Shown: one piece after another, positions 1 through 64,000 of the stretch
How positions within the stretch are numbered: position 1 is the first letter of the stretch
How the letters are laid out: every line of letters starts with the position of its first letter
NCBI GenBank assembly: GCA_964016885.1
Contig: OZ024747.1
Coordinates: 56,668,001-56,732,000, forward strand
Length of the DNA: 64,000 nt
Source of the DNA: Eledone cirrhosa
Taxonomy: Eukaryota
Reading direction: 5' to 3'
Position numbers and translations under genes: made by a program
The notes under the pieces: generated by a model
The model's input: the letters and a program-made list of their open reading frames with translations, nothing else
What the model was told of the DNA's origin: nothing
Database searches by the model: none

Positions 1-119
1 TGTATTTGTATATACCCATGCAAATATATATAAGAAAATACACAAACAAGCATGTGTCTGTGCTTTTTTCTAATCTAAAGACTTCAAGCACTTCATATTT
101 CCTTGCTTTATTATCATCA

Positions 120-133
120 TTACCATTATTATT

Positions 134-190
<57 letters not shown>

Positions 191-238
191 GTTGTTGTTG
201 TTGCTGTTGTAGTTTGTGTTGTTGTTGTTGTTGTTGTG
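120..238. repeat. (ATT)n then (GTT)n microsatellites
   Basis: Direct reading of the trinucleotide runs. Confidence 0.95.
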
Positions 239-727
239 GATATTTTGAACATCGTTATCCTTTTCAAGGATGAAATACTGATTCTTGATCCTCAATTCCA
301 GGAAATAACAAAACAAAACAAATAAGAAGAAAAAACCAGCAAAATAATTAAATAAATAAATAATTAAATGAATAAACAAGTAAACAAATAAAAGAAACCA
401 CCACCACCATCAACAACAACAACAACAACATATAAAAAGGAGTGAACATCAACAAACAAATAAACTAAAACAATAGAAAAATAAAAAAAAAAGTATTAAA
501 TAAATAACAACAATGTGGTAAAACATTAAAGATGGAAAGAAAGAAGAAAGAAATAAAACAGTAAAATAAAAATAATGAAATAAAACGAACAAATAAAATA
601 AGGGAATAAAATAAAAAGACAAATTCAGGAATAAAACAAATATGGAAATATAAAGAAAAATTATGTAAGATATAAAATTAAAAAATGAAATATATCAAAT
701 GTAAAAGTAAAATGGATTCTTTAAAAC

Positions 728-815
728 ATACACACACATATATATATATATGTATATATATATATACATATATGTATATATGTGTATATAAATATATATA
801 TATATACACATATAT

Positions 816-869
<54 letters not shown>

Positions 870-910
870 TACAATATATATATATAATATATATATATAT
901 ATACATATAT

Positions 911-992
<82 letters not shown>

Positions 993-1007
993 ATATACAT
1001 GCAGACG

Positions 1008-1038
<31 letters not shown>

Positions 1039-1050
1039 ATGTATGTGCAT
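728..1050. repeat. (TA)n/(CA)n/(TG)n compound microsatellite
   Basis: Direct reading; explains the YI/HT-rich ORFs. Confidence 0.95.
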
Positions 1051-1676
1051 ATACAATACAACACACCTCATCAAATTATCAAAACCAAAAAAATAAAAAT
1101 TTGAAAAAAAAAAATGGCAAAGAAAATTAAAATATAAAAATATAATGAAAAAAAAAATAAAGAAGATGGTTAAGAAAAGTGTAATAAAGATAGTCAATAT
1201 CCATACATACACTTATCCCTCTCTCCCTTTCTTTCTCTCTCTCCCTCTCTACCTCGCTCTCCCACTCTCCTTCTCTCTCCCTCACTCCCCCTTTCTTCTT
1301 ATTCCCATTACTTGCAATATGAAAGCTATGTTCTTGCTAGGATCATGAGTGTTCCCCCTTATCATCTGCCTATGTAAATGAATAAATAACAGGGGCAAAT
1401 GGCAAAGATATTGAATTAGATAGTGAAGATTTAACCCTATCAACTTTCTACACGCTTTATTTGATCACGGATTAATTTGACAAATAGGATTACAGTTTTT
1501 TTGAAGATTTTTATTTAGATTTATAAGAGGTTTTGTGACTTTTGAGATTTTTTCTTTTTTGGTGGTTTGGTTTCTAATGCTGCTTTCCTTCTGTCCTTTC
1601 TTCCTTAGACTCAACTCTTTTACAGATTTGTCAATATCCATGTTCCGGCACATGTTTATTTTTTACCCAAATTGTT

Positions 1677-2607
<931 letters not shown>

Positions 2608-3557
2608 ACGGCGATGAATTAGTTTTGCGAGGTTTTTTATATGAAATTGTGTGTCGAAACAAATATTGTTATACTTGGGGAGGGTCATATTTGTGTAATA
2701 TTGCCAGAATTAATAACAGAACACACTCACTGTTTGGTTGGTTTTCGCTTTTCTCTTCTGTGTCTTTTATATCGGTAACCTAATTTACTCGGTCCTCAAT
2801 GTTGCCATTGACTGACCGACGGTCAAAAATAATACAGATACAATATGGACACAAACACATATATATAGTTTATCATAAATCTTTCGTTGCACATCTGCAA
2901 CATCGTCAGTGGTGCTATTATTTCCTCCAGTTGTATTGTATGTCTACGCCATTTTTATTCAGTCTGTCCATATATTTATTTATTTATTTGCTTGTTTGTT
3001 TATTTTATTTTGTCTTCTTTGCGCATGCGTTTGCGTGTGTGTATAGTGTTTTGTTTGATGTGTGATGTGTGTTCATGATTGGGTGACTAGTGTGTGTTTT
3101 TGTGCTTGTGTATGTATTTATTTATTTATTTATTTATTTATTTTATTTTATTTACTTATTTATACTTCTCTTAGGTCAGTGTTGTTTGTTTGGGTGTTGT
3201 TGTTATTCCATTCATTCTTTCTGTTTAGTCTTGGTCTTCTAAGTTCTATTTCACTGGCCTCTCTGATTTGCCTATCTGCTGGGTCATTTCTATGTTTAGA
3301 TATTATTCTAATTTCGATGTTGCAGATGTGCAACGAAAGATTTATGATAAACTATATATATGTGTTTGTGTCCATATTGTATCTGTATTATTTTTGACCG
3401 TCGGTCAGTCAATGGCATCATTGAGGACCGAGTAAATTAGGTTACCGATATAAAAGACACAGAAGAGAAAAGCGAAAACCAACCAAACCGTGAGTGTGTT
3501 CTGTTATTAATTCTGGCAATATTACACAAATATGACCCTCCCCAAGTATAACAATAT
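2608..3557 (-). mobile_element. 5'-truncated Penelope-like element with inverted pseudo-LTR
   Basis: Minus 3313-3170 reads IRIISKHRNDPADRQIREASEIELRRPRLNRKNEW (GIY-YIG C-terminus); near-perfect inverted repeat 2663-2905 / 3315-3557; same family as 44585-45941; flanked by (TA)n. Confidence 0.85.
2870..2914 (-). ncRNA. Hammerhead-like motif in PLE pseudo-LTR (stems I/III uncertain)
   Basis: Minus strand: CTGACGA t gttgca gatg tgcaac GAAA; also at ~43250-43292. Confidence 0.5.
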
Positions 3558-3876
3558 ATATATATATATATATGTATATGTATATAAACGATGATGATGA
3601 TGTGTGCGTGGTAGAGAGTCAATATGTGTGTGTATGTATGTGTGCATGGATTTCATGAATTTAGTTGTTTCTTAGATTTATGTTTGATGACTTGATGCCA
3701 AAGCTTTGAATATTTATTCATATATATTTACTTTTAAATAATTAAGTGTATTTATTTATATATATATATATTTATATATATATATATATTTATATATACT
3801 TGCTTGTATACGCACAATATATAAATGTATGAATAGCAGATTCTCACCTCGGAATCTATATATGAATATATAGATT

Positions 3877-3916
3877 CCGAGCTGAGGATCCGCTAAGGTG
3901 AAACAATTGTTCTCGG
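3877..3916 (+). ncRNA. Minimal type I hammerhead ribozyme
   Basis: ccgag CTGAGGA tcc gctaa ggt GAAA caattgT T ctcgg: stem I ccgag/ctcgg, palindromic stem III acaattgt, UH site. Confidence 0.8.
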
Positions 3917-4030
3917 TATGGTGAACTAACTGTTGTGTAACCAATTCCCTCTCTCTCGCTATATATATATATATATATAAGAAAATGAGAGGTTTTTTAA
4001 TAAAAAAAAAAACGAGATGTCCTACATGAA

Positions 4031-4279
4031 AAGAAATCGAAAATGCAACTGGAGTCTTTTTAAGAATATTTATTTATTTACTTTACCAGTTTTACAGTTC
4101 TTATGCTTTTCAAAAGTCGAATTGAGATGGAGGGTTTGTGGTTTCTCTTGCATCAGATGTGAGAGAAACTGCAAACCCTCCATCTCAATTGTAAAATTTG
4201 AAAAGCACAAAACTGTGAAACCGGTAAAGTAAATATATAAATATTCTTAAAAAGACTCCAGTTGCATTTTCGATTTCTT
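4031..4279. repeat. Fold-back palindrome (~120-bp arms) with decayed hammerhead-like motif
   Basis: Arms 4031-4149 / 4160-4279; right arm TTGAAAA gca..tgt GAAA ccggT A aagt (4198-4230). Confidence 0.85.
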
Positions 4280-4309
4280 CTCTATACATATATATATACA
4301 TATATCCTC

Positions 4310-4490
4310 ATCATCATCAACATTTAACAGTTATTTTCCATGCTAGCATGGTTTAGATGGGTTGTCTTGTTTGATGCAAGTTGGGTCAGGTGACCATGTC
4401 TTGCTCATACAGAACTGTTTCTGGCTTGCCTTCTATAGCTGGATGCCTTTGGTAATGCCAACCTCATTTACAGTGTGTGGAGAGTGATTT
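4310..4490 (-). mobile_element. RTE 3' UTR fragment
   Basis: (CAT)n tail, ccatgctagcatgg and ctggatgcc motifs homologous to 42640-42798. Confidence 0.7.
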
Positions 4491-4927
4491 TTGTTGTGTA
4501 TACACACAAACACATGCACACACACACATTCATGCATAGTGAGTGTTTGAGAAAAGAGCTCCTGATGATTTAAGACTATGCTCTAATTTTTAATCTCCCT
4601 TTATTGTCTCACATTATTGATATTTCTTGGACATGTGAGAACTCCACAACTTCCATTCTGTCGAGTCTCTACTCATCTGTTGATGGATTCTTCGGCTCAT
4701 AAATTAATAATCAGCTCAACTGTTTTTTTGTTTTTTTTTGTTACAACACAACACAAAAATGTTTAACCCTTTTTATAACCATATTTCTCATAAACGATAT
4801 TATCTATGGTTTTCAATTCCTTTTGAAATTAATGAAGGATTTCAAGGGTTTTAGTAAAATATCTATTGTTCTATTGTTTTGATGATATATTTACAAAGTT
4901 TCTTACATTAAAATGTTGTGAAATGAT

Positions 4928-5156
4928 TTAACCCTTTAACATTGACATTACTCTATATTTACTATTATATTTTCATGGTAAACACTTTATCTCACATAAT
5001 TATCACACATCATATCGAATCTATGAGATTTATATATTATTTATTTTGAGAACAACACCTTAACATCAGTAAGAATGACCGGTTATAGCCGGTTTGAACA
5101 GAAAGAGGTGAGAGAATTCTGGCTAGATACAGCCGGTTTAAATACTTAAGGGTTAA
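4928..5156. mobile_element. piggyBac-type MITE (copy 1)
   Basis: TTAA-CCCTTTA ... AAGGG-TTAA ends; internal sequence shared with four other copies. Confidence 0.8.
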
Positions 5157-5337
5157 AACAAACAACCCATTTTTCTTGCTAAAACAGGAGTTAGCTTTTC
5201 AGATCACATGGCAGTCTTTACATTCATCATGTGTAGATATATATATATTAGGGCAATGTTTTATGTCTGGTTGCTCTCCCTGATACTAAACCCTTTAGTT
5301 TCCTTCCATGATATGTAAAGATATAGTATAACAAACA

Positions 5338-5718
5338 CCCTGTGAATTGAACTCACAACTCCATGATTGTGAGCCCATTGCTTTAACCACTAAGCCATGT
5401 GCCTTCACAATCATACTATACTGGAACTCCATCGATTATGGCAATGAGCATTCCAGGTGATCCGTACAAGTGGTTGAGCATTCCACAGACACGCATACCT
5501 GCCCTAAATGTAGTTCTCAGAGTGATTTATCATGGCGCATAATGTGTCAAGGCTGGCCCTTAAAATTACAGGTACAACTCATTTTTGCCAGCTGAGTGGA
5601 CTGGAGCAACATAAAATAAAGTGTCTAACTGAAGGACACAAGGCACCACCGGGAATCAAACTCACAACCTTACGATTTTGAGCCGAATACCCTAACCACA
5701 AAGCCATGTGCCTTCACA
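5338..5718 (-). mobile_element. tRNA-derived SINE family A (CORE-like), one copy plus a head fragment
   Basis: Minus strand tggctt(t/a)gtggtta A box, tgagtt B-box region, gtgtcctt...acactttatttt body. Confidence 0.75.
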
Positions 5719-6074
5719 ATCATAGGGTTCCTATAACTAACACACAACAGTTAAAAACCATTCTATAATATGCTTGAGAGACACATACAAAGGAGTACAA
5801 ATTACATTTACATATATGAAGTTACGTTGGATATAACAACACGTAACTTGATTGAAATGAGAATCTGTTCAAAGAATATTCTGGATTTTGGCACACAAAA
5901 GTAAATGATTGTATGTTAGATAAATGTTTGTGTGGGCTTTTAATATGTCAACCCTAATGAAGCAGAGCTCTAGCATGTTTCAATAAAAGAAGAAAGGGCC
6001 ATTGTGTGAACTGTTGATAACAATTGGATTGGGAATATCACAATAATGTTTTGGTTAGATCTATAAACTGGTAA

Positions 6075-6086
6075 TTAATATGTGTG

Positions 6087-6121
<35 letters not shown>

Positions 6122-6132
6122 TTGTATTTATA

Positions 6133-6187
<55 letters not shown>

Positions 6188-6280
6188 GCACATCACATTT
6201 ATGCCTATCTCTCCACCCATCTATAAAACTATATGTCCATATGCACCAAGATATGATTGCTTTAAATCTCTATATATATG

Positions 6281-6366
<86 letters not shown>

Positions 6367-6505
6367 TATATGGAGAGAGAGAGTGTGTGTGTGTGTGTTT
6401 GTGTGTGGTGAGAGAGGGAGTGTGAGATACTCAAACTGTTGTATATCTATGTGTGTGTATGTGTGTATGTGTGTATGTGTGTAGATAGGGGTGTATATAT
6501 ATGAA
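6075..6505. repeat. (TA)n/(TG)n microsatellite block
   Basis: Direct reading. Confidence 0.9.
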
Positions 6506-6753
6506 TTCATAGTTACTAAGTATTGTATAATTAATTATATTTTATGCAGGTGTATATATGTTATGTGATGGGAGTTGCATAAAAGTATTTGAGGAGAGAG
6601 TTCATGGCCAGAAAATGCTGTACAACATGTAATAAAATAACATGTATGAATACATAAAATTTCATACATACATGCATACATACATAAATACGTATGCATA
6701 TATATAGTAGACATGCATACATGTGTATATACATATATATATATATATATATA

Positions 6754-7211
6754 TAAAAATACGTATTTAAGAAAGCCACAACAATGCAAAGGGAAATCTC
6801 GAGGTAGGAAGTGAAATATAGATAGGAAAAACAGGTGAAAGTGAAAGTTGAGAGAGACAAAGATGAAAACAAAACAAAGGTAGAAGGGTTACCGTAGTAG
6901 AGATTTTAATCCCAATATTTCGGGCTCACGCCCATCAACGGGGGAAAAGTTCCAAAAGGGGGGAAAAACAGGCCAAGCGGAGAAAGTGTTGTTGTCGTTA
7001 AGACAGGAATGCCGTTTTTTCCCCCGTTGATGGGCGTGAGCCCGAAATATTGGGATTAAAATCTCTACTACGGTAACCCTTCTACCTTTGTTTTGTTTTC
7101 ATCTTTGTCTCTCTCAACTTTCACTTTCACCTGTTTTTCCTATCTATATTTCACTTCCTACCTCGAGATTTCCCTTTGCATTGTTGTGGCTTTCTTAAAT
7201 ACGTATTTTTA
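6754..7211. repeat. Fold-back element, 195-bp arms, 68-bp spacer, hammerhead-like motif
   Basis: Arms 6754-6948 / 7017-7211 appear perfectly complementary; TTGATG ggc gtga gcc cGAAA tatt at 7027-7051. Confidence 0.9.
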
Positions 7212-7248
7212 CACATTTCACAATGCTTCAAGCAAACTTTAACACCCT

Positions 7249-7288
<40 letters not shown>

Positions 7289-7334
7289 GGAATACTGTTG
7301 GCTTCTTGCTACAATATTTTCTATACCTTTCATT

Positions 7335-7403
<69 letters not shown>

Positions 7404-7505
7404 GTATATAAACGATGATGATGTGATATAAACGATGATGGTGTGTATACATACAATATATACATATATATATATATATATATATGCATACATATGAATG
7501 TTATG

Positions 7506-7572
<67 letters not shown>

Positions 7573-7663
7573 GTGTGTGTGTGTGTGTATACATACAACC
7601 ATATTTTGTCATCAAAGTAATTCATAATTGGTAAAGCTACACTAATATAATACTTCCCCAGCC

Positions 7664-8745
7664 CATCACCTCCACCACCTCAACAATGACACCATCACCA
7701 CCATTGCCAACAACAGCACCTCCTCCACCACCAACAACACTACCACCACCACCACCAACAACAATGACAACACCTCCACCACCATCACCACCACCAACAT
7801 AGCTCTACTGTAGCCATGGTGACCAAATGACAATAAATTCTAAGTTTGAATTTGCTGAAGAACAATCATCATAATTGGTTATCAGTGTTGAAGTTGGTGG
7901 TGGTGTTGGTGGTGTTGGTGGTGGTGGTGGTGGTGGTGGTGGTGGTGGTGTTGGTGGTGGTGTTGGTGGTGTTGGTGGTGTTGGTGGTGGTGGTGGTGGT
8001 GGTGGTGGTGGTGGTGTTGGTGGTGGTGTTGGTGGTGTTGGTGTCGGTGGTGATGGTGGTGTTGGTGGTGGTGGTGCCGGTGGTGGTGGTGGTGGTGGCA
8101 GCGATTATGTTGGTGTTGGTAGTATTGATGGTGTTGGTGATGGTGAACATGATGGTGGTGATGATGGTGGTGGTGTTGGTGGTGGTGGTGGCTGTGGGAG
8201 CTATGGTGATGATGGTGTTGGTGGTATTGATGGTGTTGGGGGTGGTGATGGTGGTAGTGTTGGTGATGGTGAAGATGATGGTAGTGATGATGGTGGTGGT
8301 TCTTGTGGTGGTGTTGGCGTTGGTGATGGCAGTGATGTTGGTGATGGTGGTGATGGTGTTGTGATGGTCCTGATGATGGCAACGATGATTATGGCAATGA
8401 TGGTGTTGGTGGTGGTGATGGTGGTGCTGGTGGTGGTGGTAGTAGTAGTAGTAGTGACAATAGTGTTGATAGTGATGGTAGTGGTGGTGACAGTGGTGGT
8501 AGTAGTGGTGTTGGTGGTGGTGGTGATGGTGGTGGTGGTGGTAGTTGTAGATGTGACAATAGTGTTGATGGTGATGGCGGTGGAGGTGTTGATAGTGATG
8601 GTGGTGATGGGGTGACAGTGATGTTAGTAGTGGTGGTGGTGGTGGTGGTGGTAGCAGTTGTAGCTGTAGTGTTGATAGTGATGGTGGTAGTGGTGGTGAT
8701 TGTGATGGTGGTGTGGTGGTGGTGGTGATGGTGGTGGTGGTGGGG
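7664..8745. repeat. (CAC)n then long (GGT)n-derived degenerate trinucleotide satellite
   Basis: Direct reading; source of the poly-V/G/H/T ORFs. Confidence 0.9.
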
Positions 8746-8894
8746 AGGAGAGAAAGGAAGTGAAGAAGTAATATATGTTTGATATGGAAGTGATGACGAA
8801 CAATGAAATCAATTATATAGTTTAATATCAAAGAGATGGCAAATGAGCCATTGACAATGTCTGTATTAGAATAGGAACTATATCTAGTGGTGGT

Positions 8895-9870
8895 GGTTGG
8901 AGATAGAGGGGGGGGGAGAGATGAGAGAGAGAGGGAGGTGAGAGTGGGAGGTGAGTGGTGAGAGAGGGGGGGGGCTGAGAAGGTGAGAGTGGGCGGTGAG
9001 TGGGGAGAGGGAGGGGGTGAGCGGGGAGTGGGGAGAGAGAGAAGATGAGAAGGTGAGAGTGGGAGGTGAGTGAGGAGAGAGTACGGGTGAGAAGGTGAGA
9101 GTGGGCGGTGAGTGGGGAGAGAGAGAGGGTGAGAAGGTGAGTGGGGAGAGAGAGAAGATGAGAAGGTGAGAGTGGGAGGTGAGTGAGGAGAGAGAGGGTG
9201 AGAAGGTGAGAGGGGAGGGGAGTGGGGGAGAGAGGGGATGAGAAGGTGAGAGTGGGAGGTGAGTGAGGAGAGAGAGAGGGTGAGAAGGTGAGTGGGGACA
9301 GAGAGAGGATGAGAAGGTGAGAATGGGAGGTGAGTGAGGAGAGAGAGGGTGAGAGGGGAGGGGAGTGTGGGGAGAGAGGGGATGAGAAGGTGAGAGTGGG
9401 AGGTGAGTGATGAGAGAGAGAGGGTGAGAAGGTGAGAGGGAAGGGGAGTGGGGGAGAGAGAGAGGATGAGAAGGTGAGAGTGGGAGGTGAGTGAGGAGAG
9501 AGAGAGAGGGTGAGAAGGTGAGAGTGGGAGGTGAGTGGGGAGAGAGAGGGTGAGAAGGTGAGAGCAGGAGATGAATGAGGGCAAGAGGGAAGAGAAGGTG
9601 TGAGTAGGAGGTGAGTGGGGGTGAGAGGGATGGGAGGTGAGAGAAACAGAGAAACTGGCAGACAGATAGAGAGGAAAGTGTGAGAGGAAGGAAGGAGGAG
9701 GAGAAAACAAGTAAGAGAATCAGATAACAAGAGAGAGAGAGTGAAGACTGATAAAGGAAAAGAGGAAAGAGAAATAGATGAAAGAAAGGAGTGAGGGAGA
9801 TGAAAGAGAGGAAAGATAAAGAGACAGAGTGAGATTGTGAGAAGAATTGTAGGAATAAGAGAGGGAAATA
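8895..9870. repeat. Purine-rich minisatellite (gggtgagaaggtgagagtgggaggtgagtgaggagagaga)
   Basis: Repeated ~40-bp unit with variants. Confidence 0.9.
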
Positions 9871-9935
9871 TTTGAACACACACTGCTCTGCCTCACCCAC
9901 TGCCCGGTACCAACCTCCTCCTTTTCTGTCATTCT

Positions 9936-10470
9936 GAAATGTTGACAAGCAATGTAGTTGACAATGTCACATAGTTTGACCGATCAGTGAAATGTTGACA
10001 AGCTGTGATGTCATGTCACCTATCTTGACCAAACAGTGAAATCTTGACAAGCTGTGATGTTCAACATATCACCTAGCTTGACCAATGAAATCTTGACAAG
10101 CTATGATGTCATGTCACCTATCTTGACCAATCAGTGAAATGTTGACAAGCTGTGATGTTAAACATGTCACCTAGCTTGACCAATCAGTGAACTGCTCTGA
10201 CAAGCCATGATGTTAAACATGTCACCTAGTTTGACCAATCAGTAAAATGTTGACAAGCTGTGATGTTCAACATATCACCTAGCCTGACCAATGAAATGTT
10301 GACAAGCTGTGATGTTCAACATATCACCTATCTTGACCAATCAGTGAAATGTTGGCAAGCTATGATGTTAAACATATCACCTAGATTGACCAATCAATGA
10401 ACTGTTAACAAGCTATGAAGTCATACATATCACCTCGCTTGACCAATCAGTAGAATGTTGACAAGCAATG
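9936..10470. repeat. ~50-55-bp tandem minisatellite, about 10 copies
   Basis: Unit approx. gaaatgttgacaagctgtgatgttaaacatgtcacctagcttgaccaatcagt. Confidence 0.9.
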
Positions 10471-10699
10471 TTAGTAAACTCCTCAACATGCTTAATTTTC
10501 AAAATTTTTTAAATCACATAGATAGTATGTTTCATTAGAAATATGGCAATGAAAGGGTACCTTCCTCCTTTCCCTAAAAGAGGTTTGGAAGCCCCAGAAA
10601 AAATATAAGGGTCATGAGCTCTATCATTTCTCCTCATTAAGTGATTAAAAAACACGACATGATCAATATTTAAATCATATTGATTAATCCTTACTACAT

Positions 10700-11300
10700 A
10701 CCCCTCTTGCTCCTATACTACCTCCTCCTCTTGCCCACTCTATCTCCCCCTCTCCTATACTACCTCCTCCTCTCGCCCACTCTATCTCCCCTCTCCTACT
10801 CTATCTCTCCCTCTCCTACTCTATCTCCCCCTCTCCTATACCACCTCCTCCTCTTGCCCACTCTATCTCCCCTCTCCTATTCTATCTCTCCCTCTCCTAC
10901 TCTATCTCCCCCTCTCCTACTCTATCTCCTCTCACCCACTCTATCTCCCCTCTCCTACTCTATGTCTCCCTCTCCTACTCTATCTCCCCTATCATGCTAT
11001 GTCTCCTCCTCTCCTACTCTATCCCCCCCTCTCCTACTCTATCTCTCCCTCTCCTACTCTATCTACCCCCTCTCCTGCTCTATCTCTCCCTCTCCTACTC
11101 TATCTCCTCCCTCTCCTGCTCTGTCCCCCCCTCCTACTCTATCTCCTCCCTCTCTTCCTCTGTCTCCCCCTCTCCTACTTTACCTCCCCCACTTACTCTA
11201 TCTACCCCCTCACCTAATCTGTCTCTCCTCTCACCCACTCTATCTCCCCTTCTCAATCTATCAACCCCCTCCTACTCTGTCTTTGCCCCCCTCCCTCCTA
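10700..11300. repeat. Pyrimidine-rich minisatellite (ctctcctactctatctccc)
   Basis: Repeated ~19-21-bp unit. Confidence 0.9.
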
Positions 11301-11344
11301 TTGTTTTACCAGTTGTTCTTTTAGTTGTTTTTTTATGTTTGCTA

Positions 11345-12128
11345 GTGTATATGTGTGTATATGTGTGTGAATGTGTTTATGTTTGTGTGTATGTATGTGT
11401 ATGTGTGTTTGTGTGTATGTGTGTATGTATGTATGTGTGTGTAATTTTGGGTATGTCGGTGTATGTGAGTTTGTGTGTATGTATGTATGTATGTATGTAT
11501 GTGTGTGAGTGTGGGTATGCCTGTGTTTGTGTGTATAAATATCTGTGTGTGTAAGTGTGCGTTTGTGTGTATATATGTATATGTGCATGTGTATATATGT
11601 CTGTATGTATATATATGTTTGTATATGTATGTCTGTATTTGTGTATGTACATGTGTGTTTGTGTTTGTATGTGTATAGGTATGTGTATATGTATGTGTGC
11701 ATGTGTATATATGTTTGTATGTGTGTATGCGTGTATTTGTGTGTGTACATGTGTGTTTGTATTTGTGTGTGTACGTGTATGAGTGTATGTATGCGTGTAT
11801 GTATATATTTAAGTTTGTGAATGGGTGTGTATGAATGGTTGTGTGTTCATGTGTCCTTTTTAATAATGATGTGATTTACCACTTGACTGGTTCTGGAAAC
11901 TTCTAACGACCACCTATTAATGTTAACAATCAATTAATTAAACAAAGACACGGAGACACTCTCACACATACATGTGCACACATACTTACACCAACACATA
12001 TATTTACATACATGTATATAAATATATATTTACAATTATAAAGACATACACATACATGCATACATACATACATATATAAATACATACATACATATATAAA
12101 TACATACATACATACATACATACATACA

Positions 12129-12162
<34 letters not shown>

Positions 12163-12164
12163 AA

Positions 12165-12198
<34 letters not shown>

Positions 12199-12310
12199 AA
12201 TACATACATACATATATAAATACATACATACATATATAAATACATACATACATACATAAATATATAATTACATACATACACAGATACACATACACAAACA
12301 CATATACACA
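11345..12310. repeat. (TG/TATG)n and (TACA)n degenerate microsatellites
   Basis: Direct reading. Confidence 0.9.
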
Positions 12311-12609
12311 TGACCAAAACGAAGAAATTAAATTAATAGCATTATAAACATTGGTTGTCGAAGAATCCAAATATAAGAAATAAGAAAAAACTATGAATAA
12401 TAAAAAATACAAGAAATATAGAAAAAGTAAAAAGGTAATTTTTGAGGGAATGGGGGAATAAATGTCACACTAGATGAAATCTTATAATTTAAAAGACCAG
12501 CTTTGTCACACACCAACAGTGTTTTACTGCCTGAAACTTACATCAAAGGTATAAATAACTGCGGTATATTCTGTCCCATACAGTAAAGTGCATGAGGGGG
12601 TAAGGGTAT

Positions 12610-12957
12610 AGACGCCCTTTGGTCTATACCCTTACCTCCTTCGGTCATGAAATTTGTACCTAGAAAGTTCCCCTCCAAGGCACAAGTCCGGGTAGGGTTG
12701 TTTTTGGAAGACCAGCAGTCACGTATTTATACCCATCTTCCCTCTCCATGCCACCGATGTTGTCCAAGAGAAAGGCAATGGCCAATACAGCTTGGCACAA
12801 GAGACATCGCAACTCATTTCTACAGCTGAGTAAACTGGAGCAGCGTGAAATAATGTGTCTTGCTCAAGGACACAACAATGCATCACCCAGTCCAAGAATC
12901 AAACTCACAACCTCCTGATTGCAAGCCCAATGCTCTTACCAATAAGCCATGCACCTG
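12610..12957 (-). mobile_element. SINE family A, variant tail
   Basis: Head and CORE-like body as in other family A copies; tail shared with 57744-57975. Confidence 0.75.
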
Positions 12958-13474
12958 CATGATGGACTGTACCAGTAATTCAATGGGTCAGATTTGTTAT
13001 GTTGATTCTGTTATGTTGATTCTGCCTGAGTATTATATTAGCACAACACATACTAATGGAATAGTCAATGATACTATTGTACAAAATTGACTGTACCAGT
13101 AATACAATTAACCAGCTTTGTTATACACTCTGCCATATTGATTCTGCCTGAGAATTATATTAATGTCAGTAGAATAGCTATACTATAATACAATGATTTG
13201 GTTGTCTAGTTTATGTAATATAAAAAGCAAAAATAATTCATTGCCAGTTTGCTTTTAACACTACCAGCTTGATTCACAGTGGCACATTGTATCCTTGAGA
13301 AAGATACTTTATTGCTTCAACCCATTCAGCTAAAAATGAGTTCAACCAGCTGCTGAGGTGATAATTTTGTGATAGACTGATGAAGGGATCTTGGATTCTC
13401 CATTATTTAACTTCATCTGACACTGAGATAGCTCCAGTCTGTTTAACCTTATTCTCAAGAAAAAAACTTTAAAT

Positions 13475-13714
13475 TTAACCCTTTAGCATTTACATTACTC
13501 TTATATGTACTATTGTATTTTCATGGTAAAGGCTTTATTTTACATAATTATTTCATATGATATCGAATCTATGATATTTTGATATTATTTATTTTGAGAA
13601 CAATACCTTAACATCAGTATGTGTGGCCAGTTATGGCCTGTTACGGCTAGTTTGAACAGAAAGAAGTGAGAGAATTCTGGCCAGATACAGCTGATTTAAA
13701 TACTAAAGGGTTAA
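13475..13714. mobile_element. piggyBac-type MITE (copy 2)
   Basis: TTAA CCCTTTAGCATTTA ... TAAATACTAAAGGG TTAA. Confidence 0.85.
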
Positions 13715-14930
13715 CTTAACTTTTCTGAAAACATTGAGATGAAGATTCTTATTTAGATTAGGCACATTTCACCCTTTGCCCCACACATCTCAGAGACCCT
13801 TCAATAAGATATTAGGGTAAAACCCTTCTCTTTCTAACCAAGTAATAAAAATAAATATCAGATTAATCATCATAAAAACTAATAGAGGATCTGTTTATAT
13901 TATATTTTCTTATTTATTGTAGGCTATGTACACCCAGTTTAGAATAGTTAACACAATAACTCTGCCTGTTATCAGAAGCAACTAAAAGGACTGATACAAC
14001 AATGGGCAACTGCTTGTAAAATATTACCTCCAAAAGAACTCGTTGATGAGTATGTTCTGTTACGAGGCCTACAAGGTTTGCTTGGCCTTAAAACTTCTGT
14101 AGTTGTTAAGTATTGTATTTTGAATGTAAGTTGTATATAATTATTAGAACGAACAATTATTGCAGCTGAAATGTAACAGAATAAATATTAAATGAAAAAT
14201 TAATATATTGTGATTTAGATATTAATGAGAAAATAGGCCTTCCAGCACATTCTCTCCCTTGCAAAAGAAATGAAAACAACCAATAAGGATGGAGACTATA
14301 TTTCTTATTTAATATTAATAGAAATTTTTTCATATTTTTCCAGGTTCCAGCAATAAATTAGTGTGTGTGATAGATTCAATGTTCTCTGGAAGTCATCACC
14401 ATCAGATAATTTTGAGAAAAGATGTATCTATGTCACTGTGTATCAGTACTATTGTGTTGTTTTATTGTTTGGACTCTCATGAAACTCTTGGAGACAAGAC
14501 TTGATGGTATTTATACCAACATGTTACAGTCCATTCTCTATCTTTCCTGGAAACAGCATCTGACCAAATAAAGATTGCATGGTAATATTTCTACTATCAT
14601 GGATGTTATTAGAGAGAGGGGTATGGGTTTTACAAGACATTTCTAGAGAACTAAGCAAGAACTCATTAGTGTTATACTTCTATGGACATCATGTTGTAGG
14701 TCATCCTGAAGATTACCTAGAAAAAGCATCAGGCCAAACAAAGACAGTATGGCAATATTTCTTTTGATAGTAATGTCATTAGAGTAAGAAACAAAGGTTT
14801 TGCAAGACACTGCTGAAGGGGTAAACAAGGAATCATTAGTAATATACTTCTATGGACATTACAACATACCTATACACCGGTTCAATGTACAGCAAACATC
14901 TTCATTGACCAGTTCTGCTGACCTCTAAAA

Positions 14931-15095
14931 TAATTGTTTCTACATTAGATACAAGGCCAGCAATGTGAAGGGGGATTGGGGGGGGGGGGGTCAATTAAAT
15001 TGACCTCAGTACATTACTGGTGCTTTATTTTATCGACCCCATAAGGATGAAAGGCAAAGCCAACCTCAATGGGATTTGAACTTGGAATGCTAAGG
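14931..15095 (-). mobile_element. tRNA-derived SINE family B fragment
   Basis: tttattttatcgacccc.taaggatgaaaggcaaag core; second fragment at 15541-15640. Confidence 0.75.
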
Positions 15096-16449
15096 TATAA
15101 AAACCTCTGAAATAATATTTGGGGATAAGTTTGTTGACAGGATTGCATCAAATAAAGCATGCTGAACCAGATATTTGCCTGTGTGTATTAACACAACAGT
15201 TAACGATAACATGAAAGGTCTAAACATCCCAACATCATTTGGACATTCCAATTTTGGATAGGGACAACCATATTTTCATAAGGCTGACTAGACTGAAAAT
15301 TAGGGACTCTATGAATTATTATTCTTTGTTTTTTATAGTGGGTGGGGAGGTTAAGATATAAGTGCAGAGGAGTGAAATATCTGAAAGCCTTGGAGCCCAA
15401 TTATCAGTTAATATAGGACTGTGGCTAGATAACCTTCCTAGCACCAACTAAGTGTACTGAGTGTATTTTAACTAGAGAAGTTATCAGGTTTTTGACAAGA
15501 CTCAAAGGTCCTCACTAATTATATTAATGTTAATTATAATAATTGTTTCTACTTTTGGCACAAGGCCAGCAATTACCCAGTTCATTACTGGTACTTTATT
15601 TTATCGACCCCGTAAGGATGAAAGGCAAAGTTAACCTCGTTAATTATAATAATGATGAAAATGATTGTGTACAGTGCTCAGGTGTACTACAACTCATCAA
15701 AGGTGCATGTATTGTACATAGAATAATGTATTTTATATTACTAATTCTCTGAAGGAAATTCATGAACACCTCATATTTGTGTGTCATTTCACTAACATGA
15801 AATTGATTTTTTTTGTATTTTGTAAAAATCTGCTACTGGAAGAATACACCTTTACTGACTAACACATCAAAGAAATTGTCTAATTAAAAACCCACACTGG
15901 TGAAAGTGGTGGAAGGTGTAAAATAAATTAATGAAAACTAAATCTGAGATAATTGTAGAAAGTGGGGTATTACCAGTTAAAGTGTGGTTATGATAATGAG
16001 GGTGGTGGAGGGTCATTTCAATGAGGTTGGGGACATTATCAGTGAAGGGGGTTGGGTATTGTTAGTAAGCCCAATTCCCCCACATTTGTGAAGGTGGGGA
16101 TAAGTTGTAAAATATATGGCTGAAAAATAAAACCGAGTTAACTGGAGAAGAGTGGAAGGTTGTTTTTCTTTTTTCAGTAAAGGTGGGGTGTAGTGAGTGA
16201 AGGTGGTGGTGTACATTGTGAAATAAATGAATAAAACATTATATGAAGGACCAAAGTTAAATACTTGGTGCTAGAGCTGTTCACTGCTTATGTCCCTTAC
16301 TGTCATTGTCATTGCTTAGTCAACATTATCATCATCATCATCACACCAACTCACCCACTAATTTCACCATTCAGTTTTCAGTTCTTATAGGCTGTGACTC
16401 ATACTGAGAGAGATGTTAGGATATTAGGGACATAATCTCATCATTCATT

Positions 16450-16491
16450 ATATATATATGTGTGTGTGTGTGCATGTGTGCGTGTGTGTGC

Positions 16492-16524
<33 letters not shown>

Positions 16525-16589
16525 CATGTGTGCGTGTGTGTGCATATGTATATATGTGTGTGTGTGTGTGCATGTGTGCGTGTGTGTGC

Positions 16590-16624
<35 letters not shown>

Positions 16625-16695
16625 CATGTGTGCGTGTGTGTGCATATATATATATACATATGTGTGTGTGTGTGTGCATGCGTGCGTGTGTCTGC

Positions 16696-16754
<59 letters not shown>

Positions 16755-16835
16755 AATCATCATTTTCATGTAAAAATACAGATTGATACATGCACATATA
16801 ATATATGTATGTACACAATTATATAATATATGTAT

Positions 16836-16901
<66 letters not shown>

Positions 16902-17386
16902 GTGCGTGTGTGTAGGTTATATATATGTTTGTATATGTGTGTATACATACAGATAGACACATACATACACATACATGCACATACAAAAAGACAGACAGAA
17001 ATATGTAAATATGCAGGAATGTATAAAAAAGATATGTCTCAGGAAGACACATGTTTAGTAATTTGATTGCTAGTCTGTCTGTCTGTCTGTCTGTATGTCT
17101 ATTTGTCTGTCCACCTTGTGCCTGTACCTCTCTATCTACCTCTCTCCTCCTATCTCTATGTCTCTCTCTATCTCTCACATTCCCTGTAGATTGGCTGTGA
17201 TTTTGACACTGAAGGTATTATACATACTGTAGGGCTCTACCAGAAGGTTGACAGCTTAAAGATATGCAATATGTGTATATATGTGTATATATGTGTATAT
17301 ATGTGTCTATGCATGTGTGTACATGCATGTATATTCGTATAATTATTTTTGCCTCAATTTATTCTTATATACACACACACACACAA

Positions 17387-17460
<74 letters not shown>
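16450..17460. repeat. Compound (TG)n-CA-(TA)n minisatellite and microsatellites
   Basis: Unit tgtgtgcatgtgtgcgtgtgtgtgca(TA)n repeated about five times, then (CA)n/(TA)n. Confidence 0.85.
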
Positions 17461-17467
<7 letters not shown>

Positions 17468-17656
17468 CAAATATATATTTGTTGGTCTGATGTGTAAGAT
17501 TTGATTTTTTTTTTTTTTTTTTTTTCAGAAATGTATATGTGGTGGAAGGTGTAAAATAAATTAATATATATATATATATATACACACATATTTTCATACC
17601 TGTATATGAATAAATTGAGACAGATATCAATATATGATCATATATACTTATACAAC

Positions 17657-17731
<75 letters not shown>

Positions 17732-17733
<2 letters not shown>

Positions 17734-18040
17734 AGGCTTAGTGGCCTTGCAATCAAAAGGTTGTGAGTTCAATTCTCAGACCGGGTGATCTGTTGTTTCC
17801 CTGTGCAAGACACTTTATTTCACATTGCTTCAGTTTACTCAGCTGTAGACTGGGGTCCCTATCATTCCACTGCAAAGTGGTCATGGAGGTGCCACGGCAA
17901 AAAAGCACCCAGCACTCACTGTAAATGAGGTTGGTGTTAGGAAGGGGATCCAGCTGGAGAAATCAAGCCAGAATAAGTTCCCGTCCCACTCTTGCAAGCA
18001 GGGAAAAGTGGACGTAAAAATGAAATGATGATAATGATGA
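17732..18040 (+). mobile_element. SINE family A with RTE-derived tail
   Basis: B box gagttcaattc, CORE-like body, ggttggtgttaggaaggg tail ending in (GAT)n; an inverted head copy lies at 18246-18407. Confidence 0.85.
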
Positions 18041-18525
18041 TATATATATATATATTGAGAAGATAGAGAATATCTTGTATGATAAACAATGTTATCTCTG
18101 ATTGAGACAAAGCGAGAGTATATTTAAATTCATAGAAAATTGAGAAATCCCATCGCTAGTGTGTGTGGGACAGCTCACACACTAGCGATGGGATTAGCTG
18201 GCCTCCTCCGAGGTATATCTCGTTGGAGGTGTCTTGGGTGTTTTGATGATAGGGACCCCAGTCCTATCATCTCATTTCTACAGCTGAGTAAACTGGAGCA
18301 ACGTGAAATAAAGTGTCTTGCTCAAGGAAACAAAACATCACCTAGTTCGAGAATTGAACTCACAAACTTTCGATTTCAATCCCAATGCTCTAACCACTAA
18401 GCCATATGAGTTTGAATTATTTTTCCCACATCTTACGTTAACTATTTTTCCCATTTTGACGCTATAGTCACTTATATACTATGGAGTGCTGTTGGCTTTA
18501 CGCTGCAGTGTTTTCTATACCTTTC

Positions 18526-18569
<44 letters not shown>

Positions 18570-18629
18570 ATACGTATGTATGATCATATATTGATATCTG
18601 TCTCAATGTATTAATATACAAGTATGAAA

Positions 18630-18762
<133 letters not shown>

Positions 18763-19350
18763 TATTTTGCACCTTCCACCACATATACATTTCTGAAAAA
18801 AAAACAAACAAAAAAATCAAACCTCACACATCACACCAACAAACATATATTTGCTAATATATGTTAATATCAGTATATATACATATATATATATATATCC
18901 TCACACACACACATATACACACACATATATACACGCACATGTATATATATATATGTATATACTTATGATGATATATATATGGTTAAAAAGTGATGAGAAA
19001 CAAAGTAAGGGCTACAGAAAAATATACAATGGAAAAATGAACCTCTGGAAATCTCTATAGTTTTGGTATATTAAGGTTGATACTATTCATTCCAGTGCAC
19101 ATTGCAACACTACAAAACAGGGAGAGACAGGACAAATTAGTGTTTGAGGTGATAGTCTTGTCTTGTTGGGAACATATTTCAACATAATGATGAATTAATT
19201 ATAACAATAACAGCAACAATTAAAATGACAGTAATTATAATATTGACTTTTTTTTATTAACTACAAGTGTTTGTAGAAAGATTGATGGATGACAGTGCAG
19301 GAGCAGACAGTATGGGCATACATGGAACATGTTTCAAAAACGGAGTTAGT

Positions 19351-19562
19351 GGTTTCTGATTTAGACAGAAGGCCAAAGATCTGCGGGCGTTCATGTTGAT
19401 TAAATTGGTCCTAGTTCATTACTGGTACTTTATTCTATTGAACCTATAAGAACGAAAGGCAAAGCTGACCTCGGTGGGATTTGAAATCAGAATGTAAAAG
19501 GCTGTAAGTCTATGCCGTAAAGCATGTTGACCAATGTTCTACTGATACTGCCAATCCACCAT
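19351..19562 (-). mobile_element. SINE family B
   Basis: Minus strand ggtggattggcagtatcag A box and conserved core. Confidence 0.75.
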
Positions 19563-19614
19563 CCTATAAAAAGTGTCGTTGTTGGAGGGAGCAGTGTTGT
19601 TACTGTTATTGTTG

Positions 19615-22600
19615 CTGATTAGTGGTGGTGGTGGTGGTGGTGGTAGAGGTTAGGTTGTTATTGGTGGTGATGATGGTGGTGGTGGTGGTAGAGGTTAGGT
19701 TGTTATTGGTGGTGGTGGTGGTGGTGGTAGTGGTGGTGGTAGAGGTTAGGTTGTTATTGGTGGTGGTGGTAGAGGTTAGGTTGTTAACGGTGGTGATGAT
19801 GGTGGTGGTGGTGGTAGAGGTTAGGTTGTTATTGGTGGTGATGGTGGTGGTGGTAGTAGTGGTGGTGGTAGAGGTTAGGTTGTTATTGGTGGTGGTGGTG
19901 GTGGTAGAGGTTAGGTTGTTATCGGTGGTGGTGGTGGTGGTGGTGGTGGTGGTGGTGGTGGTGGTGGTGGTGGTGGTGGTGGTGGTGGTGGTAGAGGTTA
20001 GGTTGTTATTGGTGGTGATGGTGGTGGTGGTAGTAGTGGTGGTGGTAGAGGTTAGGTTGTTATTGGTGGTGGTGGTGGTGGTGGTAGAGGTTAGGTTGTT
20101 ATTGGTGGTGATGGTGGTGGTGGTAGTAGTGGTGGTGGTAGAGGTTAGGTTGTTATTGGTGGTGGTGGTGGTGGTGGTGGTGGTGGTAGAGGTTAGGTTG
20201 TTATTGGTGGTGGTGGTGGTGGTGGTGGTGGTGGTAGAGGTTAGGTTGTTATCGGTGGTGGTGGTGGTGGTGGTGGTGGTGGTGGTGGTGGTGGTAGAGG
20301 TTAGGTTGTTATTGGTGGTGATGGTGGTGGTGGTAGTAGTGGTGGTGGTAGAGGTTAGGTTGTTATTGGTGGTGGTGGTGGTGGTGGTGGTGGTAGAGGT
20401 TAGGTTGTTATTGGTGGTGATGATGGTGGTGGTGGTGGTAGAGGTTAGGTTGTTATTGGTGGTGGTGGTGGTGGTGGTGGTAGAGGTTAGGTTGTTATTG
20501 GTGGTGGTGGTGGTGGTGGTAGAGGTTAGGTTGTTATTGGTGGTGGTGGTGGTGGTGGTAGAGGTTAGGTTGTTATTGGTGGTGATGATGGTGGTGGTGG
20601 TGGTAGAGGTTAGGTTGTTATTGGTGGTGGTGGTGGTGGTGGTAGAGGTTAGGTTGTTATTGGTGGTGATGATGGTGGTGGTGGTGGTGGTAGAGGTTAG
20701 GTTGTTATTGGTGGTGGTGGTGGTGGTAGAGGTTAGGTTGTTATTGGTGGTGATGATGGTGGTGGTGGTGGTGGTAGAGGTTAGGTTGTTATTGGTGGTG
20801 GTGGTGGTGGTGGTGGTAGAGGTTAGGTTGTTATTGGTGGTGGTGGTGGTGGTGGTGGTAGAGGTTAGGTTGTTATTGGTGGTGGTGGTGGTGGTGGTAG
20901 AGGTTAGGTTGTTATTGGTGGTGGTGGTGGTGGTAGAGGTTAGGTTGTTATTGGTGGTGGTGGTGGTGGTGGTGGTAGAGGTTAGGTTGTTATTGGTGGT
21001 GGTGGTGGTGGTGGTGGTAGAGGTTAGGTTGTTATTGGTGGTGGTGGTGGTGGTGGTAGAGGTTAGGTTGTTATTGGTGGTGGTGGTGGTGGTGGTGGTA
21101 GAGGTTAGGTTGTTATTGGTGGTGGTGGTGGTGGTAGTGGTGGTGGTAGAGGTTAGGTTGTTATTGGTGGTGGTGGTGGTGGTGGTGGTGGTGGTAGAGG
21201 TTAGGTTGTTATTGGTGGTGGTGGTGGTGGTGGTGGTAGAGGTTAGGTTGTTATTGGTGGTGGTGGTGGTGGTGGTGGTAGAGGTTAGGTTGTTATTGGT
21301 GGTGGTGGTGGTGGTGGTGGTAGAGGTTAGGTTGTTATTGGTGGTGGTGGTGGTGGTGGTAGAGGTTAGGTTGTTATTGGTGGTGGTGGTGGTGGTGGTA
21401 GAGGTTAGGTTGTTATTGGTGGTGGCGGTGGTGGTGGTAGAGGTTAGGTTGTTATTGGTGGTGGTGGTGGTGGTGGTGGTGGTGGTGGTGGTGGTAGAGG
21501 TTAGGTTGTTATTGGTGGTGGTGGTGGTGGTGGTAGAGGTTAGGTTGTTATTGGTGGTGGTGGTGGTGGTGGTAGAGGTTAGGTTGTTATTGGTGGTGAT
21601 GATGGTGGTGGTGGTGGTGGTAGAGGTTAGGTTGTTATTGGTGGTGGTGGTGGTGGTGGTAGAGGTTAGGTTGTTATTGGTGGTGATGATGGTGGTGGTG
21701 GTGGTAGAGGTTAGGTTGTTATTGGTGGTGGTGGTGGTGGTGGTGGTGGTGGTAGAGGTTAGGTTGTTATTGGTGGTGGTGGTGGTGGTGGTGGTGGTAG
21801 AGGTTAGGTTGTTATTGGTGGTGGTGGTGGTGGTGGTGGTAGAGGTTAGGTTGTTATTGGTGGTGATGATGGTGGTGGTGGTGGTGGTGGTGGTGGTGGT
21901 AGAGGTTAGGTTGTTATCGGTGGTGATGATGGTGGTGGTGGTGGTGGTAGAGGTTAGGTTGTTATTGGTGGTGGTGGTGGTGGTGGTGGTGGTGGTGGTA
22001 GAGGTTAGGTTGTTATTGGTGGTGATGATGGTGGTGGTGGTGGTGGTAGAGGTTAGGTTGTTATTGGTGGTGGTGGTGGTGGTGGTGGTGGTGGTGGTGG
22101 TAGAGGTTAGGTTGTTATTGGTGGTGATGATGGTGGTGGTGGTGGTGGTGGTGGTGGTGGTAGAGGTTAGGTTGTTATTGGTGGTGGTGGTGGTGGTGGT
22201 GGTGGTGGTGGTGGTGGTGGTAGAGGTTAGGTTGTTATTGGTGGTGGTGGTGGTGGTGGTAGTGGTGGTGGTAGAGGTTAGGTTGTTATCGGTGGTGATG
22301 ATGGTGGTGGAGGTGGTAGAGGTTAGGTTGTTATTGGTGGTGATGGTGGTGGTGGTGGTGGTGGTAGAGGTTAGGTTGTTATTGGTGGTGGTGGTGGTGG
22401 TGGTGGTGGTGGTGGTAGAGGTTAGGTTGTTATTGGTGGTGGTGGTGGTGGTGGTGGTAGAGGTTAGGTTGTTATTGGTGGTGATGATGGTGGTGGTGGT
22501 GGTGGTAGAGGTTAGGTTGTTATTGGTGGTGGTGGTGGTGGTGGTGGTAGAGGTTAGGTTGTTATTGGTGGTGATGATAGTGGTGGTGGTGGTAGAGGTT

Positions 22601-24425
22601 AGGTTGTTATTGGTGGTGGTGGTGGTGGTGGTGGTGGTGGTGGTAGAGGTTAGGTTGTTATTGGTGGTGGTGGTGGTGGTAGGGGTTAGGTTGTTATTGG
22701 TGGTGGTGGTGGTGGTGGTAGGGGTTAGGTTGTTATTGGTGGTGATGATAGTGGTGGTGGTGGTGGTAGAGGTTAGGTTGTTATTGGTGGTGATGATGGT
22801 GGTGGTAGTGGTGGTGGTAGGGGTTAGGTTGTTATTGGTGGTGATGATGGTGGTGCTGGTGGTAGAGGTTAGGTTGTTATCGGTGGTGGTGGTGGTGGTG
22901 GTAGAGGTTAGGTTGTTATTGGTGGTGATGATGGTGGTGGTAGTGGTGGTGGTAGGGGTTAGGTTGTTATTGGTGGTGATGATGGTGGTGCTGGTGGTAG
23001 AGGTTAGGTTGTTATCGGTGGTGGTGGTGGTGGTGGTGGTGGTGGTGGTAGAGGTTAGGTTGTTATCGGTGGTGGTGGTGGTGGTGGTAGAGGTTAGGTT
23101 GTTATTGGTGGTGATGATGGTGGTGGTAGTGGTGGTGGTAGGGGTTAGGTTGTTATTGGTGGTGATGATGGTGGTGCTGGTGGTAGAGGTTAGGTTGTTA
23201 TCGGTGGTGGTGGTGGTGGTGGTGGTGGTGGTGGTAGAGGTTAGGTTGTTATTGGTGGTGGTGGTGGTGGTGGTGGTGGTGGTGGTGGTGGTAGAGGTTA
23301 GGTTGTTATTGGTGGTGATGATGGTGGTGGTGGTGGTGGTGGTGGTGGTGGTAGAGGTTAGGTTGTTATTGGTGGTGGTGGTGGTGGTGGTGGTGGTGGT
23401 GGTGGTGGTAGAGGTTAGGTTGTTATTGGTGGTGGTGGTGGTGGTGGTAGTGGTGGTGGTAGAGGTTAGGTTGTTATCGGTGGTGATGATGGTGGTGGAG
23501 GTGGTAGAGGTTAGGTTGTTATTGGTGGTGATGGTGGTGGTGGTGGTGGTGGTAGAGGTTAGGTTGTTATTGGTGGTGGTGGTGGTGGTGGTGGTAGAGG
23601 TTAGGTTGTTATTGGTGGTGATGATGGTGGTGGTGGTGGTGGTAGAGGTTAGGTTGTTATTGGTGGTGGTGGTGGTGGTGGTAGGGGTTAGGTTGTTATT
23701 GGTGGTGGTGGTGGTGGTGGTAGGGGTTAGGTTGTTATTGGTGGTGATGATAGTGGTGGTGGTGGTGGTAGAGGTTAGGTTGTTATTGGTGGTGATGATG
23801 GTGGTGGTAGTGGTGGTGGTAGGGGTTAGGTTGTTATTGGTGGTGGTGGTGGTGGTGGTGGTGGTGGTGGTAGAGGTTAGGTTGTTATTGGTGGTGGTGG
23901 TGGTGGTGGTGGTAGAGGTTAGGTTGTTATTGGTGGTGATGATAGTGGTGGTGGTGGTAGAGGTTAGGTTGTTATTGGTGGTGGTGGTGGTGGTGGTGGT
24001 GGTGGTGGTAGAGGTTAGGTTGTTATTGGTGGTGGTGGTGGTGGTGGTAGGGGTTAGGTTGTTATTGGTGGTGGTGGTGGTGGTGGTAGGGGTTAGGTTG
24101 TTATTGGTGGTGATGATAGTGGTGGTGGTGGTGGTAGAGGTTAGGTTGTTATTGGTGGTGATGATGGTGGTGGTAGTGGTGGTGGTAGGGGTTAGGTTGT
24201 TATTGGTGGTGATGATGGTGGTGCTGGTGGTAGAGGTTAGGTTGTTATCGGTGGTGGTGGTGGTGGTGGTAGAGGTTAGGTTGTTATTGGTGGTGATGAT
24301 GGTGGTGGTAGTGGTGGTGGTAGGGGTTAGGTTGTTATTGGTGGTGATGATGGTGGTGCTGGTGGTAGAGGTTAGGTTGTTATCGGTGGTGGTGGTGGTG
24401 GTGGTGGTAGTGGTGGTGTTGGTAG
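19615..24425. repeat. 4.8-kb compound satellite [(GGT)n-AGAGGTTAGGTTGTTATT]
   Basis: About 100 units of constant linker plus variable GGT run; open frames on both strands. Confidence 0.95.
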
Positions 24426-24474
24426 ATATAATATAGATAGTATTGCTTTGGAATTGATTGTCATTATTAATCAT

Positions 24475-24770
24475 ATTGATGATGATGATGATGATGAAAA
24501 GGTGGTGGTGCAGGTGATAAAGATGATAATGGCTGTGGTGGTGGTGGTGGTGGTGGTGGTGGTGGTATTGGTGATAATGACGATGATTATGATGATGATG
24601 ATGATATGATGATGATGATGATTGTGATGATGATTGTGATGATGATGATGATGATGACAGTGTGATGATGATGAAGCAGTTGATCACAGTTGTGCTGATG
24701 ATGATGATGATGATGATGATGATGTGGATAATCATCATGTTGTAGTTGTTGTTAATGTTATTTGTTGCTG
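24475..24770. repeat. (GAT)n/(GGT)n degenerate microsatellite
   Basis: Direct reading. Confidence 0.9.
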
Positions 24771-24947
24771 ACAAAAGACTAGACTCGTGTCAGTTTTTTT
24801 GATCGATGATGGCATGGATGGAACCAATAAAACATTTAATTAAATCATTTATAACATGTCTATAGACTCTCTTAGTTGACTTATTGCAACTTTACTATAC
24901 ATCTATATATACACATACATGTATCTATATACATGTATATATACATA

Positions 24948-24982
<35 letters not shown>

Positions 24983-25039
24983 TCACCCACATGTGCACTT
25001 ATATATAAGTATCTATGTATATATGTGTATAAACATAAA

Positions 25040-25083
<44 letters not shown>

Positions 25084-26151
25084 CACATTCACATACATAT
25101 ATATTTATCATCATTACCATTAATGTCTTAATTTTTCACGTTCCTTTTTCATGCTTGCATAGATTAGACAAGACTTTTGGAAGCATTTTACTATGGTTAT
25201 ATGCTCTTCCTGATGCCTGCTTTGATTTGTTTCAGAGTCAAAGAACTGCCAAGGTTAGTGTATCAGAGACAACTGGATGCAGGGGCTGTCATGTGAGTTA
25301 ATATTGTTAGTAATGCTCAAATTCTTACCCCTTTCATGTCAATATTTCCCATGAAATACACTGTATTTCAATTAATTAAAAAGATTAATTAAAAAGATTA
25401 TGAGGAACCTACTAAAATTATCATTTTGTTATAAAGTTAGTAATGTAACATATCGTTCTTATATGTGTTCATGATGGAAGTTGTTTCATTTAAATAGAAA
25501 CCCTTTTAAATAAGTGGTTTTGTTTCATCGAACTAGAGCTGGTTTTAACCATGTTATTATCAAAAGGTTTAATGTTCCCACCCATTTGTTGGATTTATAC
25601 TGTCGGATTTCGAATAATCACCCCAGATTTTTTCCAGTCCCCTTCCTCTCATTTTGTCCCACCACTTATTAAATTTTTCTAATCTATCTCCAGCAACCTT
25701 TTTCTTTATACATTAAAAGACATTACACATGACAAAAAATAATACATTACTAGAAATCCCATATGTTATAAAATAATTAGGATGGGTTGGAGTTAGAATA
25801 TGTAAACTAAACGACTAATTCTGTCTTTTAAAAAGATCAATGGAGACAACCTAAAAAAATTATCAATTTTCCAACTACCCCTACTTATTCCAACTTCTCT
25901 GCTTAACGTCCCCCCCTCCCTCCCCTCCACTTACTCCAACTTCCTTGTTTATTCCAGCTCCCTCGCTTATTCCACCATCCTACTTCGGCCCATTTATTCC
26001 ACTCCCCATTATAGTGCGGTGAAAGAGAAGTGCTAGAGAACAGCCCAAAATGCTGGAAATCTAGGGGCCCAGCCACTTGTTAATATGAATGGCCCAGATT
26101 AATTGCTGACATCCCATTCAAGAAACAAGTTGTACAAATTTAAATATTTAC

Positions 26152-26241
26152 CTGTAACGGATATTCTTCATCTTGTGATTCTTTCATGTAAGATAAAGTT
26201 ACTAAAACTGCTTCCCTAAGAATATAATCTATTTTCTCTTG
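26152..26241 (-). CDS. Candidate internal coding exon, unknown gene
   Basis: ttttag|...cag|gtaaat; 90 nt, phase 0/0, QEKIDYILREAVLVTLSYMKESQDEEYPLQ; no recognised homology. Confidence 0.3.
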
Positions 26242-26654
26242 CTAAAACTGCTTTATCTCTTAGAGGTAAATGGGGATGTCACTACATAATCATTTAGCCT
26301 GCTAGAAATAATAGCCAAATCTCCCTCAAATCATATTCTACCTTTTTGAATAAGGAAAATGACATATTAGAGGGAGTATATTAAGATAAATTGAGTGATA
26401 ACAGCTCTGATACTATGGGCATGTGGTTAGAGTGTCTCAGGAAAGAATCGCTGGACAGATTTTACTGGTAAAATCAACCAGTAGGAGACCCAGGTGTAGA
26501 CCCTGAGTAAGATGGTTGGATAACATCCATGAGCTTGGGTGGTCTTGCTTGGGGATCCAGCTGGATCAGTTGAAGATGGTTGCTTTTGAGAGGACCTGCT
26601 GGAGGGAGTGTTTGAGGACTCTTCCCCCATGACACTCTCAGGAATAAGTGGACA

Positions 26655-26746
26655 AAGAAGAAGAAGAAGAAGAAGAAGAAGAAGAAGAAGAAGAAGAAGA
26701 AGAAGAAGAAGAAGAAGAAGAAGAAGAAGAAGAAGAAGAAGAAGAA
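26655..26746. repeat. Pure (GAA)n, about 30 units
   Basis: Direct reading. Confidence 0.95.
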
Positions 26747-27154
26747 GGGAGTTTTGATGATGAGTGTTCCAGTTATGAAATTATGCAAGTGGTTGATTCA
26801 TTTCACTGAGACATAAACCCAAAGCATAATTTTCTTTAAGAATTGGTGTGACACACTATGTGACAAGACTGACCTTTATAAAGACTGATACAGCCAATCT
26901 GACAGGTTTTCAAACACTTTCTGTCAACCAAACTCCATTAGGTCAACCTAAGGCTATGGCAAATGACACTTGCTCAAGATCCCACATAATGGGATTGAAA
27001 CTTAAACTGTGTAGCTATTGAGCCCTGCTGTATCTACATGTATAGTGTAGTCTTAGATATACTCCATAAAGGATGTGATGGTCACAGCTGGAATGTCTTA
27101 CATTATAAAATTGGTTTGCTTAATCAAGAAGAGTAAAGAACAACAAATATAACA

Positions 27155-27870
27155 ATGAGAGAGTGGTGAGAGAAGGAGCAGTGAGAGTGAGAGAGTGAGA
27201 GTGAGAGAGAGAGAGTGAGAGAGAATGAACAGTGAGAAAGACAGGGAGAGAGAAAGAAAGTGAGAGAGGAGCAGAGAGAAAGATAGTGAGAGAGAAAGAG
27301 GGTGAGAGAAGGTGCAGTAAGAGTGAGTGAGCGTGAGAGTGAGAGTAAGAGGGAATGAGCAGATAGAAAGAAAGTGAAAGAGAAGGGGTGAGAGAGAAAA
27401 GGAGAGTCAGAGCGAAAGAGAGTCAGAGACAAGGCAAATGAGAGAAGAGTGTGAAAGAAGGGAGTGAGAGAGAAGAAGAGTTAGAGAGAAGGGAGTGAGA
27501 GAGAGGGAGAGTTAGGGAGAACGGAGTGAGAAAGAAGGAGAGTTAGAGAGAAAGGAGTGAGAGAGAGGGAGAGTTAGGGAGAACGGAGTGAGAAAGAAGG
27601 AGAGTTAGAGAGAAAGGAGTGAGAGAGAGAGAGAGTTAGAGAGAAGGGAGTGAGAGAGAGGGAGAGTTAGGGAGAACGGAGTGAGAAAGAAGGAGAGTTA
27701 GAGAGAAGGGAGTGAGAGAGAGGGAGAGTTAGGGAGAACGGAGTGAGAAAGCAGGAGAGTTAGAGAGAGGGAGGGAGAGTTAATGAGAAGGGAGTGAGAA
27801 AGTAGAGAGAAAAAGGAGAGTGAGACAGACAGTGAGAGACAAGGAGAGTGAGAGAGACAATAAGAGAGAA
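27155..27870. repeat. GA-rich minisatellite (~62-bp unit with gagttagggagaacggagtgagaaagaagga)
   Basis: Repeated unit 27480-27790. Confidence 0.85.
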
Positions 27871-28056
27871 TGTTTATTAGCAACCTCCACTTTGATCTTT
27901 GCATAATACCTTCTAAGCCCTCCTCTCCCTTCCTCCTATCATAATTAACAAAGACCTCATTAATACCTCAGAAGATGAGATAGGGTGCAGGGAGCGTTAT
28001 ATTACATCAAGTTGGTGTTGGGTCTTCTCTTCACGTGCAATATGGTACACCGATCT

Positions 28057-28667
28057 GAGTTTGGTGCAGTGTGGTGCAGTGTGGTGCATTGTCGTGCAGT
28101 TTGGTGCAGTTTGGTACAGTGTGGTGCAGTTTGGTACAGTGCGGTGCAGTTTGGTGCACTGTGGCGCAGTTTGGTGCACTGTGGTCCAGTGTGATATTTG
28201 TGACACAGTGCGGTGCAGTTTGGTGCATCGCGGTGCAGTTTGGTGCAGTGTTGTGCTGTTTGGTGAATGTTGTGAAGTTTGGTGCATGGTGGTGCAGTTT
28301 GGTGCACTGTGATGCAGTGTGATATTGGGTGGCACAGTGTGGTGCAGTTTGTTTGTAGTGTGGTACAGTGTGGTGCATTGTGGTGTATTTTGGTGCAGTT
28401 TGATGCAGCGTCGTGCAGTTTGGTGCAATGTGGTGTAGTTTGGTGCAGTTTGGAACAGTGTAGTTCAATGTGGTACAATGTGGTGCAGTATGGAACAGTG
28501 TGATGTGATATGGTACAGTGTGGTGCAGTATGGTACAGTGTGGTGTGGAATGGTGCAGTGTGGTATGCTATGGTGCAATGTGGTGAGGATATAGTGCAGT
28601 GTGATGCAGTTGTACAGTTTGGTGCAATGTGGTGTAGTTTGGTGCAGTGTGGTGCAATCTGGTGCAG
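28057..28667. repeat. 10-bp satellite (t/g)tggtgcagt
   Basis: Direct reading. Confidence 0.9.
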
Positions 28668-28741
28668 AGCAACAATATGATGAGACATTTTAATTAGAAG
28701 ACCCACCACCACCACCTTTTACATCATATCTGTCAACAACG

Positions 28742-30330
28742 ACAACCAACACCACCAACACCACCAACACCACCAACACCACCAACACCACCAACTCCAT
28801 AAACACCACCAACACCACCATCACCACCAACACCACCATCACCACCAACACCACCAATGCCACCAACACCACCAACACCACCAACACACCATCACCACCA
28901 TCACCACCAACACTACCAACACCACCATCACCACCAACACTACCAACACCACCATTACCACCAGCACCACCATCACTACCAACACCACCATCACCACCAA
29001 CACTACCAACACCACCATTACCACCAGCACCACCATCACTACCAACACCACCACCACCACCAACACCACCATCACTACCAACACCACCACCAACACCACC
29101 AACACCACCAACTCCATAAACACCACTGACACCACCAACACCACCAACACCACTGACACCACCATCACCACCAACACCATCAACACCACCAATACCACCA
29201 ACTCCATAAACACCACCAACACCACCAACACCACCAACACCACCATCACCACCAATACCACCAACTCCATAAACACCACCAACACCACCAACACCACCAA
29301 CACCACCATCACCACCAATACCACCAACTCCATAAACACCACCATCACCACCAACACCACCAACACCACCAATACCACCAACTCCATAAACACCAGCAAC
29401 ACCACCAACACCACCAACACCACCAACACCACCATCACCACCAATACCACCAACTCCATAAACACCACCAACACCACCAACACCACCAACACCACCATCA
29501 CCACCAATACCACCAACTCCATAAACACCACCAACACCACCAATACCACCAACTCCATAAACACCAGCAACACCACCAACACCACCAACACCACCAACAC
29601 CACCATCACCACCAATACCACCAACTCCATAAACACCACCAACACCACCAACACCACCAACACCACCATCACCACCAATACCACCAACTCCATAAACACC
29701 ACCAACACCACCAACACCACCAACACCACCAACGCCACCAACACCACCTGCACCACCAACACCACCAACACCACCATCACCACCAACACCACCTACACCA
29801 CCAACACCACCAACACCACCAACACCACCATCACCACCAACACCCCCCTACACCACCAACACCACCAACACCACCAACACCACCATCACCACCAACACCC
29901 CCTACACCACCAACACCACCAACACCACCAACACCACCAACACCACCAACGCCACCAACACCACCTGCACCACCAACACCACCAACACCACCATCACCAC
30001 CAACACCACCTACACCACCAACACCACCAACACCACCAACACCACCATCACCACCAACACCCCCCTACACCACCAACACCACCAACACCACCAACACCAC
30101 CAACACCACCAACACCACCAACACCACCATCTCCACCAACACCACCAACACCACCATCACCACCAACACCACCTACACCACCACAACCACTTCCTCTTCC
30201 ACCACCTTGCTATGCCATATCTATCACCAACAACACCACCACCACCACCATTAACACCATCACCACCATTTCCGTAATCTCCCCAACCCTCCCCTTCTAA
30301 ACTACCACCACCACCACCACCACCACTATC
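28742..30330. repeat. 9-bp (caccaccaa)n satellite with higher-order ctccataaa variant
   Basis: Direct reading. Confidence 0.9.
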
Positions 30331-30434
30331 TCCCTCCTCCTCCCCCTCCTCCTCATACACTGCCTCATTCCATTCTTCTTTTGTTTACTATTAAACATGA
30401 AATGGGTGTGGCAGGGAGGCATGTTGGTTCCTGC

Positions 30435-32487
30435 GGTGGTGGTGGTGGTGGTGGTGGTGTTGGCGGTGGTGGTGTTGTTGTTGGTGGTGGTGGTGGTAGT
30501 GTTGGATATGGTAGCAGTGGTGGTAATGGTGGTGGTGATAGTGGTGGTGTTGGACATGGTAGCAGTGGTGGTGGTGGTGGTGGTGGTGGTGATGGTGGTG
30601 GTGGTGGTGGTAGTGGTGGTGGTGGACATGGTAGTGGTGGTGGTAGTGTTGAATATGGTAGTGGTGGTGTAGTGTTTTGTGGTGTAGTGTGTTGTAGTGT
30701 GGTGTGATGTGGTGTAGTGTGGTGTGGTGTAGTGCGGTGTCGTGTTGTGTCGTGTGGTGTAGTGTAGCGTAGTGTGTTGTGGTGTGGTGTAGTGTGTTGT
30801 GGTGTGGTGTAGTGTGGTTTGGTGTAGGGTGGTGTGGTGTAGTGTAGTATAGTGTTGTGTTGTGAAGTTGGTGGTGTAGTGTGGTGTAGTGTGGTGTGGT
30901 GGGGTGTGGTGTGGTGTGGTGTGGTGTGGTGTAGTGTAGTGTGGTGTAGTGTGTTGTGATGTTGGTGGTGTAGTGTGGTGTGGTGTGGTGTGGTGTAGTG
31001 TGGTGTGGTGTGGTATAGTGTTGTGTGGTGTGGTGTGGTGTAGTGTAGTGTGGTTTAGTGTGGTGGGGTGTGGTATAGTGTGGTGTGGTGTCGTGTTGTG
31101 ATATTGGTGGTGTAGTGTGGTGTGGTGTGGTGGGGTGGGGTGTGGTATAGTGTGGTGTGGTGTGGTGTTGTGATATTGGTGGTGTAGTGTGGTGTGGTGT
31201 GGTGTGGTGGGGTGTGGTATAGTGTGGTGTGGTGTGGTGTTGTGATATTGGTGGTGTAGTGTGGTGTGGTGTGGTGTGGCGGGGTGGGGTATAGTGTGGT
31301 GTGGTGTGGTGTTGTGATATTGGTGGTGTAGTGTGGTGTGGTGTGGTGTGGTGTAGTGTAGTGTGGTATAGTGTGGTGTGGTGTAGTGTGGTGTGGTGTA
31401 GTGTAGTATAGTGTTGTGTTGTGAAGTTGGTGGTGTAGTGTGGTGTAGTGTGGTGTAGTGTGGTGTAGTGTGGTGTGGTGTAGTGTAGTATAGTGTTGTG
31501 TTGTGAAGTTGGTGGTGTAGTGTGGTGTAGTGTGGTGTGGTGTAGTGTAGTGTGGTATAGTGTGGTGTGGTGTAGTGTGGTGTGGTGTAGTGTGGTGTAG
31601 TGTAGTGTGGTATAGTGTGGTGTGGTGTAGTGTGGTGTGGTGTAGTGTAGTATAGTGTTGTGTTGTGAAGTTGGTGGTGTAGTGTGGTGTAGTGTGGTGT
31701 GGTGTAGTGTAGTGTGGTATAGTGTGGTGTGGTGTAGTGTGGTGTGGTGTAGTGTGGTGTAGTGTAGTGTGGTATAGTGTGGTGTGGTATAGTGTGGTGT
31801 GGTGTAGTGTGGTGTAGTGTAGTGTGGTATAGTGTGGTGTGGTATAGTGTGGTGTGGTGTAGTGTGGTGTAGTGTAGTGTGGTATAGTGTGGTGTGGTAT
31901 AGTGTGGTGTGGTGTAGTGTGGTGTAGTGTAGTGTGGTATAGTGTAGTGTGGTATAGTGGGGTGTGGTATAGTGTGGTGTAGTGTGGTGTGGTGTGGTAT
32001 AGTGTGGTGTGGTGTAGTGTAGTGTGGTATAGTGGGGTGTGGTATAGTGTGGTGTAGTGTGGTGTGGTGTGGTATAGTGTGGTGTGGTGTAGTGTAGTGT
32101 GGTATAGTGGGGTGTGGTATAGTGTGGTGTAGTGTGGTGTGGTGTGGTATAGTGTGGTGTGGTGTAGTGTAGTGTGGTATAGTGTAGTGTGGTATAGTGG
32201 GGTGTGGTATAGTGTGGTGTAGTGTGGTGTGGTGTGGTATAGTGTGGTGTGGTGTAGTGTGGTGTAGTGTGGTGTAGTGTAGTGTGGTATAGTGTAGTGT
32301 GGTATAGTGTGGTGTGGTGTAGTGTGGTGTAGTGTAGTGTGGTGTAGTGTGGTGTAGTGTAGTGTGGTATAGTGTAGTGTGGTATAGTGTGGTGTGGTGT
32401 AGTGTGGTGTAGTGTAGTGTGGTATAGTGTAGTGTGGTATAGTGGGGTGTGGTATAGTGTGGTGTAGTGTGGTGTGGTGTGGTATAG
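30435..32487. repeat. (GGT)n followed by pentanucleotide (GTGTG/GTGTA/GTATA) satellite
   Basis: Direct reading; source of the HHTT ORF. Confidence 0.9.
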
Positions 32488-32764
32488 TTAGGAGGGCTTC
32501 AGTAATGGGTGGGGGAGGATATGGGGTAGTGAAAGGCTCAGCTGGTGTGGTGTGGTATTGTGAAGAGGGGAGGGTGGAGGAAGTAAGACACATGGGTGGA
32601 GTGGAAGAGAGGGTAGTGAAGGGGTAGGTTGTGTCAATCTGTTATTGTGAGGAGGGGGTGGGGGGTGAAGCTGCAACATGTGTCTGGGGGGGGTAGTGGT
32701 TGGTGGTGGGGGAGATGTGGGTGTTGGTGATAAATCAGAATGAACTGGAAAGAGGAAAATAAGA

Positions 32765-33657
32765 TGTTGTGTGTGTGTGCATGTGTGTGAGCTTGTGTAT
32801 GTGTATGTATGTGTGTGTGTGCTTGTGTGTTGTGTGTATGTGTGTGTGTATGTGTGTGTGCATGTGTGTGTATGTGTGTATGTGTGTATGTGTGTATGTG
32901 TGTGCATGTGTGTGTGTATGTGTTTGTGTGTGTATGTGTGTATGTGTGTATGTGTGTATGTGTGTGTGTGTGTGTATGTGTGTGTGCATGTGTGTGTGTG
33001 TGTGTGTGCGTGTGGTATGTGTGTGTGTGTGTGCGTGTGTGTGGGCATGTGTACGTGTGCATTTGTGTGTATGTTTTTGTAAATGTATATATGTGTATGT
33101 GTGTTTGTATGTTGGTGTCTATGTGTACATGCATGCGTTCATATTATGTGTATATGGATATGTTTGTGTCTATATGTAAATGTATATGGTTGAGTCTATG
33201 TGTATATGTATGTTTGTGTATATGTGTATATGTATATGTGTATGTGTATATGTTTGTGACTATGTATATATGAATATGTTTGTTTATATGTGTATATGTA
33301 TATGTGTATATGTATATGTTTGTGTCTATGTGTATATGTATATGTTTGTGTATATGTGTATATGTATATGTATATGTGTATGTGTATGTGTATATGTTTG
33401 TGTCTATGTATATATGAATATGTTTATATGTGTATATGTATATGTGTATATGTATATGTTTGTGTCTATGTGTATATGTATATGTTTGACTGTATGTGCA
33501 CATGTATATGTTTGTGTCTATGTGTATATGTGTATATGTATGTGTTTGTGTGTACGTGTACATGTATGTGTTTGTGTATGTACTATGCATGCATGTGTGC
33601 CTGTATTTGTGTGTGTTTATATATATTTATGTTTGTGTGTATGTGTTTCTATGTGTG
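32765..33657. repeat. (TG)n/(TATG)n degenerate microsatellite
   Basis: Direct reading. Confidence 0.9.
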
Positions 33658-34024
33658 ACATAATGTGAGGTAGGTCAGGTGCCTGTAGGATGAAACAGGT
33701 TGGGAGGTGAAGGAGGATTCAGATGAGGAAGAGGTGGAGGTGGAGGAGGTGTATGTGGTGAGGAAGAGTGACTGCTTAATTAATCTTCGGATGTACAATT
33801 AAACATGGAAACTGTCTTTTCATACATGCCTTCTCCTTCTCTTGCTCCTTCCATCGTTCCATCCTTTCTCTAGCATCTTACATCATGCCCTCCTCTTGTG
33901 TATATATATGTATATATATATATATATATATTTAAAGGTTAAACAAGGTTCAATGAATAAATCAAATAATTAGTTTTACAATAGATTGGAAGCCCTCAAC
34001 AGTGTTGGTTTTCCGGAGTTATTA

Positions 34025-34441
34025 ATATTAATTCAAAATATTAACAAAAATAGAACTTCTTGTGATTAAGTATATTTTATTATACATATTTCAGAGGTAC
34101 TGTGCTAACTTCAACAGTACGTCCTCATCAGATAAAATAAGATGATGCATGACATACCCTGACATAGTAGATGGTTAAGATCCAGTCATGGCAGTGAGTA
34201 AGATATGACAAAACTTATATATATACTGTATATAAGATATATAAATATTGAGTTTTGTCATATCTTACTCACTACCATGACTGGATCTTAACCATCTACT
34301 ATGTCAGGGTATGTCATGCATCATCTTATTTTATCTGATGAGGACGTACTGTTGAAGTTAGCACAGTACCTCTGAAATATGTATAATAAAATATACTTGA
34401 TCACAAGAAGTTCTATTTTTGTTAATATTTTGAATTAATAT
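34025..34441. repeat. Fold-back element, ~191-bp arms, with hammerheads
   Basis: Arms 34025-34215 / 34251-34441, two mismatches seen, TA-rich spacer. Confidence 0.9.
34327..34393 (+). ncRNA. Type I hammerhead ribozyme (mirror copy on minus strand ~34073-34139)
   Basis: tattttat CTGATGA ggac gtactgt tgaagttagc acagtac ctct GAAA tatgtaT A ataaaata. Confidence 0.8.
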
Positions 34442-34469
34442 ATATATACATATATATATATATACACAC

Positions 34470-34504
<35 letters not shown>

Positions 34505-34520
34505 TATACGTATATATATA

Positions 34521-34564
<44 letters not shown>

Positions 34565-34629
34565 TGTACCCATAACATCTGGTGTTGCTGTAAGAGTGTT
34601 GTTGTGAAATACAGTATGTTTTGAATATT

Positions 34630-34859
34630 TTAACTCTTTAGCATTTATGTTACTCTATATATACTATTGTATTTTTGTGGTAAAGGCTTTATCTCACATA
34701 ATTATATTACATAATATCGAATCTATGAGATTTTGATATTATTTATTTTGAGAACAATACCTTAACATCAGTATCAGTGGCCTGTTAACAGCTGGTTTGA
34801 ACAGAAAGAGGTGAGAGAATTCTGGCCAAATATGACCAGTATAAATGCTAAGGGGTTAA
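34630..34859. mobile_element. piggyBac-type MITE (copy 3)
   Basis: TTAA ends, TIR variant, shared interior. Confidence 0.8.
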
Positions 34860-35416
34860 AGCTGATGGATCCGATCCTATTCCTGCTCTGAACACAGCCA
34901 ATTTGTTTCTAGAGAAGGAAAGAGAGGAAATGATAACAAGATATAGAGGAAGAATTGACCCTAGTACTGGACTGATACTTTTATTGATCACAAATAGAGG
35001 AAAAGCAACATTGACATAGGCAAGATTTGAACTTGGAGTGCAGTGAGTCAGAACAAATATCACAAATAATCTACCTGACATTCTATTGACTCTGCCTGGT
35101 TATGCTGCCAATAAAAACATACACACACTTGTTGGTTTTCACTTCAATTTATTATAATCTCCCAGTTGACTTTTTTTTAATACCTGGATACCTGGATGGT
35201 TGTTTATATGTTGATTATCAAAGCTTCTTCGTCACACATTCTGTGACCTCCTCAGTGACATATTTTTATGTCCCTCTCAAAGTGTAACAATATCAGCATA
35301 CGTTTTCAAATTAGAAATCTTGCAAAACAAATAAAAAACAGAATATATAACTTTATCGCGGGTTCAATTGGGGGTAAGCACAGTAAGTAAGGTACTCAAT
35401 ACAAAGCTGAGTATAA

Positions 35417-35546
35417 ATATTTAATATAGAAATAGCTTCTACAAGACTAACACTGTTTCATTCGGGAAAAATCATCAGGGCTTCCTGATGATTTCTCCCG
35501 AATGAAACAGTTCCAGTCCTGTAGAAGCCATTTCTATATTGAATAT
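35417..35546. repeat. Fold-back palindrome centred on a hammerhead
   Basis: ...atcatcagg gctt cctgatgat...; ~63-bp arms. Confidence 0.85.
35479..35529 (+). ncRNA. Type I hammerhead ribozyme
   Basis: ggcttc CTGATGA tttc tccc gaat GAAA cag ttccagtc ctgT A gaagcc: 6-bp stem I, 4-bp stem III, GUA site. Confidence 0.85.
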
Positions 35547-35559
35547 ATATATATATATT

Positions 35560-35905
35560 GGAGGCACATGGCTTAGTGGTTAGAGCATTGGCCTTGCAAT
35601 CGAAAGGTTGTGAGTTCAATTCTCAGACCGGGTGATGTGTTGTTTCCTTGAGCAACACACTTTATTTCACATTGCTCCAGTTTACTCAGCTGTAGAAATG
35701 AGATGATAGGGACTGGGGTCCATATCATTCCACTGCAAAGTGGTCGTGGAGGTGCCACGGCAAAAAAAGCACCCAGCACTCACTGTAAATGAGGTTGGTG
35801 TTAGGAAGGGCATCCAGCTGTAGAAATCAAGCCAAAATCAGTTTCCGTCCCACCCTTGCAAGCAGGGAAAAAGCGGACGTAAAATAAAATGATGATGATG
35901 ATGAT
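35560..35905 (+). mobile_element. SINE family A, full length
   Basis: ggaggcacatggcttagtggttagagc A box, gagttcaattc B box, CORE-like body, RTE tail, (GAT)n. Confidence 0.9.
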
Positions 35906-35992
35906 ATATTTATGTGTATATATATATATATATATATATAAATTTTTTTTGTATACATATACACATATATATATATATATATATATATTAGA

Positions 35993-36033
35993 CTGAGCTG
36001 ATGATCAGTTGAGGTGAAACAAATTGTTCTCGG
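35993..36033 (+). ncRNA. Minimal hammerhead, same family as 3877
   Basis: ctgag CTGATGA tca gttga ggt GAAA caaattgT T ctcgg; stem II weak. Confidence 0.65.
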
Positions 36034-36435
36034 AAATGGTGTACTAACCGTTGTGAACCTACTTATATATATATATATTAGTATTGGTGCTCTGAAATAG
36101 GGATGTATATATGAATGTACATATAGTGTATTTGATAATATGCTGTGAGTTTAAACAGCTCATAAACATAACTGGAATTCTATAAGAATACAGCTTCTAT
36201 AATTCTTGGCAGAGGCAAAGGGGTATGTAGTCTTGACAACCACTTACAAGTGAGAAACGGTACCACCGTCGATTACTCCACTTTACGTTTGCTGAAACTA
36301 TGTGACGTAGTCACTTCTTTAAAATTCATAGTGAATGGACTTCAAAATGTTTTTAAATAAACATACAGTATATTATCAAATATACTATACATACATTCAT
36401 ATATATATATATATATATATATAGATGTGTGTTGT

Positions 36436-36557
36436 GAAGGCGTGTGGCTGAGTGGTTAGAGAATCGGATTCGCAATCGTAAGGTTGTGAGTTCGATTCCT
36501 GGACCAGGCGGTGCGTTATGTCCTTGAGCAAGACACTTTATTTCACGTTGCTCCTTC
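36436..36557 (+). mobile_element. SINE family A head
   Basis: tggctgagtggttaga / gagttcgattcc boxes and gtccttgagcaagacact. Confidence 0.8.
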
Positions 36558-37281
36558 TACCTGGAGTTGCGACCGATAGATAGTATTAGCAATTGGAAAG
36601 ACCAACGGAAACATTGTTCCCTCGGTCCGATTTGACGAAAGTCGATCGTTCCTTTATATAGATGTGTGTGTAGGTAAATATGTGTATTCATATATGTGTC
36701 AATGAGTGTTGTGTGTACTTTTTATTTCTGCATTTCTAAGTGTATTTTTGTTCATGCCTTCTCTTTTCCTTTGTACTTTCCAAATGTAAAATATTTTCCA
36801 ATCTATATTTTAGACAGCCTTAAGTGAATTTCAGGGCAAACCGAAATTCTGTTAGCTTGAAGGTTCACACTCAATTAGAAAGGCTAATATTTAATCTTTA
36901 CTTGCATATATTAAAGAGAAGGAGATCTTGAAAAGCTGAAATGATTTCAAACAAACAAGAGAAAAATACGTAAAAATATAATGAAAAACTGAGAGGGTTA
37001 GTGTTAGGGTTAGGGTTAGTGTGGTGGTGATTGGGATGACTGAGGAGAATGGGGGGACGTAATATAAAAATAACATAGAAAAAACAAGTAAAAAAAAACA
37101 CCATCAAATAAATTTGCTTCCGGAATATTAAGTTAAATAGACAAAATGAATGGAAAGACAGATAGAATGATGAAGTATTTGCTTGTAAGGGCATGCATGT
37201 GCATATAACGTGCATGTAAACTTTTGTCTATGGAGTGAGCATGTACTTTTGTGTGGGCATTCATCTGACTCTCTTACTCTC

Positions 37282-37325
<44 letters not shown>

Positions 37326-37330
37326 AGTAT

Positions 37331-37377
<47 letters not shown>

Positions 37378-37440
37378 TGTGTGTGTGGGTGTGTGTGTGT
37401 GTGTAGATCCTGCCTGAAATTGAAGGTGACTAGAGTAAAT

Positions 37441-37574
37441 AATTGTTTCTACTTTTGGCACAAGGCGAGCAATTACCCAGTACATTACTGGTACTTTATT
37501 TTATCGACCCCGTAAGGATGAAAGGCAAAGTTAACCTCGGTGGGATTTGAACTCAGACCGTAAAGAGACGTAAC
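37441..37574 (-). mobile_element. SINE family B (5' part missing)
   Basis: Conserved core and B box. Confidence 0.8.
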
Positions 37575-37586
37575 CACCTAGAGTAA

Positions 37587-37777
37587 ATAATGTACTCAAT
37601 AGATTAGTAGAGTGAGAACAACAAAATTTAATATAAAAATTAGTCCCTACAGGACTATAACTGTTTCATTTGTATGAAATTGTGATGATTTCATACAAAT
37701 GAAATAGTTCTTGTCTTGTAAAACCTATTTCCATATTAAATTTCGTTCTCACTCTACTAATGTATTGAGTACATTAT
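37587..37777. repeat. Fold-back palindrome, same family as 35417, decayed hammerhead
   Basis: Centre 37681-37687; gTGATGA tttc atac aaat GAAA tag ttcttgtc ttgTA. Confidence 0.8.
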
Positions 37778-38431
37778 ATACGCTGGTTACCTCTAATTTC
37801 ACTCATCATCTACACACATATATAAGTAAGGATGGATTCAGTTTGAAACTAGTTAGCCCATTACTCAAGAGAGTACTCAATACTTGGAGTAGTAGAGTAT
37901 GGTTATATTATAAAGATTCACCAGCTAGTTCCAGACTGGAACTAGCTGTTGAAACAGCAAGAGCTCATTAGATAAGAGAAAGTTAAAAAAAAAAAAAATA
38001 ATAATCATTCTAAAAACCAATTTCATTGTTAAACAGAAATTTATGTTTACTGTCATTTTTGTCAATGTTATTTTTTGTAATCTTCATTTTTATCTTTCCT
38101 TGCTCGACTTTAATTAGTTTAAAGCTTCTTGAATCATTTGAACTTGTGATTGTAACAGTTAATTTATTTTGACATAAGGATAACTTCTGAGGAGAAGATA
38201 AAATAAATGAAATTTTACAAGAGTTCTAGAATGAAATAGTTTAATATGCAGCATATGTCAGTGGAAGGTGAACCTGCATAACTCATTACTATTTTTATGA
38301 AATAATTTTTTTTATATAATAACGAGCATGAAGAGATTATTATTTGACATAGCTTTCATTTCCTCATCTAATGATTAATTGGAAAATGTTCCATATTAAG
38401 CTTGAAGTCATAATGTATAACCCCTCCAGTA

Positions 38432-38639
38432 TGGGCAGTGGCTTGGCAGTATCGGTAGAACATTGCTTTTAGGCATAGAGTTACAGCTCTTTACATTCTG
38501 AGTTAAGATCCCGCTGAGGTTAGCTTTGCCTTTTATCCTTACGGGGTCGATAAAATAAAGTACCAGTCACACACTGAGGTTGATTTAATTAACTTTCTCC
38601 TTGCCCAAAATTGCTAGCCTTGTGCCTAAAGTAGAAACA

Positions 38640-38685
<46 letters not shown>

Positions 38686-38873
38686 GGGCGGTGGTTTGAC
38701 AGTATCGGTAGAGCATCAGACACCATGCTTTGCAGCATAGGAGTTATGGCCCTTTACATTCTGGGTTCAAATCCCGCCGGGGTGAACTTTGCCTTTTATC
38801 CTCACTGGGTCGATAAAATAAAGTACCAGTAATGCACTGGGATAATTGCTGGCCTGTGCCAAAAGTAGGAACA

Positions 38874-38920
<47 letters not shown>
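38432..38920 (+). mobile_element. Two tandem SINE family B copies, each with an (ATT)n tail
   Basis: 38432-38641 and 38686-38875; tggcagtatcgg-type A box, g(a/g)ttcaaatcc-type B box. Confidence 0.85.
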
Positions 38921-39221
38921 AGTTGCATTTATCTTGCTTTATGTTCATACGAGTTATCACCAAGTCACAACCAGTGACCTCAAGAGACAACAAGGTCCGC
39001 CATGTTCAAGAAAGAACATACATACTCACACATGCATCTTTAGTGTTTAGACTTGTGATGTACTTATATTGACAGAATCTTCCTTAGTATATGGGCAGTT
39101 CCCATTAGTACTATCTTTTGTATTTCTCCTATACGCGGGTTTCCTGGGATTTGCGATAAGTAATCATTAGACCACTTAGGTATCATTCCCAGAGCGCCTA
39201 CAACCACTGGTATTGTTTTAG

Positions 39222-39269
<48 letters not shown>

Positions 39270-39289
39270 CATTAGGGGATGAAAGCTGT

Positions 39290-39612
39290 TTAATGGACCC
39301 AAGTGGCAGATGTGCGGCATGGAAACCAAGCCCCAATTTGGAATTTGGTAGATGATGACGGCTGTATGGTACATGCTCCCAAGCAGAAGTACACAGTTTT
39401 TTAGCAACACTTTGCAAAAATATTCAGGATCAGTGATAGGCGAGATCAAGAGAAGGATTTCAGGGCCTACCTCAATGGTCTGCCACAACTCTCAGTGAAG
39501 GAGGCAGAGTGGTCCAAAAAACTGATAACAGCTGCTGAAAATATGGGATGTGATGTCTAACTGCACCAGAAACAATCCCCTGGTTTGGATGGTCTGCCTA
39601 TGAGCTTTATGC
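39290..39612 (+). pseudogene. Tx1/L1-clade ORF2 fragment (pre-RT linker), frameshifted
   Basis: ..QHFAKIF..YLNGLPQLSVKEAEW..ITAAE..SPGLDGLP-YELY. Confidence 0.75.
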
Positions 39613-39871
39613 AAACATTTTTGTCTTTATTTGTGTAATTTTCCAAAAGGCATAAATTGTCATACCTGTTTTGTTGCATCCCAATGTACATTTGGAATGA
39701 ATAGTAACAACCTTAATGCATTGAAACTGTAGTGATTTCCAGAGATTGACTGAGGAAATGGAACTGTCCGTTTAATATTATTTTTTCTCTTGTCTTTGTC
39801 CTGTTGACCTCCTGTTTTGAATTCATATTCTTAAGTATTAGCCATGCAGGCTTTTTCAAAAACTATATATG

Positions 39872-39902
<31 letters not shown>

Positions 39903-40163
39903 TTCTGTGTGTGTGTGTGTGTGAAGTATAGGTAGATATGAAACACAGTTGATATATCTGCCATAAATATCAAAAGTAAATTGAATTATTCCATTGAGCT
40001 AGGAGATGAGAAAAAAAAGAAAAATATTAATGCAATACACAAATAGACACATCCATACGTATACATACACATACATATATATACGTACATTAATATACAC
40101 ACCACACACATATAAGTATATATATGTGTATTATATATTCATTTCTCTCTCTCTCTCTCTCTC

Positions 40164-40363
40164 NNNNNNNNNNNNNNNNNNNNNNNNNNNNNNNNNNNNN
40201 NNNNNNNNNNNNNNNNNNNNNNNNNNNNNNNNNNNNNNNNNNNNNNNNNNNNNNNNNNNNNNNNNNNNNNNNNNNNNNNNNNNNNNNNNNNNNNNNNNNN
40301 NNNNNNNNNNNNNNNNNNNNNNNNNNNNNNNNNNNNNNNNNNNNNNNNNNNNNNNNNNNNNNN
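40164..40363. other. Assembly gap (200 N)
   Basis: Run of n. Confidence 1.
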
Positions 40364-40552
40364 ACGGGCAGGGTTGTTAAATACTTATTGATATAGAATA
40401 CTTTTTCACCAAGCTTTAGGTTAGAAATGAATGTATTTTTGCCCTAGTTTAAAGTAATATTTAAAGATTTAACTATACTAAGATTGCTATCATATATAAT
40501 TCTTAGATTGCCCATTTTCTTTGTTTAAGCTTCCATTATTTACAAGAGCTCA

Positions 40553-40742
40553 AGGGCGGTGGATTGGCAGTATTGGTAGAGGGTCGGACGCCATGCTTTG
40601 TAGCACAGTTACGTCCCTTTACGGACTGAGTTCAAATCCCGCTGAGGTTAACTTTGCCTTTCATCCTTACGGGGTCGATAAAATAAAGTACCAGTAATAC
40701 ACTGGGATAATTGCTGGCCTTGTGCCTAAAGTAGAAACAATT
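40553..40742 (+). mobile_element. SINE family B
   Basis: gggcggtggattggcag head, core; possible TSD ttatttacaagagct on both sides. Confidence 0.85.
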
Positions 40743-40904
40743 ATTTACAAGAGCTTTATACTAACTAAATCTGTCCATGCTTCTAGGTGCCCGTGTAATA
40801 AATACAATTAACTATTGCTAGGAACCTCACAAATACAATATGCCAAAATATATTATCAAAGTGAGTGAAAGAAAAAGGGAAACAAACACAAAACAACAAT
40901 CAAT

Positions 40905-41140
40905 TCACCCCCAAATGCAACAAGAGGTTGCACATCACAAGGGGCAATGCAAATGTTATTCCATTCCGCAATGGAAGCAGTGACACTCACATTTACTGCA
41001 GCATCCATGATGTAGGAGGGAGCAAAAGACTCACTGACTGTGATGTCTCGGATGAGACATATGCTTCTTACTCAGGGACAAAGAGTATGACAGTCTTGTC
41101 TCTTCCATTCACTTCTGGATAATCTGGCTTGCTCCAGAAA
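40905..41140 (-). pseudogene. Restriction-like endonuclease fragment of a CRE-like non-LTR element
   Basis: Minus strand LEQARLSRSEWKRQDCHTLCP*VRSICLIRDITVSESFAPSYI resembles the L-R-DGKRPDG-TL-PW--G--L-WD-TV-DT-APSY motif. Confidence 0.6.
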
Positions 41141-41199
41141 TGAGGGTATATTTACCTGAGCTATGGCCCACTTAATGATATATATATATATAAATATAT

Positions 41200-41312
41200 A
41201 AGTATGAGCAAGACAAGGTCACTCGACCTGACACTGCCGACAATAGGACAACCCATCCAACCCATGCTAGCATGGAAGAATGGACATAAAACGGTAATGA
41301 TGATGATGATAT
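41200..41312 (+). mobile_element. RTE 3' tail fragment
   Basis: ccatgctagcatggaagaatggac..(GAT)n. Confidence 0.7.
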
Positions 41313-41319
41313 GATATGA

Positions 41320-41745
41320 TGGCTGCAAACTCTGCTAAGAGTATTGCAATCACTTGTCAGATTTAGATGTATGTCACTCAGATATGGCTTTTCAAGTCTG
41401 CTAGAGACTTGCACACCTTCGCACATTGACGACAACTACAGATCTCCCTGGCCTCAGGTCTTGCATCAGGTTGCCTGTGAACCTTCACAATACCATGGGG
41501 ATCATAGTTCACTGGTTCTCTTTCAACATGGCGGCGACTGTGGCTCCTGAGACCAGATTTTCTCAAGCAAATCTTTCCTCTGTCAGGGCACTTCAATTCA
41601 ATGAAGGCACTGATCATTTCGAGAGATACACCAGGACACATCCTATTTGATCTTCTCATGCTCTATGTGTCTGTCCTCAAAATTATGGACCCCCATCATT
41701 GTCCATTCCACACCAAGTTTCTCTTTGAAGAGTTTTTATCCCCCA
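41320..41745 (-). pseudogene. C-terminus of BovB-like RTE ORF with C2H2-type motifs
   Basis: ..GVHNFEDRHIEHEKIK.. then KCPDRGKICLRKSGLRSHSRRH and CRQCAKVCKSLADLKSHI. Confidence 0.6.
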
Positions 41746-41857
41746 GTGAGCCACCATCAAACCAATTTTTTTGAATGAGTCCATTACACAATCCTTGAAT
41801 CAAGCCTTGGCTTGTGAGGTGGTCTCTTACACATGTATATATATATACATGTATATA

Positions 41858-42902
<1,045 letters not shown>

Positions 42903-43007
42903 ATATATATATATATATGTATATATATGTATGTATATATATATACATACATATATATATATATACATGTATGTAAATATATATATACATGTATATATAT
43001 ATATATA

Positions 43008-43539
43008 GTTTTGCGACGTTTTGATATGAAATTGTGTGTCGAAACAAATATTGTTATACTTGGGGAGGGTCATATTTGTGTAATAATATTGCCAGAATTA
43101 ATAACAGAACACACTCACTGTTTGGTTGGTTTTCGCTTCTGTGTCTTTTATATCGGTTAATTTAATTTATTCGGTCCTCAATGTTACCATTGACTGACCA
43201 ACGGTCAAAAATACAGATACAATATAGACACAAACACATATATATAGTCTAATAAAGTTCTTTCGTTGCACATCTGCAACATCGTCAGTGGTGCTATTAT
43301 GTTTCCTCCCGTTGTATTGTATGCCTACGCCATCTTTATTTAGTCTGTTTATTATTTATATATTTTAATTTTTTTTGTCTTCTCTGCGCATGCGTTTGTG
43401 TGTGTGTATAGGGTTTTGTTTGATGTGTGTTCGTGTTTGGGTGACTGTGTATTGGTTATTGTATTCTATCTTAGTTTACTAGTGTGTCATTATATGTGTT
43501 TGTTGTGATTGTGCTTGTGTATGTATTTATTTATTTATT
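43008..43539 (-). mobile_element. Inverted PLE pseudo-LTR
   Basis: Reverse complement of ~45495-45941; homologous to 2608-3140. Confidence 0.88.
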
Positions 43540-44578
43540 CAAGGAAAACCGTGATATTGTCGGAGAGAAGTGTGTACGTAATGATAACGGTGTACTTGCA
43601 CTCACTGATGCTGATAAGAAGATAGCTTGGAAGTGTCACTACGAGAGACTATTAAATGAGGAGAATAAGTGGGAAAAAGATAGTCTGCCCCAAATCGATC
43701 CAATAGAAGGACCAGCGGTGCAAGTTAAAGGTAGTATAATAAGTAAGGCAATCAAAGATATGAAGACAGGCCAAACAGCTGGGTCTTCGGAGATAGTTGC
43801 TGAGATATTGAAGGCATCTGGAATGGTGGGACATACTATGGTCACCCGTATAGTTAACCAAGTAATACAGAATGGGGTCATACCAAAAGACTGGCGTAGC
43901 AGCATCATCATTAACTGCTACAAGGGTAAAGGAGATGCTCTAGATAGAGGAAACTATAGAGGCATTAAGTTAATTGACCAGGTCATGAAGGTCACAGAAA
44001 GAGTTATAGCGCAACTAATCAGAGAGCGAATTGATCTAGATGAAATGCAGTTTGGGTTTGTGTCAGGTAAAAGTATCACAGATGCTCTTTTCCTTGTACG
44101 ACAACTACAAGAGAAGTACCTAGATAAAAGTATACTCCTCTACTTAGCTTTTGTAGACCTGGAAAAAGCCTTTGACAGAGTCTCCCGCTCCATTATCTGG
44201 TGGGCTCTTAGAAAACTAGGTGTAGATGAATGGCTTGTGAGAGCTATACAAGCTATGTATAATGAAATAGTCAGTAAGGTTAGAATTAACAATGAATATT
44301 GTGAAGAATTTAGTGTAAAAGTTGGTGTTCACCAAGGCTCTGTCCTTAGCCCCCTCCTATTTATTATTGCCCTTCAGACTATAACAGAGGAGTTCAAGAC
44401 CGGCTGCCCATGGGAACTCCTGTACGCAGATGATCTAACGATCATAGCTGAATCTATGGCTGAACTTGAAAAGAAATTCCAAACATGGAAGCATGGCCTA
44501 GAATCAAAAGGTCTTAAAGTTAACTTGTCTAAGACTAAAGTCCTAGTTTGTAGAAAGGAAAATAAGGCACAGGTACCC
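43540..44578 (+). mobile_element. RTE ORF fragment with uninterrupted RT core
   Basis: YKGKGD..NYRGIKL, QFGF, AFVDLEKAFDRV, GVHQGSVLSPLLF, LLYADD, GLKVNLSKTK; no endonuclease, no 3' tail. Confidence 0.93.
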
Positions 44579-44584
44579 CACCAT

Positions 44585-45934
44585 GAGGTGGCTCCAAATA
44601 CCTGATACTCAAAGACTCAGCAACGTCCAGTAGTGCTAAGTTTAATATTCTGATCGCAGACTTGGTACGAGTGATGAAGAACGTGTCCCGCATGTGCAAC
44701 CCAACAGAAATGGAAAGACACATCCAACACTTCATCAACCGCATGCAGTTCTCTGGCTACAACCAAAGAGACAGAATCAGAGTATACGAAGGAGCCACGG
44801 AGAAGTATAAGACCCTCATAGAACTGGACATGAAAGGAATTTGCCCATTATACAGGAGCAAATCATGGAATAGCTTAGATAGGACTAGACATAAGATAGG
44901 GAAAGCCGCCTCATGGTATGACAACCAGAGATACCAGAGTGTCATGTTTGTGGATGCTACCCCTGGAGGGAAATTAGATAACCAGTGTAGAAAAGCCCCG
45001 AGAAAGACCCACTTAAAGATTAAGGTGGTAGAAAAGCCAGGAACCACCATAAAATCCCTTATCAGAAAACCTACCCTTTTAAGAAAACCCACTGTACTAA
45101 TAGGAAATGTATTATATGTAAAGTAAACCCTCGGATAAACTGTAAAACTAGAAACGTGGTCTGTAGCATAAGATGTACAGAGGGTACTTGCAGAAACATG
45201 ACAACAACATACATAGGCAAGACAGCTCGTAGCATAGGTGAAAGGATAGACCAACACTGGGGTAACTAAAAGGACAAAAAAACGGTTCAGTACAATACGA
45301 ACATGCCAGATAACAACACAACGGTAACATAGACAACATAGAAATTAGAATAATATCTAAACATAGAAATTAACCAGCAGATAGGCAAATCAGAGAGGCC
45401 AGCGAAATAGAACTTAGAAGGCCAAAGCTAAACAGAAAAAATGAATGGAATAACAACAACACCCAAACAAACAACACTGACCTAAGAGAAGTATAAATAA
45501 ATAAATAAATACATACACAAGCACAATAACAACAAACACATATAAAGACACACTAGTAAACTAAGCTAGAATACAATAACCAATACACAGTCACCCAAAC
45601 ACGAACACACATCAAACAAAACACTATACACACACGCAAACGCATGCACAGAGAAGACAAAAAAAAAAATAAATAAATAAATAAACAGACTAAATAAAGA
45701 TGGCGTAGGCATACAATACAACAGGTGGAAACATAATAGCACCACTGACGATGTGTTTGTGTCTATATTGTATCTGTATTTCTGACCGTTGGTCAGTCAA
45801 TGGTAACATTGAGGACCGAATAAATTAAATTAACCGATATAAAAGACACAGAAGCGAAAACCAACCAAACAGTGAGTGTGTTCTGTTATTAATTCTGGCA
45901 ATATTATTACACAAATATGACCCTCCCCAAGTAT

Positions 45935-45941
<7 letters not shown>
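44585..45941 (+). mobile_element. Penelope-like element 3' part (RT thumb, Cys linker, GIY-YIG, pseudo-LTR), decayed
   Basis: SKYLILKDSA..MQFSGY..PLYRSKSW..SVMFVDATPGG..KVVEKPG; after frameshift CTNRKCIIC..NCKTRNVV..YIGKTARSIGERIDQH..RQIREASEI..LNRKNEW; stops present. Confidence 0.9.
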
Positions 45942-45975
<34 letters not shown>

Positions 45976-46554
45976 GATATATATATATGTATATTTGTAG
46001 AGGTTTTGTTTTTACTATGTCTATAATATATATATTTTTTTATTTCATTTTCTTATTGGCTATATCGTAGTCAGCATTGGTTTTTATTTTGTATATTAAT
46101 TTCCTTACCCCCCTTACATTTCATCACCGTTGCATTCTTGTATTGCCCTATATCCTTAATGCTTACTTCAAACAATGTGCCAGCGGCCATCAGGCCAACG
46201 GGTCAACACATATGGATACATGTGACAACTTAACTGAGATGGTGACAATAGCCGCTAAATTATAAGAAGCCCCCAGCTGTGATCTGACTGAAACCAAACC
46301 AAAAAAATGAATATGGCGGAATACCACTATGACAGAATTCGTGGTAGCATATAAGAAGGAATTGGGATATTATTCAACCACTCTCAGATGCGAGTCTATA
46401 TTTTAAAACATATCTCAGGAGCTTCCGACCCCAGGTTCGATCATTAGTAGATCATTCCTCGAGCTGATCGACAGTGAAACATATGTAATATGTAATAAAA
46501 TATGTATATGATAAAACATTGATTCTTTGTTCCCATATATTTTAATACTATGTA

Positions 46555-46604
<50 letters not shown>

Positions 46605-46646
46605 TAGATAAATATACACGGGTGTGTATGATTGTGTATAGAAGAT

Positions 46647-47036
46647 TATATTAATAAGAGGAATTCCAACTTTGTGTCTGATTTACTCGTTTTATTTACA
46701 ATCCTTTAAAATTTATAATGGTATTATAATGAAATAGTATGATAGAATATTAAATGTTAAGTGTTAATTGAACAAGTACTTTCATGCTTTCGCAATCTTC
46801 AGGTTCATAATGTGTGGTGACAGTCAAGTTTGCAATTTTCAACTGAAAATTGCAAACTTGACTGTCACCACAGAATATGAACCTCAAGATTGCGAAAGCA
46901 TGAAAGTACTTGTTCAATTAACACTAAACATTTAATATTCTATCACACTATTTCATTATAATACCATTATAAATTTTAAAGGATTGTAAATAAAACGAGT
47001 AAATCAGACAAAGTTAGAATTCCTCTTATTAATATA
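46647..47036. repeat. Fold-back palindrome, ~195-bp arms, 2-nt spacer
   Basis: Arms 46647-46841 / 46844-47036; (TA)n close by on both sides. Confidence 0.92.
46769..46807 (-). ncRNA. Minimal type I hammerhead ribozyme
   Basis: tgaac CTGAAGA t tgc gaaa gca t GAAA gtacT T gttca; mirror copy 46878-46916 has CTCAAGA. Confidence 0.85.
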
Positions 47037-47289
47037 TATATATATATATATACATGTAGATAATATATAAAATTTATTAAATTATTATGTTCATCCACTG
47101 TGTACATGGCATTTTGATTGGTGAATTGTTGAAAGTACATGTATAATCGTTACAAAAAATGAACATAATAGTTAAGTGTGATGTATTGTAAGGAGTATTA
47201 AGAATTCTGTACAAAACACTAATTCATAAATAAACAATAGTCTACATTATGGTAAAGAAAATATATTTAAAACAATGGATTACATGAAT

Positions 47290-47292
47290 ACG

Positions 47293-47324
<32 letters not shown>

Positions 47325-47449
47325 CACAGACACACACAAACAAACACACTCATGCACACACACTTGCACACACACACATACCCATAGACATACACACATA
47401 CCCATAGACATACACACATACCCACACACTCATGCACACATACTTGCAT

Positions 47450-47480
<31 letters not shown>

Positions 47481-47755
47481 CATATGAGTGTGTGCCTGTG
47501 TGTATCTGTCTGTGTATGTATGTGTCTGTGTGTGTATCTGTGCTTGTGAACAAACACTCAAACAAACACACACATACACACGCACACATATATATATATA
47601 CATGAGTGTGTGTCTGCGTGTATCTGGCTGTGAGTGTATGTGTATGTGTATTTGACTGTGTATGTGTATATATATATGTGTGTGTGTCTGTGAGTGTGTA
47701 TGTGTATATGTGTGTGTTTATGTGTATATTTATATATATATGTGTGTGTGTGTTT
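47290..47755. repeat. (TA)n/(CA)n/(TG)n block
   Basis: Direct reading. Confidence 0.9.
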
Positions 47756-48454
47756 ATCTACGTATAAGTTTTTTGGCAACATTCTTACGAAAAAAATATG
47801 CAAAGAAAGAAGTTTTTTGCTGTCTTTGCTATTATTGCATTCTAATAAATAAATGTTTTGAAGAATTCAGCCAAAATGTTTGTTGTTTTTTGTTTCGTGT
47901 TGGTACTGGTGAGCTGCTTAAATAAGTTGAAATTAATGAAAATATCAAAGAAACACATGAAGAAGTAAAAAAAATCCAAAAATTTTCTAGAAATTCTTAT
48001 AAAAAAATCTACCTGACATAAATCTTACATCTTAACATAGTATTCTTCTGTAAATTTTATATCATAAAAATTCAGAGACCAGCTGCTTCAGCTTGATATA
48101 TTTGATATTCACTTTTTTATTTTCCATTATTTCATTTGGTGAATGGTATTTTTGTGTGTTTTGTATGTTTTTATTTTTTTATATTTACATATCTGCAATT
48201 TTCATTTCATATTTTTTTATTTCTTATTCTTGCCATAAAAAGTATGAGACATTTTAAAATCAATTTTCTTTTTCTTTTTACTTACATTCGTAATTTACAT
48301 TTCGTTTAAAGGAAGAAGTCATCTATATTATTATTCAAAATATTTTTTTAATTTTGTCATTTTGTTTGTTTGTTTGTTTGTTTGTTAATTTGTTTATCTG
48401 TTCTTGTATGTTTTATATGTGTATGTTTGTATGTTTTGTATTATTTTTTTTAAA

Positions 48455-49090
48455 CTGAGACATGGGTGATGAATGTGGAGGAGCAGAGAAGATTGGAAAG
48501 AGTAGAAATCTGAATGGTCTGGCAGAAGAGTCAATACCACTCTAATAGAAGAAGACAAACAATGAATTAGAGAGTATAATGGGAATAGAACTTGAATGTT
48601 GTAGAAAAAAATGGATTGAGATGGTTGAGTCAAGTGTTGAGGAAGGATGAAAAGGATAGGGTGAAAGAATTGATAGAAATTAATATGAAAGAAATTAGAA
48701 GAAGCGGAAAACTAAGAAAGACATGGTTAAAGATGATGGAGGCAGAAATGGAAGTTTGGGGTCTAGTGGAGTGATATGTAGATGCCACGGCAAAATAGAG
48801 AAGCTTGTTATGGAGCCTGCTATGGCTAACCCCTGCTTAACCCTTTAGTATTTACATTACTCTATATTTACTATTGTATTTTCATGGTAAAGACTTTACC
48901 TCACATAATTATCTCACATAATGTTGAATCTATGAGATTTTGATATTATTTATTTTCAGAACAATACCTTAACATCAGTATGAGTGGCCAGTTATGGCTC
49001 AGTATGAACAGAAAGAGGTGAGAGAATTCTGACCATATTCAGTCAGTTTAAATGCTAAAGAGTTAAGCAGGGAAAATAGTCTTAAAACAC
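48455..49090 (+). mobile_element. Old RTE-like 3' fragment interrupted by piggyBac-type MITE (48837-49066)
   Basis: LRWLSQVLRKD..GKLRKTW; MITE with TTAA duplication splits ccctgc-ttaa-gcaggg. Confidence 0.75.
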
Positions 49091-49159
49091 ATTGTATTTT
49101 TCCTGTATTTATTTCATGATTCATGTCAGTGTGTTTTGTTTAATATTATTGAAGCTTTC

Positions 49160-49353
49160 GAGGATGGTAGTTTAGCAGAATAGGTAGAGCGTCAGACACC
49201 ATGCTTTGCAGCATAGAGTTATGGCCCTTTATGTTCTGAGTTCAAATCCTGCTGAGGTTAGCTTTCCCTTTCATCCTTACAGGGGTTGATAAAATAAAGT
49301 ACCAGTAATGCACTGGGGTAATTGCAGGCCTTGTGCCAAAAGTAGAAACAATT
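49160..49353 (+). mobile_element. SINE family B
   Basis: Boxes and core; attattgaagcttt repeated on both flanks (TSD). Confidence 0.85.
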
Positions 49354-49463
49354 ATTGAAGCTTTTGTCATGACATCTTTGTAGAACTGATGTATATTTTT
49401 CTTTTGAAAAAAAAAAAACTTGTTTACTAACTCATATCTTTTTTTATATTTTCTTTAATCCAG

Positions 49464-49527
49464 TGATTCTTTGTTCAGTGATATAGCACACATTCTCGGG
49501 GATATAAGGAAGAAATTGAATATTTGA
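49464..49527 (+). CDS. Candidate terminal coding exon, unknown gene
   Basis: Strong pyrimidine tract then cag|; DSLFSDIAHILGDIRKKLNI*; AATAAA at 49649. Confidence 0.3.
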
Positions 49528-49662
49528 AGTCCACAGAATATTTTCTAAGGTATCTGCACATGAATATTACCATCTTCCACATGCTTGATAATATAAATAT
49601 GCCAGGTTTATCTTATGCAACCACGAAATGATTATATGGAACTGCATTAATAAAGAGATTTT

Positions 49663-49711
<49 letters not shown>

Positions 49712-50275
49712 TATATATGTGTGTGTGTGAGTAGATATATATGTAGAAATATTTTTCCTTTAAACCGAAAAAGGATTTTTCATGCAAAATGATTAGTAAA
49801 AAGGCTCAATATAAGCGAAAAGAATCAGATTTAGATTGACAGTATATACAAATATATTAGCTTTTTCATACTTGCATGGGTTGGACATATCCTTTCAACA
49901 TAGCATCTCTCCACTCATCAGATTCCTTTATCATCTCCCCTGAGATTCAATGATTTGAGATCAGCCCTTCATTGGTCTTTCTCTACTATGGCTTCCTCTC
50001 ACTAGGAATTTTTGGCACTTCTTCACCTAGCAATCATCATCCAGGTGTATAATAAGTTCTCAGTGAAAGTAAGTTGCAGTAGATGAAGACCAAGGAAGAT
50101 CTAGTCAGAAGTGATGAAGCATATCTTAAAATGATAAAATTTACTTAGGAGGTAACAAGGGTATGTGACAAATGGAGAGAGAATGGGCTGTAAAAGTGTT
50201 ATCCAAGCGTAGGAAAAAGATGATGATGATGATAATGACAATGATATATATTGCACTGGTACAGAAATATGATGT

Positions 50276-50677
50276 TTAACCCTTTAACATTCACAGGTGG
50301 ATTGGCAGTATCGGTAGAGGGTCAGACACCATGCTTTCCAGCATAGTTACATCCCTTTACGATCTGAGTTCAAATCCCGCCGAGGTTGACTTTGCCTTTC
50401 ATCCTTACGGGGTCGATAAAATAAAGTACCAGTAATACACTGGATAATTGCTGGCCTTGTGCCAAAAGTAGAAACAATTACTCTATATATACTATTATAT
50501 TTTCATGGTAAAGGATTTACCTCACATAATTATCTCACATAATATCGAATCTATGAGATTTTGTTATTATTTATTTTGAGAACAATACCTTAATATCAGT
50601 TTGAACAGCTGGTTACAGCCGGTTTGAACAGAGAGAATTTTGACCGGATGCAGCCAGTTTAGCTGCTAAAGGGTTAA
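50276..50677. mobile_element. piggyBac-type MITE (copy 5) with nested SINE B (50296-50480)
   Basis: TTAA ends; MITE sequence resumes at ttactctatat after the SINE. Confidence 0.85.
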
Positions 50678-51602
50678 GGAGAACAAGAATCATAGAAAGA
50701 AGTGTTGAGCACATGAAGAAAATGTAACACGAGTGTGAGGAAAACCAAATAAGACATGGGTTGAAGTTGTGAAAAGTAATCTCAAGAAAGTAATCCTCAT
50801 GAAAGCGATAACAAGATTGTGCTGACTGATGACTTTCTATATTACAGATGACCAATGCCCACCAGTACATGCACGGCCATGCTGAAAGAAAGTAAATATA
50901 AAAAGTGATCAACAAATCCGTTGAAAAGAGAGGTACCTTTAGATGATAATAGATGAGCCAGCTTCTGTAGTATTGGTGGCGCCATGATAGAATGTATACA
51001 ATACTCCCTTTCCGGTGATGGGCACTAGACCAAAACAACAATGGGTAAATGAGTGGTGAGGACCATTTTGCATTGTTGAGGACTTTTCAACCACCCTAAT
51101 ACTGGTGACAGAATAAAATGCTTCCAGAACACTCTCTAAAGTGGCAGTGGGGATGCAAAGATAGAATGCACAAAGTACACTCTGTAAAGTGGTAGTGTTG
51201 GTGCCATTATACACACACAGTACACTCTTTAAAGTGATAATTCTTGGTACAATGAAAAAATGCACATTGTACTCTCGGCAAAATGGTTGGGATTAGGAAG
51301 AGTATCTAGACATAGACACTGTGGAAGTATACAAAATATGTCTACAATTCATCTAACATGGGACAATGCCAACCTATCCAACCCACATACCTGCATGGAA
51401 AGTGGAGGTAAATTACTGATAATGCTGAAGATAATGATGATGATGATGATGATGAGATACTACATACCTATAGGTAGAGAGAGCAAGTGAGAGGAGGAGA
51501 GTGATAGGATATGGAGAGAAAAAGTGAGGGAGGGGGGAGAGAAAGAGAGTGATAAATACATTCCTAGATATATGCATGATCAAGCAGACAAATATATGTA
51601 TG

Positions 51603-52195
51603 TCATCATCATCATCATCATCACCGTTTTACGTCCGTTCTTCCACGCTAGCATGGGTTAGACGGGTTGTCCTGTTGTGGGCAGTGTCTGGTCGGCTGAC
51701 CATGCCTTGCTCATACAGGAACTGATCTGGCTTGATTTCTACAGCTGGATGCCCTTCCTAACACCAACCTCATTTACAGTGAGTGCTGGGTGCTTTTTCG
51801 TGGTGCCTACACGTCCACTTTACAGTGTGGGCTGGGTGCTTTTTTGCCGTGGCACCTCCACGGCCACCTTGCGGTGGGGGGGGGGCATATTGTTTATATG
51901 CTTCAGCATGTACCCATGGGAGGTCGGGTACCCTGTATTACTGCGTGACGCCAGAAGTCACGGTCGTGTGTCATTGACTTTGAGAGGTGTAGTTGGGTAA
52001 GGTCGGCTTTTATCACCTCATCCCAAGTCATCTTGGGTCTCCCCACTCCGCGGTTTCCATCAACTTCTAGTGCTCTGCACCTTTTTATGCAGCTGTCATC
52101 CTTCATACGCATCACATGTCCATACCAGCGTAACCGCCTCTCCTGCACGCAGCATTTGATTCCTCTTATGCTCAGTCTCTCTCTCAATTCCTTTA
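51603..52195 (-). mobile_element. 5'-truncated RTE LINE (related subfamily)
   Basis: [42 protein letters not shown], 3' UTR, (GAT)n. Confidence 0.9.
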
Positions 52196-52203
52196 TACAT
52201 ATG

Positions 52204-52255
<52 letters not shown>

Positions 52256-52608
52256 CATTATTTCTGAAGACGGCATATATATGAGTTGGTATGTATATTT
52301 GATTTTGATAGTTTGTATAATTTTGTATAATTTTGTACATAGATCTGTTAAATATACATGCCAATTCTAACACATATATATCCCAGAAACGATCGTTAAA
52401 TAATTAACTTTTTTTGTTTAATATAAGGAACTGTTTCATTGTTTTATTCATTATTTTTTAAATATTTTATATACATACATATATATATATATATAATCAT
52501 CATCATCATTTAGTGTGTCTAAAAATGTTAAAACGAATGTAAAAACAATGATGTTCATGATGATACTATATGCATAGATACACAAACACACACATATATA
52601 TAAATATA

Positions 52609-52660
<52 letters not shown>

Positions 52661-52933
52661 TGTAAGCATATGTATATATAACATTTTCTATAGATGCATG
52701 AATATATTGATCTAAATGCACACTGACACACAAGTAAACACACTCTAGCACCAACACATAAACCCATACACACAGAGAAGAATGTACACACACACACACA
52801 AACATACAAAAACAAAAAGAATATAGAAGTGCATAAATATATTTAAAAAATGGGCTGCCGACAACTTTAATGCAATCATTTTAAAAAGAAATTGTAAATA
52901 AGAAGAAATTTTTAGAAACCATATGTTTGTGTC

Positions 52934-55221
<2,288 letters not shown>

Positions 55222-55705
55222 TGAAATTATTCTCATTAATTTAATGCAAATACTTGAATATAAAAATAAAGATAATTAGCTCGATAAATAAATACTTAAA
55301 CACAAACACATATTTGCTATGTATTGATATATATAAGTCAATAACACATTACATTTCTATCTATTTTTTTCCCATTTGTAATTTGTATTTTCTCTCTTGT
55401 GTCTTTTTTATTTATATATGCTATTTTTCAATTTATCATTTTTCACATCAACTTTCATTGAAACATATTTAAATATTCACTGGGTTCAATTCCTGAGTTA
55501 TGAAATTTTTATATAATTTGTAATAGTTTTTGAATTTTTTTTTATTTCCTCCTTAATGATAATGTTGTATGTTTGTGTGTATGTATATATGTGTATATGT
55601 GTCTCTATGTAGTCATGTACATGTGCAGATGTGTATGTTTGTTTGTATATATATGTGTGTGTGTTTGTGTGTGTACGTGTGTGTGTATACATGTATATTA
55701 TATAT

Positions 55706-55865
55706 ATCATCATCATCATCATCATCATCATCATCTTCCACGCTTGCATGGGTTTGGACGGGAGTTTTCCCACTTGAGGCAAGATTTGTTGTCCTGCTTG
55801 TATAGGACTGTCTGGCGGGTTTTCTACGGCTGGATGCCCTTCCTAACACCAACCACGTTTACAGT
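55706..55865 (-). mobile_element. RTE 3' UTR fragment
   Basis: Homologous to 61830-61995. Confidence 0.85.
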
Positions 55866-56021
55866 ATATATATATATATATATATAGTAATAATAATAAA
55901 TTTGAAGACTAAAATCCAAAGAGGGCTCGATAAGGATAAATATATATCAAATATGTAAGAACTGTAGAGCAATTCTTTGCTTAAACTTTAATCTGTTATT
56001 TTAATAAATATATATATATAT

Positions 56022-56360
56022 GGAGGCACATGGCTTAGTGGTTAGAGCATTGGCCTTGCAATCGAAAGGTTGTGAGTTCAATTCTCAGACCGGATGATGT
56101 GTTGTTTCCTTGAGCAAGACACTTTATTTCACATTGTTCCAGTTTACTCAGATGTAGAAATGATATGATAGGGATTGGGGTCCATATCATTCCACTGCAA
56201 AGTGGTCGTGGAGGTGCCACGGCAAAAAAGCACCCAGCACTCACTGTAAATGAGGTTGGTGTTAGGAAGGGCATCCAGCTGTAGAAATCAAGCCAGAATC
56301 AATTCCTGTCCCACTCTTGCAAGCAGGGAAAAAGCGGACGTAAAATGATAATGATGATGA

Positions 56361-56364
<4 letters not shown>
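56022..56364 (+). mobile_element. SINE family A, full length
   Basis: Nearly identical to 35560-35905. Confidence 0.9.
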
Positions 56365-56394
<30 letters not shown>

Positions 56395-56505
56395 CGTTTC
56401 TGAATTTGTTTAGCAAGATTCTTTATCATGACCCTCCCAAATTATAACAATATATATATATATATATATACAATGGGTATGTCAACATATATAAAACATA
56501 TTTTG

Positions 56506-56570
56506 TATTTTATCTGATGAAAGCGCACCAAAATTGCCTTGGTTGCCCTTGAAATATATATAATAAAATA
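56506..56570 (+). ncRNA. Type I hammerhead ribozyme (relative of 34327)
   Basis: tattttat CTGATGA aag cgca ccaa aattgcc ttgg ttgc cctt GAAA tatataT A ataaaata. Confidence 0.8.
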
Positions 56571-56700
56571 ATTATGGTTTTATAAATATATTTTCCATTT
56601 ATTAATATATTGAATATTTACTCCAGTAAATTGTTGAGTGCTTTATATCAGTTATAAAACTTTAAAGCTTGTTGAATCCCAACAAATTAAATATAACTTC

Positions 56701-56767
<67 letters not shown>

Positions 56768-57034
56768 TCAAGTTTAATATAGAAATGGCTTCTACAAGAT
56801 TAATGTTAGGAGTAACTTACTAATTGTGGTTACTCTGATTGAACTCAGGACTCACACACACACACACACACACACATATATTTATACGTATGTACATGTA
56901 TGTAAATACATACAGATTGATAGATAGACACACACACACATGCACGTATATATATATATATATATATATTTATACGTATTACATGTATGTATATACATAC
57001 AGAGAGAGAGACAGACACTCACCATACATATATA

Positions 57035-57380
57035 TCATTTTCATTTCATCATTTCATTTTACGTCCGCTTTTTCCCTGCTTGCAAGGATGGGACGGGAAC
57101 TGATGGTGGCTTGATTTCTACAGCTGGATGCCCTTCCTAACACCAACCTCATTTACAGTGAGTGCTGGGTGCTTTTTTGCCGTGGCACCTCCACAACCAC
57201 TTTACAGTGGAATGATAGGGACCCCAGTCCCTATCATCTCATTTCTACAGCTGAGTAAACTGGAGCAATGTGAAATAAAGTGTCTTGCTCAAGGAAACAA
57301 CACATCACCCAGTCTGAGAATTGAACTCACAACCTTTCGATTGCAAGGCCAATTCTCTAACCACTAAGCCATGTGCCTCC
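57035..57380 (-). mobile_element. SINE family A, full length
   Basis: Reverse complement of 56022-56364. Confidence 0.9.
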
Positions 57381-57393
57381 ATCCATATATATA

Positions 57394-57477
<84 letters not shown>

Positions 57478-57743
57478 TATTTGTTTAACGGCTATGTAAT
57501 GTTAGTGTGTATCAATGAGATAGCAGAAGAGAAGTGAGAGAATAGTTGAGTAGATTAGGAACTGAATGTAATGTTTGAAAGAGAAAATTACACTGGTATG
57601 AGGATGTGATGCATAAAGAGAATAACATTACTATAAAAACAGTGTTGAATACTTAAAATGAATGGAACCTGTGAAAGGAGCAATTGAAGGAAGACATGGA
57701 ATGAAGTTGTGAGGAGTGACCTCAAGAAACTGACTCTTATTAA

Positions 57744-57975
57744 GGTGCATGGCTAACTCGTAAGGGCATTGGGCTTATAATTGTGAAGTTGTGAGTTCAA
57801 TTCTCAGACCAGGTGGTAAATTGTCTCCTTCAGCAAGACACTTTATTTCCCATTGCTCCAGGTCACTCAGAAATAAGTTGCGCTTTGACTTGTGCCAGTT
57901 GTGCCATTGCCTTTCCCTTGGACAACATCAGTGGCATGGATGTTTATGCAGGTGTGGTGAGCCACATATATTCTA
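57744..57975 (+). mobile_element. SINE family A, variant tail, decayed
   Basis: gtgagttcaattctcagacc, cagcaagacactttattt. Confidence 0.7.
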
Positions 57976-58046
57976 CCAAATAGAAATTAGAAAAAGCAAA
58001 ATGAATTCTTCACCTTCACCCCGGAGACAAACAGTCATCCTTTTGT

Positions 58047-58352
58047 ATCATCATCATCATCATCATCGTTTAATGTCCATCTTCCATGCTAGGAAGGGTA
58101 GGACAGGCTGTCCCTTCTTCGTGAGGAATCAGGTTGGGGGACAGTGAATTCACTCACACAACACTGGTTTTGGTTTGGTTCTACAGCTGGATGCCCTTCC
58201 TAATGCCGATGTATGTAGGGAGAAATCTGTTGTTATAAACAGGGTGAGTAGCTCGCTAAACTTCTTCTATCCTATACTTATTCAAACTATTATGCTTGCG
58301 GAGCACCCTCCTCTCCTGATAATTAGGTGACCTAGATAGCAGAAGCTATCAA
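58047..58352 (-). mobile_element. RTE fragments (post-RT piece joined to 3' UTR)
   Basis: Minus 58352-58204 VDSFCYLGHLIIRRGGCSASII..KKFSELL; tail 58047-58208. Confidence 0.7.
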
Positions 58353-58440
58353 CCATATATCAATGTATATATATATATATATATACATTGATATATGGTT
58401 GATAGATTCTGCTATCTATCTATATATATATATATATATA

Positions 58441-59175
58441 TAAACAAGGTTAACTTGAACATCGAGTTATGTATACATAACTTAGTGAACCATATAGCAT
58501 TCAGCAACCACTGTAAGCTCTCTAAGATTAATCTCTCTAGTGGTGTAAACACTAGAATGCCTCTTAACCCTACACCCAGTAATACTGATAACAACAATAA
58601 TAATAATAATAGTAATATTGATTCCTTTACTATTAGCGACGGTTATGATGGTTGCCATTATGGCAACAATTATAATGCTAGCATGCATATCACACCAACT
58701 AGCACATGCTTGGATGCGAATAACCATAGCTTGCATGATCACCAGAATACAATAGTAAATATTTACCATAGGAACTGTAATTGTAGGACCCTAGCAACTG
58801 TCTACTTCAGGGTCATTGCCTAATTGCCTAGTTAGTAATGTGATCTATAAGTGCACAGTCACTACAGATAATAGTATTAAATCTTACATAGGAGCTATTT
58901 CTACTGAATTCAAAGCTAGATTTGATCCCACCGCCATTATTTTAAAAATAGAAAACTGAAGTTCTCAACTTCTCTCGCAAACTATATTACTCAATAAATA
59001 GATTCCAACACTAGTTGTATAACATAAGAGCAGCCTCTTATAACTTTAAGAAGAAATGTAATTTGTGTCTGATGGAGGTATGTTATATTATATGATCTGC
59101 ACCTACACATATTAACAATAGAGCCAAAACAGTAATCAATTGTTCACAAAAGCTTCCCTACTCTTTCTCTAACAG
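58441..59175 (+). pseudogene. Second PLE type: linker and GIY-YIG remnant (Hydra-clade-like)
   Basis: CNCR..CLVSNVIYKCTVTTDNSIKSYIGAISTEFKARF..STSLANYI..CNLCLMEVCYII..NNRAKTVINC across frameshifts. Confidence 0.7.
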
Positions 59176-59862
59176 AGTCTATGATCCCATATAGTCATCT
59201 AAAATGTTCAGCCTCAATTTCCTCCCTCAACCCTAAAATATTAACTATTAACTATTTTCTATAGAGTAGTCAGGATACCTAAATCTTTTTAAAAAATATT
59301 TTTCTCCTCCTTTCCCTCCTCCCCACCTTAATAAGACGCTAGATCACTGCAGCTTATAATTGATGACTTAATTGAAGACTGTACACCTTGGTCCCCAATA
59401 CACCACCAAACATCTACTCTATCAATGTCACTTAACTTTGGCAAGTTATAATTCAATTTCTTTTAAAAATACACCCTAGTTACTTCCTTTAAATAATTAT
59501 GCCCCTTTATAGCCGCCATTTTAGATAGATAAGTTTGTTCTCTTATTAAAAGTATTGCGGATCAAGGTAAGAACTCTGATGTATATTTGCCTCTTAAGTA
59601 TTTCTCTGAAAGAATAATTATACCATTAATGGATAAATTCATTTTGCTTTTGTACAGATTGGACTTTCCTCCAGCAACATCCTTAAAGACTCTCCTTAAT
59701 GTTTCTCCTCTGAAGATTCCAAAATGCATGAGCTTTATAATAATATATATGCATACACATGTATATATAGACCTGTTGTATTGTAATTGTACTTTGGATG
59801 AAAGACTGTGTAAGAATTAAATTTTGTTCTTAAAGTATTGCCTTCTCCTCCATATACATTTG

Positions 59863-59905
<43 letters not shown>

Positions 59906-59958
59906 GTAACAAAACATGGGATTTTATATCCAAAGGACAAGTTTGGTATAGAATTTGC

Positions 59959-60117
59959 TCCACAACAAATTAGGAAACCATACTTATAAACATATGCTCA
60001 CCCGAAGGATTTTTCAACTTGTGTATGGTTATAGTGAGAATTATAACCATACACAAGTTGAAGAATGCTTTGGATGACACGCGTGTTCATAAGCATGGTT
60101 TGTTAATTTGTTGTGGA
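59959..60117. repeat. Diverged fold-back palindrome with hammerhead remnant
   Basis: ttcaacttgtgtatggttata gtgagaat tataaccatacacaagttgaa core; TTGAAGA then tcc-ttcg-gg-like stem. Confidence 0.8.
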
Positions 60118-60195
60118 ACTAACTCTCTCTCTATCTATCTATCTATCTCTCTATCTCTCTCTCTCTCTATCTCTCTCTCTCTCTACCTCTCTCTC

Positions 60196-60238
<43 letters not shown>

Positions 60239-60281
60239 CAAAATATTAATAAATGAAGACATTCACATAATCAAAATATAT

Positions 60282-60346
60282 GTTTTATTATATAGATTTC
60301 GAAGGTACTGTGCTGTTTTTTCAGTACGTCCTTATCAGATAAAATA
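60282..60346 (-). ncRNA. Hammerhead, family of 34327, core mutated (CTGATAA)
   Basis: tattttat CTGATAA ggac gtactg..cagtac cttc GAAA tctataT A ataaaac. Confidence 0.65.
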
Positions 60347-60536
60347 CATGAATTGATGTATGACATACCTCAACGGTCTTGATGGTTAGTGCTTTTAAGC
60401 TATTGTAAAACTATATTCATTGAGTAATCAATGAACCATATTAATCTTTGGTTATATATATATAATATATATATATATCCGTATGTAGTTGATGGCCAAG
60501 AAAAAAAAAATACCCAATACCAAAGTAGGGTTTAAA

Positions 60537-60681
60537 TCATTTTATTAAGGCAAAATAGTGAATGTTGTTACTCTGGAGTTTCACCTGCTTCTCACAGGGT
60601 CATTATGTATTCTGATGAGCCTGTGAGAAGCAGGTGAAACTCCAAAGTAACAAAACTCACTATTTTGCTTTAATAAAATGA
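60537..60681. repeat. Fold-back palindrome centred on a hammerhead core
   Basis: Arms 60537-60603 / 60615-60681; CTGATGA gcctg tgagaag caggt GAAA ct ccaa agT A at 60612-60649. Confidence 0.85.
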
Positions 60682-60705
60682 ATATATATATATATACATA
60701 TATGG

Positions 60706-60758
<53 letters not shown>

Positions 60759-60777
60759 TATACATATAAGCATATAC

Positions 60778-60816
<39 letters not shown>

Positions 60817-60881
60817 CACATATATATATATACATATATATATATATACACATATATATATATATACACATATATTTATAT

Positions 60882-60958
<77 letters not shown>

Positions 60959-60962
<4 letters not shown>

Positions 60963-61995
60963 CTCTGAAAGTACAGTAGCTAGAGTCAGAACTGGATGGA
61001 AAAAGTTCAGAGAGATTATACCACTATTAGCTGCTAAAGGGTTCTCCCTAAAAATGAAAGGCAGGTTGTATGATGCCTGCATACGAACAGCAATGTTGCA
61101 TGGCAGTGAGACCTGGGCATTGTGTGCAGAGGATATACACAGACTAGAGAGGAACGAAGCTTGCATGCTCCGCTGGATGTGTAATAGTAATATACATGAA
61201 CGGCAAAGCATAAGCGAACTAAGGGAAAAATTAGAAATAAGAGGGATCAGATGTTGTTTACTCGAGAGAAGGCTACGTTGGTATGGTCACGTGATGCGCA
61301 TGAAAGACGACAGCTGTATAACAAAGTGCAGGGCAATAAAGATAGACGGTAGCCATGGAGTAGGCAGACCCAGAAAAACCTGGGACGAGCTGATAAATTC
61401 TGACCTCACACATCTACACCTCTCCAAGACAATGTCACTGGACCGAGACCTTTGGCGGTACTCAGTAATAGAGAAGACCCACCTTACCTAAATACAAAGT
61501 AAAACCTACTACAGCCAGTAGGCATCTCTATCAGAATACACCCCCGTCCCACCACCCCCACCCCATCCACACCGCCCCTTCAATGTAAAGTTATGTTGGT
61601 GCCACAACATCCAGGCCGAAACAAATGAGATCGTGTAGGTGTCACGACAAAAAAACACACAGTCCACGCTGTAATGTGGCCGTGTAGGCAACACGGTAAA
61701 AACCTCCCAGCCCCACACTGTAAATGTGGTTGGTGTTAGGAAGGGCATCCAGCTGTAGAAAACCTGCCAGACACTCCACGCTGTAATGTGGCCGTGTAGG
61801 CAACACGGTAAAAACCTCCCAGCCCCATACTGTAAATGTGGTTGGTGTTAGGAAGGGCATCCAGCTGTAGAAAACCCGCCAGACAGTCCTATGCGAGCAA
61901 AGCAACCACTCTTGCCTCAAGTGGGAAAACCCCCGTCCAAACCCATGCAAGCGTGGAACACGGACGTTAAACGTTGATGATGATGATGATGATGA
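60959..61995 (+). mobile_element. 5'-truncated RTE LINE (ORF C-terminus to 61491, 3' UTR with ~112-bp tandem duplication)
   Basis: Highly similar to 41935-42798; duplication 61663-61773 / 61775-61885. Confidence 0.92.
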
Positions 61996-63165
61996 TATAT
62001 ATATATATATATATCCATATATGTATATGTGTATACATATATACATACATACAAAAGTGTATATGTGTGTGAATGCATAATATGACTGCATATAATAATT
62101 GGAGTGTTTACATATGTGTGATATTGTGATTTACCATTGTTTATTTTTGTAGTTTTATTTTCTTTTTGTATTTTTATTTCTGCTAATCATCATCATCATC
62201 TTCATCATCATTATCATTTATATCGTCATCACCTTTGTTATGATGATTATCTTTATGATAAATCACATCACTGTCATCATCATTATTATCATCTTTTCGT
62301 TTCAAATTATGATTATTACTTATCTTCTTTCTCTCTAGCCCCTCTTCTTCCCACCTCTTTCACCCCTGCTTCTTTCACTTTTTTCCCTTTTCTCCCCACC
62401 TCTTTACCTCTCTTCTTTCCTTTTCTTTCCCCCTTTTCCCCACCTCTTTTCCCTTCTCCCCACCTCTTCCCATCTCTTTCACCTCTTCTTCTTTCCCTTT
62501 CTCCCCCACCTCTTTCTCTTAAGAAATACTTTTACATTTTCCTTAAGAATTACATCAATCAATCAGTCATTGTATTAAAAAAATTACTTACACTTACTAT
62601 TCTTATTTTTATTATTATTATCATTGGAATTGTTTTTAATTTTGCTGCTGTGTTGTTGTTGTTGTTGATATTGTTGTGCAGCTGTTGTTGTAGTTGTTGT
62701 AGTTATTGTGTTGTTGTTTGATTTAATCAAAGCAAAAGGGAAATTTTTGTAAATTAAAAAAATATATATTTCAAAACTTAAAAGAAAAACACATATATAA
62801 ACTCCATAAATAAAAAATAAAAATAAAAAAACGTGAAAAATAATGTGATATATTTTGGAGATAAAAGAATATTTTTATAAAACCTATCAATTTTTCAAAG
62901 AAATAATTTATCAATTAGGATATGAATATGTAATATGTATTACAAAAAATAATGAGCTTTATTGGGGTTTTTTAATCATTTTTTCCATTTAGTTGTTTTA
63001 AATCAATCAGGTTTAAATACATTTGTTTATTTATCCATTTGAAAGGTTTTTAACAATTTTGTTATATTCCTAATGGAATACTCTGTCAATGATTTTCAAA
63101 TTACTTTGTAAATAATGAAGAATTTCAAGGAATTTGGTAATATTTCCCATTATTAAACTGGTGTA

Positions 63166-63566
63166 GGATGGCGGATTGGCAGTATCGGTAGAGTGTCGGA
63201 CAACATGCTTTGTGGAATAGTGTTACAGCTCTTTATGATCTGAATTCAATCCCATTGAGGTTAGCTTTGGCTTTCATCTTTATGGGGTTGATAAAATAAA
63301 GTACCAGTAATACACTGAGGCATTTAATCGACTTTCCCCTCACTCAAAATTGCTGGCCTTGTGTCTAAATCAGAAACCATTAATAAACTGATGTAGTATT
63401 GGTAGAGCATTGGACAACATGGTTTGTGGAATTCTGTTACATCTCTTTATGTTCTGAGTTCAAATCCCACCAATGTTAGCTTTGCTTTTCATCTCTATGT
63501 GTTGATAAAATAAAGCATCAGTAATGCACTTGGGTCAATTTATTTGACTTTCCACCTCCCCCAAAT
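63166..63566 (+). mobile_element. Two tandem SINE family B copies
   Basis: 63166-63381 and 63393-63566. Confidence 0.8.
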
Positions 63567-63709
63567 TAACATGTTGAAAAAGGAGCTTTGTATGCACAAT
63601 GGAGAGTTTCAACTGGTTTGTTATAAAAAACCTTAATTAATATGTAGTCATCTCTAAATAGGTAGCATGTAAGTAGAGTCATGAGAATGTCTGATAGAAT
63701 ACTTTACAG

Positions 63710-64000
63710 CAGGGGTTCTCAACCGTTTTCTCTGTGGACCACCAAAATAAGTAATTTTTTCCTGTGGACCACCTAAACTTTTAAATCTTTTGTAATAGAA
63801 CTTATAAGCATCAGTAGATGTTTTTTTTTCAATGAATTAGAAAATGCTATTATCATGTCACAGTGCCTAAAAATCTACGCAAATAAACAGTTGAAGTCGT
63901 ACTTATGCGAAGAATAAGAACAGCGCTTTAAGTCAAATGCATGGATCAAAAAAGAATTTGCTATTGAAAATTTTCTGTGGACCACTAGTAGCCCACATGG
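63710..64000. mobile_element. hAT/Charlie-type MITE, left end (runs off window)
   Basis: CAGGGGTTCTCAACC terminus and subterminal ctgtggacc repeats; right TIR not in window. Confidence 0.55.

What the first reader, a model, noticed from the sequence alone, without database searches (positions are those of the whole stretch)
43008..45941. RTE-Penelope chimera: RTE RT core joined almost in frame to PLE thumb and GIY-YIG inside PLE inverted repeats
Seen: inverted pseudo-LTR (43008-43539), stop-free RTE RT core (43540-44578), PLE thumb/linker/GIY-YIG (44585-45480), pseudo-LTR (to 45941), all between (TA)n. The RTE piece lacks its own 3' tail, so it could not have primed its own insertion. The join lies just after RT motif KVNLSKTK, about where a PLE RT passes into its thumb. 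The RTE frame reads ..QVPHHEVA and the PLE frame starts SKYLILKDSA, sharing the T at 44593, so one extra base would give a continuous ORF. Inference: a template switch during PLE reverse transcription, possibly at aggtggc (RTE R-W-P versus PLE E-V-A codons), produced a cross-class domain swap. The PLE part now carries stops and frameshifts.
Basis: partly seen in the sequence, partly recalled or inferred. Interest (0 to 1): 0.75.

Follow-up and report, generated by a model that had tools for sequence, protein, structure and literature searches.

The report
One-off LINE scrap inside inverted Penelope
One broken copy of a Penelope jumping gene carries a 1-kb piece of an unrelated jumping gene (an RTE LINE) where its two mirrored arms meet, likely picked up when the copying enzyme hopped between templates during insertion; no second copy was found, and it would not make a working hybrid enzyme.

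Summary
The anatomy is real: inverted PLE arm, 1,040-nt RTE piece, PLE thumb/GIY-YIG and arm, between (TA)n. Raw reads from a separately listed sample cross the right junction. The domain-swap reading fails. No second copy of either junction was found. The proposed 'aggtggc' homology is in neither parent. The junction filler is a 14-nt inverted piece of the PLE itself (1 of 3000 shuffles matches as well), the mark of an ordinary PLE inversion junction. The join is out of frame and out of register: the RTE is cut before its PHD finger and RT motif 7, and the PLE resumes after its own motif 7. The two arms share one template, and all parts are equally old. Most likely a single PLE insertion folded back, jumped onto an RTE mRNA and rejoined the second arm (0.5). 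Rivals are trimmed target DNA kept between the arms (0.22) and a nested RTE later deleted (0.2). Other one-off RTE/PLE joins exist (L158, L332). The scan had no look-alike of this DNA. It works like L1 chimeric insertions. Interest is low.

The parts
42797..43007 (.). (TA)n target tract; it follows the (GAT)n tail of an older, unrelated RTE copy (41936-42798, about 81% to the family studied)
43008..43047 (-). PLE 'tail': the first ~40 nt of the element's 5' region, on this arm only
43048..43539 (-). Inverted short PLE arm (pseudo-LTR, family positions 2914 to 2426), ending in the (TAAA)n tract next to a TATA
43539..44578 (+). RTE fragment, family positions 669-1708. RT core through motif 6. 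No APE, PHD finger, motif 7, thumb or tail. 1-nt overlap with the left arm
44579..44593 (-). Junction: 1 extra base plus a 14-nt inverted PLE piece (44580-44593 = family 1829 to 1816 antisense). 2-nt overlap with the PLE restart. GTACC is shared by the RTE end and the PLE antisense sequence just before the piece
44592..45496 (+). 5'-truncated PLE ORF from family position 1504: thumb, linker with CX4CxxC, GIY-YIG with CCHH. Two frameshifts and an in-frame stop
45496..45941 (+). Right PLE arm (3' pseudo-LTR) with a 43-nt deletion near 45750 and no tail
45939..45994 (.). (TA)n target tract

Best explanation
This is a non-coding inverted Penelope-like insertion, found only once, whose centre holds a 1,040-nt RTE fragment that was likely captured during the insertion itself, most likely by the PLE reverse transcriptase jumping onto an RTE mRNA. 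Inferred steps: (1) The PLE nicks (TA)n and copies its RNA from the 3' end back to family position 1504 (right arm and body). (2) The cDNA end folds back about 310 nt and copies 14 nt of itself, as at a normal inversion junction. (3) That end re-primes on a co-expressed RTE mRNA through about 5 nt of homology (GTACC, with a short slip) and copies RTE 1708 to 669. (4) The product is joined, with 1 nt of overlap, to the second arm from the same PLE template, which ends in the (TAAA)n tract. Shown: the parts, their coordinates in the parents, the inverted-PLE origin of the filler, a shared template for the two arms, equal ages, and no second copy found. Inferred: the order of events and the RNA nature of the RTE template. 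The product was likely dead on arrival: frames offset by one base, no APE, first Met at 43760, and RT motif 7 absent.
For: The filler matches PLE antisense 1816-1829 for 14 nt; 1 of 3000 shuffled fillers reached 14. It matches the family base, not this copy's later variant: 28 matches to the family form against 0 in the 80 position-ordered PLE regions. The arms are each other's nearest neighbours, of 153 and of 130 arms compared, and share a variant seen in 1 of 135 other arms. The tail on one arm only is the pattern of 34 of 37 inverted pairs and is described for single PLE insertion units (PMC3846280, PMC8557442, passages). PLE inversion centres often hold switched pieces: 12 of 49 head-to-head junctions have fillers of 6 nt or more (some are only alignment-edge effects), several have short PLE middle pieces (L175, L194, L207, L225), and L166 holds 25 nt of flanking host DNA. 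Only 1 of 20 RTE internal deletions has a filler of 6 nt or more. Short arms end in the same tract in 2 of 37 pairs. Ages do not differ: RTE 17/1040, arm differences 9/802, body 23/895; Fisher P = 0.43, 0.15 and 0.66. 0 of 100 position-ordered RTE copies lie inside a PLE. There are 0 RTE-type tails at this TATA site in this orientation against 5,629 intact sites. No genomic donor was found within 100 kb either side, and none of the 29 closest copies carries the piece's private variants as a set.
Against: None of the 80 PLE regions showed two facing arms with more than 130 nt of non-PLE DNA between them, so the capture rate is unmeasured. Equal age, orientation, a 5-nt right homology and a 1-nt left overlap fit the rivals equally well. 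The left join sits exactly at a TATA, and this RTE does insert at short AT sites. L074 is an ordinary RTE copy truncated at 670 (found by a query anchored there). Deletions are common here: 19 of 100 RTE copies have internal ones, and in 13 of 100 the tail is not reached directly. The only foreign piece seen at an inversion centre (L166) was copied from DNA. Simple fold-back does not explain why the tail is on the short arm in 16 of 37 pairs. Gene conversion could have made the arms alike.
Confidence: 0.5

Rival explanations
1. Target retention. An RTE copy already sat between two (TA)n tracts. One PLE event primed at both tracts, and the trimmed RTE DNA was kept between the two cDNA ends, the right one after a 14-nt fold-back.
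For: Both families use (TA)n, and 54 of 100 RTE copies have a TA-type 5' flank. Many PLE 5' ends join non-TA DNA. Single PLE ends join into RTE interiors with 6-7 nt of homology in L158 and L332. L166 captured flank DNA at its centre. This reading explains the shared template and the filler equally well.
Against: It needs two cuts more than 2 kb apart in one event, which was not seen in 80 regions. The RTE piece is not measurably older than the arms. Two independent PLE insertions are disfavoured by the shared rare variant.
Confidence: 0.22
2. Nested insertion, then deletion. An ordinary inverted PLE (arms 2914 to 1816 and 1504 to 2914) received a 5'-truncated RTE at the TATA in its left arm. 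A microhomology-mediated deletion at GTACC later removed about 1.2 kb of RTE and about 0.6 kb of arm.
For: The 14-nt piece is collinear with the left arm, and a 312-nt arm offset is within the family range. The left join is at a plausible RTE target. Microhomology deletions are seen in 19 of 100 RTE copies; these may also be RT skips. Such deletions are known in LINEs (PMC2861651, passages).
Against: It needs two rare events plus a deletion that stops 14 nt short of the inversion point (about 1-2% by my estimate). 0 of 100 RTE copies are nested in a PLE. There are 0 tails against 5,629 intact sites. Only 1 of 20 deletions exceeds 1 kb.
Confidence: 0.2
3. A true cross-class domain swap: born in frame, then expressed or mobilised, and later broken.
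For: The RTE piece is open, as in only 4 of 45 siblings. A 4-nt homology (TGGC) followed by a later 1-nt loss could have been in frame at birth (inference).
Against: No second copy was found. The substitution pattern is neutral. There is no APE or start region. RT motif 7 is missing from both sides. The required 1-nt loss at one site is about 0.5% likely at this copy's indel rate (2 in 904; my estimate).
Confidence: 0.02
4. Assembly artefact.
For: Contigs of sample S1 (X1-X3) show no cover over 44579-44622; the tool warns that a hole proves nothing. The left junction was not shown by reads.
Against: Raw reads of X18 (sample S16, another study) cover the filler at depth 20 and run into both sides. 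They may be copies of few molecules. A templated filler with an ancestral base is not what mis-assembly makes (inference).
Confidence: 0.02

Closest known systems
Inverted-repeat insertions of C-terminal EN+ Penelope-like elements, Neptune-type by motif (Arkhipova 2013, PMC3846280; Craig 2021, PMC8557442; passages read)
   Same: Inverted 5'-truncated arm, a 30-40-nt tail on one end, a (TA)n target, and CX2-5CxxC plus CCHH motifs. Capture of unrelated DNA between pLTRs and template jumps are already proposed for these elements.
   Different: The captured DNA is a LINE RT fragment at the inversion point, behind a 14-nt fold-back piece. In the passages read, captures lie between direct or solo pLTRs or inside the ORF.
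L1 chimeric insertions (U6/L1, 28S/L1, Alu/L1, mRNA/L1) made by template switching or twin priming (Law and Burns 2026, PMC13174262; abstract and passages read)
   Same: A foreign RNA piece joined in sense to the 5' end of a truncated retroelement, arriving at the same time, mostly as one-off events. Telling these from nested insertions needs orthologous sites.
   Different: The enzyme would be a PLE RT and the passenger an unrelated autonomous LINE. Timing is not shown here by orthologues.
RTE-clade non-LTR retrotransposon with a PHD finger (the parent of the fragment)
   Same: Single APE-RT ORF and a (GAT)n tail in sibling copies; about 98% identity to the family majority.
   Different: Only positions 669-1708 are present.

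Membership tests
C-terminal EN+ PLE, Neptune-like (parent family) | Single ORF with RT followed by a C-terminal GIY-YIG | tested here: met
   Natural copy L007 has a 767-aa frame with a weak RVT_1 hit. The window's GIY-YIG hit is below cut-off, E = 0.043; the motifs were read directly.
C-terminal EN+ PLE, Neptune-like (parent family) | CX2-5CxxC linker and CCHH inside the endonuclease (Hydra lacks CCHH) | tested here: met
   CX4CxxC, two Cys between the VVY and YIG motifs, and two His; definitions.
C-terminal EN+ PLE, Neptune-like (parent family) | pLTRs, tandem or inverted units, tail on one end, (TA)n target | tested here: met
C-terminal EN+ PLE, Neptune-like (parent family) | Placement in the Neptune clade by RT phylogeny | not tested
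   No reference set of PLE RTs was on hand.
C-terminal EN+ PLE, Neptune-like (parent family) | Hammerhead ribozyme in the pLTR | tested here: inconclusive
   Rfam gave only TA-repeat miRNA look-alikes below gathering score. Minimal hammerheads can be missed.
RTE-clade LINE (parent family) | APE plus RT in one ORF, short tandem-repeat tail | tested here: met
   The clade name rests on recalled features; no tree was built.
Mobile chimeric retrotransposon family (RTE RT with PLE endonuclease) | Several dispersed copies share the junction | tested here: not met
   1 of 40, 1 of 40, 1 of 43 and 1 of 40 scored matches span a junction, each time the window itself. The gap pattern gave 6 matches: the window and 5 in one C2 cluster with neither element at the match.
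Mobile chimeric retrotransposon family (RTE RT with PLE endonuclease) | Continuous ORF with a complete RT, under purifying selection | tested here: not met
   Frame offset, PLE lesions, motif 7 missing, N/S 11/6.
Template-switch chimeric retro-insertion (U6/L1 type) | Passenger in sense at the 5' end of the 3' element, without its own tail | tested here: met
Template-switch chimeric retro-insertion (U6/L1 type) | Both parts arrive together (the empty orthologous site lacks both) | not testable with these tools
   No relative of this genome is held. Ages are equal within error only.
Template-switch chimeric retro-insertion (U6/L1 type) | One target-site duplication around the whole unit | tested here: inconclusive
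   Both flanks are (TA)n, so a duplication cannot be read.

The most novel reading that the evidence does not exclude
PLE reverse transcriptase regularly jumps onto the mRNAs of co-active, unrelated LINEs during integration. This leaves LINE-to-GIY-YIG fusions across the genome, a standing route to cross-class domain shuffling. This locus would record the steps: fold-back, jump, rejoin. L158 would be a second case: a full-length RTE joined in sense, and locally in frame, to the YIG half of the endonuclease.
Probability: 0.2. Interest if true: 0.5.

Novelty: new member of a known kind. Interest (0 to 1): 0.22.

Why it matters
As it stands it is a dead one-off. Its value is as a footprint of the poorly understood PLE integration reaction: the inversion centre is a site of repeated template switching that can take in foreign sequence. 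If jumps onto LINE mRNAs recur, they offer a testable route for the endonuclease exchanges that PLE phylogenies imply (discussed in PMC8557442, passages). It also warns annotators: a one-base-off junction between two high-copy families is expected now and then and does not show a domain swap.

Tried and rejected
Search for further copies of either junction: none found; DNA searches score only the best 40 candidates. The L158 junction was also found once, in 1 of 40 scored matches.

Hot spot for RTE tails at the PLE TATA site: 0 matches (exact pattern, one orientation). Local RTE donor within 100 kb either side: only 3' UTR scraps at 88% identity or more. Dating to separate the three origins: no power. 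One search was not de-duplicated and is superseded.

Reads: contigs of X1-X4 over 43400-44800 showed no listed piece across either junction. X1-X3 had a hole at 44579-44622. I used neither as evidence of absence. No RNA holder was listed.

Rfam found no hammerhead. A PDB search with the PLE ORF was uninformative, so the position of PLE motif 7 rests on recall.

Literature: 6 searches listed no report of an RTE/PLE chimera. Only open-access text is covered and no supplements were read; repeat libraries in supplements could hold such composites. PMC13282606, PMC8857657 and PMC5718144 (passages) added nothing specific. No structure, complex or protein-database search was run, as the product is not a real protein.

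Full report
Observation. The element lies between two (TA)n tracts. Searches of the own genome show both parents are young multi-copy families: an exact PLE motif has 5,629 matches and an exact motif of this RTE subfamily has 244. In-script majority sequences from 29 copies each have intact frames over the parts studied. Against them the window reads: tail plus PLE arm antisense (family 2914 to 2426), RTE 669-1708, a 13-nt filler, and PLE 1504-2914. The PLE part has two frameshifts and an in-frame stop. Raw reads of X18, from a separately listed sample and study, cover the filler at depth 20 and run into both sides. They may be copies of few molecules. Contigs of X1-X3 do not show the junction, and the left junction was not shown by reads.

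Copy number. In four DNA searches only the window itself spans a junction: 1 of 40, 1 of 40, 1 of 43 and 1 of 40 scored matches. A genome-wide gap pattern gave 6 matches: the window, and 5 in one cluster on C2 that carry neither element at the match. No chimeric family was found.

The junction. Positions 44580-44593 match, for 14 nt, the antisense of the PLE's own positions 1816-1829, about 310 nt inside the right part. One of 3000 shuffled fillers matched as well. The piece has the family base where this copy's body has since mutated. GTACC is shared by the RTE end and the PLE antisense sequence just before the piece. So the join is RTE, short inverted PLE, PLE sense: the form of a PLE inversion junction. 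The V-A codons that made the join look nearly in frame come from that piece.

Protein register. A natural RTE copy carries a PHD finger (25.2 bits, cut-off 24) right after the RVT_1 match, which stops at profile position 193 of 205 both there and in the window. Its FRYLG motif lies about 75 residues past the break. The PLE resumes about 30 residues after its LPVLD motif. Calling these two motifs 'motif 7' is recalled knowledge; the alignment to L1 ORF2p ends just past the break. A joined protein would therefore lack motif 7, the APE domain and the start region; the first Met is at 43760. Substitutions in the piece are 11 nonsynonymous to 6 synonymous, P = 0.29 against neutral. 4 of 45 sibling copies are open over the same interval.

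Family background. I fetched 80 regions covering 99 of the first 100 listed PLE motif matches, and the first 100 of 244 RTE matches. Of 37 inverted PLE pairs (one a local duplicate), 34 have the tail on one arm only. That is the pattern here, in a second copy in this window (2605-3554), and in PMC3846280 and PMC8557442 (passages). The window's arms are each other's nearest neighbours and share a variant found in 1 of 135 other arms, so both came from one template, barring gene conversion. Inversion centres often hold extra pieces: 12 of 49 head-to-head junctions have fillers of 6 nt or more (some are alignment-edge effects), and L166 holds 25 nt of its own flank, inverted. None of the 80 regions had a large foreign centre. 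Among 100 RTE copies, none is nested in a PLE, one is joined head-to-head to a PLE end (L332), 19 have internal deletions, and 13 do not reach their tail directly. No RTE-type tail was found at the TATA where the left join falls. L158 is a full-length RTE joined in sense to a PLE 5' end through a 7-nt homology with one base lost. It is locally in frame with the YIG half of the endonuclease, broken upstream, and found once.

Age. Private substitutions are 17/1040 in the RTE piece and 23/895 in the body; the arms differ at 9 of 401 sites (9/802 per arm). Fisher P = 0.43, 0.15 and 0.66. Several of the 17 are lineage variants shared with L337 and L338. No donor copy was found nearby or among the 29 closest copies.

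Mechanism. Three histories fit. (A) One PLE integration with fold-back, a jump onto RTE mRNA, and a join to the second arm: 0.5. (C) One PLE integration at two TA tracts that kept a trimmed, pre-existing RTE: 0.22. (B) A nested RTE in the left arm, later deleted to within 14 nt of the inversion point: 0.2. In A and C the filler is a normal product of PLE integration. B needs a nesting not seen in 100 copies, a large deletion and a near-coincidence. A's rate is unmeasured, and nothing here shows the template was RNA. The odds are my estimates. Functional domain swap and assembly artefact get 0.02 each.

Comparison. It works like an L1 chimeric insertion made by template switching (PMC13174262, abstract and passages), set inside a standard inverted PLE of Neptune-like motif type. 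Membership of that chimera class cannot be settled without the empty site. Membership of a mobile chimeric family was tested and not met. Six literature searches listed no RTE/PLE chimera; no supplements were read. The scan had no look-alike of this DNA; its notes on other one-off composites in this genome are unchecked.

Verdict. A real one-off chimeric insertion, likely dead on arrival; a new member of a known kind. Interest 0.22.

Noticed in passing
L158 (G000:C1:5401081-5406381), junction near locus 1008: A full-length RTE of the same family is joined in sense to PLE position 2102 through a 7-nt homology. The RTE C-terminus runs in frame into the YIG half of the GIY-YIG domain. The RTE ORF is broken upstream. 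Found once in 40 scored matches.
   Followed up: partly
L332 = L036 (C3:198,127,393-198,132,093): A PLE 5' end is joined head-to-head, with a 6-nt overlap, to an RTE piece (1395-2722) that also lacks its tail.
   Followed up: partly
L166:3140-3175: 25 nt of the right-hand flank, from locus 5254, are copied in inverted orientation at the PLE inversion centre.
   Followed up: partly
PLE family 5' half, e.g. L169, L175, L186: The PLE ORF carries a long asparagine-rich stretch, roughly 170 codons, N-terminal to the RT. This recalls the N-rich inserts of rotifer PLEs in PMC3846280, which lie at other positions. The tandem unit is about 4.15 kb.
   Followed up: no
RTE family, e.g. L104: A PHD finger is inserted inside the RT domain, between motif 6 and the FRYLG motif (Pfam PHD 25.2 bits).
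   Followed up: partly
L049 near locus 665-680: An RTE 5' junction carries a short telomere-like CCCTAA run between (TA)n and the element.
   Followed up: no
L234:2170-4260: About 2.1 kb of unidentified DNA, with an internal repeat, is inserted in the N-rich part of a PLE, with a 6-nt overlap of family coordinates.
   Followed up: no
window 2605-3554: A second, ordinary inverted insertion of the same PLE family, with the tail on one arm.
   Followed up: partly
window 46675-47010: A near-perfect palindrome: 167-nt arms, 97% complementary, 2 nt apart.
   Followed up: no
L018: RTE and PLE pieces are joined tail-to-tail with both 3' ends lost, which suggests post-insertion deletions do join these families.
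   Followed up: no
L061-L065 (C2:252.43-252.52 Mb): Five near-identical 32-nt matches within 90 kb, an unidentified local repeat that resembles the junction pattern by chance.
   Followed up: no
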